A stretch of DNA of 64,000 nt, from positions 128,001 through 192,000 of the forward strand of contig JBBRLI010000003.1 of NCBI GenBank assembly GCA_038231455.1, given 5' to 3'. The translations under genes and the position numbers were made by a program. This DNA comes from Vulcanimicrobiales bacterium. GTDB lineage: Bacteria; Vulcanimicrobiota; Vulcanimicrobiia; Vulcanimicrobiales; Vulcanimicrobiaceae. Shown in pieces: positions 1 to 64,000 of the stretch. The notes under the pieces are model-generated. The model was not told the DNA's origin. It saw only the letters and a program-made list of their open reading frames with translations, and did no database searches. Position 1 is the stretch's first letter. Each line of letters begins with the position of its first letter.

Positions 1-102
1 TTGCGGCATACGCCCGAGCTTATTTTTGTTGAAGATCGGTCGACCGAGAAGGCGATCGAGTTATCCCAAACCCTTGAGAAAGCGAAGGTTATCGATGAGT
101 AG
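1..102 (+). CDS. rbfA: Ribosome-binding factor A, C-terminal part (truncated by window edge)
   Basis: Frame +1 reads LRHTPELIFVEDRS..., typical RbfA C-terminal motif; TAG at 100-102; conserved rbfA-nrnA-truB-ribF order. Confidence 0.85.
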   Translation: MRHTPELIFVEDRSTEKAIELSQTLEKAKVIDE

Positions 103-1078
103 TACGACAGTTGCCCGGTCTGCTTCGACCGAAGAAGTGGTTGCCGAGTTACGTCGTCGCTCGTCGTTCATGTTCGTCTCGCACGTGAAACCCGATGGCG
201 ATACGCTCGGGGCCGGACTTGCGCTCGGCAGCGCGCTCAAGTCGCTTGGAAAACGCGTTGGCTACTTCCAGCAAGACCCGGTGCCGCGTAATTTGCGCTT
301 CCTGGTCGACTCGGAACTCTGCTCGCGTGAAATACCCGCAGACTTGCCCGCCGATACCCTCTGGGTTTTTGGCGACATGAGCGATACGTCGCGCGCCGGT
401 GAGTACTTGCCCGCAATCGACCGCGCAAATGTCCTCAACATCGATCATCACCTTGGGAACTCGCGTTTCGGTGCACTCAACTACGTACTCGAAACCGAAG
501 CCTCGACCGGAACGTGCGTGATGCATTTGCTGCGCGCGCTCAACGTGAAGATTACGCCGGCCATCGCCACGGCGCTCCTTACGACCATCATGACGGACAC
601 GGGTGCGTTCATGCATACGAACACAACGACTGCCGTGCTCGCGCTCTCGGCCGAATTGATGGAACTGGGTGCTGATAAGCCGCTGATCACTGAGGAAATT
701 TTCGCGAACAAACGCTTTGCCGCGATCAAGATCCTCGGCCTTGCGCTCTCCAAAGCCAAAGTCGAAGACAACGGTCGCTACTGCTATACCTACGTCACGC
801 AAGCAATGCTCGATGAGTGCGGTGCGGATGGCGAAGACACCGAAGAGATCGTGCAGCATCTGCGCTCGGTCGAAGGCGTGGAAGCGGCCGCACTGTTCAA
901 AGATTACGACGGCGCGATTCGCGTGAGCTTACGCAGTTCGGGCAAGATCAACGTCATGGAGGCTGCCGCAGCACTGAACGGCGGCGGACACTTCATGGCC
1001 GCCGGCCTGACATACGATGGCGATTTGCAAGCGGCGTTCGCGGGCGTGCACGCCGCACTCGTCGCGCAAGGACTCTAG
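95..1078 (+). CDS. nrnA: Bifunctional oligoribonuclease/PAP phosphatase (DHH family)
   Basis: HVKPDGD, IDHH, TDTG and GGGH motifs; ATG at 95 overlaps rbfA end. Confidence 0.9.
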   Translation: MSSTTVARSASTEEVVAELRRRSSFMFVSHVKPDGDTLGAGLALGSALKSLGKRVGYFQQDPVPRNLRFLVDSELCSREIPADLPADTLWVFGDMSDTSRAGEYLPAIDRANVLNIDHHLGNSRFGALNYVLETEASTGTCVMHLLRALNVKITPAIATALLTTIMTDTGAFMHTNTTTAVLALSAELMELGADKPLITEEIFANKRFAAIKILGLALSKAKVEDNGRYCYTYVTQAMLDECGADGEDTEEIVQHLRSVEGVEAAALFKDYDGAIRVSLRSSGKINVMEAAAALNGGGHFMAAGLTYDGDLQAAFAGVHAALVAQGL

Positions 1079-1087
1079 CGGCCCGCT

Positions 1088-1957
1088 ATCCTCGGCTTCG
1101 TCAATCTCTTCAAACCCGCCGGGCCGACATCGACGCAGTTCGGTGCGCGCCTGCGGCGGATTTATGGCACGCGCGACGGCGGAAAGCTGGCCGTCGGCCA
1201 TTTGGGGACGCTCGATCCGCAAGCTGCGGGTGTTTTGCCAATCGCGCTCGGCAAGGCAACGCGACTCTTGCCGCTCATCACGGATCGGCGCAAGGCGTAC
1301 GTCTGCACGCTCGTTCTCGGACGCGCGACCGACACGGGCGATGCCGTCGGCGCGACGATTGCGACCGCCGATGTTCCACGCGACTTTGCCGAACGATTCG
1401 AGGCCTTAGCGGGTGCGTTTACCGGACCGATCGATCAAATTCCGCCGATGTATAGCGCGGTCCAGATCGGCGGCGAGCGGCTCTACGATCTGGCGCGTGC
1501 CGGAAAGACCGTCGAACGTGCCGCGCGGCACGTCACGATTTATGCGCTGACGTTACTGGGTATCGACGACGATTTGCTGCGCCTGCGCATCGCGTGCAGC
1601 GAGGGAACGTACATTCGCACACTCTGCGAAGACATCGCCAAAGCCATCGGGACGGTCGGTCACATGGGTGCGCTGCTTCGTGAGGCCTCGGGGCCGTTCG
1701 TGCTCTATGAATCGAAGCTCATCGAAGACGTCATCGCCGATCCCGGCGGCGCGCTCGTGTCGCCGGAGAGCGTGATCCCAATTCCAACGATCGTTCTCGA
1801 CGGGCGCGATGCGACGGACTTTCGCGCCGGACGGACCGTGGCTCTTGCTGTCGCGCCGGCAGAGAAGCACGTCTTCGTTCGCGATCAGGCGCGACTGCTT
1901 GTCGGCGTCGGTGAGACGGTGGGAACGTTGCTTGCGCCGCGGAAAGTTTTCGTGTGA
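1088..1957 (+). CDS. truB: tRNA pseudouridine(55) synthase; start uncertain (possibly ATC 1088)
   Basis: GFVNLFKPAGPTS, GHLGTLDP, PPMYSA and CSEGTYIRTL motifs; the conserved N-terminus lies upstream of the first canonical start (TTG 1202). Confidence 0.9.
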   Translation: MLGFVNLFKPAGPTSTQFGARLRRIYGTRDGGKLAVGHLGTLDPQAAGVLPIALGKATRLLPLITDRRKAYVCTLVLGRATDTGDAVGATIATADVPRDFAERFEALAGAFTGPIDQIPPMYSAVQIGGERLYDLARAGKTVERAARHVTIYALTLLGIDDDLLRLRIACSEGTYIRTLCEDIAKAIGTVGHMGALLREASGPFVLYESKLIEDVIADPGGALVSPESVIPIPTIVLDGRDATDFRAGRTVALAVAPAEKHVFVRDQARLLVGVGETVGTLLAPRKVFV

Positions 1958-2892
1958 AGATTCACCACACGATTCCTACGGACGATGCGTATCGGGCGGC
2001 GCGCGCGGCGCATCCGCTCGTCGTCGCGATTGGATTTTTCGACGGGTTCCACCGCGGACATCGCGCAATCGTGCGTGCGCTTCTTGAGGAACGCCGCCCG
2101 GGCGAACGCGCCGCGGTCCTCACGTTCCGCAATCACCCAAGCACGCTGCTGCGTCCCGGAACGGAGCCGCCCCTCATCACGACGCTCGATGAGCGTGTGA
2201 ACAATCTTGCAAATGCCGGTGTCGATGAAGCCTTCGTGCTGAGGTTCGATCACCAGATCGCCTCGCAGTCGCCCAATGAGTTCATCGATACGATGCTCGT
2301 CGACAAAATCGGCGCGCGCGCGATGATCGTCGGTGAGAACTTCCGCTTTGGCGCACGACGTGCGGGCGACGTGGCCTTCGCGCGCACCCAGCTCGAGCTC
2401 CGCGGCGGCAAGCTCGTCGCCGTACCGAACGCCATGGACGATGGCGAGCGCGTCTCCAGCACGCGCGTGCGCTCCGCCCTCAACGAGGGAAACGGCGAGC
2501 TTGCAGATCGGCTCCTTGGGGCGCCGTACACGGTTCGCGGGCTGGTGACATTCGGTGCCGGACGCGGTCACGATCTCGGCTTTCCCACCGCCAATATCGC
2601 GGTCCCGCCCGAGAAACTGCTGCCGCCCGACGGCGTCTATCAGATCGTCGGCCGCTCGGACGGGCGCGATTATCGCGGCCTCGTGTCGATTGGGACAAAC
2701 CCGACCTTCGATGGCCGCAAACGGACCGTCGAGGCCTGGTTACTCGATTTCAACGGTTCGCTCTACGGTCACGAACTTGCGCTGCGCGATTTTCGTTTCT
2801 TACGCGGACAGATCAAATTCGATTCGGTGGAAGCGCTCCTCGAACAAATCCACGCTGACGCCAAAACCGTCCACTTTCCGTCGTTCATCTAG
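1954..2892 (+). CDS. ribF: Bifunctional riboflavin kinase/FAD synthetase
   Basis: GFFDGFHRGH, GENFRFG, SSTRVR, LGFPTAN, GTNPT motifs. Confidence 0.95.
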   Translation: MKIHHTIPTDDAYRAARAAHPLVVAIGFFDGFHRGHRAIVRALLEERRPGERAAVLTFRNHPSTLLRPGTEPPLITTLDERVNNLANAGVDEAFVLRFDHQIASQSPNEFIDTMLVDKIGARAMIVGENFRFGARRAGDVAFARTQLELRGGKLVAVPNAMDDGERVSSTRVRSALNEGNGELADRLLGAPYTVRGLVTFGAGRGHDLGFPTANIAVPPEKLLPPDGVYQIVGRSDGRDYRGLVSIGTNPTFDGRKRTVEAWLLDFNGSLYGHELALRDFRFLRGQIKFDSVEALLEQIHADAKTVHFPSFI

Positions 2893-2899
2893 GAGCCCC

Positions 2900-3376
2900 A
2901 TGAAACGCCTCGCCGTCACGCTCGCCGCTCTCATCGCATTCGCCCCGGTCGCGGCACTTGCGATTCCGCAAGTAAATAAGCCCGCACCCGAGTTCAAGCT
3001 GAAGAACACGGCCGGAAAAGAGATCTCGCTCTCGAGCCTCAAGGGCAAAGCGGTGTATGTCAATTTCTTCGCAACGTGGTGTGGTCCGTGCAATGAAGAA
3101 GCCCCCGATATCGCGCGTTTGGCGAAAAAATACAAGGCGAAGCTCGTCACCTACGGCATCGACGAACAGGAGAGTCGCGACAAAGCACTCGGCTTCATCA
3201 AACAGTATAAACTCCCGTACGGTGTGCTCCTCGACGACACGCAAGTCGGAAATGCGTATGGAGCACTCGGACTCCCCGTGCACGTCTTCATCGACCGGAA
3301 CGGCGTTGTGAAGACCTACCGCATCGGCGAGATGAACAAGGACGAGATCGAAACGGCGATCAAAGGGGCGATCTAA
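2900..3376 (+). CDS. TlpA/ResA-family thiol-disulfide oxidoreductase, exported
   Basis: Signal peptide; NFFATWCGPC; cis-Pro motif GLP; AGGAG RBS before ATG 2900. Confidence 0.9.
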   Translation: MKRLAVTLAALIAFAPVAALAIPQVNKPAPEFKLKNTAGKEISLSSLKGKAVYVNFFATWCGPCNEEAPDIARLAKKYKAKLVTYGIDEQESRDKALGFIKQYKLPYGVLLDDTQVGNAYGALGLPVHVFIDRNGVVKTYRIGEMNKDEIETAIKGAI

Positions 3377-3411
3377 ACTTCTCGCGAGCTAAATCGGGGT
3401 TTTAGTTCTTG

Positions 3412-4437
3412 ATGACCTTCGCTTTTGGGCCCTTCGGTCGGGCAATGCTCTTGCTCTTCGCCGCGATCGCTTTCTCTGTCGCCCCTGGAAAAGCCAAGGC
3501 GGACGAATCTGCCTATGCAAGCTGGGGACACGATCCGTATGCCGCTCGCATTATTACGGGAGACATCGATCGCTTTTGGCTTGCGTACGACGCCTCATCA
3601 CGGGGTCGCCGAATCGACGCCATGCGATCCTACGTTGCAAATGGATCGCCAGGCGAACACGACTTCATCCCAAACCGGATCAGAAGCGGCGATCATCTTG
3701 CATCGGTCGTTGACGATCACGAAGCGTATTATCAGACGGTTCGACCGTGGACACTTCGCGCCCGTAGTTATGTGCCGCAGATCCGCCGGATTTTTTCGAC
3801 GGCGCGCAAGCTGATCGGCGACGAAGCTGTTTTTCCGGACGTGTATTTTGTGATTGGAGCCCTAAGCTCTGGAGGTACTGCCGGGGAACACGGCTTGATC
3901 ATGGGTACCGAGGTTGACACACTTCCGACCAAGCGCGATCAGAGCGCCTGTCAGGGACTTACTTGGTTATGTTCTGCAGCGCAGCCGATCGACCGCGTGC
4001 CCTTCATCGTGGCGCACGAGCTAATGCACGCGGAGCAATGGGCGCTGAATCGTGACCGCGTCGAGGAAGCCGACAACGCAACATTGTTGCAACTTGCGCT
4101 CGCGGAAGGCGTCGCCGACTATCTCGGCGAGCGACTCAGTGGATTGCGGCGCGTCGCTCCCTATGTGCCGTTCGGAGAGGCACATCGGGCAGAGGTACGC
4201 GACGTGTTCTTGGCAGCGCGGACGTCAACAAAACAGCGCGAGATTGCGGAGTTTTTGTACAACGACCCGGCGCTTCACCCGGGCTGGCCTCACGATCTGG
4301 GGTACGACGTCGGCTATCGAATCGCTCAAGGATACGTTCTCAATCGAGCGGACGAGCGCGCCGCAATCCGAGAACTGCTTGCGATGAAAGATGCAGAAAA
4401 AATTCTCACGATTAGCGGTTACGCCGGAAAACCCTGA
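3412..4437 (+). CDS. Secreted putative Zn-dependent protease (DUF2268-like)
   Basis: Signal peptide; HELMH zincin motif, downstream EGVAD, DLGYDVGYRIA. Confidence 0.7.
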   Translation: MTFAFGPFGRAMLLLFAAIAFSVAPGKAKADESAYASWGHDPYAARIITGDIDRFWLAYDASSRGRRIDAMRSYVANGSPGEHDFIPNRIRSGDHLASVVDDHEAYYQTVRPWTLRARSYVPQIRRIFSTARKLIGDEAVFPDVYFVIGALSSGGTAGEHGLIMGTEVDTLPTKRDQSACQGLTWLCSAAQPIDRVPFIVAHELMHAEQWALNRDRVEEADNATLLQLALAEGVADYLGERLSGLRRVAPYVPFGEAHRAEVRDVFLAARTSTKQREIAEFLYNDPALHPGWPHDLGYDVGYRIAQGYVLNRADERAAIRELLAMKDAEKILTISGYAGKP

Positions 4438-4446
4438 GGTGTTTGG

Positions 4447-4815
4447 TTATGCCGTTTTTCGTTTATGAAAGAGAAACGTGTTGCCGTCAGGATCTTCGCA
4501 GATCGACATAAAGCACACCGTCGTCGCGAAGGAATCTATCTCGACCTTGTGACCGGCTGCGCGTCGTTTCTCGGTTGCCGCCGCTACATCGGGTACGGAG
4601 AACATGATGCCTTGTGATTTCGTCCAAGCATCTTGCAGTTCTCCGATTGCAAACGTCGCGCCGTCGGCAAGGTCATACTCGACGAAAGCGCCATCCATGA
4701 ATTCGCGTGCCACCGTCATGCTAATGTCATCGCGATAGAATGCTTTCGCTCGGGGCACATCGGTAACCGCGTACGAGACGCCATCGATTCCAGTCGGGCC
4801 AATATGCTTGTCCAT
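4447..4815 (-). CDS. VOC/glyoxalase-family protein
   Basis: VTDVPRAKAFY and DPDGN motifs. Confidence 0.85.
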   Translation of the reverse strand: MDKHIGPTGIDGVSYAVTDVPRAKAFYRDDISMTVAREFMDGAFVEYDLADGATFAIGELQDAWTKSQGIMFSVPDVAAATEKRRAAGHKVEIDSFATTVCFMSICEDPDGNTFLFHKRKTA

Positions 4816-4850
4816 CGTGGTTGCGGTTAAGCCGTCACCGAGGCATTCCC

Positions 4851-5330
4851 CTACTTGAGCGGCCTAACGGCTCGCTGGCACGCATCGCGGAGCTCGCCTA
4901 CGCTTAACGAAGCGCATGGGTTTCCGGTCGCGCGCGGACCCAGATCATGGCGCGGATCGGTGAAAGGCACGAAGAGGATCGGATGTTCGAGCGCGCGTAG
5001 CGGTGCGGCGATCGCATCGATGGCGCTTGCGCCAATCGGAATCGTCGTTGTCGTTAGACCGAGTTGCCCAAGCGCGTAGCCAGCCTCTCGCCTCGCGCCG
5101 GAGACATCACCGCGCTGCAAGCGTTGAATGGCGGCTTGATACGAGAGTGATGCTGCGGTTGAAGCCGTCGGACTTTGAATGTTCGATCGTGCGATTGCGA
5201 GCATCGAGTCGAAGAGCAAGCTGCGGGTCTGAGCGTCCGTATTCGATGGTGGCGTTGTAAGGGGGATGGCTTGCGCATTTGCCGCGACCGGCGCGAGCCC
5301 GAGCATCAGTGCGAGTAGCAGACGTTTCAT
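4851..5330 (-). CDS. Hypothetical secreted protein
   Basis: MKRLLLAL...ANAQA signal peptide; start overlaps Clp gene stop (ATGA). Confidence 0.7.
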   Translation of the reverse strand: MKRLLLALMLGLAPVAANAQAIPLTTPPSNTDAQTRSLLFDSMLAIARSNIQSPTASTAASLSYQAAIQRLQRGDVSGARREAGYALGQLGLTTTTIPIGASAIDAIAAPLRALEHPILFVPFTDPRHDLGPRATGNPCASLSVGELRDACQRAVRPLK

Positions 5331-7303
5331 GCAGCGGCTTCGACGGTAATCGAGCGGCCGTCGGAGTCGACGCGCGCGGTTGTTCCCGTCGCGAAATCAC
5401 CGCGCAATAAAGCGTTTGAGAGCGGGCTCGTCACGTGCCGCGCGATCGAGCGGGCCACGTAGCGCGCCCCGCTTCCCGAAGCGAGACTCTCTTTTGCAAG
5501 GAAGCTCAGCGCGGCTGGCGTTAAGGCGAGCGTGACGGACTGCGTACCGAGCCGCTCGACTAAGTGGTGGATTTGCAACGAGACGATTTTCTCGATGTCT
5601 TTTGCATCCAGTTCGCGGAACACGACGACATCGTCGATGCGGTCGACGAGTTCCGGTCGCAAGTTGCCTTCGACTTCATCGGGTTCGAGATTGCTCGTCA
5701 TGACGAGGAGCGCGTGACGGAAATCGATCGACCGTCCCTTGGCATCCGTAACGCGGCCGTCGTCGAGAATCTGGAGCAGAATTGCTGCGACATCGGGGTG
5801 CGCTTTTTCGATCTCATCGAACAAGATTACGGAATACGGGCGACGGCGTACGGCTTCCGTAAGTTGGCCGGGCTCATCGTGGCCGGCGTAACCGGGCGGT
5901 GCGCCGAGTAGGCGCGAGACGGTGTGCGACTCGGTATATTCCGAGAGGTCGAGTCGGATGAGAGCGTCGTCCGTGCCGAAGAGCGAATGCGCGAGCGTGC
6001 GGGCAAGTTCGGTCTTGCCGACGCCGCTCGGCCCAATAAAGAGAAATCCGCCAACCGGTTTCCGCGGATCCTTGAGGCCCGCGCGGGCACGGCGGATGGC
6101 CTCTGCGACGACGCGGACGGCTTCGCTTTGACCGATCACGCGTTCTTCTAGCTCGGCTTCAAGTGCGAGCAGACCCGCGCGCTGCGCTTCGGTGAGCGTC
6201 GAGACCGGTATGCCGGTCGCCGACGAAATCACGGTCGCGATATTTTCGGCCGTTACCCGCGGACGCGTTCCGGTACTACCGATCGCGGCTTTCGCCGATG
6301 CTTCATCGAGTACGTCGATCGCTTTGTCGGGAAGAAAGCGGTCGGCGATGTAGCGCGCCGAAAGCGTCGCCGCAGCGGTTATCGCTTCGTCGGTGATCTC
6401 GACGTTGTGGTGCGCGCCGTATTTCGGGCGAAGTCCGCGCAGGATACCGATTGTCTGTTCCACCGTCGGCTCTTCGACCATCACGGGTTGAAAACGCCGC
6501 TCGAGCGCAGCGTCGGCCTCGACATACTTACGGTATTCATCGAAGGTCGTCGCGCCGATGCACTGCAGTTCGCCGCGCGCCAGTTCCGGTTTGATCATCG
6601 AGGAGAGATCGAGTGATCCCTCGGCTGCGCCCGCACCGACGAGTGTATGCAACTCGTCGATAAAGAGAATGACGTCGCGCGCACTGCGCTTGACCTCATC
6701 GAGAATTTTCTTGACCCGGCCTTCAAATTCGCCGCGGTACTTCGTTCCCGCGACGAGCGGCCCGAGCGAGAGCGCGAGTACTTTTTTATCTTTGAGCGCG
6801 GCGGGAACGTCGCCTGAGGCGATCCGCTGCGCGAGTCCTTCGACGATCGCGGTTTTGCCGACGCCGGGTTCGCCGACGAGGACGGGATTATTCTTACTGC
6901 GCCGTGCGAGAATCGCGACCACGCGTTCGATTTCTTCATCGCGCCCGATTACGGGGTCGAGTTCGCCGGCAACGGCCGCAGCCGTCAAGTCACGCGAATA
7001 CTGCGAGAGCACCGGTGTGGCACCGCGAAGACGCTTAGTCCAGTCGAGTGCCTGATTTGCCGGGCTCTCGCCGCCTGTGCCGCCGCTTCCCCCGCGATTG
7101 AGCCGCTCGTACGCGAAGGCGGCGCCAGCGAACAGTGCGGCAGCCGAGAGCGCCGCGCCCACGAACGGAGCGATCGCCCCGCGCCGAGCCCGAGCGCATG
7201 TCTCGCAAACGGCAGCATCCGTCCACTTGCCGTTCCGCAGCGCATAATCGCGCGTGCTCGCCGGACGCTCGTTACAGACCTCGCATGTCGCTGCTACCAT
7301 CAT
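5327..7303 (-). CDS. Class 1 Clp/Hsp100 ATPase with N-terminal CxxC-CxxC Zn finger and hydrophobic helix (ClpE-like)
   Basis: Two AAA+ modules ([27 protein letters not shown]); CEVC...CETC; no Clp-N repeat domain. Confidence 0.9.
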
Positions 7304-7342
7304 ACCCTCCCTACCCGGTGGAGGGCGGCCGAGTTTCGGCAG

Positions 7343-8056
7343 CTATGGAGCGATGATGTAAACGACGTTGACCGTCGCTGTGACCGTCAGACCGCTAGGC
7401 AAGACTTCGGTCGGCAATTGGACCTCTTTCGCAGCGCTCGCGCGTGCCATCGCTTGTATTTGCGGACGAAAGATGGGCGGATTCGAGAACGTTGCGATCG
7501 ATTTGATCCGAACGATTTTCTCGTGCGCCGCATCGGCGAGCACGCGGCTGTTCGCCTGAGCCGTGTTCATCGCATCGGTAAGTGCCGCGCGATACGCCGC
7601 CTGCGGATCCCGCAGTCCGTAGGACACGCCGCCGATATTCGATACGTTCGCCGCGGTGCCGGCATCGATGACTTTGCCGGCGTTATCGATGTTCTCGATG
7701 CGAATCGAGACTGTCCGGGTCACGTTGAATGTCTTTTTCGCGCCATCCATATACGTGTTGAGCTGGTAGGACGTCGTCTTAACCGCGTCGCGGGCGAGAC
7801 CGAGGGCGAGCACTTTCCCGACTAAGCCGTTGTAGCGATTGTTGTTGTCGAGCGTGGCTTTCGCCGCGGTATCCTCCGTGCTGTCGATCGTCATATCGAC
7901 GGTCGCCAGGTCCGGCGCGCGTGTCACGCTTCCCGTCGCCGAGAGCGTAATCGTGGAATCATCCGGGGTCGATGTCGTAACGGTGGCAGCACCGGCAACG
8001 CCCATGAGGGAGAGCGCCAGTGAAGCGGTCAGGGCAGCAAACGTGATGTGCTTCAT
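7343..8056 (-). CDS. SIMPL (DUF541) periplasmic protein
   Basis: Signal peptide; G-x-V-x-x-x-PD N-terminal motif; C-terminal VTATVNVVY. Confidence 0.85.
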   Translation of the reverse strand: MKHITFAALTASLALSLMGVAGAATVTTSTPDDSTITLSATGSVTRAPDLATVDMTIDSTEDTAAKATLDNNNRYNGLVGKVLALGLARDAVKTTSYQLNTYMDGAKKTFNVTRTVSIRIENIDNAGKVIDAGTAANVSNIGGVSYGLRDPQAAYRAALTDAMNTAQANSRVLADAAHEKIVRIKSIATFSNPPIFRPQIQAMARASAAKEVQLPTEVLPSGLTVTATVNVVYIIAP

Positions 8057-8185
8057 AGTTCCTCAACGCAACCGGGTGCAAGTTCGTTATCTGGGTTTCG
8101 ACCAAGATTTCTCGGGGAAGGATTCTCCCTGTCAGGCGGCCGCTTCGAGCCTCCGAAAAACTCCGAAAGGGAACGACTCGAAATT

Positions 8186-8443
8186 ATGGATCTCTTATTT
8201 TGGCTGATCGTCGGACTCATCGCAGGCTTCCTCGCGAAATACGTCGTCCCCGGTGAGGGCCCCGGCGGTGCCATCGGCGATATCATCGTCGGCGTGATCG
8301 GCGCCTTCATCGGCGGCTTCGTGTTCAACGCCTTCGGCCACGCCGGTTCGGGCGGCTTCATCTACAGCACGCTCGTCGCGTTCGTTGGAGCGGTCATCCT
8401 GCTCTTCGTACTCCGCGCGTTCTCGGGCCGTCGCGTCGCCTAA
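8186..8443 (+). CDS. GlsB/YeaQ/YmgE-family stress membrane protein
   Basis: WLIVGLIAGFLA...IVGVIGAFIGG...GAVILL pattern. Confidence 0.9.
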   Translation: MDLLFWLIVGLIAGFLAKYVVPGEGPGGAIGDIIVGVIGAFIGGFVFNAFGHAGSGGFIYSTLVAFVGAVILLFVLRAFSGRRVA

Positions 8444-8463
8444 CCCCTGCGACAAATCCCGCA

Positions 8464-8499
8464 AGGCGTCCCTCAGAGATGATGGGCGCCTTTTTCATT
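8464..8499 (+). terminator. Intrinsic terminator after the GlsB-like gene
   Basis: AAGGCGTCC...GGGCGCCTT stem followed by a T run. Confidence 0.6.
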
Positions 8500-8583
8500 C
8501 TCACGATGTGACCAGGACCATCGGGAGTGCGCTCCGTAAAAGAACCCCTTCACCGAGCGCAGAGAGGTCTTGTAAACACCCAA

Positions 8584-8826
8584 ATGGCGTATGTCATTAC
8601 GGAACCTTGCATCGGCACGAAAGACAAATCGTGCGTTGATGTGTGCCCCGTCGATTGTATCCACGGCGGCGACGACGAAAAACAGCTCTTCATCGACCCC
8701 GAAGTCTGCATCGATTGCGGCGCGTGCGTATCGGCATGCCCGGTCGAGGCGATTTATGCGGATTCCGACGTCCCCGATAAATGGAAAAATTTTATCGACG
8801 TCAATGCGGAATTCTTCAAGAACTAG
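8584..8826 (+). CDS. Ferredoxin (7Fe/dicluster type)
   Basis: MAYVITEPC...CVDVCPVDCI...CIDCGACVSACPV. Confidence 0.95.
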   Translation: MAYVITEPCIGTKDKSCVDVCPVDCIHGGDDEKQLFIDPEVCIDCGACVSACPVEAIYADSDVPDKWKNFIDVNAEFFKN

Positions 8827-8846
8827 GACGCGCTTGCGTTCAACTG

Positions 8847-8877
8847 CGAAGGGCGGTCGCTTGCGGCCGCCTTTCGT
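8847..8877 (+). terminator. Hairpin/terminator after ferredoxin
   Basis: GAAGGGCGGTCGC-TT-GCGGCCGCCTTTC stem. Confidence 0.55.
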
Positions 8878-8890
8878 CGTCTAAGCCCAC

Positions 8891-9568
8891 GTGGAACGCA
8901 TCGTCGCGCGCGAGCTGATGGACGACCCGGTCGAGTCGCTCGCCGAACTCGAAGGGAACCTGCGCGATATCGCCTTCGCGAACGCCGTCTTTAATGGAAC
9001 CGCACCGGTTGTCCGTGCTGTGCGCGCGAGCGCTGCGACGAGCGTTCTCGACGTGGGCTGCGGCCTCGCCGATATCCCGCTTGCGCTCGTACGCGATGCG
9101 GATCGGCGCGGAGCGCCTTTGCACGTGACGTGTCTCGATCACAGCGAACAGATGCTCGCTCTCGCGCGCAAGGCAACGCGGGATCACCCCGCGCTCGACT
9201 TTGTGCACGGTAAAGGCGAGTCGTTGCCGTATCCGGATGACGCCTTTGATGTTGTGATGTGTAGTCTTGCGCTCCATCATTTCGAACCGACGTCCGCGGA
9301 GCGGCTCTTGCGCGAACTGCGTCGCGTCTCCAAGATCACGCCGGTTCTTTGCGATATGTATCGTTCGCGGCTGGCGTATATCGGCGCGCGAGTCTGGACG
9401 ACGGTTGCCACGCGTAATCGGCTCACACGCAACGATGCTCCACTCTCCGTGCGCCGTTCGTATACTCCCGTCGAAGCGCTCGCGCTCGCACGCGGTGCCG
9501 GCTGGGTGAAGCCGGTTCTGGAGACCTCGGCGTTCTTTCGCATGACCCTCACGGATGGGCCGAAGTGA
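8891..9568 (+). CDS. SAM-dependent methyltransferase (type usually found beside type III PKS genes)
   Basis: ELMDD N-terminal motif, VLDVGCG, SLALHHF, DAPLSVRRSY. Confidence 0.9.
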   Translation: MERIVARELMDDPVESLAELEGNLRDIAFANAVFNGTAPVVRAVRASAATSVLDVGCGLADIPLALVRDADRRGAPLHVTCLDHSEQMLALARKATRDHPALDFVHGKGESLPYPDDAFDVVMCSLALHHFEPTSAERLLRELRRVSKITPVLCDMYRSRLAYIGARVWTTVATRNRLTRNDAPLSVRRSYTPVEALALARGAGWVKPVLETSAFFRMTLTDGPK

Positions 9569-10737
9569 GCGTTGTGATCGCGGGCGGCGGCCCGGCCGGA
9601 TCGGCAACGGCGCTCACCCTCGCGCGCGCCGGGATCGACGTGACAATCGTCGAGCGTGCCGCTTTTCCGCGCCGAAAAGTTTGCGGCGAATATCTCAATA
9701 GCGGCGCGGTCGCCGCACTCGATGCACTGGGACTCGGCGAAGCGATTCGCGCGATCGCGAAACCACTGCGCGGAATTCGTCTCGTCCCGCCGCACGCCGC
9801 ATCGCTCGAACTGCCCTTTCCGCGCGCGGCGCTCGCCTGCGCGCGCGCCGATCTGGATGCGATGCTGCTTGCTGCCGCGCGCGATGCGGGTGCAAACGTC
9901 ATTCACGCACGTGTCGAGGAAATCGCGTTTGCCGACGATCGCGCCGTTGGTCTCGTCGTACGCGATGAATCGGGCGATCGCCGCACCATTACCGCGCAAA
10001 CGATCGTCGGCGCCGATGGCAGCGGCTCGCTTGTCGCAAAGAAGCTCGGTCTCACGATGGCTACGAGCGGCACGCGCCGTTTCGCGGTTGGTGGGCATTA
10101 TAGCGGATTCGGCGACTTAGGTGGGTACGTGGAGATGTATGTCGGAACGGGCGCATACTTTGCCATCAATCCGCTCGATGCCGCACGTGCGAACGTGATG
10201 GTCGTTGTGCCGGATCGCGCCCTCGCGCAGTGGTCGAGCGATGTCGATGAGGGCGTCCGCGGCAAGGCCGCCGATCTTGGCCGCGGACACCGTTCGTTTG
10301 CGCATACGGCTCGCATCGGTGCGCGTGTCTCGGTCGGACCGCTCGCGCACCGCGTTCGCGCGCCGATCGCTCCCGGTGCCATCCTCGTTGGCGATGCTGC
10401 CGGTTTTCTCAATCCGTTCACCGGGCAAGGCGTCTTTCTAGCGCTCAGCGGTGCTGCGCGTGCTTCCGCGGCGATCGTCCGGTCATTCGAATGTCGCGAC
10501 CAAGAAGAGGCAGCATTCGCCGCGTATGCCGATTGGCGCACGAGCGACTTCCGCGCTCGCAAGCGACTCTCGCAACTCGTGAATCTCATGATCGACGTCC
10601 CCCCGCTCGCAAAGCGCGCGGTTAGCCGTCTGCGCCAGTTGCCGGATTTGGGGACGACCCTCATCGACTCTCTTGCCGGCGCCCGTGCGCCTCAATCGGC
10701 CTTCCATCCGCTGGTTTTGGGCCGATTACTCGTATGA
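9565..10737 (+). CDS. FAD-dependent oxidoreductase/monooxygenase (geranylgeranyl reductase-like fold)
   Basis: GGGPAG, FPRRKVCGE, GADG, GDAAGFLNPFTGQG. Confidence 0.9.
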   Translation: MSVVIAGGGPAGSATALTLARAGIDVTIVERAAFPRRKVCGEYLNSGAVAALDALGLGEAIRAIAKPLRGIRLVPPHAASLELPFPRAALACARADLDAMLLAAARDAGANVIHARVEEIAFADDRAVGLVVRDESGDRRTITAQTIVGADGSGSLVAKKLGLTMATSGTRRFAVGGHYSGFGDLGGYVEMYVGTGAYFAINPLDAARANVMVVVPDRALAQWSSDVDEGVRGKAADLGRGHRSFAHTARIGARVSVGPLAHRVRAPIAPGAILVGDAAGFLNPFTGQGVFLALSGAARASAAIVRSFECRDQEEAAFAAYADWRTSDFRARKRLSQLVNLMIDVPPLAKRAVSRLRQLPDLGTTLIDSLAGARAPQSAFHPLVLGRLLV

Positions 10738-11180
10738 TCGTCACGCGGAACTCGATCGACATCAACGCGCCCGCGCTCCGGATTTACGGCTTTGCGGCCC
10801 CGACCGAACGCTGGCCGCAGATTCTGCCGCACTACCGTGACGTGCGCATCCTCTCGCGCGAGGGCAACAAGCGCATCGTCGCGATGGAGGCGTGGCGCGA
10901 CATGATTCCGATCGCGTGGGTCGCCGAACAAGTCAACGACCCCGCGCGACCGCACATCTTTTTTCATCACATTAAAGGCTGGACGCGCGGCATGGATGTG
11001 GATTGGATCTTCGAGCCGATCGCGGGCGGCACGCGAGTGACGATCGAACATCGACTCGATTTTGCATTTCCATTCGCGAGCGATTGGATCGGACGCCACG
11101 TCGTGTCGGATTTCTTCGTGCACGCCGTGGCTAGCCGAACGCTCGCGCGTATCAAAATCCTCGCCGAAGGGACCGAATGA
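10734..11180 (+). CDS. SRPBCC/polyketide cyclase-aromatase family protein
   Basis: WPQILPHY motif, START-like size and pattern, GMDVDWIF. Confidence 0.8.
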   Translation: MIVTRNSIDINAPALRIYGFAAPTERWPQILPHYRDVRILSREGNKRIVAMEAWRDMIPIAWVAEQVNDPARPHIFFHHIKGWTRGMDVDWIFEPIAGGTRVTIEHRLDFAFPFASDWIGRHVVSDFFVHAVASRTLARIKILAEGTE

Positions 11181-12412
11181 CCCATCGCGTTGTCGTCACC
11201 GGGATTGGCGTCGTTACGCCGATCGGCATCGGAGTCGATGCCCTCTGGGAGGCGACACTCGCCGAACGGATCGCGATCAAGCCGATCACCCGATTCCCGA
11301 CCGACGGCTACCGCTCGAAACTTGCCGCTCAGGTCGAAAATTTCGATGCGGCGAACTTCATGAGCGCGCGCCGCATCCGTTGGACGGATCGTTTTTCGCA
11401 ATTTGCCGTCGCCGCTACCCGCCTTGCGATCGACGATGCCAAGGTTGCACCGACCGTCGATGATGATGAAGTCGGCGTTTTCATGGGTTCTGCACTCGGC
11501 GGCCTTGCCTATGCCGACGAACAACACGACGTCTTCCGCGAGAAAGGTCTCGAGGCGATTCGCCCGTTGCTCGCGATCTCGGTGTTCGGTGGTGCATCGA
11601 CGTGCAACGTCGCGATGGAATTCGGCTTTTCCGGACCCAATGTCGCAAATGGCAACTCGTGCGCCTCGGGAGCCGTCGCGATCGGCGATGCGTACCGCGC
11701 GATCGCGCGCGGCGAAATACGTGCCGCAGTCGCCGGAGGTGTCGAGGCTCCGCTGGCACCGTTGATCTTCGGTGCGTTTACCGTGATTCGCGCGATGTCC
11801 ACACGCAACGATGATCCCGAGCACGCAAGCCGACCGTTCGATCTGAACCGCGATGGTTTTGTGATGGCCGAGGGCAGCGGCGTGCTCTATCTCGAGCGTT
11901 ATGAGGATGCCGTGCGACGCGGTGCGCGGATCTACGGCGAGATCGTCGGCTACGGTCTCACCAACGACGCGCACCATATGTCGGCACCACGACCCGACGG
12001 CGTAATGGCGGCACGCGCGATGACAAAGGCAATGCACGAGGCGCACGTCACGCCGAACGACGTTGACCTCATCAACGCGCACGGCTCTGGGACGGCGATC
12101 GGAGATGCCAGCGAGACGCTGGCCTTCGGGCGCGCGTTCGGTGACGCGCTCCCGGGGATCCCCGTGACCGCGACCAAAGGCCAGCACGGCCACGCGCTGG
12201 GTGCCACCGGCGCCTGGGAGGCAGCGCTTTCTTTGCTCTCGATTGCGCACCAAACCGTGCCGAAGAGCGTCAATTCAACTGATGAAGACCCCGATTGCCG
12301 GCTCCCCATTACCCGGGAACGCCTCGACCTCGCCCCACGCGTTATCCTCAGCAACTCCGCCGGATTCGGCGGCATCAACGCCGCGCTCGTCTTCCAACGC
12401 GTCGATGCATGA
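11177..12412 (+). CDS. Beta-ketoacyl-ACP synthase (FabF/KS-alpha type)
   Basis: VVVTGIG; catalytic Cys in SCASG; His in NAHGSGT and KGQHGH; GFGGINA. Confidence 0.92.
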   Translation: MTHRVVVTGIGVVTPIGIGVDALWEATLAERIAIKPITRFPTDGYRSKLAAQVENFDAANFMSARRIRWTDRFSQFAVAATRLAIDDAKVAPTVDDDEVGVFMGSALGGLAYADEQHDVFREKGLEAIRPLLAISVFGGASTCNVAMEFGFSGPNVANGNSCASGAVAIGDAYRAIARGEIRAAVAGGVEAPLAPLIFGAFTVIRAMSTRNDDPEHASRPFDLNRDGFVMAEGSGVLYLERYEDAVRRGARIYGEIVGYGLTNDAHHMSAPRPDGVMAARAMTKAMHEAHVTPNDVDLINAHGSGTAIGDASETLAFGRAFGDALPGIPVTATKGQHGHALGATGAWEAALSLLSIAHQTVPKSVNSTDEDPDCRLPITRERLDLAPRVILSNSAGFGGINAALVFQRVDA

Positions 12413-13076
12413 TCCGGTCGTCGTCCGCGACGCGCGCAAAGTCTACGCGGGCGAAGGCGCGGAGGTAATCGCGCTTGCGGGCGTCTCGCTTACGGTGAAA
12501 GCCGGCGAGATCGTCGCTCTGGTCGGACCCAGTGGCTGTGGCAAATCCACGTTGCTCAACCTCGTTGGCTGTGTCGATTTACCGTCGAGCGGCGAGATTC
12601 TCGTTGACGGCCGCAACACAAGCGACCTCGACGACGATGCGCTGACGCTCTTGCGGCGCGATCGCGTCGGCACGATCTTCCAGTTTTTCAATCTCTTACC
12701 CGCACTCACGGTCGAAGCGAATGTCGGATTACCGCTGGTCTTGCAGCGCGTTCCCCCTGCCGATGTCGCGAAGCGCGTCGCGCGTGCGCTCGAAGAAGTC
12801 GGGATCACCGACAAAGCGCGCGTCTATCCGCCACAAATTTCCGGTGGACAAATGCAGCGCGTGGCGATTGCCCGCGCCATGGTCCACGATCCGGCGATTC
12901 TGCTCGCTGATGAACCGACCGGAAATCTCGATACGCAGAACGGTGCAAACGTGCTGCGGATGCTGCGCGATCTCGCCGATCGCGGTCAGGCGATTCTGAT
13001 GGCAACGCACAGTCTCGAGGCGGCCGCAATCTGCGACCGCACGATCCGCATGCAAGACGGTCGTATCGTCGGATGA
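12405..13076 (+). CDS. ABC transporter ATP-binding protein (LolD/AttE-like)
   Basis: [26 protein letters not shown]. Confidence 0.95.
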
Positions 13077-15655
13077 ACGCGCTCTTTCGGGCGCTGGTTC
13101 TCGGGCATCTGCGCGGTAACAAACTTCGTACCGGCGTGACGATCCTTGCCGTCGCGCTTGGCGTGGCAATCGCGCTTGCCATCGATCTTGCCAACGCCAC
13201 CGCCGTCTCGTCGTTTGCCTCATCGGTCAACATTATCTCGAGCAAAGTCAACCTCCAAGTCTTGGGTGTCGGTCGCGGCTTCGACGAGAACACCATCCTG
13301 CGCGTGCAAGACGTGCCGGGTGTGCAGTATGCGAGCCCGACGATCGAAGACTCGCTCGTGGTCGGCGCCAAACCCGGCGATCCGCTCTCGGGCGAGATTT
13401 TGCACGTACTCGGCATCGACTTGCTGCGTCCGCTTCCCGGCGATACGACGGCGGGCGGGCTTCCCGGTACCGTCGCCGAGTCCGCAACCACCACCGCGCC
13501 CGATCCGTACGCACTCGTGAACGCTCACGGCGCGTTCTTAAGCGAACGCGTCGCCGCGAAATATCATCTGAAAGTCGGCGATCCGATCGTCGGCCTTGCG
13601 GGCGATCGTCCCGTCACGCTGCGCGTCTCGGCAATCGTTCCCAAGGCCGTCGCGGGTATCGATTCATCGGTCGTCTTCGTCGACATCGCGACGGCGCAAG
13701 AACTCTTTGAAAAAATCGGCCGTCTCGACCGTATCGATCTCGTCATCGACCCGGCGCAACTGCCCGCTGCAATCGCCGCCGTGCGCAAAGTCATCCCGGC
13801 GGGAACGCGCGCGATCGAGCCGGCCGTGCGGACGAGCGAAATCAAACGCATGCTGCGGAGCTTCCAGCTCAATTTGGCCGCGCTCTCGTACATCGCGATG
13901 CTCGTTGGCATGTATCTGATCTACAACACCGTCGCGATCTCCGTCGTCCAGCGTCGCCCGGAAGTCGGGACGCTTCGCGCGCTTGGCGCAACGCGCGGCC
14001 AGATCTTTAAGACCTTCCTTACCGAAGGCGCGCTCTTCGGCATCATCGGGTCGGTCGCCGGGCTCGTGCTAGGCGGTTTGCTCGCGCAGCTTTCGGTCGG
14101 CGCGGTTTCGCGCACCGTCGACGCGCTTTACGTCGCAAGCCACGCCGATCACGTGAACTACGCGCCGCTGGTCTTGCTCAAGGCGTTCGTCGTCGGGGTG
14201 GTCCTTGCGACGATCTCGGCGGTCTTTCCGGCGATCGATGCCGCACGCACGGTTCCGGCGCTCACGATGCGTTCGCAAGGCTTCGAGCGCCGCTCGCCGT
14301 CGCTCGCGCGCAACGCCGCATTCATTGGTGTCGCGCTGCTCCTGGCAGCGTACGCATGCACGTTCGTTCCCGCAATCGATGACATTCCGGTCTTCGGCTA
14401 CGCCGCCGGCCTCTTGATCATCTTTGGCGGTACGCTTTTCGCGCCGATCGCGATCACCACGCTCGCGCACGTGGGCACGCGCCTGCTCGAAAAACGCTCG
14501 CCCGCCGGGACGCTGGCCGTCGCCAACCTCGGATCGTCGCTCATCCGCAATAGCGTTGCGGTGGCATCGCTCATGATCGCGATTGCGATGATGGTGTCGG
14601 TTGCGATCCTCATCGGGTCGTTTCGCACCACCGTCGTTGCGTGGGCCGACGATACGCTGCGGGCCGATTTATTCGTGCGACCGCTCGGGCTTGCCGATGC
14701 ATCGTACGACTCGCGTTTCTCGCCCTCGATCGTCCCTAAAATTCAGAAGCTCGCGGGTGTCGATGCCGTCGACACGTTCCGCGGGATTTCGATTCCGTTC
14801 CGCGACCGCCTCACGACGCTGGGTGCGACCGACTTTTATTCAGCTGCGGATCGAAACAAGCTGCGTTTCATCGGGGCGACCGATATGCGCGCGCTCGCGC
14901 ATCAGTTACCCGGCAACAACGCCGTGGTGATTAGCGAACCGTTTGCGACGCGGTTCAAACTCGACCGTGGGGATTCGTTCGTCCTCAACACGCCCGCGGG
15001 GAACGTCTCGCTCAAGATTTTGGCGATCTATAACGACTATTCCAGCGACTCGGGCATCATGCTCATGGACAAGCGGACGTTCGCGCGTCTCTACCACGAT
15101 GACTCGATCAACTCGATTGCCATTTACGCGAAACCCGGCGTCGATCTTGCGCAACTACGGAGCGATGTCGTGCGGTCCGTGTTGCCGCTCAAGGTTGACG
15201 CCCAGACGACGCGTGAATTGCGCGGTCTTGTTATCCAAATCTTCAATCGGACGTTTGCGATTACGTACGCGCTCTACATCATCTCCATTACGATTGCCGT
15301 GCTTGGCGTCGTGTCCACGCTCTTTGCGCTCGTGCTCGAACGGAAACGGGAGATTGGGCTCATGCGGTATCTTGGGCTCCGGGCGCGTGATGTTCGGCGG
15401 ATGGTGTATTACGAAGCGGGGTTCATTGGGTTTCTTGGGGGCTTAGGTGGGGTTGTCGTCGGGGTGCTGCTTGCGCTGCTGTTGATTTTTGTCATTAATC
15501 GCCAGGCGTTTGGGTGGCTCATCGAGTTGCATATGCCATACGATTTTCTTGGCGAGGCTATTGCGCTTGTTATTGTGGCGGCGCTTATTGCCGGGATTTA
15601 TCCGGCTGGGGTTGCTGCTCGTATTCGTACCGCTGAGGCTGTTCGTGCTGAATAA
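13073..15655 (+). CDS. FtsX/MacB-type ABC permease with duplicated domains (AttF/G-like)
   Basis: 860 aa; two FtsX-type TM blocks (RRPEVGTLRALG; ERKREIGLMRYLG). Confidence 0.9.
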   Translation: MNALFRALVLGHLRGNKLRTGVTILAVALGVAIALAIDLANATAVSSFASSVNIISSKVNLQVLGVGRGFDENTILRVQDVPGVQYASPTIEDSLVVGAKPGDPLSGEILHVLGIDLLRPLPGDTTAGGLPGTVAESATTTAPDPYALVNAHGAFLSERVAAKYHLKVGDPIVGLAGDRPVTLRVSAIVPKAVAGIDSSVVFVDIATAQELFEKIGRLDRIDLVIDPAQLPAAIAAVRKVIPAGTRAIEPAVRTSEIKRMLRSFQLNLAALSYIAMLVGMYLIYNTVAISVVQRRPEVGTLRALGATRGQIFKTFLTEGALFGIIGSVAGLVLGGLLAQLSVGAVSRTVDALYVASHADHVNYAPLVLLKAFVVGVVLATISAVFPAIDAARTVPALTMRSQGFERRSPSLARNAAFIGVALLLAAYACTFVPAIDDIPVFGYAAGLLIIFGGTLFAPIAITTLAHVGTRLLEKRSPAGTLAVANLGSSLIRNSVAVASLMIAIAMMVSVAILIGSFRTTVVAWADDTLRADLFVRPLGLADASYDSRFSPSIVPKIQKLAGVDAVDTFRGISIPFRDRLTTLGATDFYSAADRNKLRFIGATDMRALAHQLPGNNAVVISEPFATRFKLDRGDSFVLNTPAGNVSLKILAIYNDYSSDSGIMLMDKRTFARLYHDDSINSIAIYAKPGVDLAQLRSDVVRSVLPLKVDAQTTRELRGLVIQIFNRTFAITYALYIISITIAVLGVVSTLFALVLERKREIGLMRYLGLRARDVRRMVYYEAGFIGFLGGLGGVVVGVLLALLLIFVINRQAFGWLIELHMPYDFLGEAIALVIVAALIAGIYPAGVAARIRTAEAVRAE

Positions 15656-16874
15656 AATCGTTAAACAATTGTGGCTGGCGGTGGGGGCTGATAGTGCAGC
15701 TCCGGGGACGCTCGTTTCGCCCATCCATGGGCGAAACATCGCTGCGTGCGGAGTTGCTCTCGCCATCCTGGCTTCGCAACTCCTTACAGCCCCCGGAGCT
15801 GCACTATCAGCCCCCACCGCTGGGCACGATCATTTAGCCGCTTCTTCTAAGCCGTTTACTGCTGCCTTGGCACCATTTCGGTTTTCATTTCCTCGAGATC
15901 ATGCCGCGCATACCGATTATCAATCGGAGTGGTGGTACTACACGGGCCACGTCAAGGCGAAAGATGGGCGTCGGTTTGGTTATGAGCTTACGTTTTTTCG
16001 TGTGGGGTTGAAGCCCGGCGATCCGGCTACGCAAAAGTTGCAGTCGAAGTGGCGTGGGAATGAGTTATATCCCGCGCATTTTGCACTCACCGATGAGCGT
16101 GGCAAGACGTTCGTGCATTACGAGCGGTTTGCTCGGGAGGCGCTTGGGGCTGGGCGGGCTTCGACGAAGGATCTGGATGTTCGCGTTGGGGATTGGTTTG
16201 TGAAGGGTGATGGGCCGATGCAGATGCATGCTTCGGCTGGTGGTGCTTCGATTTCGTTTTCGCAAGCCTCTGAGAAACCGCCGGCTGTTCATGGGCATGA
16301 TGGGGTTTCGAAGAAGGGGCCTTGTCGTTCGTGTGCTTCGCACTACTACTCGCTTACACGGTTGCATACGACGGGGACGCTTGTTGTTGGGGGGCAGTCG
16401 CTTGCGGTTGACGGGCTTTCTTGGATGGACCATGAGTTTGGCTCTGATGAATTGCAGAAGACGCAGGCTGGGTGGGATTGGTTTGCCATTCAGCTTGATG
16501 ATAAGCGTGAGGTGATGCTCTACCGTCTTCGTCAGAAAGATGGGAGCGTTACGCCGCAGTCTTCGGGGTCCGTTGTTGCTCAAAATGGAGCCGTGTCGTA
16601 TCTTCCGCTCGATGCGTTTTCGATAGCGGCGAATGGGTCGTGGAAATCGCCGCACACCGGTGGCACGTATCCATCGGGGTGGCGCGTCACCGTTCCGGGT
16701 TCGAAGATGGATCTTACGATTGTGCCGACCGTCCTCGATCAGGAATTGAGTAATACGACCGGCGGCATTTCGTATTGGGAAGGCGCCGTTGATGTCAAAG
16801 ACACCGCTACGGGACGCGTTATCGGCGTTGGTTATGTCGAGCTCACCGGGTACGCGGGGGCGATCAGTCTTTAG
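15645..16874 (+). CDS. AttH/CrtC-like lipocalin-domain protein; start GTG 15645 inferred
   Basis: FPRDHAAH, EWWYYTG, WMDHEF, GWDWF, YWEG, GYVELTGY motifs; GTG overlaps permease end. Confidence 0.85.
   Translation: MLNKIVKQLWLAVGADSAAPGTLVSPIHGRNIAACGVALAILASQLLTAPGAALSAPTAGHDHLAASSKPFTAALAPFRFSFPRDHAAHTDYQSEWWYYTGHVKAKDGRRFGYELTFFRVGLKPGDPATQKLQSKWRGNELYPAHFALTDERGKTFVHYERFAREALGAGRASTKDLDVRVGDWFVKGDGPMQMHASAGGASISFSQASEKPPAVHGHDGVSKKGPCRSCASHYYSLTRLHTTGTLVVGGQSLAVDGLSWMDHEFGSDELQKTQAGWDWFAIQLDDKREVMLYRLRQKDGSVTPQSSGSVVAQNGAVSYLPLDAFSIAANGSWKSPHTGGTYPSGWRVTVPGSKMDLTIVPTVLDQELSNTTGGISYWEGAVDVKDTATGRVIGVGYVELTGYAGAISL
15678..15820. mobile_element. MITE/REP-like palindromic element with 30-bp perfect terminal inverted repeats
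   Basis: GCGGTGGGGGCTGATAGTGCAGCTCCGGGG (15678-15707) is the exact reverse complement of 15791-15820; inner hairpins at 15714-15737 and 15750-15783. Confidence 0.8.
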
Positions 16875-18434
16875 CTAGGCGGCGCTGGATTCGCCCTCTT
16901 CGGCTTTTACCGATTTGCGTAAGGCGACGATCGTGCTTTTTGCGTCGGAGCGGATTTCGACGCCGTCCATGAGTGCGCGCATCATCGGGAGGCCGCGGCC
17001 GCGTTCTTCGCGTTTTTGCGATGGGCGCCACTTGCCGTGGTCTTCGATCTTGATGTGGAGTTCGTCGTTTTCGAACGTGGCCTCGACGCGAGCTAAGCCC
17101 GGGCGCTCGTTGCCGTATGCGTGTTCGACGGCGTTTGCGATCGCTTCACCGACGGCCGTAAGCACACCGAAGCGCGTGTCTTCGCTCAAGTTGACGGACT
17201 CAAGCCAGCGCGAGAGAGAACGGCGCACCATGGGGACGGCCATTGGGAGCGCGGAGAATTCGAAGAAGAACGCTTTACGTTCGTGCGGTCCTATGCTTAC
17301 CGTGAGGGTAGCCACGTCATCGGTGTTTTCTTGGTCGGCGAATATCCGCCGCTGCAGAGCGCGCGCCGGCTCGAGTGGTGCCGGCACATCCATCATCTGT
17401 GCGCGCAGGGCATCGAGGAGCATCGCCTCGCCGGCGAGGACGTCGCGCGAATATTCGATGAGTCCGTCGGTGTAGAGTGTGAGAAGCGAGCCGGCCGGAA
17501 GTGTGAACGTCCAGTCCGTCGCGTCCACGCTCTCCGCAATTCCAAGCGGGATGCCATCGGCGGGGAGTCGCTCGGCAAGTCCGGAGGGCAACGTCAGGAT
17601 CGGCGGGGGATGGCCGGCGCTCGCGTACGATAGCGTACACGTGTGCGGATCGATAATCCCGAAGAGCGCGGTGACCATGACCGGGTTCGAACGCATGTTG
17701 ACGATGGTGTTGGCGCGTTCGATGACGAGTGATGGCGATTTTGGATTGATCGCCGATGCGCGGAAGGCTTGGCGGACCTCGCCCATCACCACGGCCGCGC
17801 GTAGTCCGTGTCCGGCCACATCGCCGATCGAAATCGCGATGCGACCGTCGGGGAGTTCGAAGGCGTCGTACCAGTCGCCGCCGACGATTGCTTCCTGCGC
17901 GCCGGGGCGGTAGGCCGCGTCGTAAAGCATGTTTTCGTGCGTTGGGAGCCGCTCGGGAAGCAGCGCTCGCTGAAGCGTATCGGCGACGAGGTGCTCGCGG
18001 GCATAGGCGCGGGCGCTGTCGATTGCAAGCGCCGCCCTTAGTGCGAGTTCTTCGAACAGGACGATTTCGGCGCCATCGAAACCCGCCAAGCGCGCGACGC
18101 GCAGCACGCCGAAGAATTGATCGCGTGCGACGAGCGGAATGTCGACGGCGAGCGGCGCGTCGGGAGGGCCATGAAAGACGAAGCGGCGGTCGCTCAGCGA
18201 AAGCGCGATCGGATGCGTGGCAAAGCTGTTCTCCACATCGCCCGCGTGGGCGAGTGAGATGAAGCCCGGCGGCTCGTCTTCAATCAGCGCAACGGCGAAT
18301 GCGTCGGCGTGATGGGGAACCGTGAAGGCGGCAACCCCGGCAAGCGCCGCAGAGAAATCGAAGGAGGACGCGAGTGTTTTCGTCGCGTGGGAGAGATACC
18401 GTAGCGTCGCCGACAAGCGATCGGCATCGGTCAT
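16875..18434 (-). CDS. GAF + SpoIIE/PP2C phosphatase + HATPase (anti-sigma kinase-like) fusion
   Basis: VGGDWYD, GDVAGHG, LYTDGLIE, DD; C-terminal EAIANAVEH...GRGL. Confidence 0.9.
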   Translation of the reverse strand: MTDADRLSATLRYLSHATKTLASSFDFSAALAGVAAFTVPHHADAFAVALIEDEPPGFISLAHAGDVENSFATHPIALSLSDRRFVFHGPPDAPLAVDIPLVARDQFFGVLRVARLAGFDGAEIVLFEELALRAALAIDSARAYAREHLVADTLQRALLPERLPTHENMLYDAAYRPGAQEAIVGGDWYDAFELPDGRIAISIGDVAGHGLRAAVVMGEVRQAFRASAINPKSPSLVIERANTIVNMRSNPVMVTALFGIIDPHTCTLSYASAGHPPPILTLPSGLAERLPADGIPLGIAESVDATDWTFTLPAGSLLTLYTDGLIEYSRDVLAGEAMLLDALRAQMMDVPAPLEPARALQRRIFADQENTDDVATLTVSIGPHERKAFFFEFSALPMAVPMVRRSLSRWLESVNLSEDTRFGVLTAVGEAIANAVEHAYGNERPGLARVEATFENDELHIKIEDHGKWRPSQKREERGRGLPMMRALMDGVEIRSDAKSTIVALRKSVKAEEGESSAA

Positions 18435-18484
18435 CGAAACCAAGCCGTGTACATCCCTGATTGCCGTCCTCCGTGGGCCCAATT

Positions 18485-18511
18485 GTTCCCTTGCTTTACC
18501 GTCGCTAAACC
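18485..18511 (-). promoter_or_regulatory. Putative SigB/SigF-type promoter
   Basis: Minus strand GGTTT-N16-GGGAAC about 50 nt upstream of the PP2C gene. Confidence 0.4.
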
Positions 18512-18652
18512 ACGGCCGATGAGTTACGCTTTCGAGGTTTTAGAGATCAACCTTTTGGGAACTTCGTCCCAGAAGCGCTTGCTTGAATCCGGATAGCTCA
18601 ACGATAGCTATACGGCGTCTCGTTTTTCGATACCGCGTAGGAGAGAGTATAC

Positions 18653-21600
18653 ATGGCCTCTGCCACCACGGAAAAGCCCAAGTCCCAAACAAACGGGACT
18701 CGCGCTGCTGTATCACCGCCGGAGAACGGGAAGCCGAAAAACGGCAAACCGCCGGCTGCGAAAGCCGCAGAAGCAAAATCTGGGAACGGAAAAGCGGCCG
18801 TCGGTAAACCCGCGGCCGCCAAGCCGACCGTGGTGAAGATCCCCGACTCGCCGGACTTCGCCGCGCGACAGCTGCTCGCGGCGCTGCGATCGATGGCCAA
18901 AGGCGACTTCTCGGTGCGCGTTTCGACGGCGTTGCCCGGAATCGACGCCGACATCGCGGAGGCATTCAACGATGTCGTCTCGCTCAACGCGCGCATGGTC
19001 AAAGAGTTCGAACGCATCTCCGATGTCGTGGGTATCGACGGCCGGATTAAAGAGCGCGCCGAACTGACGCAGGCGCCGGGTTCGTGGGCCGATTACATGC
19101 GCTCGCTCAACTCCCTCATCGACGATCTCACGCATCCGATCGCAGAAACGAGCCGCGTACTTGGCGCCGTCTCGCGCGGCGATCTCTCGCAACAGATGGC
19201 GCTCGAAATCGATGGTCGCGCTCTCAAAGGCGAGTTCCTACGGTCTTCCAAGACGATTAACGCCATGGTCGATCAGCTCAACGCCTTCGCGTTCGAAGTG
19301 ACGCGCGTCGCGCGCGAAGTCGGTTCGGAAGGCAAACTCGGCGGTCAAGCGCAGGTCAAGGGTGTCGCCGGTACGTGGAAAGATCTTACGGACTCGGTCA
19401 ACTCGATGGCCGGTACGCTCACAAACCAAATTCGAAACATCGCCGACGTGACGACGGCCGTTGCCAACGGCGATCTTTCGAAGAAGATCACGGTCGAGGC
19501 GCGCGGCGAGATTCTGCAGCTCAAAGACACGATCAACGTCATGGTCGATCAGCTCAACGGCTTCGCCTCCGAAGTCACGCGCGTCGCTCGTGAAGTCGGT
19601 TCCGAAGGTCGTCTCGGCGGACAAGCCGACGTTCGCGGCGTCGCCGGTACCTGGAAAGATCTTACGGACTCGGTCAACTCGATGGCCGGTAATCTGACGA
19701 GCCAAGTTCGTAACATCGCTGAAGTCACGACCGCCGTCGCCAAAGGCGATCTTACGAAGAAGATCACCGTCGATGTTCGCGGTGAGATGCTCGAACTTAA
19801 AGCCACCGTCAACGTCATGGTCGACCAATTGAACGCCTTCGCATCGGAGGTTACGCGCGTCGCTCGTGAAGTCGGTTCCGAAGGAAAGCTCGGCGGCCAG
19901 GCGCGCGTTGAAGGCGTCGCCGGAACGTGGAAGGATCTCACCGACAACGTCAACTCGATGGCCGGTAATCTGACGAACCAGGTTCGTAACATCGCCGAAG
20001 TCACGACGGCCGTTGCCAAAGGCGATCTTAGTAAGAAGATCACGGTCGACGTTCGCGGCGAAATGCTCGAACTCAAAGGCACCGTCAACGTCATGGTCGA
20101 CCAGCTGAACGCCTTCGCATCGGAGGTCACGCGCGTCGCTCGTGAAGTCGGTACGGAAGGTCGACTCGGCGGTCAGGCGCAGGTCGAAGGCGTCGCCGGT
20201 ACGTGGAAAGATCTTACGGACTCGGTCAACTCGATGGCCGGTAACCTCACCAACCAAGTGCGAAACATCGCTGAAGTTACGACGGCCGTTGCCAACGGCG
20301 ATCTTTCAAAGAAGATCACGGTGTCCGTTCGCGGCGAAATGGCAGAGCTCAAAGGCACGATCAACACGATGGTCGATCAGCTCAACGGTTTCGCATCGGA
20401 GGTCACGCGCGTCGCGCGCGAAGTGGGTTCCGAAGGCAAACTCGGCGGCCAAGCGCAGGTGCAAGGCGTCGCCGGAACGTGGAAAGATCTCACGGACTCG
20501 GTCAACTCGATGGCCGGTAATCTCACGGACCAAGTCCGAAACATCGCTGCCGTTACCACCGCCGTCGCTCGAGGCGATCTTTCAAAGAAGATCACCGTCG
20601 ACGTGCGCGGCGAAATGGCCGAGCTCAAGTCGACCGTCAACGTCATGGTCGATTAGCTGAACGGTTTCGCATCGGAAGTCACGCGCGTCGCTCGCGAGGT
20701 GGGTTCGGATGGAAAACTTGGCGGTCAAGCCCAGGTGCTCGGCGTGGCCGGTACGTGGAAAGATCTCACGGACTCGGTCAACTCGATGGCCGGTAACCTT
20801 ACGAACCAGGTTCGTAACATCGCCGAAGTCACGACGGCCGTTGCCAACGGCGATCTTTCAAAGAAGATTACCGTCGACGTTCGCGGTGAGATGGCCGAAC
20901 TCAAGAACACCGTTAACACGATGGTCGATCAGTTGAACGCCTTTGCATCCGAAGTGACGCGAGTTGCGCGCGAAGTCGGTTCGGACGGAAAACTCGGCGG
21001 TCAGGCCCAGGTGCAAGGCGTCGCCGGCACGTGGAAAGATCTCACGGATAACGTGAACTTCATGGCCTCGAATCTCACCTCTCAGGTACGAAACGTCGCC
21101 GACGTTACGACCGCCGTTGCGAAGGGCGATCTGAGTAAAAAGATTACCGTCGACGTTAAAGGCGAGATGCTCGAACTCAAGGGCACGATCAACACGATGG
21201 TCGATCAGCTCTCCGCCTTCGCATCAGAAGTCACCCGCGTCGCGCGCGAAGTCGGCACGGAAGGCAAACTCGGCGGTCAGGCTCGCGTCGAAGGCGTCGC
21301 CGGTACGTGGAAAGATCTTACGGACTCGGTCAACTCGATGGCCGGTAACCTCACCGCTCAGGTGCGTAACATCGCAGAAGTCACGACCGCCGTTGCGAAG
21401 GGCGACTTGAGTAAGAAGATCACCGTTGACGTTCGCGGCGAAATGCTCGAACTCAAAGGCACGGTCAACGTCATGGTCGACCAGCTGAACGCCTTCGCAT
21501 CGGAGGTCACGCGCGTCGCTCGTGAAGTGGGTTCCGAAGGTATCCTCGGCGGTCAAGCCCAGGTGCAAGGCGTCGGCGGCACGTGGAAAGATCTCACCGA

Positions 21601-24600
21601 CAACGTTAACTCGATGGCCTCGAACCTGACCAACCAAGTGCGAAACATCGCGAAGGTGACGACGGCCGTTGCCAACGGCGATCTTTCAAAGAAAATCACC
21701 GTTGACGTTCGCGGCGAAATGCTCGAACTCAAAGACACGATCAACGTCATGGTCGATCAACTCAACGCCTTCGCATCGGAAGTCACGCGCGTCGCCCGAG
21801 AAGTCGGTTCCGAAGGAAAGCTCGGCGGTCAGGCCGTCGTGCTCGGTGTCGGCGGCACGTGGAAAGATCTCACGGACTCCGTGAACTCGATGGCCGGTAA
21901 TTTGACGAACCAAGTGCGCGGTATCGCGAAGGTCGTCACGGGTGTCGCCAACGGCGATCTCAAGCGCAAACTCACGCTCGATGCCAAAGGCGAAATCGCC
22001 GAACTTGCGGACACGATCAACGGGATGATCGATACGCTCGCAACGTTCGCCGATCAGGTGACGAACGTCGCCAAGGACGTCGGCTTCGAAGGCAAACTCG
22101 GCGGTCAGGCCGAGGTCCCCGGTGCTGCCGGCCTGTGGCGCGACCTTACGGACTCGGTCAACCAGCTCGCCGCGCAGCTCACCTCGCAGATTCGCGCGAT
22201 CGGTGAAGTTGCAACGGCCGTTACCAAGGGCGACCTTTCGCGAACGATCGAAGTCGGCGCGCAAGGCGAGGTCGCACAGCTCACCGAGAACGTCAACGAA
22301 ATGATCCGGAACTTGCGCGACACGACGCGTAAGAATCAGGAACAGGACTGGCTGAAGACCAACCTCGCGCGCTTCACCGGTATGCTCCAGGGTCAAAAAG
22401 ATATCAAGACCGTTGCGAAGCTCATCATGTCGGAGCTCGCACCGCTCGTCTCGGCGCATACCGGCGTCTTCTATCTCAACGAGCCGGTCGATGAGACGCC
22501 GCTGCTCAAACTGCTAGCGGGTTACGCGTTCAACCGCCGCAAGAACATCACATCGCAGTTCGGTCTTGGCGAAGGGCTCGTCGGCCAGTGTGTTTTCGAA
22601 AAAGAACGCATCCTCGTCACCAACGCCCCCGCCGACTACATTGAAATCAGCTCGGGTCTAGGCTCGTCGTCACCGTTTAACATCATCGTGCTGCCGGTGC
22701 TTTTCGAGGGCGACGTCAAAGCCGTCATCGAGCTTGCCAGCTTTGAGAAATTCAGCGAAATCCACTTACTCTTCTTGGATCAGCTGACAGAATCGATCGG
22801 TATCGTTCTCAATACGATCGCCGCCAACATGCGCACGGAAGAACTGCTCAAACAGTCGCAGTCGCTCACCTCGGAACTCCAGAGCCAGCAGCTCGAACTC
22901 CAGCAGACCAACGAAGAGCTGGAAGAAAAAGCCCGCCTGCTCTCGGAGCAAAACGAAGAGGTCGAACGACGCACGCGCGAGATCGACGAAGCCCGTCGCG
23001 CGCTCGAACAAAAGGCCGAGCAACTCGCTCTCACCTCGAAATACAAATCCCAGTTCCTCGCGAACATGTCGCACGAGTTACGCACACCGCTCAACTCGCT
23101 GCTACTGCTCTCAAAGCAACTCGCGGACAACAAAGAGAACAACCTCACGAGCAAACAAGTCGAGTTCGCCTCGACGATCCGCCGCTCGGGTACGGATCTG
23201 CTCACCCTCATCAACGATATTCTCGACCTCTCGAAGATCGAATCGGGAACGACGTCGGTGGACTTCGCCGAACAGCGCATCCACGACATTGCCGATGACG
23301 TGGAACGCACGTTCCGCTCGCTCTCGCTCGAACGGGGTCTTGCCTTCGGGATCTCCGTCGATGACAACGTCCCGCCGGCGATCGAAACGGACTCCACGCG
23401 CCTCATGCAGATCATTAAAAATCTGCTCTCGAACGCGTTCAAGTTCACGCAAGAAGGCCACGTCGAGTTGCGTATTAGCCAAATCGACCGGACCGACACG
23501 ATGGGGAACACGGGACCGTTTGTTGCCTTCTCGGTCTCGGATACCGGCATCGGCATTCCGACGGACAAGCACAACGTGATCTTCGAGGCCTTCCAACAAG
23601 CCGACATGAGCACGGCCCGCAAATACGGCGGGACGGGCCTCGGCCTTGCGATTTCGCGTGAAATCGCCGGCTTGCTCGGCGGCGATATGACCGTTGAGAG
23701 CGAACCGGGCGTCGGCTCGACGTTTACGTTCTTCCATCCGCTTGGCGCACGCAAAGAACGTACGAACGACAACGCGATCATGCTCCCGCCGAAGCCCGCC
23801 AAGGCCGGCGGAGCTGACGCGCCGTTCCGTGCACTCCCGCCGCGACCCGTGGTGGAACGTGCGGCGCAGATCGCGAACGCACGCGCCGGCGAAATCGAAG
23901 TCGACGACGATCGCAATGCGATCAAGCCGACGGACCGCACCGTCCTCATCATTGAAGACGACGCCACGTTCGCGCGGATTCTGCTCGGACTCGCACGCGA
24001 TCGCGGCTTCAAAGGCATCACCGCACACACCGGGGCCGACGGTATCGCGCTTGCACGTGCCTACATGCCCGATGCCATCACGCTGGATATTCGTTTGCCC
24101 GATATCGACGGCTGGCAGCTGCTTGACGCCATCAAAAAAGACCCGACCACGCGCAACATCGCGGTACACGTGATCTCGGGCGAAGAACAGTGGCAGCGCG
24201 CGCTCGACTCGGGCGCGGTCGCGCACTTGAAGAAACCCGCAAGCGAAGATGCGCTGACGGAGGCCTTCGACAACCTGCTCGGTTTCGCGGATAACACGAC
24301 GCGCAATCTGCTTGTCATCGAAGACGACGTCACGCAACTCTCAGCGATGGCCAATCTCGTCTCATCGGGCGAAGTCACCGTCACGGCGGTGAGCACCGGC
24401 AGCGAGGCGCTCGCAGCGCTCGATCGCGGTCGTTTCGACTGCGTCGTCGTTGACCTTGGTTTGCCCGATATCGACGGCATCCAACTCATCGAGCAGATCA
24501 AAGCACATCCGGCGCACGTGCGCGTCCCCGTCATCGTCTATACGGGCCGGGAACTCGACGAACAACAGGAGTCCGCCCTGCGGCGCCTGAGTCAATCGAT

Positions 24601-25099
24601 CATCATCAAAGACGCGATGTCACCCGAACGCCTGATCGATGAGACGAGTTACTTCCTCAACCAAGTCGAGGCGCGACTGCCGAAACGTCCACAAGCCCAG
24701 ATCGGAACGGCAGCGAGCCTCGAGGGGAAGATGGTGATCATTGTCGACGATGACGTACGTAACATCTACGCACTCAAATCGGCACTCGAAGAATTCCGCA
24801 TGAACGTTCTCACCGCGGAGAGCGGAATGGAGTGCATCGAAACGCTGCGCGGGCGCACGGACGTCGACGTCGTTTTGATGGACATCATGATGCCGGAGAT
24901 GGACGGCTACGAGACGATCCGTCGTATCCGAGCCGACAATCAGTGGGTTGCGCTCCCGATCATCGCCCTCACCGCAAAAGCGATGAAAGGCGACCGCGAG
25001 AGCTGCCTTGCTGCCGGTGCATCGGAGTACATCAGTAAACCGGTCGATGTGGATCAGCTCGTTTCGCTGATCCGTGTCTGGCTTGATGTGACCGTGTGA
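18653..25099 (+). pseudogene. Poly-HAMP hybrid histidine kinase (HAMP array-GAF-HisKA-HATPase-3xREC) interrupted by an in-frame TAG at 20654-20656
   Basis: ORFs 18653-20656 and 20699-25099 are in the same frame; 92-aa repeats continue across the [20 protein letters not shown]; three receiver domains. Confidence 0.85.
19000..22320 (+). repeat. 276-bp (92-aa) tandem HAMP repeat array, about 12 units
   Basis: W(K/R)DLTD motif occurs 11 times at 276-bp period, plus one degenerate first copy (WADYMR); boundaries approximate. Confidence 0.9.
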
Positions 25100-25938
25100 T
25101 CGAGGCCCGCCCGACCGCACCCGCGATTGCCGAAATCGAGCTTCAATTGATGCTCGAAGCGGTGTACCGCGTGGCGGGTTACGACTTCCGCGAATACGCT
25201 CCTGGCACGCTCAAGCGGCGTGTTGCGGAGCGCGTGCGCGCTGAAGGCGTGAACACGTTCTCCGGACTCCAGGAGCGGCTGCTTCACGATCCGGAGGCGC
25301 TTGGCCGGTTTGTGTACGCGATGAGCGTCACGACCCCGGATGGGCTCTTTCGTGACCCCAATTTCTTCCTTACGTTCCGCGGCGACGTCATCCCGATGTT
25401 ACGCACGTTTCCGTTCTTGCGGATCTGGTGCGCGAATGCGGGTGCCGGCGATGACGCATACGCGCTTGCGATCATTTTGCGCGAGGAAGGCCTCGCACAC
25501 CGTTCGCGCATTTACGCCACCGACGCAAGCGAGATGGCGATCGACCAAGCCAAGGCGGGTCGCTTCCCCGCCGACCTCATTGAAGAATACGAATCGCGCT
25601 ATCGTGAAACGGGCGGGACCGGAGACTTCTCGCGCTACTATGCACGCGACGGCGTATGGGCGACGTTCGATCCGACTCTGCGTCAGACGATTCTTTTTGC
25701 CCAGCACAACCTCGCGACGGACGCATCGTTTAATGAATTCCACGCGATCCTCGCGCGCAACGTGCTCGGTCATTTCTCGAAGTCGCTCTCGTATCGCGTC
25801 CACCAAATATTGCTTGAGAGCTTGGTGCGTCTGGGGTATCTGGGTCTTGGCGCAAACGAATCGCTGCGCTATACGCCACACCAGCGGTGCTACGAAGAAG
25901 TGACCGAAAACGGAAAGATTTACCGCCGCATCCGCTAA
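25096..25938 (+). CDS. cheR: CheR-family protein-glutamate methyltransferase (divergent)
   Basis: [34 protein letters not shown] overlap with kinase stop. Confidence 0.85.
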
Positions 25939-25947
25939 GACGTCATC

Positions 25948-26868
25948 GTGCGTTCTCGGTTGCCCCGGGTCTCCTCGAAATTGCTGACGACGATGTCGAC
26001 TCCGCCGCCTTCTGCGGTGGTCTCGCCCGCCGCCAAACGCGCGAACGGCATCGCCTCGGAGCCGACGATCGGTTCCGCTGCAGCGCCTCCGAAAACGATG
26101 CGCGAGGTCCTTGGCAGAGCGTATATGCTGCGCGGATCGATCGCCTGGACGCATGCTGCGAGTGAAATGTTGGGGATCGCCGAGCGCAGCGAGCCAAGCG
26201 GCATCGACGTTCGCGAAGTCATCGAATTGACTGCCGTCGTTCCGAATGGCTCGGGGACGACGACGGTCGGTGCCTTCGCGCCGGTGTCCGACTTTGCATC
26301 GGTGCTCGCGAACGGCTCGATCGCTACGGAGTCGCTTGCGGCAATTCGCTTGCGGCTCGCGCTTAGCGGCGCACGTTTGCGGGTTGTGCGCGACGGCGTG
26401 CTCGCAACGATTGCGCTCGATGCATACAAATCTGACTCACCGTTGCTACCGGTGTCGCTTGAAATCCCGTCGCCTACGCGCGGGATGGGCATCGCCGAAC
26501 GTCGCCGCGCGACGACCGACGGCACGGCATCGTACGAGCTTTCGGTCATGACCTCGCTTCGAATCTCGCAGCTTCATCGTTTCGAGGACGTCCGAATCTT
26601 CGTCTCGCTCGATGGCATCGTCCAGCGTGCCACCGAAGCGGAAGCCGTACTCGATTCACAGCGATTCGGGCTCGGCGCCCTCGTCGAGGCGGCGCGCGTA
26701 AGCGCACATGCAATCGAATCGATCGATGCGCGCACATCCGCCGCTGCGCGAGCGGTCGCGCCGCTGGTTCTTGCCGCGCTTCGAGAATCCGTTGCCATTG
26801 CAAAACCGAAAGAAGAAGAACCCCGACGACGAGCCTTGGGAAAGCCAAGAAAAAACAAGAAGTCGTAA
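25948..26868 (+). CDS. Hypothetical protein (start uncertain, possibly ATG 25993)
   Basis: Long ORF filling the gap after cheR, co-directional, host-like codon usage; no motif recognised. Confidence 0.6.
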   Translation: MRSRLPRVSSKLLTTMSTPPPSAVVSPAAKRANGIASEPTIGSAAAPPKTMREVLGRAYMLRGSIAWTHAASEMLGIAERSEPSGIDVREVIELTAVVPNGSGTTTVGAFAPVSDFASVLANGSIATESLAAIRLRLALSGARLRVVRDGVLATIALDAYKSDSPLLPVSLEIPSPTRGMGIAERRRATTDGTASYELSVMTSLRISQLHRFEDVRIFVSLDGIVQRATEAEAVLDSQRFGLGALVEAARVSAHAIESIDARTSAAARAVAPLVLAALRESVAIAKPKEEEPRRRALGKPRKNKKS

Positions 26869-26870
26869 CC

Positions 26871-27986
26871 ATGCGTTTCGCCGGTCTGCTCGCTCTTTTG
26901 TTCCTTCTCGCCTCTTACGAAAGAGCCAATGCCGCGACGCTTCGAATCTTGACGCTACCCTCGAACGCAACGATCGATTTATACTCCGAGCAACGTGCCG
27001 TGAGCGTGAATGCACGAGGTGACGTGGTTGTAAATGTCGTGACGGATCGCGGGTCGAGAATCGTTGCTTGGGATCGAATCGGTAATCGTCGATTGCTCGA
27101 TCCTCCAATCGAAAACGTCCCTGGCGAACCTCGGGTTGACGTAAAGCGCGCCGAGACTGCTTGGGGCGTCATGGCAACCGATGGCCGGGTCTTCGGCGTG
27201 GAAACCTACCCGTTTGAGGGTGCATACATTGGGACCGTGGTCAGGCCATACATTTGGGATCGTGCAAAAAAGCAGATCTTTCAACGCGCACGCTGCGGGG
27301 GTGTCGGTGGTTTTCTGTTTCCCACGGCTAATTCGAGTGACGATCGGATCGCGATGTCGACGCGATCGGTCGATCCCGTGTCCTCGAGAACGTTTGACGA
27401 TGCAACACCGCCCGCGGCATTTATTATTCAAGGCGAGCGGTGCGACGCTCTGGAGATCGGTTGGATCAATTCAATCGCTGGCGTTTATGCATCCGGCTAT
27501 CGTACCTATGAAGGGTCGACGATCGTGTCGGTGCATCCGAACGCGAATCATGCCTTTACGTTTCGAGCAGTTCGCTGGAACGGCAAACGCGCATTGGAAC
27601 TGGGGGCTGGGATTTCTTTTGGCGTGAATGCCCATGGTGATTGCGTGGGAGCAAGTCGTTTGCTTGAGATCGGCGCAGCTTTGCCCGTTCGAGCGATCGT
27701 TTGGCACGGATCTCGCGCGACTACGCTAGCGACGAAATCCCGTAATTCCGTCGCCTATGCGATTAACGAAACGGGCAGGACAATCGTCGGATCGGTGTGG
27801 GACGATCGCGCCCGACACGCCGTTCGATGGCGAAATGGGCGTGAGGAGCGGCTGGAATCGTTCCTGCACGCTCAGGATCCTCCGCAGCTCGAAGTTGCAT
27901 ACGGAATCACGCCCGACGGCTGGATTTACGGAATTGGGCGAAGGCACGGCAGTACGGTTATCTTTTTTTTGAGCGTTTCGAGATAG
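26871..27986 (+). CDS. Secreted protein with HAF-like extracellular beta repeats
   Basis: Signal peptide; repeated AVRW/AIVW...A(Y/F)GIN..G.IVG units; less GC-biased codons. Confidence 0.6.
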   Translation: MRFAGLLALLFLLASYERANAATLRILTLPSNATIDLYSEQRAVSVNARGDVVVNVVTDRGSRIVAWDRIGNRRLLDPPIENVPGEPRVDVKRAETAWGVMATDGRVFGVETYPFEGAYIGTVVRPYIWDRAKKQIFQRARCGGVGGFLFPTANSSDDRIAMSTRSVDPVSSRTFDDATPPAAFIIQGERCDALEIGWINSIAGVYASGYRTYEGSTIVSVHPNANHAFTFRAVRWNGKRALELGAGISFGVNAHGDCVGASRLLEIGAALPVRAIVWHGSRATTLATKSRNSVAYAINETGRTIVGSVWDDRARHAVRWRNGREERLESFLHAQDPPQLEVAYGITPDGWIYGIGRRHGSTVIFFLSVSR

Positions 27987-27987
27987 C

Positions 27988-28557
27988 GTGAACGCCTATG
28001 ACATCGCCGGTTTCATCACCGGCGCCATCAACGTTTGGCTTGTCGTCCGCAACAATCCATGGAACTGGCCATGGGGCATCGTCAATGCCGCGATCTTCCT
28101 CACATCTTTTTGGCTCTCCGGGCTCTTTGCCGATTCGGCGCTCCAGGTCGTCTACATCGTTCTTGGCGCGTACGGATGGTGGGCTTGGCTGCGCGGGGGA
28201 AACGCCGCAACCGCGCTGCCAATTACGCGTGCTAGTGCGCGCGTGATCGAACTCTCGCTCGTCGTCGTCGCAGTGATGACCGCCGTCTTTGCTACCGTTC
28301 TCGCGCACGCGCTCGGATCGACCGTCCCGTTCTTCGACGGAATTACGACCGCGCTCTCGCTTGTCGCGCAAGTGCTGCTCACTCGCCGCATGATCGAAAA
28401 CTGGTATTTCTGGATCGTAGCCGACTGCATATATGTACCGCTCTATTTCACGAAAGGTCTGCCGCTCACCAGCGCGCTCTACGCGATTTTTCTCGTCATG
28501 TGCATCGTGGGCGTCGTTCAATGGCAGCGCGAACTGCGAGCGACTGCCCTTTCATGA
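27988..28557 (+). CDS. pnuC: Nicotinamide riboside transporter
   Basis: WNWPWGI, DGITTALSLVAQ, ENWYFWI; adjacent to nadR. Confidence 0.9.
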   Translation: MNAYDIAGFITGAINVWLVVRNNPWNWPWGIVNAAIFLTSFWLSGLFADSALQVVYIVLGAYGWWAWLRGGNAATALPITRASARVIELSLVVVAVMTAVFATVLAHALGSTVPFFDGITTALSLVAQVLLTRRMIENWYFWIVADCIYVPLYFTKGLPLTSALYAIFLVMCIVGVVQWQRELRATALS

Positions 28558-29555
28558 GGCGCGGCCTCGTCTTCGGAAAATTCCATCCGCCGCATCGTGG
28601 CCACAAGTACCTCATCGATGAAGCGGCCGCCCGTTGCGATACGCTCACCGTCTTGCTCATGGCCTCCGAACGTGAATCAATTCCGTGCGACCTCCGGCTC
28701 GCATGGCTGCGCGAAATGCATCCGCGTACGGACATCCGGCTCGTGCCCGATGAGATGCCGACTGCGTGGTCGCTCGAACGCGAAGATCTTTGGGAAGCAT
28801 TTTCGACGCTCGTACGCAGCGCTCACCCGGAGCCGATCGATCGGCTCTTCACCTCCGAATGGTATGGAGAACGGACGGCGCAGGCTCTACACTGTGAGCA
28901 TGTGGCGATCGATCCGATGCGCCGGACGTTCTCGGTCAGCTCATCACTCGTGCGCGCGAATCCGACCACCTACCTCGATCTGCTGGCGCCCAGCGTTCGC
29001 GCCTGGATCGTTCCGCGCATCGTGATTGTTGGCGCTGAATCCACAGGAAAAACGACGCTCGCTCAAGCACTAACCGCGCATTTTTCCACCGTGTGGGTGT
29101 CAGAATTTGGCCGCGAGTACACGCGCTGGGTCGGCCAAACCCAGACGATCCCATACCGGTGGACGAACGAAGATTTCGTGGTCATTGCCGCCGAACAGCA
29201 AGCGCGCGAAGATACGGCTGCTCGGGCAGCGGCTCCCGTTTTGATCTGCGATACTGATGCATTCGCGACGGATCTTTGGCGGAGACGTTATCTTGACGTT
29301 CGCGACGGTGTTGTGCCGCACGATCTTCCCGGTCGCCGGTTCTATTTGCTCACGCGGAACGACGTGCCGTTCGTGCAGGATGGGAGCCGCGACGGAGAGC
29401 ATCGTCGCACGGAGATGACCGCCTGGTTTGCATCCGCGTTCGCGGTGTCAAACACAGACGTAAATATCGTCGAAGGCCCGTACGAAGGCCGACTGGCGCA
29501 AGCGATCACCGCCGTCGAGCGCGCCCGTAGCGCTGTCATTCCGCTCGAACGCTGA
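28554..29555 (+). CDS. nadR: NadR-type NMN adenylyltransferase/ribosylnicotinamide kinase (no HTH)
   Basis: GKFHPPHRGH; GAESTGKTT; EFGREY; ICDTD; VQDG. Confidence 0.85.
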   Translation: MRRGLVFGKFHPPHRGHKYLIDEAAARCDTLTVLLMASERESIPCDLRLAWLREMHPRTDIRLVPDEMPTAWSLEREDLWEAFSTLVRSAHPEPIDRLFTSEWYGERTAQALHCEHVAIDPMRRTFSVSSSLVRANPTTYLDLLAPSVRAWIVPRIVIVGAESTGKTTLAQALTAHFSTVWVSEFGREYTRWVGQTQTIPYRWTNEDFVVIAAEQQAREDTAARAAAPVLICDTDAFATDLWRRRYLDVRDGVVPHDLPGRRFYLLTRNDVPFVQDGSRDGEHRRTEMTAWFASAFAVSNTDVNIVEGPYEGRLAQAITAVERARSAVIPLER

Positions 29556-29593
29556 GTCGCTTCGCGTCGTCGAGATCGCGTGCGAATTCGGTG

Positions 29594-29851
29594 TTAAATC
29601 TGCTCGACGCTCGTAATCTCATCGCAAGCATCGCAGACCACGGTCTCGATCATGCCTTTGAGCGTCATCGTTGAGGCGGGACAGCCCCCGCATGCACCGA
29701 GCATCTGGACGTAGGCAACGCCGTTCTCGGCTTTGACGAACCAGACTTCACCGCCGTCCGATGCGATCATCGGGCGGACGCGGTCGAGCGCTTTTTCGAT
29801 CCGTGCGCGTAAGTCGGCGTCTTCGATGGTAGCGGGTTGTTCTATCGCCAT
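29594..29851 (-). CDS. NifU/NfuA C-terminal domain Fe-S carrier
   Basis: VRPMIASDGG...GACGGCP...TLK. Confidence 0.9.
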   Translation of the reverse strand: MAIEQPATIEDADLRARIEKALDRVRPMIASDGGEVWFVKAENGVAYVQMLGACGGCPASTMTLKGMIETVVCDACDEITSVEQI

Positions 29852-29926
29852 TGCAGTTTCTTCCGACCGGTCGCGGGTGGTGAAGGTTTCGCCGTACTGG
29901 CGCTTAGGCGAAGGCGCATCACACGC

Positions 29927-30826
29927 CTACGTGAGCGCCAAGCTGACGTAGGCGAGGAGGGCCGCAAGGACGGTACTGATATAGAGCGCGACGCCACGAA
30001 AGGCGATCGCCGCGTTCTCGCGCGGCGTCGTGTAGCGTCCCATCGCAAGCGCGCGCCAGAGCGCCCCGCCGCCGATTACAACGACCGCGACGACGATTGC
30101 CAGACGCGTCGGCGCGCCGAGTGCCACTGCGATTCCGGCGGCCACGGCGACGGCGACGATCGCGCCATAAATGAGGCGGACGCTGCCCGCCCGCCCGAGC
30201 CGCACGACAAGGTTGCGCTTCCCGGTCGCCGCATCGGCTTCAACGTCAGGAAACTCGACACAAAGCATCATCGCGATCATGGCGGCCGCGAGCGGCAGTG
30301 TGGAAGCGACGGCGAGTACGTCGATCTTCCCCATGAAGGTCGCGTAGCCCGCCAATGGCACCAGGACCGCCACCACGAGTGCCGTCGTTATCTCGCCGGC
30401 GCCGATTGCGAGTAAGCGGAGCGGCGGCGAAGAGTAAGACCAGGCAAAAATGGCGATCGCCACGCCGATGAACGCCATCGACCATTCCCCGATGAGCGCA
30501 AAGACGGCAGTGAGCGCAAGGCCTACCGCAAGGCATACGAGCGCGGCGACGAGCCCGACGATGGGCGGGAGCGAACCGTCGACGAGCGCTCCGCTGCCGC
30601 CCGAGAAGGCCGTTCGCGTCGTGCGCGCATCGCCGGCCCGGTCGAAGTAATCATTCGAATAATGAGTCATCAGGTGGAAGGCCGTTACGAGCGCCTGGCC
30701 GAGGGCATAGCGGGCCGGGGTTAACGCGGCGCCCTCATACGAAGCGATCGCCGCGCCAAGACCGAATCCGAGGAACCCGCCGACGAGAAACTTCAGACGA
30801 GAGAGCCGGAGAAAGGCGAGGATCAT
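29927..30826 (-). CDS. UbiA/MenA-family prenyltransferase
   Basis: NDYFD, SGGSG, YSSPP, DVEADAATGKRNLVVRLG; multiple TM segments. Confidence 0.85.
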   Translation of the reverse strand: MILAFLRLSRLKFLVGGFLGFGLGAAIASYEGAALTPARYALGQALVTAFHLMTHYSNDYFDRAGDARTTRTAFSGGSGALVDGSLPPIVGLVAALVCLAVGLALTAVFALIGEWSMAFIGVAIAIFAWSYSSPPLRLLAIGAGEITTALVVAVLVPLAGYATFMGKIDVLAVASTLPLAAAMIAMMLCVEFPDVEADAATGKRNLVVRLGRAGSVRLIYGAIVAVAVAAGIAVALGAPTRLAIVVAVVVIGGGALWRALAMGRYTTPRENAAIAFRGVALYISTVLAALLAYVSLALT

Positions 30827-30906
30827 GGCCCGCCATGGTTGCGACAAGAGGAGGGTTCAACCCGTCTTGATAAGGCCGTTTCGCCATTCGAAAGGAGGAC
30901 GCGAGT

Positions 30907-31734
30907 TTGAAAGAACGGCGGCGAACGGCATTTGGTCGTCCCACCGTGCAGTCGGTAGACCGCACGCTCGATGTCTTAGAGGCGCTCTCGACGCGCCGCA
31001 CCCCAACCGGTATTAGTGACCTCGCGCATCACGTCGGGCTGCACGTCAGTACCGTCCACCGATTGCTCGCGACGCTCGTCGACCGCGGCTACGTTCGGCA
31101 AGACCCGGATAGTTCGCGTTACCATTTAGGATCGCGGATATTCGCACTTGCGAGTGCTGCCGACATCCATCTGGACTTGCGTTTGGTTGCGCGTCCGTTT
31201 CTGGAACGCCTCATGCGCATCGCGGGTGAGACGGCGAACCTCGTCACCTACGGCGAGGGCGAGGTCGTCTATCTCGAGCAAGTCGAGAGCATGCATCTGG
31301 TGAAGATGTTCACGCAACCCGGAATGCGAGCTCCGCTTTATTGCACGGCAAGCGGAAAATTATTCCTCGCATTTGGCGGCGATGCTCCGAAGGCGATGCT
31401 TAAAGAACCGTTGACGCGACACACCGCAAATACGATCACGTCGCTCCCCGCGCTCGACGCGCAGCTCAAGCAAATTCGTCGCGACGGCTACGCGATCGAC
31501 AATGAAGAAATGGAAGAGGGTGTGCGGTGTCTTGCGGTTCCGATCTACGACCGACGCGGCGAACTCTGCGGTGCGCTCTCGATTTCCGGCCCGACGACGC
31601 GTATGACGCCAGCCCGCGTCACGACGATTGTCAATCAAGTGCGCGACGTCGCAAAGGAACTCTCGCGACAACTCGGATACGATGCGTCAGCGGTCGGTGT
31701 CGCGCCGGCTCTGAACGGAGCACATGTCAACTAA
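30907..31734 (+). CDS. IclR-family transcriptional regulator
   Basis: VQSVDR, STVHRLLATL, CTASGK, DNEE...CLAVP...ALSISGP. Confidence 0.95.
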   Translation: MKERRRTAFGRPTVQSVDRTLDVLEALSTRRTPTGISDLAHHVGLHVSTVHRLLATLVDRGYVRQDPDSSRYHLGSRIFALASAADIHLDLRLVARPFLERLMRIAGETANLVTYGEGEVVYLEQVESMHLVKMFTQPGMRAPLYCTASGKLFLAFGGDAPKAMLKEPLTRHTANTITSLPALDAQLKQIRRDGYAIDNEEMEEGVRCLAVPIYDRRGELCGALSISGPTTRMTPARVTTIVNQVRDVAKELSRQLGYDASAVGVAPALNGAHVN

Positions 31735-32635
31735 GGTCGGATTGATCGGCGTCGGCGCCATGGGCGAACCCATGGCTGCCGCGCTACTGGCAAAAGGATT
31801 TGCCGTCACCGTTTGCGCGCATAAGAATCGCGCCCCACTCGACCGGCTCGTCGCCGTAGGCGCGCACGACGGCGGAACGCCCGCGGGTGTCGCTCGTGCA
31901 AGTGATGTCGTTATCACGATGGTGCCTGATGCACCGCAAGTAGAAGAATCGATCTTCGGCGAGAACGGTGCGCTCGGCGGTGCGAAACCCGGCACGCTTT
32001 TCATCGACATGTCCACGATTTCGCCCGTGTCGACGCGCGCGTTTGACGAACGACTGCGCGCGAGCGGCATGCGGTTTGTCGATGCCCCCGTAAGCGGCGG
32101 CCCGGCACGAGCGAAAACGGGAACGCTTACGCTCATGGTTGGGGCGAGCGATGCGGATCTGTCTTTCGCCCGTCCGGTGCTCGAAGCAATGGGCACACCG
32201 AATCACGTCGGCCCCGTCGGTATGGGCGAGACCGTCAAACTCGTCAATCAGATTATGATTAGCTCGATCATGCTCGCCAACTGCGAGGGAATGGTCTTCG
32301 CGGCAAAAGCCGGTGCCGATGTCGAACTCGTGCGCGAAGTCATTCTCACGGCAACCGCATCGAACTATTTGCTCCAAAACTGGCTGCCGCAGTCGTGGTT
32401 CGCGGGCAAGCTCGATGGCGGATTCGCGCTCGATCTCCTGCGCAAAGATGTTGCCGCCGCGCTCGATGCGGGTCGCACGATGGGCGTGCCGATGCCCGCG
32501 ACGGCCCTCGCCTATCAGCTCTTTACCGCAAGCTCGGGCGAAGGCCACGGCCGCCACGACTATTCATCGGTTGCAACGTTCTACGAACGTGCGGCCGGTA
32601 CGGCCATCGCCCAAAACATCGCTAAGACCAAGTAG
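31724..32635 (+). CDS. Beta-hydroxyacid dehydrogenase (tartronate semialdehyde reductase/HIBADH family)
   Basis: IGVGAMG, DMSTISP, DAPVSGG, KLVNQ, KD. Confidence 0.9.
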   Translation: MSTKVGLIGVGAMGEPMAAALLAKGFAVTVCAHKNRAPLDRLVAVGAHDGGTPAGVARASDVVITMVPDAPQVEESIFGENGALGGAKPGTLFIDMSTISPVSTRAFDERLRASGMRFVDAPVSGGPARAKTGTLTLMVGASDADLSFARPVLEAMGTPNHVGPVGMGETVKLVNQIMISSIMLANCEGMVFAAKAGADVELVREVILTATASNYLLQNWLPQSWFAGKLDGGFALDLLRKDVAAALDAGRTMGVPMPATALAYQLFTASSGEGHGRHDYSSVATFYERAAGTAIAQNIAKTK

Positions 32636-34182
32636 TGCTCTTCGCCGCAATCGATGTCGGCACCAACTCAATCCATCTCATTGTCGTTGAGATCGATTCG
32701 AGCTTCGATACCTCGCGCGTGATGTACAAGGCGCGCGAGATGGTGCGTTTGGGTTCTAACGATGCCTTAGAAAAAGGCGAGCTTTCGGGGAAGGCGATGA
32801 ATCGCGGCGTCGATGCAATCGCGCGTTTTGTCGATGCGGCGCGCTCGCGCGGGGCGGAGCGAATTCGTGCCGTTGCAACCTCGGCCGTGCGCGAAGCGAG
32901 CAACGCCGCAACCTTCGTCGAGATGGTCGCCGCTCAAACCGGAATCGCGCTCGAAGTCCTCGGCGAACGCGAAGAGGCGCGACTCATCCACCTCGGGGCG
33001 GCACGCGGTTATCCGATTTACGACCGGTTAGCGTGCATCGTCGATATCGGCGGCGGGTCCACCGAATTTATCGTCGCCGATGGCGAACGACCGTATTTGC
33101 TCGAGAGCGTCAAACTCGGCAGTCTGCGCATCTACGATGCGTACATGCGCGGCGCGCGCGATTTGCAAAAAGCCGAGCGGAGCATGAACAAACACATCGC
33201 CTCGGTGCTCGATCCGCTCGCGCCGCAGCTGCGGAATTTTAGCATCGATTTTGGGATCGGCACGTCGGGCACGATCATGGGCCTTGCCTCGCTCGATGCG
33301 GCCGATCGGGATTTGCCGCTCTCACGCGTCCATGGCTATACGATCGAGCTACGGCGCTTGCGCGATCTGCAGAAACGCATGATCGCGATGACGGAAGACG
33401 AGCGGCGTAAGATGCCGGGCATGAACCCGCGTCGCGCCGACATCATCGTCGCCGGCAATGCGATCCTGATCGGTGCGCTCTCGGCGATCGGATTGAACGA
33501 AATCGTTGTCTGCGAGCGCGCGCTGCGCGATGGAATCATCGTCGATCTCGTGCAGACCGATCGCGTGATCGCAGAGAAACTTGGCGACGAACGCGTTCGA
33601 CGATTCGAGGAGATCGACAATCTCGCACTGCGTTTTGAGGCCTACGGCGTCCACCAGCGAGCCGTCGCGCGCATCGCCTTGCAACTTTTCGAACGCCTGG
33701 CCGATCTCCACGGGCTCGCGCCCGGCGATCGCGATCTTCTCTACGCAGCGGCGGTCGTTCATAGCTCCGGTGGGTTCATCGCTGGGTCGGGCCAACACAA
33801 ACATACCGGTTATATCGTTCGTAACAGCCTCTTGCGTGGCTGGCGCGAAGACGAGCGCGAATTGATTGCAACGATCGCGCGCTACTATCGCAAAGCGATG
33901 CCCAAAGCAAGTCATCCCGAATTTGCGGCATTTTCGGTGCTCGATCAACGCCGAATTTCGATGCTCGCAAGCCTTCTGCGGATCGCCGACGGACTCGACT
34001 CGCGCCACCTCGGCCTCGTCAGCGGGGTTAATGTGATCCGAGAAAGTGGCAGAATCCGGGTTCTCGCGCAGGCCGACCAGGACGTCACAAGCGAACTGGA
34101 CGCAGCGACCTACAAAGCCGACCTCTTCGCACGCACATTCGGCCTCGATATCGCATTCGAGGCGGACCGGGAGCAAGCGTGA
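32635..34182 (+). CDS. ppx: Exopolyphosphatase/GppA with HD domain
   Basis: AIDVGTNS, ATSAVREA, DIGGGSTE, LRDG; upstream of pho genes. Confidence 0.9.
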   Translation: MLFAAIDVGTNSIHLIVVEIDSSFDTSRVMYKAREMVRLGSNDALEKGELSGKAMNRGVDAIARFVDAARSRGAERIRAVATSAVREASNAATFVEMVAAQTGIALEVLGEREEARLIHLGAARGYPIYDRLACIVDIGGGSTEFIVADGERPYLLESVKLGSLRIYDAYMRGARDLQKAERSMNKHIASVLDPLAPQLRNFSIDFGIGTSGTIMGLASLDAADRDLPLSRVHGYTIELRRLRDLQKRMIAMTEDERRKMPGMNPRRADIIVAGNAILIGALSAIGLNEIVVCERALRDGIIVDLVQTDRVIAEKLGDERVRRFEEIDNLALRFEAYGVHQRAVARIALQLFERLADLHGLAPGDRDLLYAAAVVHSSGGFIAGSGQHKHTGYIVRNSLLRGWREDERELIATIARYYRKAMPKASHPEFAAFSVLDQRRISMLASLLRIADGLDSRHLGLVSGVNVIRESGRIRVLAQADQDVTSELDAATYKADLFARTFGLDIAFEADREQA

Positions 34183-34880
34183 CCGCCGCAGCAACTCCGC
34201 GCAAAAAAATTCTCGTCGTCGATGATGAGTCGGCGATCTTGCAGACGCTGCGCTTCAATCTGGAGCGGAACGGCTACGCCGTGTGCACCGCCGGTGACGG
34301 CCGCAGCGCGATCGCCGTCGCTTCGACGGAAAAGCCGGATCTCGTGATCCTCGATATCATGCTGCCGGTTCTCGACGGCATCGAGGCCTGCAAAGAGATC
34401 CGCAAAACCTCCGGCGTTCCGATCATCATGCTCACGGCCAAAGACCAAGAATTCGATAAAGTGCTCGCGCTCGAACTGGGCGCTGACGACTACGTCACAA
34501 AGCCATTCGCGCTCGGCGAGTTTCTCGCGCGCGTCAAGGCCCGGTTACGCCGGATCGACACGGGCGATGTCGTCAAGAACGAAGCGATCACGATCGGCGA
34601 GATTACACTCGACCCTGCGCGTCAACGCCTGGTCGTGCGCGGCGCCGACGTAGCGCTTGCGCCCAAAGAATTTCGCCTGCTGCACGTGCTCATGGAAAAC
34701 CGCGGACGCATCGTCACGCGCCAGATGCTGCTCGAAAAAGTTTGGGGCTACGATTTCGAGGGCGAACACCAGACGATCAGCGTGCACATTCGCTGGCTGC
34801 GTGAGAAGATCGAAGTCGATCCCAACAACCCGCGCCACATTATCACCGTTCGCAGCCGCGGCTACATGTTCAAGGAGTGA
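34179..34880 (+). CDS. phoP: PhoP/PhoB-type response regulator
   Basis: OmpR-family receiver plus winged helix; adjacent to phoR-pst. Confidence 0.85.
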   Translation: MTAAATPRKKILVVDDESAILQTLRFNLERNGYAVCTAGDGRSAIAVASTEKPDLVILDIMLPVLDGIEACKEIRKTSGVPIIMLTAKDQEFDKVLALELGADDYVTKPFALGEFLARVKARLRRIDTGDVVKNEAITIGEITLDPARQRLVVRGADVALAPKEFRLLHVLMENRGRIVTRQMLLEKVWGYDFEGEHQTISVHIRWLREKIEVDPNNPRHIITVRSRGYMFKE

Positions 34881-36031
34881 TCTCCGTCCCCGAGGGGCTT
34901 ATCGGTCTCATTGTTGGCGCCGTCGGAGCCTGGAGTTTTACGCGTTTCGTCGACGCGCGTTCGCGCGAAGCACAACGCGTCGAACGCGACGAGCCGCGGC
35001 CGGACGAACGTTTCGACCGGCTAATCGAGACGTTGCCGCTCGGCGCACTCGTCATCGACGGGCGCGGGCATATCCGACAAACCAACGCTGCCGCCGAAGC
35101 GCTCTTTTCGATCGACGCGCGCCGGGCCGCCGGACGCGCGCTGATCGAAGCCGTGCCGTCGATCGAACTGGAGCGTCACGTCGCGGGGGCGCTTGGGGGG
35201 CGCGGTTCCACGCGAAACATCATGATCGCAAGCTCCGAACGCGAGCGCACGTTCCTCGTTTCGGCCTATCCGCTCGATGAGGACCACGTTCTCGTGCTCG
35301 CGCTCGATCAGACGCCGCTCGTCGCGCTCGAGAGCGTCCGGCGCGAGTTTATTTCGAACGTCTCGCACGAGTTGCGTACACCGCTCTCCGCGATCAAGCT
35401 TATGGTCGAAACCGTCACGCTCTCGGATGGCGATCCCGAAGTGCAGGCGGTGTTTTTACCCAAGGTGTTGCACGAAGTCGATCGCATGGTGCAGCTGGTC
35501 GAAGATCTGCTTGAGCTTGCGCGCTCGGAATCCGGCCGCTTGCCGCTGCGCCTCGAGATCCTGGTCCTTGGCGAGGTCACGCGCTCGGTGCTCAACACGT
35601 TTTCACAACGCGCGGACAGCTTGGGCGTCCATTTGTCGATCGCCCGAGACGACGTTGTTGCAATCGTGGCCGACCGCGATCGCATCACCCAAATTCTCGT
35701 CAACCTCATCGATAATGCGGTACGGCATACACCGGCCTCCGGTACGGTTGCCCTGAGTATCGAACGGGAAGGCGAGGAAGCGATTTTGCGCGTGAGGGAC
35801 ACCGGGATCGGAATTCCGTACATCGACCTACCGCATATTTTCGAGCGTTTTTACGTTGTGGAACGCTCGCGCGCACTCGAGCGAAGTGGCACGGGGCTCG
35901 GCCTCTCAATTGCAAAGCAACTCGTCGAATTACACGGCGGGACGATCGGTGCGGAATCGGACCTGGGCGCGGGCTCCATGTTTATCTGCCGCTTCCCCGT
36001 TGCGGTCGTAGAGACAACGGCCGACTCTTAA
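34877..36031 (+). CDS. phoR: Phosphate regulon sensor kinase
   Basis: PAS-like region, [21 protein letters not shown]. Confidence 0.85.
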   Translation: MISVPEGLIGLIVGAVGAWSFTRFVDARSREAQRVERDEPRPDERFDRLIETLPLGALVIDGRGHIRQTNAAAEALFSIDARRAAGRALIEAVPSIELERHVAGALGGRGSTRNIMIASSERERTFLVSAYPLDEDHVLVLALDQTPLVALESVRREFISNVSHELRTPLSAIKLMVETVTLSDGDPEVQAVFLPKVLHEVDRMVQLVEDLLELARSESGRLPLRLEILVLGEVTRSVLNTFSQRADSLGVHLSIARDDVVAIVADRDRITQILVNLIDNAVRHTPASGTVALSIEREGEEAILRVRDTGIGIPYIDLPHIFERFYVVERSRALERSGTGLGLSIAKQLVELHGGTIGAESDLGAGSMFICRFPVAVVETTADS

Positions 36032-36063
36032 GAGCCCTTAATGCAACCTTAAATTAAGGTTAA
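36027..36063 (+). promoter_or_regulatory. Putative Pho box upstream of pstS
   Basis: (C/G)TTAA at 36027, 36037, 36048, 36059 (10/11/11-bp spacing). Confidence 0.65.
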
Positions 36064-36147
36064 ACCCGGCTTGCGACGATTGCCTGCGGCACGTCGTTCT
36101 TCCGAACGTCCTATCTTCGTTGCTCACTCAATGTTTTTGGAGGTCTC

Positions 36148-36963
36148 ATGACTAGGAATGCTGCGCTCGCGGCCCTCCTCGTAGGTCTTGCCCTGGTAGC
36201 GCCGCAGGTTGCGCTGGCCGACACTTCGATTACCCTCCAGGGTTCGACGGCGTTGCTCCCCTTGATTAAAGATGCCGCGAGCATCTACCAGCAAGCTCAC
36301 CCCGATGTGAAGATCGCCGTTTCCGGCGGCGGCTCGGGTACGGGCATCAATCTGGTTGCCGCAAAAGCGATCGACGTCGGCAATTCCGACATTCTCGCCC
36401 CGGCCCATCCCGAACTCGTCGATCACAAGGTCTGCGTCATCGGCTTTGCCGTGATCGCGAACCCGAACGTTGGCGTGAAGAATCTTTCGAAGAAGCAGAT
36501 TCAAGAAGTCTTCGGCGGCAAGGTCACCAACTGGAAAGAAGTCGGCGGGATCGATCAGAAGATCACCGTCGTCAACCGTCCCCGCAGCTCGGGCACCCGT
36601 GCCGTCTTCACGAAGACGCTCATGGGCTCGGTCACAGCGACCGAAACCGGTCTGACGGAAGACGCAACCGGCACGGTCGTCGACGTCGTCGCGAAGACGC
36701 CGGGCGCCGTTTCCTACGCGGCGCTCTCCGGCACGCGCGGCAAAGGCCTGCTCGAGCTTTCGATCGACGGCAATGCGCCGAGCGATGAAAACATCTACGA
36801 CGGCAAGTACCCGGTGTGGTCGTACGAGCATATGTTCACGAACGGCCCGCCGAGCGCCGATGTCTCGCGCTTCATCGCGTTCGTCACCTCGAATTCGGCT
36901 CTCGTAAAAAAAGACGGCTATCTCCTGATTCGCGAGATGAAGGTCAAGGAAATCGACCGCTAA
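36148..36963 (+). CDS. pstS: Phosphate ABC transporter substrate-binding protein
   Basis: GSTAL, GGGSGTG, R..SSGTR; GGAGG RBS. Confidence 0.93.
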   Translation: MTRNAALAALLVGLALVAPQVALADTSITLQGSTALLPLIKDAASIYQQAHPDVKIAVSGGGSGTGINLVAAKAIDVGNSDILAPAHPELVDHKVCVIGFAVIANPNVGVKNLSKKQIQEVFGGKVTNWKEVGGIDQKITVVNRPRSSGTRAVFTKTLMGSVTATETGLTEDATGTVVDVVAKTPGAVSYAALSGTRGKGLLELSIDGNAPSDENIYDGKYPVWSYEHMFTNGPPSADVSRFIAFVTSNSALVKKDGYLLIREMKVKEIDR

Positions 36964-36985
36964 AGGTCCGTCACTCGACAGGCGC

Positions 36986-37016
36986 ACGAAGGGCGGCTCT
37001 GGTAGTCGCCCTTTGT
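36986..37016 (+). terminator. Intercistronic hairpin between pstS and pstC
   Basis: ACGAAGGGCGGCT-N5-AGTCGCCCTTTGT. Confidence 0.55.
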
Positions 37017-37057
37017 CGCATCCCACCGACCACACGTGAAGCGAGAAATTTTTCATA

Positions 37058-37936
37058 GTGATTGCAACGCAGGCGAAGCGCGCGCACGCTCAAGAGCGCA
37101 TCGCGACGACGGTTTTGCGAATGGCCGCCGGATTCGTCATCTTGGCGATGGCGCTGCTGTTGATCTACCTTGCGACCGAAGGGCTCAAGCTTTTCGTCGT
37201 CGACCATTTTTCGGTTTTCGCGTTTCTTTTTTCCGGTGACTACCAACCGGACACGCATCCCGGCGCTGCAATCTACATCGTCGGGTCGCTCTCGGTAACG
37301 CTCTTTGCAATTTGCATCGGCGGTCCGTTCGGGATCGCTGTCGGCATCTTCTTGAGCGAGCTCGCGCCGCTTCGCATGTCGCAAATCCTCAAGCCGGCAA
37401 TCGACGTCATGGTCGGCATTCCATCGGTCGTGTACGGCTGGCTCGGATTGCAACTCCTCGTGCCGCTCATTCGCAATACGACCGGATCGCCCGGATTCGG
37501 GTTGCTCGCGGCGGGCATTGTCCTCTCGATCATGATCTTGCCAACGGTCATCACGCTCTCGGAAGATGCGTTTCGGTCGCTCTCGCCGACACTCAAAGAA
37601 GGCTCACTCGCACTCGGGGCGACGCGCTGGCAGACGATCGTGCGCGTGTTGCTTCCCAGCGCATCGAGCGGCCTTACCGTCGCGCTGATTCTCGGAATCG
37701 CACGCGCCGTCGGCGAGACGCTCGCCGTCCAGCTCGTGATCGGTAATGCATCGCAGTTCCCGCACGGCTTGCTCAATCCGACATCGACGCTGCCAACGGA
37801 AATCGTGCAAGACCTCGGCGGCGCCGCACAAGGCTCGATGCTCGAACACGCGCTGTTCTCGATGGCATTTCTGCTGCTGCTCATCGCGATGTCGCTGATC
37901 CTCATCGTGCGCTTCGCGCTGCGAAAGCGCGCGTAA
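37058..37936 (+). CDS. pstC: Phosphate ABC permease
   Basis: GIPSVVYG, LALGATRWQT, RAVGETLAV. Confidence 0.95.
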   Translation: MIATQAKRAHAQERIATTVLRMAAGFVILAMALLLIYLATEGLKLFVVDHFSVFAFLFSGDYQPDTHPGAAIYIVGSLSVTLFAICIGGPFGIAVGIFLSELAPLRMSQILKPAIDVMVGIPSVVYGWLGLQLLVPLIRNTTGSPGFGLLAAGIVLSIMILPTVITLSEDAFRSLSPTLKEGSLALGATRWQTIVRVLLPSASSGLTVALILGIARAVGETLAVQLVIGNASQFPHGLLNPTSTLPTEIVQDLGGAAQGSMLEHALFSMAFLLLLIAMSLILIVRFALRKRA

Positions 37937-37939
37937 CGT

Positions 37940-38863
37940 ATGGATATTTCGGTGAATCCGCCCGTTTCGAATCCGACCTTACTCGGCTCCGCGGGCGTGC
38001 GCGCCCGGCGTTCGACCGATCGTCTGGCAACCGTCGTTCTCTGGGGTATGGCGATCAGCATTATCGTCATGCTGGCCTGCTTCGTCCTCTACTTGCTCGT
38101 TTTGGGCGTGCAGTACATGACGCCCGACTTTATCTTCGGTTTACCGAAGGAAGGCGAAGCGGGCGGCGGGATCGGCCCCGAAATATTCAATTCGTTCTAC
38201 ATTCTCGTCTTAACGCTGGTCATGACCGTCCCGATCGCCGTCTCCGCCGGTGTTTACATTCAAGAGTACGCGCGCCCCGGTCGGTTTCGCGGTCTCGTGC
38301 AATTCAGTGCCGAAGCGCTCGCGACGGTCCCCTCGATCGTTATGGGGCTCTTCGGACTGCTCATCTTCGTCTATTTTTTCCATCTGCGTTTTTCCGCGAT
38401 CGTCGGCGCGATGACGCTCACGATCCTGAATCTACCGGCGCTCATGCGCGTCACGCAAGAAGCTTTGCGTACCGTACCTGACTCGCTACGCGAAGCATCG
38501 ATGTCCATTGGGGCGACCAAGTGGCAGACGATTACGAAAGCCGTTCTGCCGAGTGCGATCGGCCCGATGACGACCGGTATCGTGCTCATCGCGGGCCGTA
38601 TTTTCGGTGAGACGGCAGCGCTGATTTATACGGCGGGTCTTAGTGTGACCACGAACTCACCGTATGATTTCTCGCTTGGCCATCCCGCCGAAACTCTCGC
38701 CGTCCACCTTTGGTATACACGTTCGGAGAGTACGGTTCCCGACGTAGCACGTATCGGCAACGGTTCCGCGCTCGTGCTCCTCTTCATGGTCTTGCTCTTC
38801 AATATCGCCGCGCGGGTTCTCGGCCGGACGCTCACTAAACGCCTGACGGGAAAATCATCGTGA
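37940..38863 (+). CDS. pstA: Phosphate ABC permease
   Basis: [27 protein letters not shown]. Confidence 0.95.
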
Positions 38864-39630
38864 TCGCAGCCGACCCCAAAACCAAACTGAAAGCCGCCGA
38901 TGTCGATGTCTTCTACGGCTCGTTTCAGGCGATCAAAAACGCAAATCTCGCGATGTCGGAGAAGACCGTCACGGCACTGATCGGCCCCTCAGGCTGCGGC
39001 AAGTCGACGTTCTTGCGAGCGCTCAACCGCATGCACGACCTCACGCCGGGCGCGCGAGTCGAGGGCATGATCACCCTCGACGGCATGAACATTTATGCGC
39101 CCGAAGCCGATCCGGTCGTGATCCGTCACCGTATTGGCATGGTCTTTCAGCGCCCCAATCCGTTTCCGAAAACGATCTTCGAAAATGTCGTGTACGGTCC
39201 GAAGATCCACGGCGAATCGAATAAGAAGCGGCTCGATGAGATCGCCGAAAAATCGCTGCGTCAGGCAGCGCTCTGGGACGAAGTCAAAGACCGGCTGACG
39301 CGTTCGGCACTCGATCTCTCGGGCGGTCAGCAGCAGCGTTTGTGCATCGCGCGCGTGCTTGCCGTCGAACCCGAAGTGATCCTCATGGATGAGCCGGCAT
39401 CCGCGCTCGACCCGATCGCAACCTCAAAAATCGAAGACCTCATCGGCGAGCTCAAGCGCCAGTATACCGTCGTCATCGTTACCCACTCGATGCAACAAGC
39501 CGCGCGCATCTCCGAATTTACCGCGTTCTTCCATCTAGGTGAGATCGTCGAATTCGGTACGACTTCCGATATCTTCACCCGCCCGAAAGAAAAGCGCACG
39601 GAAGACTACATCACGGGCCGCTTCGGCTAG
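38860..39630 (+). CDS. pstB: Phosphate ABC ATPase
   Basis: [30 protein letters not shown]. Confidence 0.97.
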
Positions 39631-40691
39631 ACTGCGGATTCGCGCGCAAGCAACTGCCGTTTGCGCGCGACTCCCCAACGATAGCCGGCGAGCTCTCCGG
39701 TGCCGCGAATGACGCGGTGACACGGGATCGCAAGAGCGATTTCATTCGTCGCACATGCCCGCGCGACGGCGCGCGCAGAGTTTGGCGTACCGAGACTTGC
39801 GGCAATCTCGGAGTAGCTGCGTGTCGATCCGATGGGGATTGCTCGAAGCGCCGACCACACGCGCTGTTGGAATGCGGTGCCGGCGATATCCAGCGGTAGA
39901 TCGAGCGTGCGGCGCGGATCGTCGATCGATGCGACGACCGTCTGTAGATGTTCGGTAAGCGCGTCGTTGTCGCGAATCCGTTCGGCGCGGGCGAAGCGAT
40001 CGTGCAAGACCGATGTTACGGCGTCTTCGGTATCCCCGATCTCGATCGCGCATATACCAAGGTCCGTGGATGCGACGAGAAGCACGCCGATCGCTGTTGA
40101 AGCGGTCGCGTAGCGGATGGTTTGGCCGACGCCGCGTTCACGCAGTTTGCGCGCAGACATTCCAAGTCGCTTGGATGCGCCGTCGTAGAAACGTGTTGAC
40201 GATCCGTATCCTGCGTCGTGGATCGCTTCGGTGATCGACCGGCCGGTGCCGATCGTATCGCGCGCTAGCTGTTCGCGCAGTTGTTTTGCATACGCTTTGG
40301 GCGTGACGCCGACGAGGCGCGTGAAGACGCGATGAAAATGAAACGGGCTCATCGAGACGAGCGTTGCGAGATCGTTCAGCGAGGGCGGCGAAATAGCGTT
40401 CGTCATCGCATCAATCGCGACGCGGACCATCGCCACGTGTGACTCGTTCTTGCTCGTCGCATCGGGCGCGCACCGCTTGCACGCTCGAAAACCGGCGGCT
40501 TCTGCACGTTCCGCATCCGGATAAAACGCAACGTTTTTGCGCAAGGGGGCACGCGCCGGGCAGACTGGCCGGCAATAAATGCGCGTTGTGCGGACCGCCA
40601 TCACGAAGCTGCCGTCGGCGGTTTCGTCGCGCGCGCGGACCGCGTTCCAGCGGAGGTCATCAGTGGAGAGGTGGTTTGCTATGGTCATCAT
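39627..40691 (-). CDS. ada: Bifunctional Ada regulator/O6-methylguanine-DNA methyltransferase
   Basis: YCRPVC, RACKRC, AraC HTH, IPCHRV. Confidence 0.95.
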
Positions 40692-40824
40692 GATGTCAGT
40701 CTACGCGGAAGCCCGCGTTGAGACGCTCCGGTTCTTGCGCTCGCATTCGCTTATACAGAGGAAGGACGCATTCCGTGGCAAGTGTTCAGCCTTCTCCGGT
40801 CACACGAACAAAAGAACGACACGA

Positions 40825-41490
40825 TTACATCGGGAGCTTGTCGCCGCGTTTACCGACGATGACGTACAGGGCCTCGTGGTTGTCCGGCACTTGCCCCACG
40901 ACAACGACCTGTGCGTGCGCTGTAATGGATCCCTTATCTCCCGGGGAGACGAGTACAACCGGAACGTTTGCCGGGATGACGTATTTTCGCGCTCCGTCTT
41001 GGGATAGTAGGGTGATCGTCCTCAGCGTCGCACCCGCGACGGCGTGTGTATTTGCGTGGAGCATCGTCGAGGGATCGGCGATCACCGTACCGTTACGAAG
41101 CGATGAAATGCCGTGTTGCGATAGCACCGCCCATCCGTAGTTGCCTTCTCCAGCGCCGCGCAAAGACTCCGCGAGAACGACCACTTCCAGCGCGCGATTC
41201 ACCGCGCCGTCAGGCACGCTTACGATGCTCAGACGTTTCCCCGGCGCGATATCCGCGACCGTCCCGAGTGCCGCGCCGGCATACTGCACGGACCTGCCCA
41301 AATGAAACGATCGAAAAGTCGATGTCCCCGTTCTCACATCTAAATGCCCCCCGAACGGATCGGACGTGCTGACCGTTCCTCGAATTTTTTCCATTCCGTG
41401 GTGGACGTTCGTCGGAGGGTTGGCTGCGGCGCACGTTGTCGAAAGCAGGGCGAAGCTGGCGGCGTACGCGACAAGAGTTGAGAGATGCAT
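40825..41490 (-). CDS. Hypothetical exported protein (DUF5666-like)
   Basis: Signal peptide; ALEV...RGAGEGNYGW motif. Confidence 0.55.
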   Translation of the reverse strand: MHLSTLVAYAASFALLSTTCAAANPPTNVHHGMEKIRGTVSTSDPFGGHLDVRTGTSTFRSFHLGRSVQYAGAALGTVADIAPGKRLSIVSVPDGAVNRALEVVVLAESLRGAGEGNYGWAVLSQHGISSLRNGTVIADPSTMLHANTHAVAGATLRTITLLSQDGARKYVIPANVPVVLVSPGDKGSITAHAQVVVVGQVPDNHEALYVIVGKRGDKLPM

Positions 41491-41530
41491 GCTCGCTTAT
41501 AAAGCAACCGAGGAAATTTGGTTGCCGCTA

Positions 41531-41712
41531 CGCCGTTGCGAACACCTTGGCGGCGAGCTCGCGCTCGATTGCGGCATAAGAGAACTCACCCGTGATCCTA
41601 TCGTCCGTCTCGCGGGGATTGATCACGCCCGTCTCGTACTCGGAATCGCCGCGCCCACCGTGCTGCGGAGACTCGCCCGTACGGCAGCTTGCGCCAAGAG
41701 TGCGCTAGGGCC
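41531..41712 (+). ncRNA. Probable structured RNA, 6S RNA-like
   Basis: ~180-nt intergenic rod: 41543-41559 pairs with 41686-41702; apical stem 41591-41597/41621-41627; GCGCCCACC...GCGG...ACGGCA 3' motif. Confidence 0.5.
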
Positions 41713-41731
41713 GTATTGAAGGCTTCAAGCT

Positions 41732-42796
41732 ATGATATCGACGCTCGCTGCAATTCCGGAACACATGATCGCTCTGCGCAAAGAGGCGCCCGGCCCGGGC
41801 TTCGTGCGCGGCGAGGTCGCTGTCCCCAAGCTTGGTCCCAGCGACGTGCTCATTCGGGTGAAAAAGGTCGGCATCTGCGGAACCGATCACCACATTTATT
41901 CATGGGATCATTGGGCGCAGCGTCGCGTGAAACCGCCGCTCACGATCGGCCACGAATTCATGGGCTATGTTGCGGCGATCGGCGATGCGGTCCGTTCCGT
42001 TGCGGTCGGCGAGCGTGTTTCGGCGGAAGGCCATATCGCGTGCGGGATTTGCCGGCTCTGTCGTACGGGTGAAGGCCACATCTGCGAACACGTCAAGATC
42101 ATCGGCGTCGATACCGATGGTGCGTTCGCGCAGTTCATCGTGATGCCCGAAGTCAACGTGTGGCGTCTCGATCCCTCGATTCCGGATAACGTTGCGGCGG
42201 TGTTCGATCCGCTCGGGAACGCCGTCCACACGGTCATGGCCGCTGGCGTAAGTACGAAATCGGTCGTGATCACGGGCGTCGGCTCGATTGGCCTCATGGC
42301 GATCCCCGTCGCGCGCGCGGCCGGCGCGGCCTCGGTGTTTGCCGTCGATATCAATCCCGCAAAATTGGAACTCGCTGGACGCGTCGGCGCGGATGCGACG
42401 TTCCTTGCGAACGATCCGAATTTGATCGATGAGATCTTGCGCCGCACGGGTGGCGACGGCGTGGACGTGTTGCTGGAAATGTCCGGCAGCGGATCGGCGA
42501 TCGATTCAGGTCTTGCGATGGTACGCAACGGCGGGCGCGCAGCGCTCCTTGGGATCCCCTCGGATGACATCAGCATCAATCTTGCCGAACGCATCATTTT
42601 CAAAGGCCTCACCGTTCTTGGCATCAACGGCCGCAAAATGTTCGAGACGTGGTATCAGACCGAAGCACTGGTGAAGAGCGGACGTGTCGATCTTGGTCCG
42701 ATCATCACGCACGTCGTGCCGTTCTCCGGCTACGACGATGCCTTCGCACTCATGGAGAGCGGCGCGGCGGCGAAGATCGTAATGGACGTCGGCTAG
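41732..42796 (+). CDS. tdh: L-threonine 3-dehydrogenase
   Basis: GICGTD, GHEF, SAEGHIACGICRLC, DPLGNAVHT, GRKMFETW. Confidence 0.95.
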   Translation: MISTLAAIPEHMIALRKEAPGPGFVRGEVAVPKLGPSDVLIRVKKVGICGTDHHIYSWDHWAQRRVKPPLTIGHEFMGYVAAIGDAVRSVAVGERVSAEGHIACGICRLCRTGEGHICEHVKIIGVDTDGAFAQFIVMPEVNVWRLDPSIPDNVAAVFDPLGNAVHTVMAAGVSTKSVVITGVGSIGLMAIPVARAAGAASVFAVDINPAKLELAGRVGADATFLANDPNLIDEILRRTGGDGVDVLLEMSGSGSAIDSGLAMVRNGGRAALLGIPSDDISINLAERIIFKGLTVLGINGRKMFETWYQTEALVKSGRVDLGPIITHVVPFSGYDDAFALMESGAAAKIVMDVG

Positions 42797-43341
42797 AGGT
42801 TTACTAAGCGCGAATCGTGGCGCACGAACTCTTTGGCATTGGGGACCAGGACGTGTTCGATCAGCACGGGGCGTTCGTTTGCCTTGAACGTGATGTCGTA
42901 CATCTCGGCGATCACGCCGTGTAAAACGAAGGCACCCTGCCGATCGGTGCGCGTCGTGTAGGTGGCTCGTTCGCCGTGCGCGTTGACCGTGATGTTCGCG
43001 ACGGCGCGTCCGAGCCGGTCGACCACGTAGCCGCCAATCGCCGTTGCCGGCTCGTCAGCGGGTGCTTGGCCGACGCCGGGGATGAGGGCGCGCATGATCT
43101 GTTGTTCGAGTCCGGCGAGAATGCCAAGGCCGCGGACGAAGAGCGAGAGGTAACCGCGCGCTGCGATCACGAGGTCGTAGACCCCTTCGGGCAGCTCCAG
43201 CCGGAAGATGCCGCTCTTATCGGCCTCAATGATCGACATTTTGCCCGTACGCCAGACGATCGTCACCTGCGCTTCCGCAAGCGGGACGCTCGAACGTCGG
43301 TCCAAAAGTTTGCATTCCAGTGCCCCGGTCGCTTGTACCAT
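42793..43341 (-). CDS. Protein with two carboxypeptidase-regulatory-like (transthyretin-like) domains
   Basis: Two D..G.F.L..L..G.Y repeats; no signal peptide evident. Confidence 0.7.
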   Translation of the reverse strand: MVQATGALECKLLDRRSSVPLAEAQVTIVWRTGKMSIIEADKSGIFRLELPEGVYDLVIAARGYLSLFVRGLGILAGLEQQIMRALIPGVGQAPADEPATAIGGYVVDRLGRAVANITVNAHGERATYTTRTDRQGAFVLHGVIAEMYDITFKANERPVLIEHVLVPNAKEFVRHDSRLVNL

Positions 43342-43421
43342 GCTTTGTCTCTATCGTCGAAACGATCTCCAATCTTGAATCGCCCGACCGTCGCTCGCCA
43401 CTTGCCCGCTAGAAAGTCCTC

Positions 43422-44627
43422 ATGAATACCGCATTCCAAACCGCCCTCAACGCGGACCTCGACCGCCTCAAGGAAGCCGGCACGTATAAAACGCTGCGGC
43501 ACTTGACCTCGCCGATGGCGGCCTCGGTGCATATGGAAGAAGCCGGCGACGTAATCGTCCTCTCCAGCAACAATTATTTGGGGCTGGCCGACGATCCCGC
43601 GATTGTCGATGCCGGGATTGCCGGCTTGAAAAAATACGGCGCCGGAACCGCCTCGGTGCGCTTCATCTGCGGCACCTTCGACGTGCACCGCGATCTTGAG
43701 GACCGGATCGCCGAACTGCTCTCGACAGAAGCCGCGCTTTCGTACGTGTCGTGCTGGGCGGCAAACGAAGGGCTGATGCCGACGATCGCCGGCCCCGGCT
43801 CGACGATCATCAGCGACGAACTCAATCACGCATCGATCATTGACGGTTGCCGCCTGGCTTCACACGCGAAGCGCCTGCGTTTCAAGCATAGCGACATGGC
43901 TGAGCTTGAAGAGAAACTGAAGAACAAAGAAGGCGACGGCCCGGTCTTCATCATTACCGACGGCGTGTTTTCGATGGAGGGCTCGATCGCAAACCTGCCC
44001 GCCATCGTCGCGCTTGCAAAAAAGTACGACGCGGTCACGATCGTCGATGACTCGCACGGCACCGGGGTGATGGGTAAGACGGGTCGCGGGACGATCGAGC
44101 ACTACGGCCTCGAAGGTCAGATCGACATCATCACGGGGACGCTTGGCAAGGCGCTCGGCGGCGCCGCGGGCGGGTTTGTTGCCGGCAGCCGCGCGCTGAT
44201 CGACACGCTCATCCAGCGCTCGCGCACGCAGCTTTTCTCAAACGCGCTGCCGCCGACCGTCGCTGCAAGCTCGCTTGCGTCGATCGATGCGCTCGAACAG
44301 CGTCCGCAGCTCGTTGAGAAACTGCGCGCGAATACCGCGTACTTCCGCGCCGGTCTCAAGCGGCTCGGCTACAAGCCGCTCGATGGCCCAAGTGCCATCG
44401 TGCCGATCATCGTCGGCGAGACGTCGTTTGCCATTGCGATGAGCGACAAGTTGCTCAAAGAGGGCGTGTTTGTAACGGGCTTTGGCTTCCCGGTCGTGCC
44501 CGAAGGCACGGCGCGCATCCGGACGCAGCTCAGCGCCGCGCTTGAAACCGAACACCTCGATCGCGCGCTTGCGGCGTTCGAGCGGGTCGGAAGCGAACTC
44601 GGACTGATCGAGAAGGCCACCGTATAG
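43422..44627 (+). CDS. kbl: Glycine C-acetyltransferase
   Basis: SNNYLGL, SVRFICGT, DDSHG, GTLGKALGGA, FPVVPEGTARIR. Confidence 0.95.
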   Translation: MNTAFQTALNADLDRLKEAGTYKTLRHLTSPMAASVHMEEAGDVIVLSSNNYLGLADDPAIVDAGIAGLKKYGAGTASVRFICGTFDVHRDLEDRIAELLSTEAALSYVSCWAANEGLMPTIAGPGSTIISDELNHASIIDGCRLASHAKRLRFKHSDMAELEEKLKNKEGDGPVFIITDGVFSMEGSIANLPAIVALAKKYDAVTIVDDSHGTGVMGKTGRGTIEHYGLEGQIDIITGTLGKALGGAAGGFVAGSRALIDTLIQRSRTQLFSNALPPTVAASSLASIDALEQRPQLVEKLRANTAYFRAGLKRLGYKPLDGPSAIVPIIVGETSFAIAMSDKLLKEGVFVTGFGFPVVPEGTARIRTQLSAALETEHLDRALAAFERVGSELGLIEKATV

Positions 44628-45859
44628 CGCTTGCGATCGACGCGATCGTCCTTGCGGCGATCGCGTGCATGCTCGTTCGCCCGTGGAGGGTGAGCGAAGT
44701 CGTCCCGGTGGGAATCGCCGCCGTTCTGCTCGTCGCAATCGGTGCGGTTTCGCCGAGGGCCGCGTGGACGGCGATCGCCGGCGGTTACGACGTCTACTTG
44801 TTTCTTGCGGGCATGATGCTGCTCGCAGAAATTGCGCGTCGGCGTGGCCTCTTCGAATTGCTGGCCGCGCGCGCCGTTCGCGCTGCATGTGGGTCGCGTA
44901 CGCGTCTCTTCGCCATCGTGTATGGCGTGGGCGTGCTCGTCACGGTTTTTTTCTCGAATGACGCAACCGCCGTGGTGCTCACGCCGGCGGTTGCGGCGGC
45001 CGTTGCACGTGCGCGCATCGCGCCGCTCCCGCATCTCTTTGCCTGTGCGTTCGTAGCGAACGCCGCGAGCTTCGTTCTCCCGATTTCCAATCCGGCGAAT
45101 TTGGTGATTTACGGCGACACGTTGCCGACACTTCTCGCGTGGGTCATCCCGTTTGCGCTTCCCTCGCTTGCGGCGATCGCCGTTACGTATGCAGTGATCC
45201 GCATCGCCTCGCGCGCCGACTTGCGCGGCGAGATGGCGAGTGCCGGCGTCATTCCAACGCTCGACCCAGCCCAAACGCGGACCAGCACTGCGCTCCTCGC
45301 GGTAGCGCTCGCACTGGTCGTCGCCTCATTCGCCGGTTTACCGATCGGCCTCGTTACCTTCGTCTGCGGCTTGGCGGCACTCTCGGTAAGCGTCCTATCG
45401 GATGTGCGACTCGGAGCGCAGATCGTGCGGGGCATCGACCTACCGGTCTTGGGCCTCGTTGCTGGGCTCTTCGTTCTCGTCGACGCGCTCACGGCGAGCG
45501 GCGCGCTCCGCCTTGCTGATGCGTTCTTCGATTCGCTCGTGCATCTGCCAACCGTGCTGGCCAATCTCGCGGGGTCTGCAAGTGTCGGGTTGCTCGCGAA
45601 CTTTGCGAACAATTTGCCGGTCGGCCTTGCGATGCGCACAGCCGCCAGCTCCCTCCACGGACACGAGACATTCGTGCGTGCGGGGGTCATCGGCGTCGAC
45701 CTCGGTCCGAATCTCTCGATCACGGGTTCGCTTGCGACGATTCTGTGGATGAATGCCCTGCGGCGCGCAAGCGTGCCGATGAACGCGTGGCTGTTCTTGC
45801 GCCTTGGCGCGGTGGCCATGCCGCTGGCGCTGCTCGCAGCCAGCCTGGTTTTGCGCTAA
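44624..45859 (+). CDS. ArsB/NhaD-superfamily membrane transporter; start ATA 44624 inferred (first ATG 44669)
   Basis: SNDATAVVLTP, ANAASFVLPISNPANL, NNLP, DLGPNLSITGSLATILW. Confidence 0.85.
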   Translation: MALAIDAIVLAAIACMLVRPWRVSEVVPVGIAAVLLVAIGAVSPRAAWTAIAGGYDVYLFLAGMMLLAEIARRRGLFELLAARAVRAACGSRTRLFAIVYGVGVLVTVFFSNDATAVVLTPAVAAAVARARIAPLPHLFACAFVANAASFVLPISNPANLVIYGDTLPTLLAWVIPFALPSLAAIAVTYAVIRIASRADLRGEMASAGVIPTLDPAQTRTSTALLAVALALVVASFAGLPIGLVTFVCGLAALSVSVLSDVRLGAQIVRGIDLPVLGLVAGLFVLVDALTASGALRLADAFFDSLVHLPTVLANLAGSASVGLLANFANNLPVGLAMRTAASSLHGHETFVRAGVIGVDLGPNLSITGSLATILWMNALRRASVPMNAWLFLRLGAVAMPLALLAASLVLR

Positions 45860-45979
45860 CGAGCAGGCCTCGACCCATTTCCGGCCCGTTTTGTTCCCGC
45901 CCCTTGTCGAATGAAGCTCGAATCAGCTAAGACAATTGTCGGATGACCCGGACACTCGTAAAGCCGCATCATCCGAGGC

Positions 45980-46447
45980 ATGCGTGTGTATCGTTTGGCG
46001 ATCTTTTTGGTGTCTGGGCTCTTTGCGTTGCCGCTGGCTGCCGGAGCTGCGAAGTCGTTCGGGGGCCCAAGCGGCTGGAATCACGATGTCGTCGCCCAGG
46101 GCGGTGGCGGCCGGACACAGGACGTCTGGAAGGCACCCGACGCGACTGAAGTGCTGTCCGTTATTGCCGACGCGGCAACTAGCTTCGACGATGCGATCGG
46201 CATGATCCGCAAGAATGCGATCGACAGTAAATTGCGCTTCGGCCTGGATAAGGACCTAATGTGCGATGGTCGCAAGGCGCATCTCTTCGAAATGGCGATG
46301 GGCGATTCGAAGAAGACACTCTTCAACGTGACGGTGGTCTCCGATGGCTCGGGTATGGAGCGCATCACCTACTCGCGCCCCGATGGGAACCGCTTTTCGA
46401 GCGACGTGAAAGACGCGCTGAGCAGCTACTGCGGCACCCCGCAGTAG
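45980..46447 (+). CDS. Hypothetical secreted protein
   Basis: Signal peptide; two Cys; host-like codon usage. Confidence 0.7.
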   Translation: MRVYRLAIFLVSGLFALPLAAGAAKSFGGPSGWNHDVVAQGGGGRTQDVWKAPDATEVLSVIADAATSFDDAIGMIRKNAIDSKLRFGLDKDLMCDGRKAHLFEMAMGDSKKTLFNVTVVSDGSGMERITYSRPDGNRFSSDVKDALSSYCGTPQ

Positions 46448-46513
46448 CCGAGCGAACAAAGAAGTCGCTCGCGCTCATGGAAGAGGCCATCAACCTCTTC
46501 CGGAGCTGACTCT

Positions 46514-48130
46514 TTGAAGAAGATCGTTATTGCAAGCGCTTGTGCGCTTGCGCTGTTTTGCTCGGTTGTTGCCGGCGCATCGGCGTCGACGTACGCGGTT
46601 GAAGAAAAATCCGTCGCGCAACTTCAGGCCGATTTGACCCGTGGTGCCGTGTCCTCGCAGACGCTCGTCCGCGCCTATCTCGCGCGCATTGCGGCGATGG
46701 ATCGCACCGGCCCCGCGCTGCACAGTATCATCGCGCTCAATCCGCACGCACTTGCCGATGCGCGCGCGCTCGATGCCGAACGACATTCGGGCAATGTGCG
46801 CGGCCCGCTGCACGGCATCCCCGTGCTGATTAAAGATAATATCGAATCGGACGACGGCACGGCGACGACCGCCGGTTCCGATGCGCTCGCGCTCAACGTG
46901 ACGCACCGCGACGCACCGCTCGTCAAGCGCCTCAAAGCCGCGGGCGCGATCATCCTAGGCAAAACGAATCTCTCGGAGTGGGCGAACATTCGCTCGACGC
47001 ATTCGATCAGTGGCTGGTCATCGCGCGGTGGCCTGGTGAAAAATCCGTACGCGCTGGATCGCAATGCGTGCGGCTCCTCATCGGGTACCGGCGCGTCGAT
47101 TGCGGCGAGCTTCGCTGCGGTCGGCGTCGGGACAGAAACCGATGGTTCGGTGACGTGTCCCGCGGCACTCAACGGACTCGTCGGTCTCAAACCCACGGTT
47201 GGCCTCGTCTCACGCTCGCGCGTCGTGCCGATCTCGCACACGCAAGACACGCCCGGACCGATGGGCCGCAGCGTCGCCGATGTCGCCGCGCTTTTGCAGG
47301 GGCTTGCGGGGAGCGATCCGGCCGATGTTGCCACAAAAGACGCCGACGCGCACAAGGCAAATTATCTTGCGGCACTCAAGGGCGCATCGCTTCACGGCAA
47401 GCGTTTTGGACTGCTGACGTTTGCCTCGCACACCGGCTATCCGCTAGAAGATGCGGTCTTCGCAAATGCCGTGGCTTTACTCAAAGCGCAAGGCGCAACA
47501 GTCGTCGTGCTCAAGGACTACAAACCCGATCCGAAGATCGGTGACTACGAAGACACGGTGCTTGCAACCGAACTCAAAGCCGACCTCAACGCATATTTAG
47601 CGACGACGCCCAAAGCCGTGCAATCGCGCACGCTCGCAGATCTCATCGCGTTCAACAATACCCATCCGCGCGAACTGAGCCTCTTCGGACAAGAGTACTT
47701 CAACCGTGCGCAAAAACTCGGCGGCCTCGATGATCCCAAGTACATCAAAGCGCACGATGAAGCAAAGCGCCTCGCCGGTGCCGAGGGTATCGACAAACTC
47801 ATCATCGAGAACAATCTCGACGCGCTGATCGCACCGAGCTACGGGCCGGCGTATCGCACCGACATCGTCACCGGCGATCATAGCTCCGGTGATTCATCGT
47901 CGCTCCCGGCGGTCGCGGGCTACCCGCATCTCACGGTGCCGATGGGGTATACGCGGGGACTGCCCGTCGGCATCTCGTTCATCGGCCGCGCGTGGACGGA
48001 CGATCGACTGCTGGCGATCGGGGCCGCATTCGAACGGGTAAACCACGTTCGTCACGCACCCACCTATGCGAAGAGTGTGGAAACGACTCCCGCGATCGCA
48101 CCGTATTTGGCACCGGCGCCTGAACGGTGA
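46514..48130 (+). CDS. Secreted amidase (amidase signature family)
   Basis: KDNI, GKTNLSEW, GSSSG, GTETDGS. Confidence 0.93.
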   Translation: MKKIVIASACALALFCSVVAGASASTYAVEEKSVAQLQADLTRGAVSSQTLVRAYLARIAAMDRTGPALHSIIALNPHALADARALDAERHSGNVRGPLHGIPVLIKDNIESDDGTATTAGSDALALNVTHRDAPLVKRLKAAGAIILGKTNLSEWANIRSTHSISGWSSRGGLVKNPYALDRNACGSSSGTGASIAASFAAVGVGTETDGSVTCPAALNGLVGLKPTVGLVSRSRVVPISHTQDTPGPMGRSVADVAALLQGLAGSDPADVATKDADAHKANYLAALKGASLHGKRFGLLTFASHTGYPLEDAVFANAVALLKAQGATVVVLKDYKPDPKIGDYEDTVLATELKADLNAYLATTPKAVQSRTLADLIAFNNTHPRELSLFGQEYFNRAQKLGGLDDPKYIKAHDEAKRLAGAEGIDKLIIENNLDALIAPSYGPAYRTDIVTGDHSSGDSSSLPAVAGYPHLTVPMGYTRGLPVGISFIGRAWTDDRLLAIGAAFERVNHVRHAPTYAKSVETTPAIAPYLAPAPER

Positions 48131-48202
48131 GGAACTCGAGTCCTGGGATCAGAACGGGAGCGCACCGAGGCCAGGTCCTCTCGTTTCGGTGAAGGGTGCC
48201 CG

Positions 48203-48811
48203 ATGATCGGAGATGCTACCATGCCTTCTCGGTTTTTCAAGGTGTTCGCGGCGGTCGTTCTCGTCGGGCTCTTGCGAGCATCGGCCGATGCTCAACCGCA
48301 CGCGTTCACGACGCTGTCGACGGGCGCAGGCAAGTGCCTCGACGTCATCAACGACGGGAAGAACGACAAGCTGCGGATGTTCACGTGCGGGAATTATTCC
48401 GGACAGTCGTGGAGCATCGTGGAAACGCGCACGGCCGGTCACTATCGATTGACCAACGATTTCACCGGAACCCGCAAATGCGTGGATGTCGCAAATGACG
48501 GTCAGAACGATCGGCTCAAGATGGTTACGTGCGGGAACTTCAGCGGTCAATTCTGGTCGATCAACGCAACGAAGCGCGCCGGATTCTATCACTTGAAAAA
48601 CGAGTTTACCGGATCGAGTAAATGCCTCGCGGTCACCGGTGGCACGCAGGTCGCTCTCCAAGACTGCGCCGACTTCGCGGGCCAGTACTGGAGCACGCAG
48701 CTCCCGCTGCAGTTTCTTCAATCGCATAACGAAAACGAAAAGAGCAGTCTCAAAGCAAATCCGCTCTTTGACCGAAACGGTCGCCGCGTGGTTCGAATTC
48801 CTCCGGGGTGA
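48203..48811 (+). CDS. Secreted ricin-B (beta-trefoil) lectin-domain protein
   Basis: Three KC(L/V)...C...GQxW repeats; signal peptide. Confidence 0.85.
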   Translation: MIGDATMPSRFFKVFAAVVLVGLLRASADAQPHAFTTLSTGAGKCLDVINDGKNDKLRMFTCGNYSGQSWSIVETRTAGHYRLTNDFTGTRKCVDVANDGQNDRLKMVTCGNFSGQFWSINATKRAGFYHLKNEFTGSSKCLAVTGGTQVALQDCADFAGQYWSTQLPLQFLQSHNENEKSSLKANPLFDRNGRRVVRIPPG

Positions 48812-48875
48812 AGTCACGTTCGGATCAAGGTTCCAATTGAGGACCCGCCGACCGGGGCCAAGAAGACCAACCGGG

Positions 48876-50036
48876 ATGGATTCTGGATTCCTCGATAGCG
48901 GACCGTGGGTTGAATCCAACCGGTTTGCCGAGTTGCTCTCCGAGCGCAATCTCAATGCGCGTGAGCGCTCGATTGCCGAGCGATACCACCGCGATGGATT
49001 CGTGGTCATCGAGGATGTCGATGTTGTCGCCGACATCGATACGGGACAGATGTGGGAAGCGATCGCCGCGGAGTGCGCTTCCGGTCGCGTTCACGGGAAC
49101 GTCGATCGCGCGACCGATGCCTTTCGCGTGTGTCGTCCCGTCTATGAGATCGCCACGCATCCCGCCGTTACTAGCGTCCTACGCATGCTCTACGGGCGCG
49201 AGCCGCGTCCGTTTCAAACGCTGAATTTCATGCACGGCACCGAGCAAGAAACGCACAGCGATACAATCCACTTTTCCTCGAAGCCGGAGCGCTTCATGTG
49301 CGGCGTGTGGCTCGCGCTCGAAGATATCACGCTCGCGCAAGGCCCGCTGCACTACTACGAGGGGTCGCAAAAACTGCCCGAATTCGATTACGAAGATTTA
49401 GGCATTCCCGCGATCACCGGAGTGCAGAACTGGGGCAATCCACAGACGCGCGAGCGCTACACGCAATACGAGAAGAAGATCTCCGAGCTTGCGCGCGAGA
49501 GTGGCTTCAAGCGCAGCGAGCTTGCAATAAAAAAAGGGTCGTTCCTCATTTGGGCGTCCAATTTGCTGCACGGCGGAAATCCGCGTGAGAATCCAATTCT
49601 CACCCGCAAGAGTCAAGTCACGCACTACTACTTCGACGACACGATCCGCTTCACGCCGATGTTCTCCGAGAAGTCCAAAAGCGTGTATGCGGCCCGCTTC
49701 ATCGACGATATGACCACCGGCGATCCACTTCCGGATCGAATCAACGATCGTCCCGTCGTGTGGCTGCCCAGTGGGATGCGAGAATCGTTCCGAGTCTTCG
49801 ATACCGCTGAAGCAGCCCGGCTCGAAAGACAGTATCTCGGGCGATATCGCGACGTTCGTGATTCCGCTCTCGGAAAATCGGAGTTCGCCTTCTCGCATTT
49901 CTCGCGCGTTGGGGCTCGGGAAAACCGGGAGTTTTTGAACACGGAGCGATCGGTTGCAGAGTTCGCCGTGCGTGAGGGCGCCAGACAATTCCTCGCGTTA
50001 GCCCGGCGAGTGAAGCGAAAACTAACCCCGTCCTAA
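48876..50036 (+). CDS. PhyH-family Fe(II)/2-oxoglutarate dioxygenase
   Basis: QETHSD (HxD), GVWLALED, GPL, LLHGG. Confidence 0.85.
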   Translation: MDSGFLDSGPWVESNRFAELLSERNLNARERSIAERYHRDGFVVIEDVDVVADIDTGQMWEAIAAECASGRVHGNVDRATDAFRVCRPVYEIATHPAVTSVLRMLYGREPRPFQTLNFMHGTEQETHSDTIHFSSKPERFMCGVWLALEDITLAQGPLHYYEGSQKLPEFDYEDLGIPAITGVQNWGNPQTRERYTQYEKKISELARESGFKRSELAIKKGSFLIWASNLLHGGNPRENPILTRKSQVTHYYFDDTIRFTPMFSEKSKSVYAARFIDDMTTGDPLPDRINDRPVVWLPSGMRESFRVFDTAEAARLERQYLGRYRDVRDSALGKSEFAFSHFSRVGARENREFLNTERSVAEFAVREGARQFLALARRVKRKLTPS

Positions 50037-50084
50037 CTGCCGTCGACGGTCGAAATGTCGTGCACTCCTACAACGAGGCTGACC

Positions 50085-50774
50085 CTACTTCATTTGTGGG
50101 AAGATGTGCGTAATTTTACCGAACGGAGAAGCGGGTTTTCCTTTCATCGGACCGCCCCAAATCTTGCCGACTCGTTGCACGCAACCGAATAGATGAGAGT
50201 CCAGCGAATTGTTTGCCGCGTCACCCATCACGAAATAACATCCATCCGGTAGTCGATCGGCGCTTTGGAAGAAACTCGCGGGAGGGACGTTCTGTCCGTC
50301 ATTTCGGAGATCTGTCGAACCGTCGACGTAAATCGTTTTCGACGCGATAACAAGATCGTAATTCGGAGATCTCGAACCTTTTGGCAGCAAATAACGCTTG
50401 CCGTTCACGAATATCTGCGAGTGGCGAATTTCGAGTTTGTCCCCTGGCAGGGCGATGATCCGTTTTATCCATGGATTTTCCGATACGATCGGTGGGTCGA
50501 ATACGATGATGTCTCCACGCGCGGGAGACGTTCGATCGTATGCGGTCATATCGTCGAGCAGCGTCGCCCCTTTCGGTATCGTGGGCTCCATGGTTGGAGC
50601 GCTCATCGAAAAAGAGCGGTAACGGTGACCGGGGAGCATTTCTTTGCTCACAACTTGCCCACGTTGGTACCATTTCTGAATCGTTGTGAAAATGTCCGAT
50701 GCGCTCGCAGTCCCTCGAGAGACGATCACGAGCAAAATGAACGCTGCCGATGAGGCCAAAATTCGCAGCGTCAT
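50085..50774 (-). CDS. Signal peptidase I (S26)-like protein with atypical active site
   Basis: MEPT, RGDIIVF, IKRIIALPGD, FVMGD...SLDS. Confidence 0.8.
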   Translation of the reverse strand: MTLRILASSAAFILLVIVSRGTASASDIFTTIQKWYQRGQVVSKEMLPGHRYRSFSMSAPTMEPTIPKGATLLDDMTAYDRTSPARGDIIVFDPPIVSENPWIKRIIALPGDKLEIRHSQIFVNGKRYLLPKGSRSPNYDLVIASKTIYVDGSTDLRNDGQNVPPASFFQSADRLPDGCYFVMGDAANNSLDSHLFGCVQRVGKIWGGPMKGKPASPFGKITHIFPQMK

Positions 50775-50924
50775 TCTCACCCGCAAACTTTTTCTCAAAA
50801 ACGTAATCCATTGCAGTGCACATAATCGCCAGCCATGCCAGTGCCTTCGACGGGCGTCTGGCAGATTCTGCACCGTGCTCCGATTCCCGCGCGCGGCAGT
50901 TTGGTTTGCTGCGATAGCGAATCG

Positions 50925-51323
50925 ATGACATATTCGATTGTATCTGGGGTGTCATTATGTGGACCGTGCCAAGTCTTCGTCTGCTTGCTCTTGTTTTTGT
51001 TTCCGGGCTCTTTAGCGCATGCGGTGGTGGCAGTTCGGGATCGAGCGTCCTACTCGATTGCCGTGGTCGAGGCGCAAGCACTTGAGTTCGATCTTCTTGG
51101 GCGCTTGATTATCGGCCAGAACAACTCGATCATCATGACCTCGAACGGACAGACGAAGGTCACATTGCCCAACGTAACGCCGGTTTACATGAACGTCGGG
51201 AAAGACGGTTCGTTCGCCTACGCCGGGTACAACAATGCCTCGCAGGTTTTCCAAGTCGACGGCCGCGTCGTGACGATCAGCACGAGCCCCTATCAGTCCC
51301 TCGGCATCGCGATCTCACCCTGA
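50925..51323 (+). pseudogene. Possible remnant of a beta-propeller (YVTN-like) protein
   Basis: C-terminal half has DGSFAY...V.TI...P.GIAISP blade-like pattern; N-terminal half looks non-coding. Confidence 0.35.
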
Positions 51324-51369
51324 AGACGGTGACCGTCCTTCGATTGATTGAACTGCGAGGTGAATTGGG

Positions 51370-52062
51370 ATGGCGGACTATCTGGGCGAGTTAAATCGGA
51401 TTGTAGAGTATTTTGCGGATCGGCCTGACGTCGTAGCGATCGCGGCAATTGGTGGTGGCACATCAGCGGAATTCTTAATGCTCTCGGAGCTGTACGAGAG
51501 TTACGTTACGAGCGATGATTGGTGGCGAGGGCTCAAAATTACGCTAGAGACGAGCAGCAGGCGAGGCCGACTCGTCGAGCAGCGCTGCATAGTCGCTGAC
51601 GTCGGAGTTACACTTCTTTTCGGAGATCCTAGTTGGTTATTCTCCGACTCTCCGTCTGCGGAAATTTTGCAAATACTGGGCTCACGAATCTATGAACTGC
51701 ATGACCCTAGCGGGCTGATCAAGTCGCTTCAGGAGAAGTCCGGCGTAGAATACATTGGGTTCGCAGACGAAAGCGAAATTGCACAATACGGCGATATTTC
51801 AAGCGATTTTTTTCGGCTCGTTGGTTTGGGAACAGCGGGCTTTATATCGAATGACTCAACGCTGACTGACTGGTGTGATGCATCAGGCCTACCCTTGGAT
51901 CACGCGAATGCGCGGATAAGGGAGCTTTACGACGTCGATGTTGCCGATCTCAACGGAGGGCGGCTGACAGATATTTTTCAACGGATTGCGCAGGGCGAGC
52001 CGTACCAAGCGTGGCGCATCAAACGGGCGACAGACGAAAACGGTCCGCCGTTCGTTAATTAG
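51370..52062 (+). CDS. Hypothetical protein with atypical (lower-GC) codon usage
   Basis: 230-aa ORF, GAGGTG RBS. Confidence 0.6.
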   Translation: MADYLGELNRIVEYFADRPDVVAIAAIGGGTSAEFLMLSELYESYVTSDDWWRGLKITLETSSRRGRLVEQRCIVADVGVTLLFGDPSWLFSDSPSAEILQILGSRIYELHDPSGLIKSLQEKSGVEYIGFADESEIAQYGDISSDFFRLVGLGTAGFISNDSTLTDWCDASGLPLDHANARIRELYDVDVADLNGGRLTDIFQRIAQGEPYQAWRIKRATDENGPPFVN

Positions 52063-52466
52063 CGTGATACGTTGAATTGATAGCAGCATAAATAGCGATG
52101 TCGATACCGTCTCGCTGTGGGCAAACGCGCACCGCGTCGAATCCGCCGCGGTACAGGACACGGCCCGACGTTCTCGCGACCATGAATCGGGCGACGTTTC
52201 CAGATCGCTTGACTCCCGAGCTCATTCAACCCGTCCTCGATGTGGCGGCACACGACGGGGTCGTCAAGCCGGTTCGCGCCGTCACGCTGTTGTCGTCGTT
52301 CCGACCGCTCTACTCGACGTTATCCGAGTGGAGACGTCAGACCACTCGCTTTCCTCAGAGATTGGAGGTCGTTCCATACATAAACACGGTCGATAAAGAC
52401 GCGCATTTACCCAACTGAAAGCGGGTCTCCAAAGTCGAACCTTCTCTCGTGCTACATCGAAGAGTT

Positions 52467-52838
52467 CTATTCTGAACTCTGAGTCGGCTCCCAAAGATAC
52501 GGCCCGTCGCCTTCGGAAAATCGCTCCCTGATTTTCAAGATAACGTCACTCTCGGTCACGCCCATCTTACTAGCCGCATCACTCACCAAACGCTCGATCT
52601 CGTCGAGACCGTCGATATTAGCGGCGAGCGCTGGGATCATCCGCGTTCGTTGGAGATTCTGCGCACGCTCTTCGTTAGACGGGGTTCTGGACGGTATCCG
52701 CATTGTGTTAGGCTCCTGCTTCGGATAATCAGAAGTAAGGCGCCGAATGCTCGGCACATATTCCTCGCGGGCGATTCGACGAGAAACGTAACCGACCGCC
52801 AGCGATCGAAGAATATTCTGATGGCAACTGAATGGCAA
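52467..52838 (-). CDS. Hypothetical protein (start uncertain, possibly ATG 52703)
   Basis: ORF with CAGGAG before internal MRIPSR; atypical codon usage. Confidence 0.4.
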   Translation of the reverse strand: MPFSCHQNILRSLAVGYVSRRIAREEYVPSIRRLTSDYPKQEPNTMRIPSRTPSNEERAQNLQRTRMIPALAANIDGLDEIERLVSDAASKMGVTESDVILKIRERFSEGDGPYLWEPTQSSE

Positions 52839-52851
52839 CCGCGGCCGATTT

Positions 52852-52881
52852 GAAAAAGAAAAACCCTCGTAAAAACGAGGG
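52852..52881 (-). terminator. Intrinsic terminator downstream of tRNA-fMet
   Basis: CCCTCGT-N4-ACGAGGG hairpin followed by a T-rich run on the minus strand. Confidence 0.75.
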
Positions 52882-52886
52882 CATCT

Positions 52887-52963
<77 letters not shown>

Positions 52964-53013
52964 TCGGCGCCACTTACTATACGACGGCGCACTAGGCACT
53001 GTCAAACGATTTT

Positions 53014-54048
53014 GTGAATCAGTCCCAAATGACCGACACGGATCTGCTTGTACTGCCCAAGGTGCAGCTCCATTGCCACCTTGAGGGAACGCTCCGTGCG
53101 GAGTCCTTTCGTGACCTCGCCGCGCACCACGGCGTGGAGATCGGCAATCGCGCACTTGTCCCGGTCGAACGAGCCTACGACTTCGCGACCTTCCGCGAGT
53201 TCTTGCTCCTCTTCGCCGAGGTGTGCAAGGCGCTAGCCGAGCCCGCAGACTTTGCACGTTTGGCGGAGGACTACGTTTCCGTCGCCGTGGCCGAGGGGGT
53301 TTGCTACGCGGAAGTCTTCGTCTCACCATCGGTCTGGACGTATTTCCACAAGGACCTCGATGTCCGCGCGACCTTTGCTGCGCTGCGCCGAACCTTCGAC
53401 CGTGCGAGGGCCGAACATGGAATCGAGGTGCGGATGATCTGCGACCTCACGCGGAATTTTGGCGCCGAGCGGGCGATGCAGACGGCCGAAATTGCGATTG
53501 CCATGCGGGACCTCGGCGTCATCGGTGTCGGGCTCGGCGGCGACGAGGCGAACTTCCCGCCCAATCTCTACGTCGATAGCTACGTGCGAGCACGCGCGGC
53601 GGGCCTCCATGGCGTCGTCCATGCCGGCGAGGCAGCGGGAGCGGCGAGCGTCCGCTCTGCGATCGAGGATCTTGGGGCCGAACGGATCGGCCACGGCGTG
53701 CGGGCGATCGAAGACCAGGCGGTCGTCGCGCTCCTCGCCGAGCGGAAGATCCCAATCGAAGTCTGCCCAACCTCGAACCACCTCACCGGCGCCGCCCCCT
53801 CGCACCTCGATCACCCGATGGGTGCGCTCGATGCCGCGGGCGTCATCGTCACGATCGATGCCGACGATCCGGCGCTCTTTGGCACCTCGCTGCTTGCCGA
53901 GTACCGCTTCGTCGAGCAGACTCTCGGTCGCTCGACGCTCTTGCGCTTCGCCCGTAATGCGATCGACGCGAGTTTCGCCGATCATGCGACCAAGGCGCGT
54001 CTTCATGCGGCCTTCGACGGGGCGGCGGCGCGTATCGTCGAAGTCTGA
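53014..54048 (+). CDS. add: Adenosine/adenine deaminase
   Basis: LHCHLEG, HAGE, RIGHG, CPTSN, DDP. Confidence 0.9.
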   Translation: MNQSQMTDTDLLVLPKVQLHCHLEGTLRAESFRDLAAHHGVEIGNRALVPVERAYDFATFREFLLLFAEVCKALAEPADFARLAEDYVSVAVAEGVCYAEVFVSPSVWTYFHKDLDVRATFAALRRTFDRARAEHGIEVRMICDLTRNFGAERAMQTAEIAIAMRDLGVIGVGLGGDEANFPPNLYVDSYVRARAAGLHGVVHAGEAAGAASVRSAIEDLGAERIGHGVRAIEDQAVVALLAERKIPIEVCPTSNHLTGAAPSHLDHPMGALDAAGVIVTIDADDPALFGTSLLAEYRFVEQTLGRSTLLRFARNAIDASFADHATKARLHAAFDGAAARIVEV

Positions 54049-54051
54049 GAA

Positions 54052-54741
54052 ATGGCCGGTCACACCCATTTCGATGAATCGACGGAAGAGTATCTCGAAG
54101 CCGTCTACCGGCTCGAACGCGAGGGGCCGGGCGTAACAACCTCGGCGCTCGCCTCGGAGCTCGGCGTTGCGCCCGCGTCCGTCTCCGGGATGCTCAAGAA
54201 ACTCGCCACCGATGGCTACATCGATCATCGTGCGCGCGGCGAAGCGAAGCTCACGCGTAAAGGCCTGGAAGTCGCCGTACGCGTGCTTCGGCGTCATCGC
54301 TTGGCCGAATGTTTCCTGACCGAGATGCTCGGAATGTCGTGGGATGAAGTGCATGCCGAGGCGTGCCGTCTCGAACACGCGATCAGCGCGCGCGTCGAGG
54401 AACGTCTTATCGCCGTGCTCGGCGATCCGAAAACGTGCCCGCACGGACACCCGATTCCGCCGGCCGACCTCTCCGATCCGGTGCGTCTTGGCGTACCGCT
54501 CGCGCAAGTTGCCGTCGGCGCGCACGCGCATGTCAACGGCGTGACGGAAGAAGTACCGGAGATGCTGGTCTATCTTGGCAAAATCGGCATGCGTCCAGGC
54601 GCGGCGATCGTCATTACCGACAAGGCGCCGCTGGGCGGCCCGGTCACCGTGGACATCGAGGGATCTCCGCATGCGATTTCGCTCGAACTCGCGCGCATGG
54701 TGACGGTCATCGAAGCGAGCCCGGCGCTGCATAGCGCGTAA
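54052..54741 (+). CDS. DtxR/MntR-family metal-dependent regulator with FeoA domain
   Basis: EEYLEAVY, RRHRLAE, EACRLEH, CPHGHPIP. Confidence 0.93.
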   Translation: MAGHTHFDESTEEYLEAVYRLEREGPGVTTSALASELGVAPASVSGMLKKLATDGYIDHRARGEAKLTRKGLEVAVRVLRRHRLAECFLTEMLGMSWDEVHAEACRLEHAISARVEERLIAVLGDPKTCPHGHPIPPADLSDPVRLGVPLAQVAVGAHAHVNGVTEEVPEMLVYLGKIGMRPGAAIVITDKAPLGGPVTVDIEGSPHAISLELARMVTVIEASPALHSA

Positions 54742-55358
54742 TGCTGACTAAAGGCCTCATCGCGGTCAACGTCCTCATCTTCGCCTGGATGTATTTCACC
54801 GGCGCGTATACGAGCGACCCCGCGCTCCTCAACTACGGCGCGCTCTACGGACCCGCAGTCGACCATGGCCAGTGGTGGCGCGCGTTCACCGCGGCCTTCG
54901 TGCACGGGAACATCTTGCATATCGCAACAAACATGGTTGCGCTTTATCAAGTCGGTTCATTCGTCGAAGTGATCTTCGGACGCACGCGCTTCGTCATCAT
55001 TTATCTCTTGGCGATCCTTGGTTCGGCCTATGCCGTCTACCACTTCAGCTACGCGATTCCGACGATCGGTGCGAGCGGTGCGATATTCGGACTCTTCGGT
55101 GCGATGCTCGCCGCGGGCTTACGCATGGGCGAACGCGGCCGGTATCTCGTGCAACAGACCGTGCCGATCATCGTCATCAACTTGCTGCTCGGCTTTACCC
55201 TGCTCTCAGGGATCGTCTCGAACGCCGGTCACATCGGCGGTTTGATCAGCGGCGTGTTCGCCGGTTACGTGCTCTTTATGATCCCACGCCGTACAGAAGT
55301 CGCCTACGATCCAAACGAGCCGATCGAGGGCGAGGTCGTGGACGCGCCGCACGCGTGA
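54741..55358 (+). CDS. Rhomboid intramembrane serine protease
   Basis: WWR, H...HI..N, GASGAIFG, HIGG. Confidence 0.95.
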   Translation: MLTKGLIAVNVLIFAWMYFTGAYTSDPALLNYGALYGPAVDHGQWWRAFTAAFVHGNILHIATNMVALYQVGSFVEVIFGRTRFVIIYLLAILGSAYAVYHFSYAIPTIGASGAIFGLFGAMLAAGLRMGERGRYLVQQTVPIIVINLLLGFTLLSGIVSNAGHIGGLISGVFAGYVLFMIPRRTEVAYDPNEPIEGEVVDAPHA

Positions 55359-57280
55359 GCCTCGACTCAATCGAGCAAACCTTCGGACCAGACGGTCCGA
55401 TCGCAACGTCGCTCCCGGGATTCGAAGCGCGCCCGGGGCAAGTGCAGATGGCGCAGCTGATCGAACGCGGATTTCTCGAATGCGCGCACACCGTCGTCGA
55501 GGCGGGTACGGGTGTGGGCAAGTCGCTTGCCTACCTCGTCCCGGCACTGCGCTCGGGGAAGAAAGTTGTTATCTCCACGGGCACGATCGCGCTGCAAGAA
55601 CAGCTCGTGCGCAAAGACATTCCGCTTGTGACCAAGGCGCTTGGGATCAAGGCGCGCGTCGTGCTGCTCAAAGGCCGCAATCACTACCTGTGTAAGGCCA
55701 AGTACGAGCGCATGAGCGCCGAACGACTCGTCGCGCCGAGCGCATCGATGGAGCGTCTGTGGGCGTGGGCCGATGTCACGACGACGGGCGATCGCAGCGA
55801 ACTCGATTTCACGCCGCGCGGCGATGATTGGGAGCAACTCGACGCCGACGCCGATGACTGCGTCGGCGAATTCTGCGACAAGTTCGCCGATTGCCACTTC
55901 TTTGCGCGTCGCGATGCAGCAAAATTCGCCGATATCGTCGTGGTCAATCACGCGCTGTTTTTCCTCGATCTTGCCATGGGCGGGCAACTTTTGCCGGCCT
56001 ACGATTACGTCGTTCTCGATGAAGCGCATCAGGCGGAGCGCTACGCCACCTCCGCGATGACCGCGTCGCTCTCGCCGGGATCGGTCGCGCGCATGATGCG
56101 CCGTCTCCATCGCACCTATCATCTCCCGGCATCCTACGACGCGCAGATCGACGAGATGATGCGGCGCCTCACCTCAGCGCTTGCGCGGGTACCAGGCGAA
56201 CGGTATCCGGTGCGTGCGAACGACGCAATCACAAGCGTTCTGGGCGAGGTGCGCGAGGCGTTTTATACCCTCGAGAACTGGCTGCACGCGAATTGGCAAA
56301 CGGCGCTCCGCCGCAAGACGGACAACGAAGCGGAAGCCGAACGCCGTAAAGATCTTGCGATGCGCGCGATCGTCGCCCACATCGCGACGGTCGATCGTAT
56401 CGAGCACACCGCAATCGAAGAATCGGCCGTTCCCGCGGATCAAATCGAAGCGGTCGCCTGGGTCGAGCGCGGCGATGACGGCCGCTACGCGATCAACGCC
56501 GCGCCGTTCGACATCGCGCCATTTCTACGCGGTACGCTCTTCGGGCGCACGCAGAGCGTCGTGCTCACAAGCGCCACGATCGCCGAGGGAAACTCGTTTG
56601 CGTTCTTTCGCGAGATGCTCGGCGTCGATGAGGCGCAAGAACTCATCGCACCCTCTCCTTTCGATTATCGCGTGCAGGCGCGCTTATATCTTGCGCCGCC
56701 CTCACTCAACCCGAAGACGCCGTCGTTTGCCAAGGCCGCAGCTCCCATCATCGAGGAGTGCCTGGATCGCACACGCGGTCGCGCGTTCATCCTCTTTACC
56801 TCGTACGCGCGACTGCACGAAGTCTACGCGCTCGTGCGCGCAGGGTTGCCGTATCCGGCGAAGGTGCAAGGCGACATGCCGCGAGCCGCGCTGCTCGACT
56901 GGTTCCGAACCACGAAGAACGCGGTGCTCTTTGCGACCGGTACGTTTTGGGAAGGCATCGACGTCGTCGGCGATCAGCTCTCGTGCGTGATCATCGACCG
57001 GCTGCCATTTCCCTCACCCGCCGATCCCCTCGTCGCCGCGCGACTCGCTGCGCTTGAAGCGCGGGGCAAATCGAGCTTCGAGCACTATATGATCCCGAGC
57101 GCCATCGTTCGTTTGAAACAGGGCTTCGGTCGCTTGATCCGCTCCAAAGCGGACCGCGGTTTGATCGTGCTGCTCGACGGACGGGCGCTTGGTATGCGGT
57201 ACGGTGCGACTATTGTCGATGCGCTTCCGCCGTTTAAACGCATCGACGATCTGCGTGAACTCGACGAGCTGTTCGGTTAA
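55355..57280 (+). CDS. DinG/YoaA-family Fe-S ATP-dependent DNA helicase
   Basis: EAGTGVGKS, KGRNHYLC, DEAH, FWEGID, QGFGRLIR; GTG 55355 overlaps rhomboid stop. Confidence 0.93.
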   Translation: MSLDSIEQTFGPDGPIATSLPGFEARPGQVQMAQLIERGFLECAHTVVEAGTGVGKSLAYLVPALRSGKKVVISTGTIALQEQLVRKDIPLVTKALGIKARVVLLKGRNHYLCKAKYERMSAERLVAPSASMERLWAWADVTTTGDRSELDFTPRGDDWEQLDADADDCVGEFCDKFADCHFFARRDAAKFADIVVVNHALFFLDLAMGGQLLPAYDYVVLDEAHQAERYATSAMTASLSPGSVARMMRRLHRTYHLPASYDAQIDEMMRRLTSALARVPGERYPVRANDAITSVLGEVREAFYTLENWLHANWQTALRRKTDNEAEAERRKDLAMRAIVAHIATVDRIEHTAIEESAVPADQIEAVAWVERGDDGRYAINAAPFDIAPFLRGTLFGRTQSVVLTSATIAEGNSFAFFREMLGVDEAQELIAPSPFDYRVQARLYLAPPSLNPKTPSFAKAAAPIIEECLDRTRGRAFILFTSYARLHEVYALVRAGLPYPAKVQGDMPRAALLDWFRTTKNAVLFATGTFWEGIDVVGDQLSCVIIDRLPFPSPADPLVAARLAALEARGKSSFEHYMIPSAIVRLKQGFGRLIRSKADRGLIVLLDGRALGMRYGATIVDALPPFKRIDDLRELDELFG

Positions 57281-57363
57281 GCAGATCACAACGAGATTAG
57301 AATACGGTGCAGTATGCGGATGCTCACACGTCTTTTTTCGCTTGGAGGCGCTTAATAGAGTGT

Positions 57364-57612
57364 ATGGATCGAATACGATTTACTCCGCTCGACGACGGCA
57401 CGAAGGCGCCGGTGTGTTGGCATTGCAGCAAGACCCTCCTTACCACGCATAGCGAAGCGCGCTATATGTATCGCCACGATGGCGAACGCGCGATTTTCGA
57501 GGACTGGGTCGCCTGCGACTGTGGCGCGTTCCAAAACATCCGGCGCGTGCACTCGATCACGATCGAAACCTTAAGCGGCGATAATATGAAAGACGATCTC
57601 TCCGCGCGGTGA
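57364..57612 (+). CDS. Small putative Zn-ribbon protein
   Basis: CWHC ... CDCG in an 82-aa ORF. Confidence 0.6.
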   Translation: MDRIRFTPLDDGTKAPVCWHCSKTLLTTHSEARYMYRHDGERAIFEDWVACDCGAFQNIRRVHSITIETLSGDNMKDDLSAR

Positions 57613-57626
57613 CGAAGGGAGGCCGC

Positions 57627-58622
57627 ATGATACGTGCGGTTGCTCTCGTTTTTATCTTGGTGTTGGGGTCAACGACTCCAACACTTGCCTGGGGTGCGCT
57701 CGGACATCGGCTCGTGAGCGCAAGCGGCGAAGCCGCCCTGCCGCCCTCGATGCCGGACTTTCTGCGCTCTGCTGCAGCAATTGCAGAAGTGGGCGATCTT
57801 GGGCCTGAGGCCGATCGCCTCAAAAGCTCGGGCCGCACGTGGAATTCCGATGATGATCCGGGCCACTACGTCGACCTTGCCGAGGATGGAACCGTCGGCG
57901 GGCTGGCGCTGACGGCGCTGCCGCCCTCGCGTGAGGAGTTCGATACGGCTTTACGGGCCGCCGGAACGGATCAATACAAGATGGGTTTTCTGCCGTACGA
58001 ATTAATCGACGGCTACCAGCAGATCACGACCGACCTTGCCTATTGGCGCGTGTTTGCGTACGGTGCCGTTCACGCGGCAAGTCCCGAGGACCGCGCGTTC
58101 TTTGTTTTCGAGAAGATGCTGCGTGAAACGCTTACGCTGCGTGACATCGGCTACTGGAGTCACTTCGTCGGCGATGCTAGCCAGCCGCTGCACGTCTCAA
58201 TTCACTTCAACGGCTGGAAAGAAAAATATCCGAACCTTGCGCGCGACCCGCACGGCCGCTTCGAGACGGCGCTCGTCCGCGCAGGCGGTGCCACGCAGGC
58301 GCTTGTTAGCGCGCGCATGGCGCCCTATACGCCGTGGTCCGGAACGTACGAAGCCCACCTCGCAGCGTATCTCACGACCTCACTTTCGTTCATGCCGCGC
58401 GTCTATGCACTCGATGCGGTCGGAGCTATCGACGCTCACACTCCCGATGCCGTCAATTTGATGCTCGATCGTCTTGCAGCGGGCGCAAGCATGCTGCGCG
58501 ACTCGCTCGCGGACGCATGGACCGAGAGCGGATCGAAAAAAATCGGCTACCCCGCTGTGCCGGTGAGCGACATTGAATCGGGCACAACGCCGATCACGAA
58601 AGCCATGTTCGCAGGCGATTGA
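57627..58622 (+). CDS. Secreted S1/P1 nuclease (phospholipase C/P1 fold)
   Basis: Signal peptide then WGALGH; HYVD; HFVGDASQPLH; H..FE. Confidence 0.85.
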   Translation: MIRAVALVFILVLGSTTPTLAWGALGHRLVSASGEAALPPSMPDFLRSAAAIAEVGDLGPEADRLKSSGRTWNSDDDPGHYVDLAEDGTVGGLALTALPPSREEFDTALRAAGTDQYKMGFLPYELIDGYQQITTDLAYWRVFAYGAVHAASPEDRAFFVFEKMLRETLTLRDIGYWSHFVGDASQPLHVSIHFNGWKEKYPNLARDPHGRFETALVRAGGATQALVSARMAPYTPWSGTYEAHLAAYLTTSLSFMPRVYALDAVGAIDAHTPDAVNLMLDRLAAGASMLRDSLADAWTESGSKKIGYPAVPVSDIESGTTPITKAMFAGD

Positions 58623-58623
58623 T

Positions 58624-58648
58624 GCTTGGGGAGCAGCCGCTCCCCAAG
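58624..58648 (+). terminator. Hairpin after the nuclease gene
   Basis: CTTGGGGAGC-AGCC-GCTCCCCAAG perfect stem. Confidence 0.55.
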
Positions 58649-58705
58649 TGTGCTCCCGCCGCGTTTGGGTATATCCGTCGAGATTATAACTACGACGGAG
58701 AATCT

Positions 58706-59572
58706 ATGAAGAAACAAATCCTCGCGGCAATGGGTGCCGCTGCCCTTCTCGGTGGCACGGCGATGGCGCAAACGATGCCGCAACCCATGGCCTCGGGAAT
58801 GCCGATGACGGCTGATGCGCCGATGAGTGACGCGCAGTTCGTTGCGATGCTCTCGCGCGGAAATGAATCCGAGATCGCGCTTGCACGAGCGATCCTGGTA
58901 CGCACGAAAAACGATGCGGTGAAAACATTCGCGCAGCGCATGATCGACGATCATTCCTCGGCCGAAGTCGCACTGCGATCTGCTGCGCGCCCCGGGAATT
59001 TCATCGTACCGACGATGGTCGGTCGAATGAACGCGCAAATGGGTCGCGACCTGCTTGCCGAGAACGAGCCGCAGCTCGATACAGACTACATGCAAATGCA
59101 GCTCGACAGTCATCGTCGCGTCCAAGCCGCGCTCAAATGGGAGATCGCGAACGGGACGGACGGCGGTCTTAAAGCCTTCGCAAACGCTCAGGCCCCAATC
59201 GTCGCAACGCACGTTCAGATGGCGCTCGCTTACGGTGCGACCGATGGGAAATCGACCCGCATCAACGTCGGCGGTCAAGTCCTCGGCGCTGGGGCCTCGG
59301 GCAACGGCGGCGTAGCTGGTGGCAACGGCGGTGGCGGTCCGTATCGTCCAGGGGGAACCACGAGTGGAAACGGTACGCCGGCCAATACGAATAATGGCAC
59401 AGCCGGAAATGCGCCGAATTCGTCGACCAGCGGCTCGACTACCGGGACGAATAACGGAAGTGGCGGCGTACAAAATACGCCGGGCTCGAAGGCTACGACG
59501 CCTCCGACCAGCCAGCAAACGCCAGCACCGAATACCGCTCCGACACCATCGCCCGCACCGAGCCCAAAGTAA
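58706..59572 (+). CDS. Secreted DUF4142 (ferritin-like) protein with a G/N/T/P low-complexity tail
   Basis: D..F...EI.LA...VKTFAQRMIDDH...D..Y...H...H pattern. Confidence 0.8.
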   Translation: MKKQILAAMGAAALLGGTAMAQTMPQPMASGMPMTADAPMSDAQFVAMLSRGNESEIALARAILVRTKNDAVKTFAQRMIDDHSSAEVALRSAARPGNFIVPTMVGRMNAQMGRDLLAENEPQLDTDYMQMQLDSHRRVQAALKWEIANGTDGGLKAFANAQAPIVATHVQMALAYGATDGKSTRINVGGQVLGAGASGNGGVAGGNGGGGPYRPGGTTSGNGTPANTNNGTAGNAPNSSTSGSTTGTNNGSGGVQNTPGSKATTPPTSQQTPAPNTAPTPSPAPSPK

Positions 59573-59584
59573 CTTTTCTCAGCT

Positions 59585-61552
59585 TTACTCTTCCTTGTGC
59601 GCATCGGCTTTCGCACGTTCTTGTAAATCGAGCACGACCGTCGAATCCGCAAGCGTGGTCGTATCGCCGAGCGTTCGACCTTCGGCGATATCGCGAAGCA
59701 ACCGTCGCATGATCTTTCCGGACCGCGTTTTCGGAAGCTCTTGCGTGAATGTGAGCGACTTCGGTAGCGTGAACTTTCCGAGCTTCGCAGCAACGTGATT
59801 GCGGAGTTCGGTATTGAGTTTGTCGCTGGGTTCGATCCCGGCCTTGAGCGAGACGAAGGCGCAGATCGCCTGACCCGTCATCTCGTCGTTCTTCCCAACG
59901 ACCGCGGCTTCGGCGACGGAGTGATGGTCGACGAGCGCCGATTCGACTTCCGCAGTTGAAATGCGATGCCCGCTGATGTTCATCACATCATCGATGCGGC
60001 CCATGAACCAGTAGTAGCCGTTCTCATCGCGGTGGCAGCCGTCGCCCGCAAGATACTGGTGCTTGAATTTTTCCCAATACGTTTTTGCGTAGCGTTCGTC
60101 ATCGCCCCAAATGCCGCGCAGCATCGAGGGCCACGGGCGCGTCAGCACGATGTATCCGCCGCCGCCGAGCGGTTGCGATTCGCCGGCTTCGTTGACGATG
60201 TCGACGCCGATTCCCGGCAGCGGTTTTGTCGCGCTACCCGGCATCGTTGTCGTGATTCCCGGCAGCGGCGAGATCATAATCGAGCCGGTTTCCGTCTGCC
60301 ACCACGTATCGACGATCGGCGCTTTGCCGCCGCCGATGTGCTCGTGATACCACATCCACGCTTCGGGATTGATTGGCTCGCCGACCGAGCCTAAGAGACG
60401 CAGTGAGGTGAGGTCGTGCTTTTCAATGTATTCCGTGCCCCACTTCATGAACGTGCGAATCGCGGTCGGCGCCGTATAGAGAATCGTGACTTTATAGCGC
60501 TCGACGAGGTCCCAGAAACGGTCCTTGTCGGGGAAGTCGGGTGTGCCCTCATACAGCAGGCTCGTCGCACCGAGACACAGCGGACCGTAGAGCGCATACG
60601 AGTGTCCCGTCACCCAGCCAAGGTCGGCCGTGCACCAGAAAATATCGCTCTCTTCTTTGAGATCGAAGACGAGTTTGAGCGTCGAGGTAACCCCGGTGAG
60701 ATAACCGCCCGTCGTGTGCTTGATGCCTTTGGGCTTCGCCGTCGTGCCGCTTGTATACAGCAGAAAAAGTAGATCCTCGGCATTCATCCGTTCGGGTTCG
60801 CACGTCGAGGGTTGGTCGCGCACAGTATCATCCCACCAGTGATCGCGCCCGTCGACCATCGACACGGGATCGCCGACGCGTTTGGCAACGATCACGGATT
60901 TGAGCGACGGCATGCCTTTTGCGACCGCTTCATCGCAGATCGCTTTGAGCGGGATCTTTTTGCCGCGGCGCCAGCCTTGATCGGCGGTAATGAGCGCGAC
61001 GCAATCCGAATCGTTCACGCGGTCGACGATCGAGTCGGCGGAGAAGCCGCCGAAAATGACCGAGTGTACCGCGCCGATCCGCGCGCACGCCAGCATCGCG
61101 ATCGGGAGTTCGACGATCATCGGCATGTAAATCGCGACGCGGTCGCCCTTCTTCACGCCGAGCTTGCGCAAGCCGTTTGCGAAGCGGCACACCTCATCGA
61201 GGAGCTGCCCGTAGGTGACGGTCCAGCGGTCGCCCGGCTCGCCCTCAAAATAGTATGCGACCTTGGCGGCGCCCCCGGCTTGAACGTGCCGGTCGAGCGC
61301 GTTCACCGACGCGTTGAGTTCGCCGTCGCCGAACCATTTGGCGAAGGGCTCGTTCCATTCGAGGACCTTCGTGTATGGCTTCATCCAGGTCAGCTTACGT
61401 GCCCAGCTATCCCAGTAAGCCTCCGGATCGCGTTCGGCTTCCTCGTAAATCCCGGGCTGCGCGTTGGCCTGCGCGGCGAATGCCGGTGTGGGCGGGAACT
61501 GGCGCGCTTCCGTAAAGAGGGCATCGATGGCATTGGACGATCCGGTAGTCAT
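59585..61552 (-). CDS. acs: Acetyl-CoA synthetase
   Basis: YTSGTTAKPKG, DTWWQTETG, LPKTRSGKIMRR. Confidence 0.97.
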   Translation of the reverse strand: MTTGSSNAIDALFTEARQFPPTPAFAAQANAQPGIYEEAERDPEAYWDSWARKLTWMKPYTKVLEWNEPFAKWFGDGELNASVNALDRHVQAGGAAKVAYYFEGEPGDRWTVTYGQLLDEVCRFANGLRKLGVKKGDRVAIYMPMIVELPIAMLACARIGAVHSVIFGGFSADSIVDRVNDSDCVALITADQGWRRGKKIPLKAICDEAVAKGMPSLKSVIVAKRVGDPVSMVDGRDHWWDDTVRDQPSTCEPERMNAEDLLFLLYTSGTTAKPKGIKHTTGGYLTGVTSTLKLVFDLKEESDIFWCTADLGWVTGHSYALYGPLCLGATSLLYEGTPDFPDKDRFWDLVERYKVTILYTAPTAIRTFMKWGTEYIEKHDLTSLRLLGSVGEPINPEAWMWYHEHIGGGKAPIVDTWWQTETGSIMISPLPGITTTMPGSATKPLPGIGVDIVNEAGESQPLGGGGYIVLTRPWPSMLRGIWGDDERYAKTYWEKFKHQYLAGDGCHRDENGYYWFMGRIDDVMNISGHRISTAEVESALVDHHSVAEAAVVGKNDEMTGQAICAFVSLKAGIEPSDKLNTELRNHVAAKLGKFTLPKSLTFTQELPKTRSGKIMRRLLRDIAEGRTLGDTTTLADSTVVLDLQERAKADAHKEE

Positions 61553-61613
61553 GCCGCGAAATTTATATCGCCCGTCACCATGACCTTTTAGCGCCGGGGC
61601 CGAAAACGAAAAC

Positions 61614-62093
61614 ATGGAAAACGAGGGCCATGTCCAGTGGTTTGACGGGCTCTACGGCGGCTTACTCGCCGGAGCGATCGTGGCGGTCTTTTATGGGATC
61701 GTAAGCGTCGCTATTCTGCACGACTTCACGCTCGCGGGATTTTTCGCCGACGTCGCCTCGAGCGTGATCGGCTCGCGCGCTACACCCGACAACGGCGTCG
61801 CCGTTGCGCTCGGCGTCGGAATGCACTTCCTCATCTCGGGGATTTTCGGGCTCTTCTACGGGATTCTCGCCCTCAAATTTCGCTCGATGTGGCACGCCCC
61901 GTATTCGATCATCTGGGGCTGCTCGTACGGCTTCCTCGTGTGGTTTGTCATTGCGAACGTGATGGTGCCGGCATTCGGCATCGTCAACATTCAGCCGCTC
62001 TGGGAAGCCCTTGTTGCCAACATCGTGTTCTTCGGCTTCATCCTTTCTGAATACATCACGGTCATCCGATCGCGCAACGCCGCCACCGCGTAA
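61614..62093 (+). CDS. Hypothetical 4-TM membrane protein
   Basis: Four hydrophobic helices; HF motif in helix 2. Confidence 0.75.
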   Translation: MENEGHVQWFDGLYGGLLAGAIVAVFYGIVSVAILHDFTLAGFFADVASSVIGSRATPDNGVAVALGVGMHFLISGIFGLFYGILALKFRSMWHAPYSIIWGCSYGFLVWFVIANVMVPAFGIVNIQPLWEALVANIVFFGFILSEYITVIRSRNAATA

Positions 62094-62593
62094 TTCTCGC
62101 CGGCCTTCTGCTTGCCGTCGCGCTCGTAACGGGCGCCGACGCGCGCCGTCATACCGCGCCATCGACGGGCCTTGCGGGCGTGCAGTACGATCGTGCACCG
62201 CCGAATTTCACGTTCGATCTTGGCAACGGGCCGACGTCGCTTGCGGCGCTTGCGGGCCGTCCGGTGCTGATCAATTTTTGGGCGAGCTATTGCGAACCGT
62301 GCACGCAAGAACTTCCGGCATTCGAGAAAATCCGGCGCACGTACGGCAATCGCGTTGCGGTCATCACGCTCTCGAATGAGGGTGACGGCGCGCGCGACTA
62401 TCTTATCGCGCACCACTTCACTCTTCCGCTCGTCGACGATCGCGATAATGTGGTCTGGAAAAAATACGGCGTGCTGCCGATCCCGACGACCATTCTCCTA
62501 CGCCCGAACGGAACGGTGCGCTACGTAACGGTCGGTGAAACGAGTTACGATGAATTCGCCGCGCTACTCGGGGCTCCGAACGCTGATTCTTAA
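62093..62593 (+). CDS. TlpA-family thiol-disulfide oxidoreductase; true start uncertain (first canonical GTG 62180)
   Basis: NFWASYCEPC, IPTT; in-frame signal-like helix upstream of 62180. Confidence 0.8.
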   Translation: MLAGLLLAVALVTGADARRHTAPSTGLAGVQYDRAPPNFTFDLGNGPTSLAALAGRPVLINFWASYCEPCTQELPAFEKIRRTYGNRVAVITLSNEGDGARDYLIAHHFTLPLVDDRDNVVWKKYGVLPIPTTILLRPNGTVRYVTVGETSYDEFAALLGAPNADS

Positions 62594-62607
62594 GCGGATT
62601 GCTCGCT

Positions 62608-62871
62608 CTATGCGTCGTCGGCATCGAGGATGTCAAGAATGCACGTGAGTTCGGGACGTCCGGCCATCACCGGATTGCGCTCGCGGATGAGCGCTTGGTC
62701 GGTCGGCGACGCTCGACCACGAACGATTCAAGCTTCGCCCGGCAACTCGGCACGCAGTTTGTCGATGGTGCGCGGGAGCAAGAAGAACCTAAGGAGCGTT
62801 TCACGGGCTGGGCGCGGGCGGGCGTTCGCGGCGCCATCCAAGGTCCTTCGCTCTGCGATTGGTCCACGCAT
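62608..62871 (-). pseudogene. Probable DUF5069-like gene remnant
   Basis: PRPARETLLRFFLLPRTIDKLRAELPG then stop; C-terminal ...ILDILDADDA* in another frame. Confidence 0.45.
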
Positions 62872-62899
62872 TGACCGCCGGGCATCGGGATGGTAGTCT
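62871..62899 (+). promoter_or_regulatory. Sigma70-type promoter for hrcA
   Basis: TTGACC-N17-TAGTCT with extended -10 TG. Confidence 0.7.
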
Positions 62900-62910
62900 T
62901 AAGAGTAATT

Positions 62911-62937
62911 CTGGCAGTCCGTTCTGCCGACTGCTAA
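62911..62937. promoter_or_regulatory. CIRCE operator
   Basis: CTGGCAGTC-N9-GACTGCTAA versus consensus TTAGCACTC-N9-GAGTGCTAA, directly before hrcA. Confidence 0.9.
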
Positions 62938-62944
62938 CATAACG

Positions 62945-63991
62945 ATGAACGATAAAATCGAGCTCGACAAGCGCAAGGCATTCATTCTGGCGACCGTGGT
63001 GTACGAATACATCGCCACGGCCGAACCGGTTGGTTCCAACACGCTCACCCAGAAGTATAATCTGGGCGTCAGCTCGGCGACCATCCGTAACGAGATGGCC
63101 GAACTCGAGGCGCTCGGTTACTTGGTTCAGCCGCACACGTCGGCCGGCCGCGTCCCCTCGGATGCCGGTTATCGGACATATGTCGACCAGTTGATGGCCC
63201 CCGAGTCCCTTGCGAATGACGAAACGCGGCGGATTCGGGACGAATTTCGGGAAGCCAGCCGCGAACTTGACGGCGTCATCGAGCAAACCTCGCGCCTCCT
63301 CTCGGGCCTCTCGCGTAACGTTGCCTTCGCGCTTGCCCCGGCGCGCGACACGCACATTTTCCGCCATATCCAGCTGATCTGGCTTGGCGAACGCAGCGGC
63401 CTTGCCGTGATCGTCACCTCGATCGGCGTTGCCTCGCAGATGTCGTTCGAGTGGACCAGCAACGTCAGCGCGGATGACCTCACGCGCCTCTCAAACGCCC
63501 TCAATGTCGAACTCCACGGCAAGGTGATGGGGGACATCGATCGCGCGACCCTTGCATCCGTCGTCGCCGCGCAGCGGTTAGGCGACGATGTACGCCTGGC
63601 GGTGGAATCGGCGTTCTACGGCGCGCGTCGAAGTGAAGAGACGGCGCTCGCCACTGCGGGCACGCAGAATTTGCTCGACCAACCCGAATTTCATGACTTG
63701 CGCAAGTTGCGCTCGATCTTACGCATCATCGAGGAGCAGAAGACCCTGTACGATCTCATCGCCGACTCGATGAACGCTGAGGCCGCGACCATTAAAATCG
63801 GTCACGAACTCGGTTCCGACGAAATGGCCGAATGTAGTCTTGTCACCGTGCCGTATAAATTCGGCGACCGCGGCGTTGGCGTGCTCGCGATTCTCGGGCC
63901 GCGTCGCATGCCGTATGGTCGGCTGATGGCCCTTGCCACCGGCACGGCCGACTCACTCGGCGCCTATTTGGATAACGTCGAGATCCGCTGA
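62945..63991 (+). CDS. hrcA: Heat-inducible transcription repressor
   Basis: EPVGS, SSATIRNEM, QPHTSAGRVP, GPRRMPY. Confidence 0.97.
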   Translation: MNDKIELDKRKAFILATVVYEYIATAEPVGSNTLTQKYNLGVSSATIRNEMAELEALGYLVQPHTSAGRVPSDAGYRTYVDQLMAPESLANDETRRIRDEFREASRELDGVIEQTSRLLSGLSRNVAFALAPARDTHIFRHIQLIWLGERSGLAVIVTSIGVASQMSFEWTSNVSADDLTRLSNALNVELHGKVMGDIDRATLASVVAAQRLGDDVRLAVESAFYGARRSEETALATAGTQNLLDQPEFHDLRKLRSILRIIEEQKTLYDLIADSMNAEAATIKIGHELGSDEMAECSLVTVPYKFGDRGVGVLAILGPRRMPYGRLMALATGTADSLGAYLDNVEIR

Positions 63992-64000
63992 TGCCTGCCG

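Follow-up and report, generated by a model that had tools for sequence, protein, structure and literature searches.

A strand-skewed, C- and A-poor halo beside a structured palindromic repeat in an Eremiobacterota/Vulcanimicrobiota genome

Introduction

The window, i.e. the whole stretch of 64,000 nucleotides that was analysed in genome G000, of a soil bacterium, raises the question of why codon usage changes near the 3' end of a permease gene, and why the changed composition continues past a palindromic sequence and through the next gene. Local strand asymmetry in bacteria is usually read as a sign of replication direction, gene expression or foreign origin. An earlier note on this DNA had instead proposed a halo of cytosine depletion centred on the palindrome, which was seen as a possible mutational hotspot. 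In a full-text literature search of open-access papers and preprints, no description of a repeat-anchored, strand-skewed halo was found.

Results

The window locus

The features of the locus are collected in Table 1. The codon counts of the earlier note are exact: 24 of the 50 codons from position 13862 end in C, as compared with 14 of 97 in 15362-15652. In bins of 40 codons, the third-position fraction of C falls from 0.30-0.60 to 0.17 at ~15350 and to 0.03-0.20 in the CrtC/lipocalin gene, as far as ~16680, and T3 rises to 0.30-0.42 and G3 to 0.40-0.50; by this profile, only the last ~300 nt of the permease gene are within the halo. For the CrtC/lipocalin gene as a whole, A3 is 0.10, C3 0.19, G3 0.40 and T3 0.32. 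The GC skew of the + strand is 0.20-0.33 in 15250-15700 and 0.16-0.28 in 15850-16750, as compared with -0.02 to -0.11 upstream, and these skews, together with the third-position profiles, bear out that the + strand is G+T-rich through the lipocalin gene. The G+C content drops from 0.60-0.68 to 0.53-0.59, and the G+T content of the 1 kb 3' of the element is 0.601 (z = 3.8 relative to the whole set of the genome's 1-kb windows, beyond the 99.9th percentile).

Table 1. Features of the window locus
Feature	Position	Strand	Properties
ABC-transporter permease gene	13073..15655	+	ORF, 860 aa; Pfam FtsX 7.3e-38, MacB_PCD 1.9e-20
Halo, 5'-side part	15350..15661	+	Left edge abrupt; C3 0.40 in the bin from 15233 and 0.17 in the bin from 15353
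Structured palindromic repeat element	15662..15836	+	Canonical orientation; core 15667-15831
Layout of the element			5' end AATTGTGGCT, then long stem P1, inner hairpins P2 and P3, 3' end GGCACGATC
CrtC/lipocalin-domain gene	15669..16874	+	Pfam CrtC 7.4e-53, Lipocalin_9 9.9e-44; entire body inside the halo
Halo, 3' side	15837..17100	+	G+T 57-65% per 250 bp over ~1.25 kb; ~50% by ~2.25 kb
Convergent gene	16875..18482	-	535 aa; SpoIIE/PP2C phosphatase and HATPase_c_2

The halo is therefore not centred on the palindrome, as had been described, being one-sided and mostly 3' of it. The part on the 5' side, which is also present at this locus in the sister species (G001), is the strongest of its kind among the copies described below (~310 bp). 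Cytosine is lost, as claimed, and this description is incomplete in that adenine is depleted too. On its 3' side the halo extends slightly into the convergent gene, whose coding-strand G3+T3 of 0.381 (i.e. 0.619 on the + strand) is within the normal range; the composition of this gene is at most a weak tail of the halo. The open frame of the CrtC/lipocalin gene crosses the element, with TTG 15669 or GTG 15681 as candidate starts, and the P3 region encodes a signal-peptide-like stretch (..ALAILA..). This frame stays open in G000, G001, L063 and L068.

The repeat family

The inverted repeat in the window is real (arms 15662-15707 and 15791-15836, 46 nt, 87% complementary), and it is one old copy of a repeat family. 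This family surfaced via a scan for inverted repeats, a plain blastn search of the element against the genome giving weak matches only. The genome has exactly 10 diverged copies, which are structured, MITE-like and ~165-195 nt long; each copy is oriented, and they share a long variable stem and two conserved inner hairpins with strong covariation. The covariance model of the family describes a shorter core and not the full length of the element. A covariance model built from the other nine copies detects the window copy on the + strand with 86.8 bits (E = 3.6e-17). In the alignment of the 10 copies the covariation is 0.502, as compared with 0.157 in shuffles (0 of 500 reach 0.502), compensatory changes on both sides are seen in 38 of 59 pairs, and 91.8% of the cells are paired (71.6% in shuffles and 41-46% in slid controls). 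The old copies keep their structure through compensatory change. The DNA fold computed for the window element has an energy of -74.4 kcal/mol (z = -13.9 with respect to shuffles). In a search of Rfam 15 at E <= 1 no family reached its gathering threshold, the only matches being microRNA-precursor-like hairpins at 33-43 bits, with cut-offs of 97-168.

Among the genomes searched, the repeat occurs only in a single family of Eremiobacterota/Vulcanimicrobiota and in its sister family, with a patchy distribution of 0-55 copies per genome. In G005, 55 matches are found, of which ~36 are nearly identical. The repeat is MITE-like in that it is multi-copy, with near-identical recent copies and with empty orthologous sites (in the crtC operon). 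The two ends of the element are alike (ATTGTGGC versus the reverse complement ATCGTGCC), and no consistent target-site duplication is visible by eye. A search of G005 for an autonomous master copy, using the stem-arm pattern, found longer variants, one copy being split by a MarR-GNAT gene, and no transposase.

An origin from REPIN/RAYT or IS200/IS605 elements was rejected, as PF01797 (Y1_Tnp) has no match in G000, G001 and G005, and the 6 of 41 genomes with a match are unrelated to the presence of the element. A retron or diversity-generating retroelement was also rejected: PF00078 (RVT_1) has no match in the same three genomes (2 of 41 genomes match), and the substitution spectrum is not adenine-specific. 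With neither domain matched in this genome, the mutagenic enzyme that had been considered for the window was not found. The tallies over the relatives' genomes (copy number, Y1_Tnp, RVT_1, and RNase H and UDG below) include the unpublished genomes G009, G020, G022 and G036, and no locus-level claim depends on these.

Halos at all copies of the repeat

A halo is present at 10 of the 10 copies, which supports linking it, as in the earlier note, to the element rather than to a transferred gene. In each case the strand of the element itself has a G+T-rich tract, which begins ~50-300 bp before the 5' end of the element and extends for 1-2.5 kb beyond the 3' end. The mean downstream G+T per 250 bp is 63, 61, 59, 57, 56 and 53%. 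The comparison of polarity at all copies, which the earlier note had proposed as a check, shows that polarity follows the orientation of the element and not the strand of the gene (10/10 on the same side, binomial p = 0.002). For eight of the copies the value is above the 99th percentile of the genome's 1-kb windows. Conversely, of the 13 non-overlapping 1-kb windows with the strongest skew in the genome, 8 are no more than 2.5 kb away from a copy. In the sister species, all seven copies measured are at 0.568-0.592.

The changes are nearly all at silent sites and consist of C>T, A>G and some C>G. Genes co-oriented with the element have third positions of A.063, C.196, G.406 and T.336, as compared with A.128, C.407, G.305 and T.161 genome-wide, and in genes opposite to the element the pattern is mirrored (A.196, C.512, G.208, T.084). 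This mirroring excludes codon selection and gene transcription as the cause. Antisense halos of this kind occur at 4 of the 10 copies in G000, and the genes affected are vgb, gcvP, ogt and dnaA, plus carB at a copy that is found only in G001. The halo-bearing genes include the core genes gatCAB, dnaX, dnaN and thiC. The TPP riboswitch just before the thiC halo scores below the Rfam threshold.

The C>T/C>G/A>G spectrum named in the earlier note fits exposure of a single strand, with the qualification that C>T is dominant and that C>G occurs mainly after G (GGC>GGG, CGC>CGG). When the context of the C>T shift was calculated by hand from the codon table, odds ratios of 2-9 were obtained for all neighbouring bases, with no clear deaminase-like motif. 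On the canonical strand, 9 of the 10 halos have 13-26 G-runs per kb (9.6 genome-wide) and C-runs are at 2-9 per kb.

The short 5' part of the halo has the same sign as the 3' part, both for the copy in the window and when the 10 copies are averaged, and 9 of the 10 copies are one-sided. The copy in the dnaA-dnaN origin region breaks this rule: the halo of dnaN, on its 5' side, is strong and has the opposite polarity (G3+T3 0.71, as compared with 0.45-0.53 in four relatives). A switch of skew at the replication origin was rejected as a general cause, the sign changing only at this copy. Taken together, the halo is very probably a footprint that is imposed by the element on the neighbouring host DNA.

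Comparison with relatives and with the sister species

At the window site, the + oriented element is carried by G000, L055, L063 and L068, all of which have the halo, and none of the 13 profiled relatives without the element has a halo or such a composition (8 of the 25 relatives' loci, L056, L059, L062, L065, L066, L067, L069 and L078, were omitted, having a short upstream flank or a differing anchor). The absence of the halo from orthologous operons without the element is what the earlier note had asked for; in G005, for example, the permease stop codon overlaps the lipocalin start, and there is no halo.

Comparisons with the sister species show that the halo tracks the presence of the element and the distance to it, and at sites where the two species differ the asymmetry has the expected direction. 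Near the element that is found only in G001, the C/T differences are 41:7 within 1 kb and 46:55 beyond (p = 3e-6), and divergence is raised nearby. Where the spacing in G001 is larger by 750 bp, the halo is weaker (.502 versus.565; 76:24), and where the hairpin is deleted in G001 the ratio is 90:37, as compared with 130:86 (p = 0.05); the halo survives this deletion. In contig C12, the halo coincides with a 2.86-kb segment (the element and the vgb gene) that is missing in G001.

At the seven loci shared by G000 and G001, divergence is 0.128 in the halos and 0.150 in controls, with C<->T exchange of 40 versus 45 per kb. The notion of a hotspot with a raised rate is not upheld by these values; without excess divergence inside established halos, a slow bias is indicated. 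Young copies have little or no halo, the means in G005 being 0.522 for the 1 kb downstream and 0.484 upstream. The relation between age and halo strength in G005 is a trend only (rho -0.24 to -0.27, p 0.09-0.14), and in five other genomes the signal is mostly within the first 250 bp.

Discussion

Proposed mechanism

The best explanation as a whole, adopted tentatively and at somewhat less than an even chance, combines a footprint imposed by the element with exposure of one DNA strand. For the mechanistic part, by which the element's strand is repeatedly single-stranded downstream, our confidence is lower, and we regard it as possible rather than probable. In this proposal, the strand so exposed would be the one displaced by an R-loop, or else by a D-loop or by strand-displacement synthesis that begins at the element. 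Exposed cytosines would then deaminate, giving C>T, and C>G via abasic sites, and exposed adenines would deaminate too, giving A>G. Purifying selection would keep the proteins intact, and as C is lost and G clusters build up, the loops would become more stable. The outcome would be a slow, saturating bias and not a high-rate hotspot. According to PMC3269012, the deamination of C is more than 100-fold faster when the DNA is single-stranded, that of A being slower, and gradients of C>T and A>G result along the H-strand that is displaced in mitochondria; PMC10030826 describes an excess of G+T on the non-template strand and a GC skew that favours R-loops.

The genes for EF-Tu, EF-G and ribosomal proteins have ordinary third positions (G3+T3 0.41-0.51), therefore ordinary high transcription makes no halo. 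A sigma-70-type consensus promoter was not found in or beside any of the three elements scanned (of 10 loci), this consensus possibly not being that of the phylum, and in contig C12 a terminator abuts the 5' end of the element; transcription driven by the element is thus unsupported. The palindromic stem leaves the source of the polarity unexplained. Genes for RNase H (39 of 41 genomes) and UDG (41 of 41) are distributed alike with and without the element and are uninformative.

Alternative explanations

A pure increase in the rate of C>T should approximately double the C<->T exchange, which is not seen, so that a bias in fixation or repair fits this result at least as well. According to this alternative, which is unlikely, the bias is in fixation rather than in mutation, and selection, or strand-directed repair or conversion, favours a C- and A-poor element strand downstream; for example, the transcript leaving the element could be kept G/U-rich and C-poor, which would make it resistant to Rho and unable to pair with the G-rich arm of the stem. 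Established halos without excess divergence or C<->T exchange are what shifted fixation probabilities predict, the effect depends on orientation and distance, and the structure of old copies is itself under selection. However, hundreds of silent sites in tracts of 1-2.5 kb would have to be affected, those on the antisense strand of vgb, gcvP, ogt, dnaA and carB among them; no promoter was found at the elements scanned (3 of 10 loci), and the halo outlasts the deletion of the hairpin. We know of no function that requires so long a C- and A-poor tract.

Error-prone repair synthesis makes kb-scale mutation zones near breaks. The palindrome could be broken, for example by hairpin cleavage at replication, or nicked at a specific site, with subsequent resection or nick-translation and resynthesis of the element's strand by an error-prone polymerase. 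On the new strand, the commonest errors of such a polymerase (T opposite G and G opposite T) would appear as C>T and A>G, the geometry and the kb scale fit, the long perfect stem is a plausible cleavage substrate, and the scars of hairpin deletion show that the palindromes are unstable. A two-ended break also fits the two-sided, divergent pattern at dnaA-dnaN and the slightly reversed upstream mean in G005 (0.484), but it predicts mirror-image halos, whereas 9 of the 10 copies are one-sided with a short upstream part of the same polarity. In addition, C>G would be unusual as a misincorporation, the halos have no raised divergence, and an HUH nuclease was not found (PF01797 search of G000, G001 and G005). 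We consider this explanation quite unlikely.

Arrival of the element by homologous recombination from another lineage, with flanks of co-converted donor DNA of lower G+C, is a case that the earlier note had named as a refutation of its view. It would agree with the abrupt left edge in the window, with the C12 halo that matches the segment missing in G001 and with the raised divergence beside the G001-only element. This explanation is very unlikely and largely refuted: polarity follows the element in 10 of 10 cases and codon usage mirrors on the opposite strand, the genes involved are core genes (gatCAB, dnaX, dnaN, thiC), none of the 13 element-free relatives profiled shows such a composition at this operon, and one stretch of orthologous DNA shows a weaker halo in the species where it is 750 bp further from the element. 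A horizontally transferred island was likewise rejected, since the operon is present in relatives with normal composition and polarity tracks the element at all 10 copies, the C12 segment absent from G001 being an exception.

Ordinary asymmetry associated with transcription or replication (G+T excess on non-template and leading strands is of a known kind, and one copy is in the dnaA-dnaN origin region) or an assembly artefact is hardly credible, being refuted by the mirrored antisense halos at four of the 10 G000 copies and beside carB in G001. Further points against it are the normal composition of highly expressed genes, the lack of a replichore rule for the orientation of the element in the closed genome G005 (21 of 40 copies co-oriented, positions taken with respect to dnaN), and the recurrence of halos in independently assembled genomes.

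With regard to strand exposure, the preferred reading, it is conceivable, albeit rather unlikely, that small structured mobile repeats are natural, orientation-specific modifiers of substitution over a kb range in adjacent host genes, acting via persistent R-loops or D-loops as abortive one-way initiation sites at which one strand stays exposed.

Implications

A repeat of ~180 nt predicts the position, direction and extent of a compositional asymmetry. If the cause is mutational, the elements are natural probes of how non-B DNA, R-loops and nicks bias mutation of one strand, and mobile DNA is able to reshape essential genes at their silent sites over millions of generations. If it is a fixation bias, there is an unrecognised long-range constraint on silent sites. 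Either way, a halo can pass for DNA acquired by horizontal transfer, distort estimates of codon usage and dS, and weaken sequence models of nearby features, such as the thiC TPP riboswitch.

Comparison with known systems

MITEs, REPIN/RAYT, Correia and Rickettsia palindromic elements are short, non-coding, hairpin-forming and multi-copy. The present family resembles them, being short, non-coding, hairpin-forming and patchy (0-55 copies), with near-identical young copies in G005, and one of its copies is read in frame inside a host gene, as for Rickettsia palindromic elements. It differs from MITE- and REPIN-type repeats in that no Y1/RAYT gene, transposase or clear target duplication was found, and in the compensatory changes that preserve the structure of its old copies. 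To our knowledge, no MITE, REPIN, Correia or Rickettsia family imprints a compositional halo.

At R-loop-primed origins of the ColE1 type, and at sites of R-loop initiation in chromosomes, one-way synthesis starts from an RNA/DNA element that is structured and G-rich, with displacement of ~0.5-1 kb of the non-template strand. For the present repeat, priming and replication would be hypothetical, and its ten copies are dispersed, only one being at dnaA-dnaN. Engineered targeted mutators (nickase-polymerase fusions, or phage RNA polymerase with C and A deaminases) act from a defined site and orientation over a kb range, with C>T and A>G on one strand. Those are artificial, high-rate and enzyme-defined, whereas the natural halos have no rate excess and no linked deaminase or nickase.

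As in regions of transcription asymmetry, R-loop-prone regions and immunoglobulin switch regions, a strand rich in G+T and in G clusters runs 5' to 3' from a start point, and GC skew favours R-loops (PMC10030826, PMC4245955). Unlike transcription asymmetry, the polarity of the halo ignores the direction of host genes, the most expressed genes have no halo and no promoter was found at the elements scanned; for the enzyme-driven (AID) part of switch regions, no counterpart was identified at the halos. The halo resembles the asymmetry of the vertebrate mitochondrial D-loop, where a strand is exposed from a fixed start, with graded, mostly silent C>T and A>G, as described in PMC3269012. The halo differs in being chromosomal, local (1-2.5 kb) and anchored on a dispersed repeat, in having C>G also and in its divergence, which is not raised; an origin function of the element is not claimed. 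If the R-loop or D-loop reading is true, the repeats would be to bacterial chromosomes what the D-loop is to mitochondrial DNA, or what switch regions are to immunoglobulin genes, and selfish DNA would have a new route for changing codon usage in core genes (gatCAB, dnaX, dnaN, thiC).

Structure and distribution of the repeat

A genome-wide inverted-repeat scan of the source genome finds 13 long inverted repeats, nine of which are alike, having a G-rich arm ending GGGG, a 69-116-nt interior and a C-rich arm; a tenth copy of this repeat scores slightly under the scan threshold. The layout, as read from the 10 copies aligned in a single orientation, is listed in the table together with the genes of the window locus. 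The DNA fold of the window copy has an energy of -74.4 kcal/mol (z = -13.9). The consensus fold of the 10 copies, calculated with RNAalifold, has 59 pairs, with compensatory changes seen in 38, and its covariation score is 0.502, as compared with 0.157 after shuffling (0/500 reach the observed value) and with 0.07-0.12 when the pairing partners are slid. Mismatches of the G-U type (15) and of the A-C type (13), counted by hand on the consensus fold, are about equally frequent, and the data therefore do not decide the strand of the folded form, or between RNA and DNA. A covariance model of the other nine copies matches exactly 10 loci in the genome, including the window copy (E = 3.6e-17), and also fixes the strand. 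No Rfam family matches the repeat at the gathering threshold. It is a new family of palindromic MITE-like repeats, a kind that is already known.

Genes and repeat at the window locus (window coordinates) and layout of the repeat family
Feature	Position	Description
ABC ATPase gene	12201-13076	
FtsX/MacB permease gene	13073-15655	
Repeat, window copy	15662-15836	+ strand
Palindrome arms	15662-15707 / 15791-15836	87% pairing
CrtC/lipocalin protein gene	ends 16874	
SpoIIE-HATPase gene		convergent, beyond the CrtC/lipocalin gene
Repeat 5' end		(G)ATTGTGGCT, conserved
Repeat stem P1		~35 bp, sequence varies among copies
Repeat junction		GGGGACGCCCGC
Repeat hairpin P2		..CCCATCCATGGG..
Repeat linker		GCTACTTGCTGAC
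Repeat hairpin P3		32-nt insert in 3 copies
Repeat 3' end		GGCACGATC

Matches to the covariance model occur in 22 of 41 near relatives (0-55 copies per genome). With a cut-off of E <= 1e-8, they occur in 35 of the 71 genomes searched within the same family and in the single sister-family genome, and in none of the 78 searched from 19 other families of the phylum. The closed relative genome, G005, has 55 matches, ~36 of which are nearly identical, which is, judged from sequence, the signature of recent proliferation. One G005 copy (L149:2855-4038) is interrupted between its P3 and P2 hairpins by ~1.1 kb with a MarR-GNAT gene, and may be either a cargo-bearing variant or the result of an insertion into the element. 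The open frame of the lipocalin gene passes through the repeat (15669-15836), and the P3 region codes for a signal-peptide-like stretch (..ALAILA..), which is conserved in the source genome, the sister species (G001) and the loci L063 and L068 of relatives; the element-free G005 ortholog has its own, different N-terminus. This looks like in-frame exaptation of a palindromic repeat.

An oriented compositional halo at each copy

The earlier note had reported a shift of codon usage inside the permease gene, and its tally of C-ending codons (24 of 50 from 13862 versus 14 of 97 in 15362-15652) is exact. The GC skew of the + strand reaches 0.20-0.33 in 15250-15700 and 0.16-0.28 in 15850-16750, collapses within the palindrome itself, and is -0.02 to -0.11 across the 2 kb upstream; G+C falls from 0.60-0.68 to 0.53-0.59. 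In 40-codon bins, C3 drops from 0.30-0.60 to 0.17 at ~15350 and is 0.03-0.20 in the lipocalin gene until ~16680, with T3 up to 0.30-0.42 and G3 up to 0.40-0.50. The G+T content of the 1 kb 3' of the element is 0.601, which is above the 99.9th percentile (z = 3.8) of the 1-kb windows taken over the whole 3.71-Mb assembly, whose sd is 0.0266. A weaker skewed zone with a C+A-rich + strand is present at 22601-23500, within a 1,467-aa gene, and no repeat copy is detected near it.

When the flanks of the 10 copies are oriented by the element, the canonical strand is G+T-rich immediately 3' in all of them. The mean G+T in successive 250-bp steps downstream is 63, 61, 59, 57, 56 and 53%, returning to 50% at 2.5-3 kb, and on the 5' side elevated G+T is confined to the last 50-250 bp, the window copy having the longest 5' part. 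The downstream 1-kb values (.601,.637,.638,.569,.601,.605,.548,.620,.531,.629) exceed the 99th genome percentile for eight copies and the 99.9th for seven. Of the 13 most skewed windows of the genome (non-overlapping, 1 kb, |G+T - 0.5| > 0.08), 8 are within 2.5 kb of a repeat copy; one of these eight windows, C1:316001, lies upstream, where its skew looks like an effect of amino-acid composition. The halos cover core genes (gatC/gatA/gatB, dnaX, thiC, dnaA, glycine-cleavage P subunit, ogt) as well as one gene each of the beta-lactamase and Vgb-lyase families, and GatA is the most extreme gene of the genome (G3+T3 0.785, mean 0.468, sd 0.048).

Several other features are seen near the copies. 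A TPP riboswitch match (L006:4283-4403, contig C31) lies within the halo between a repeat copy and thiC, its score of 45.7 bits being under the Rfam gathering score of 54.3. On contig C12, the terminator T-run after a glutamine-synthetase gene adjoins the repeat 5' end (L002:2835-3030), and T-rich sequence is also found 5' of several other copies; a 2.86-kb segment there (L002:2813-5672), with the repeat copy and the Vgb-lyase-family gene, is missing in G001. Long palindromes of another family, unrelated to the repeat (C3:83388-83665 and C7:33789-34192, arms of 65 and 121 nt), also have ~500 bp of one-sided G+T skew alongside (62% on one flank and 37-38% on the opposite one).

The halo belongs to the DNA strand, and neither codons nor gene transcription account for it. 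Genes that run in the same direction as the element (2,259 codons) have A3, C3, G3 and T3 of.063,.196,.406 and.336, as compared with.128,.407,.305 and.161 genome-wide, and genes on the opposite strand (1,396 codons) are mirrored (.196,.512,.208,.084). Both transitions are visible in two-fold codon families (from genome to halo, TTT 0.34 to 0.83, GAT 0.50 to 0.84, CAG 0.53 to 0.75, GAG 0.46 to 0.65), and C>G is also present after G (GGG 0.14 to 0.46, CGG 0.16 to 0.33). When compared with the element-free G005 ortholog, third positions of the zone show C>T 97 times and T>C 4 times, and C>G 62 and G>C 27 times; first and second codon positions are nearly unchanged, and protein identity is similar within and outside the zone. 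G3+T3 is 0.41-0.51 in the genes for EF-Tu, EF-G and ribosomal proteins. In nine of ten halos the canonical strand has 13-26 G-runs per kb, versus 9.6 genome-wide, and C-runs are depleted.

Halos in relatives and in the sister species

The window's own site was scanned in the loci of 25 relatives. The element is found in + orientation in L055, L063 and L068, as a high-scoring copy in - orientation in L074, and in L066 as a partial match that covers 34 nt of the model. Composition was profiled in the 17 loci with enough flank. Between about -750 and +1000, G+T is 62-74% in the source genome and in the three relatives whose copy is in + orientation; a clear halo is absent in L074, and none of the 13 profiled loci without the element has a halo. 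In G005, with neither element nor halo, the end of the permease gene and the beginning of the lipocalin gene overlap at their stop and start codons. For the G005 copies, mean G+T is 0.522 downstream versus 0.484 upstream (p = 8e-5), and for 41 copies in five other genomes it is 0.527 versus 0.491 (p = 8e-6), mostly in the first 250 bp, with values >0.55 in 9 of 40 copies and <0.45 in none. Young copies carry little halo, downstream G+T being ~0.46-0.52 for the youngest G005 copies; the trend of halo strength with age among G005 copies is not significant.

The sister species, ~86% identical, carries element and halo at the window locus and at five more shared loci, and downstream G+T is 0.568-0.592 in all seven measured copies. 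Pooled over seven shared loci (1-1500 nt), divergence is 0.128 in halos versus 0.150 in controls, and C<->T differences number 40 versus 45 per kb; with no excess of either, established halos are not evolving faster. Differences between the two species, where present, have a direction. Beside carB, where only G001 has the element, divergence is 0.32 and 0.16 within 1 kb versus ~0.11 farther away. On the canonical strand there, C in the source genome faces T in G001 at 41 sites within 1 kb, versus 7 of the reverse (46 versus 55 beyond 1 kb, p = 3e-6), A/G differences are 40 versus 16 and C/G differences 34 versus 18; within carB itself, synonymous counts are 11:1 for C>T, 21:6 for A>G and 19:6 for C>G, at a protein identity of 95-97%. 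At the beta-lactamase-family locus, the spacing from element to aligned DNA is ~750 bp greater in G001, and in this DNA the G001 halo is weaker (.502 versus.565; asymmetry 76:24). The G001 gatC copy has lost its hairpin, the halo persisting (64, 64, 57, 65%), and T in the source genome faces C in G001 at 90 sites versus 37 of the reverse (controls 130:86, p = 0.05). This scar (contig C33, ~25272, L193) consists of the fused 5' and 3' termini, and a solo fusion of two end motifs is found nearby in both species (L001:3980-3994). These sequences suggest that a single site has seen insertion, followed by loss of the hairpin, more than once.

Possible origin of the halo and comparison with known systems

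The strand that loses C and A is the one running 5'>3' away from the 3' end of the element, with a spectrum made up of C>T, A>G and C>G. This geometry and spectrum fit prolonged single-strandedness, and we favour the reading that the element triggers R-loops or D-loops, by which the canonical strand would stay single-stranded downstream; C-loss and G-clustering might feed back, stabilising the loops. Against this R-loop or D-loop reading weigh the lack of a rate excess in halos, the failure to find a promoter at the scanned elements, and the polarity, for which a palindromic stem offers no explanation. The dnaN gene also weighs against it: this gene (contig C4, L003:3389-4504) has a strong halo of opposite polarity on the 5' side of a copy (G3+T3 0.71), and is normal in four relatives (G005, G006, G007, G010; 0.45-0.53). 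The copy (L003:4630-4935) lies between dnaA and dnaN and adjoins DnaA-box-like sequences, and the opposite halo may come from a lost second copy or from an origin-specific effect. Rival explanations of the halo are a fixation or repair bias, repair synthesis at breaks or nicks, and hitch-hiking. Models with a reverse transcriptase or a Y1 transposase are excluded for the source genome. RNase H and UDG are uninformative on the mechanism.

We found no description in the open-access literature of a palindromic repeat that anchors a compositional halo of this kind, oriented and on the kb scale. We infer single-strand exposure as the cause, and class the halo with the strand asymmetries that arise in this way. 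In the effects of prolonged single-strandedness it resembles both the displaced mitochondrial H-strand and the non-template strand in an R-loop.
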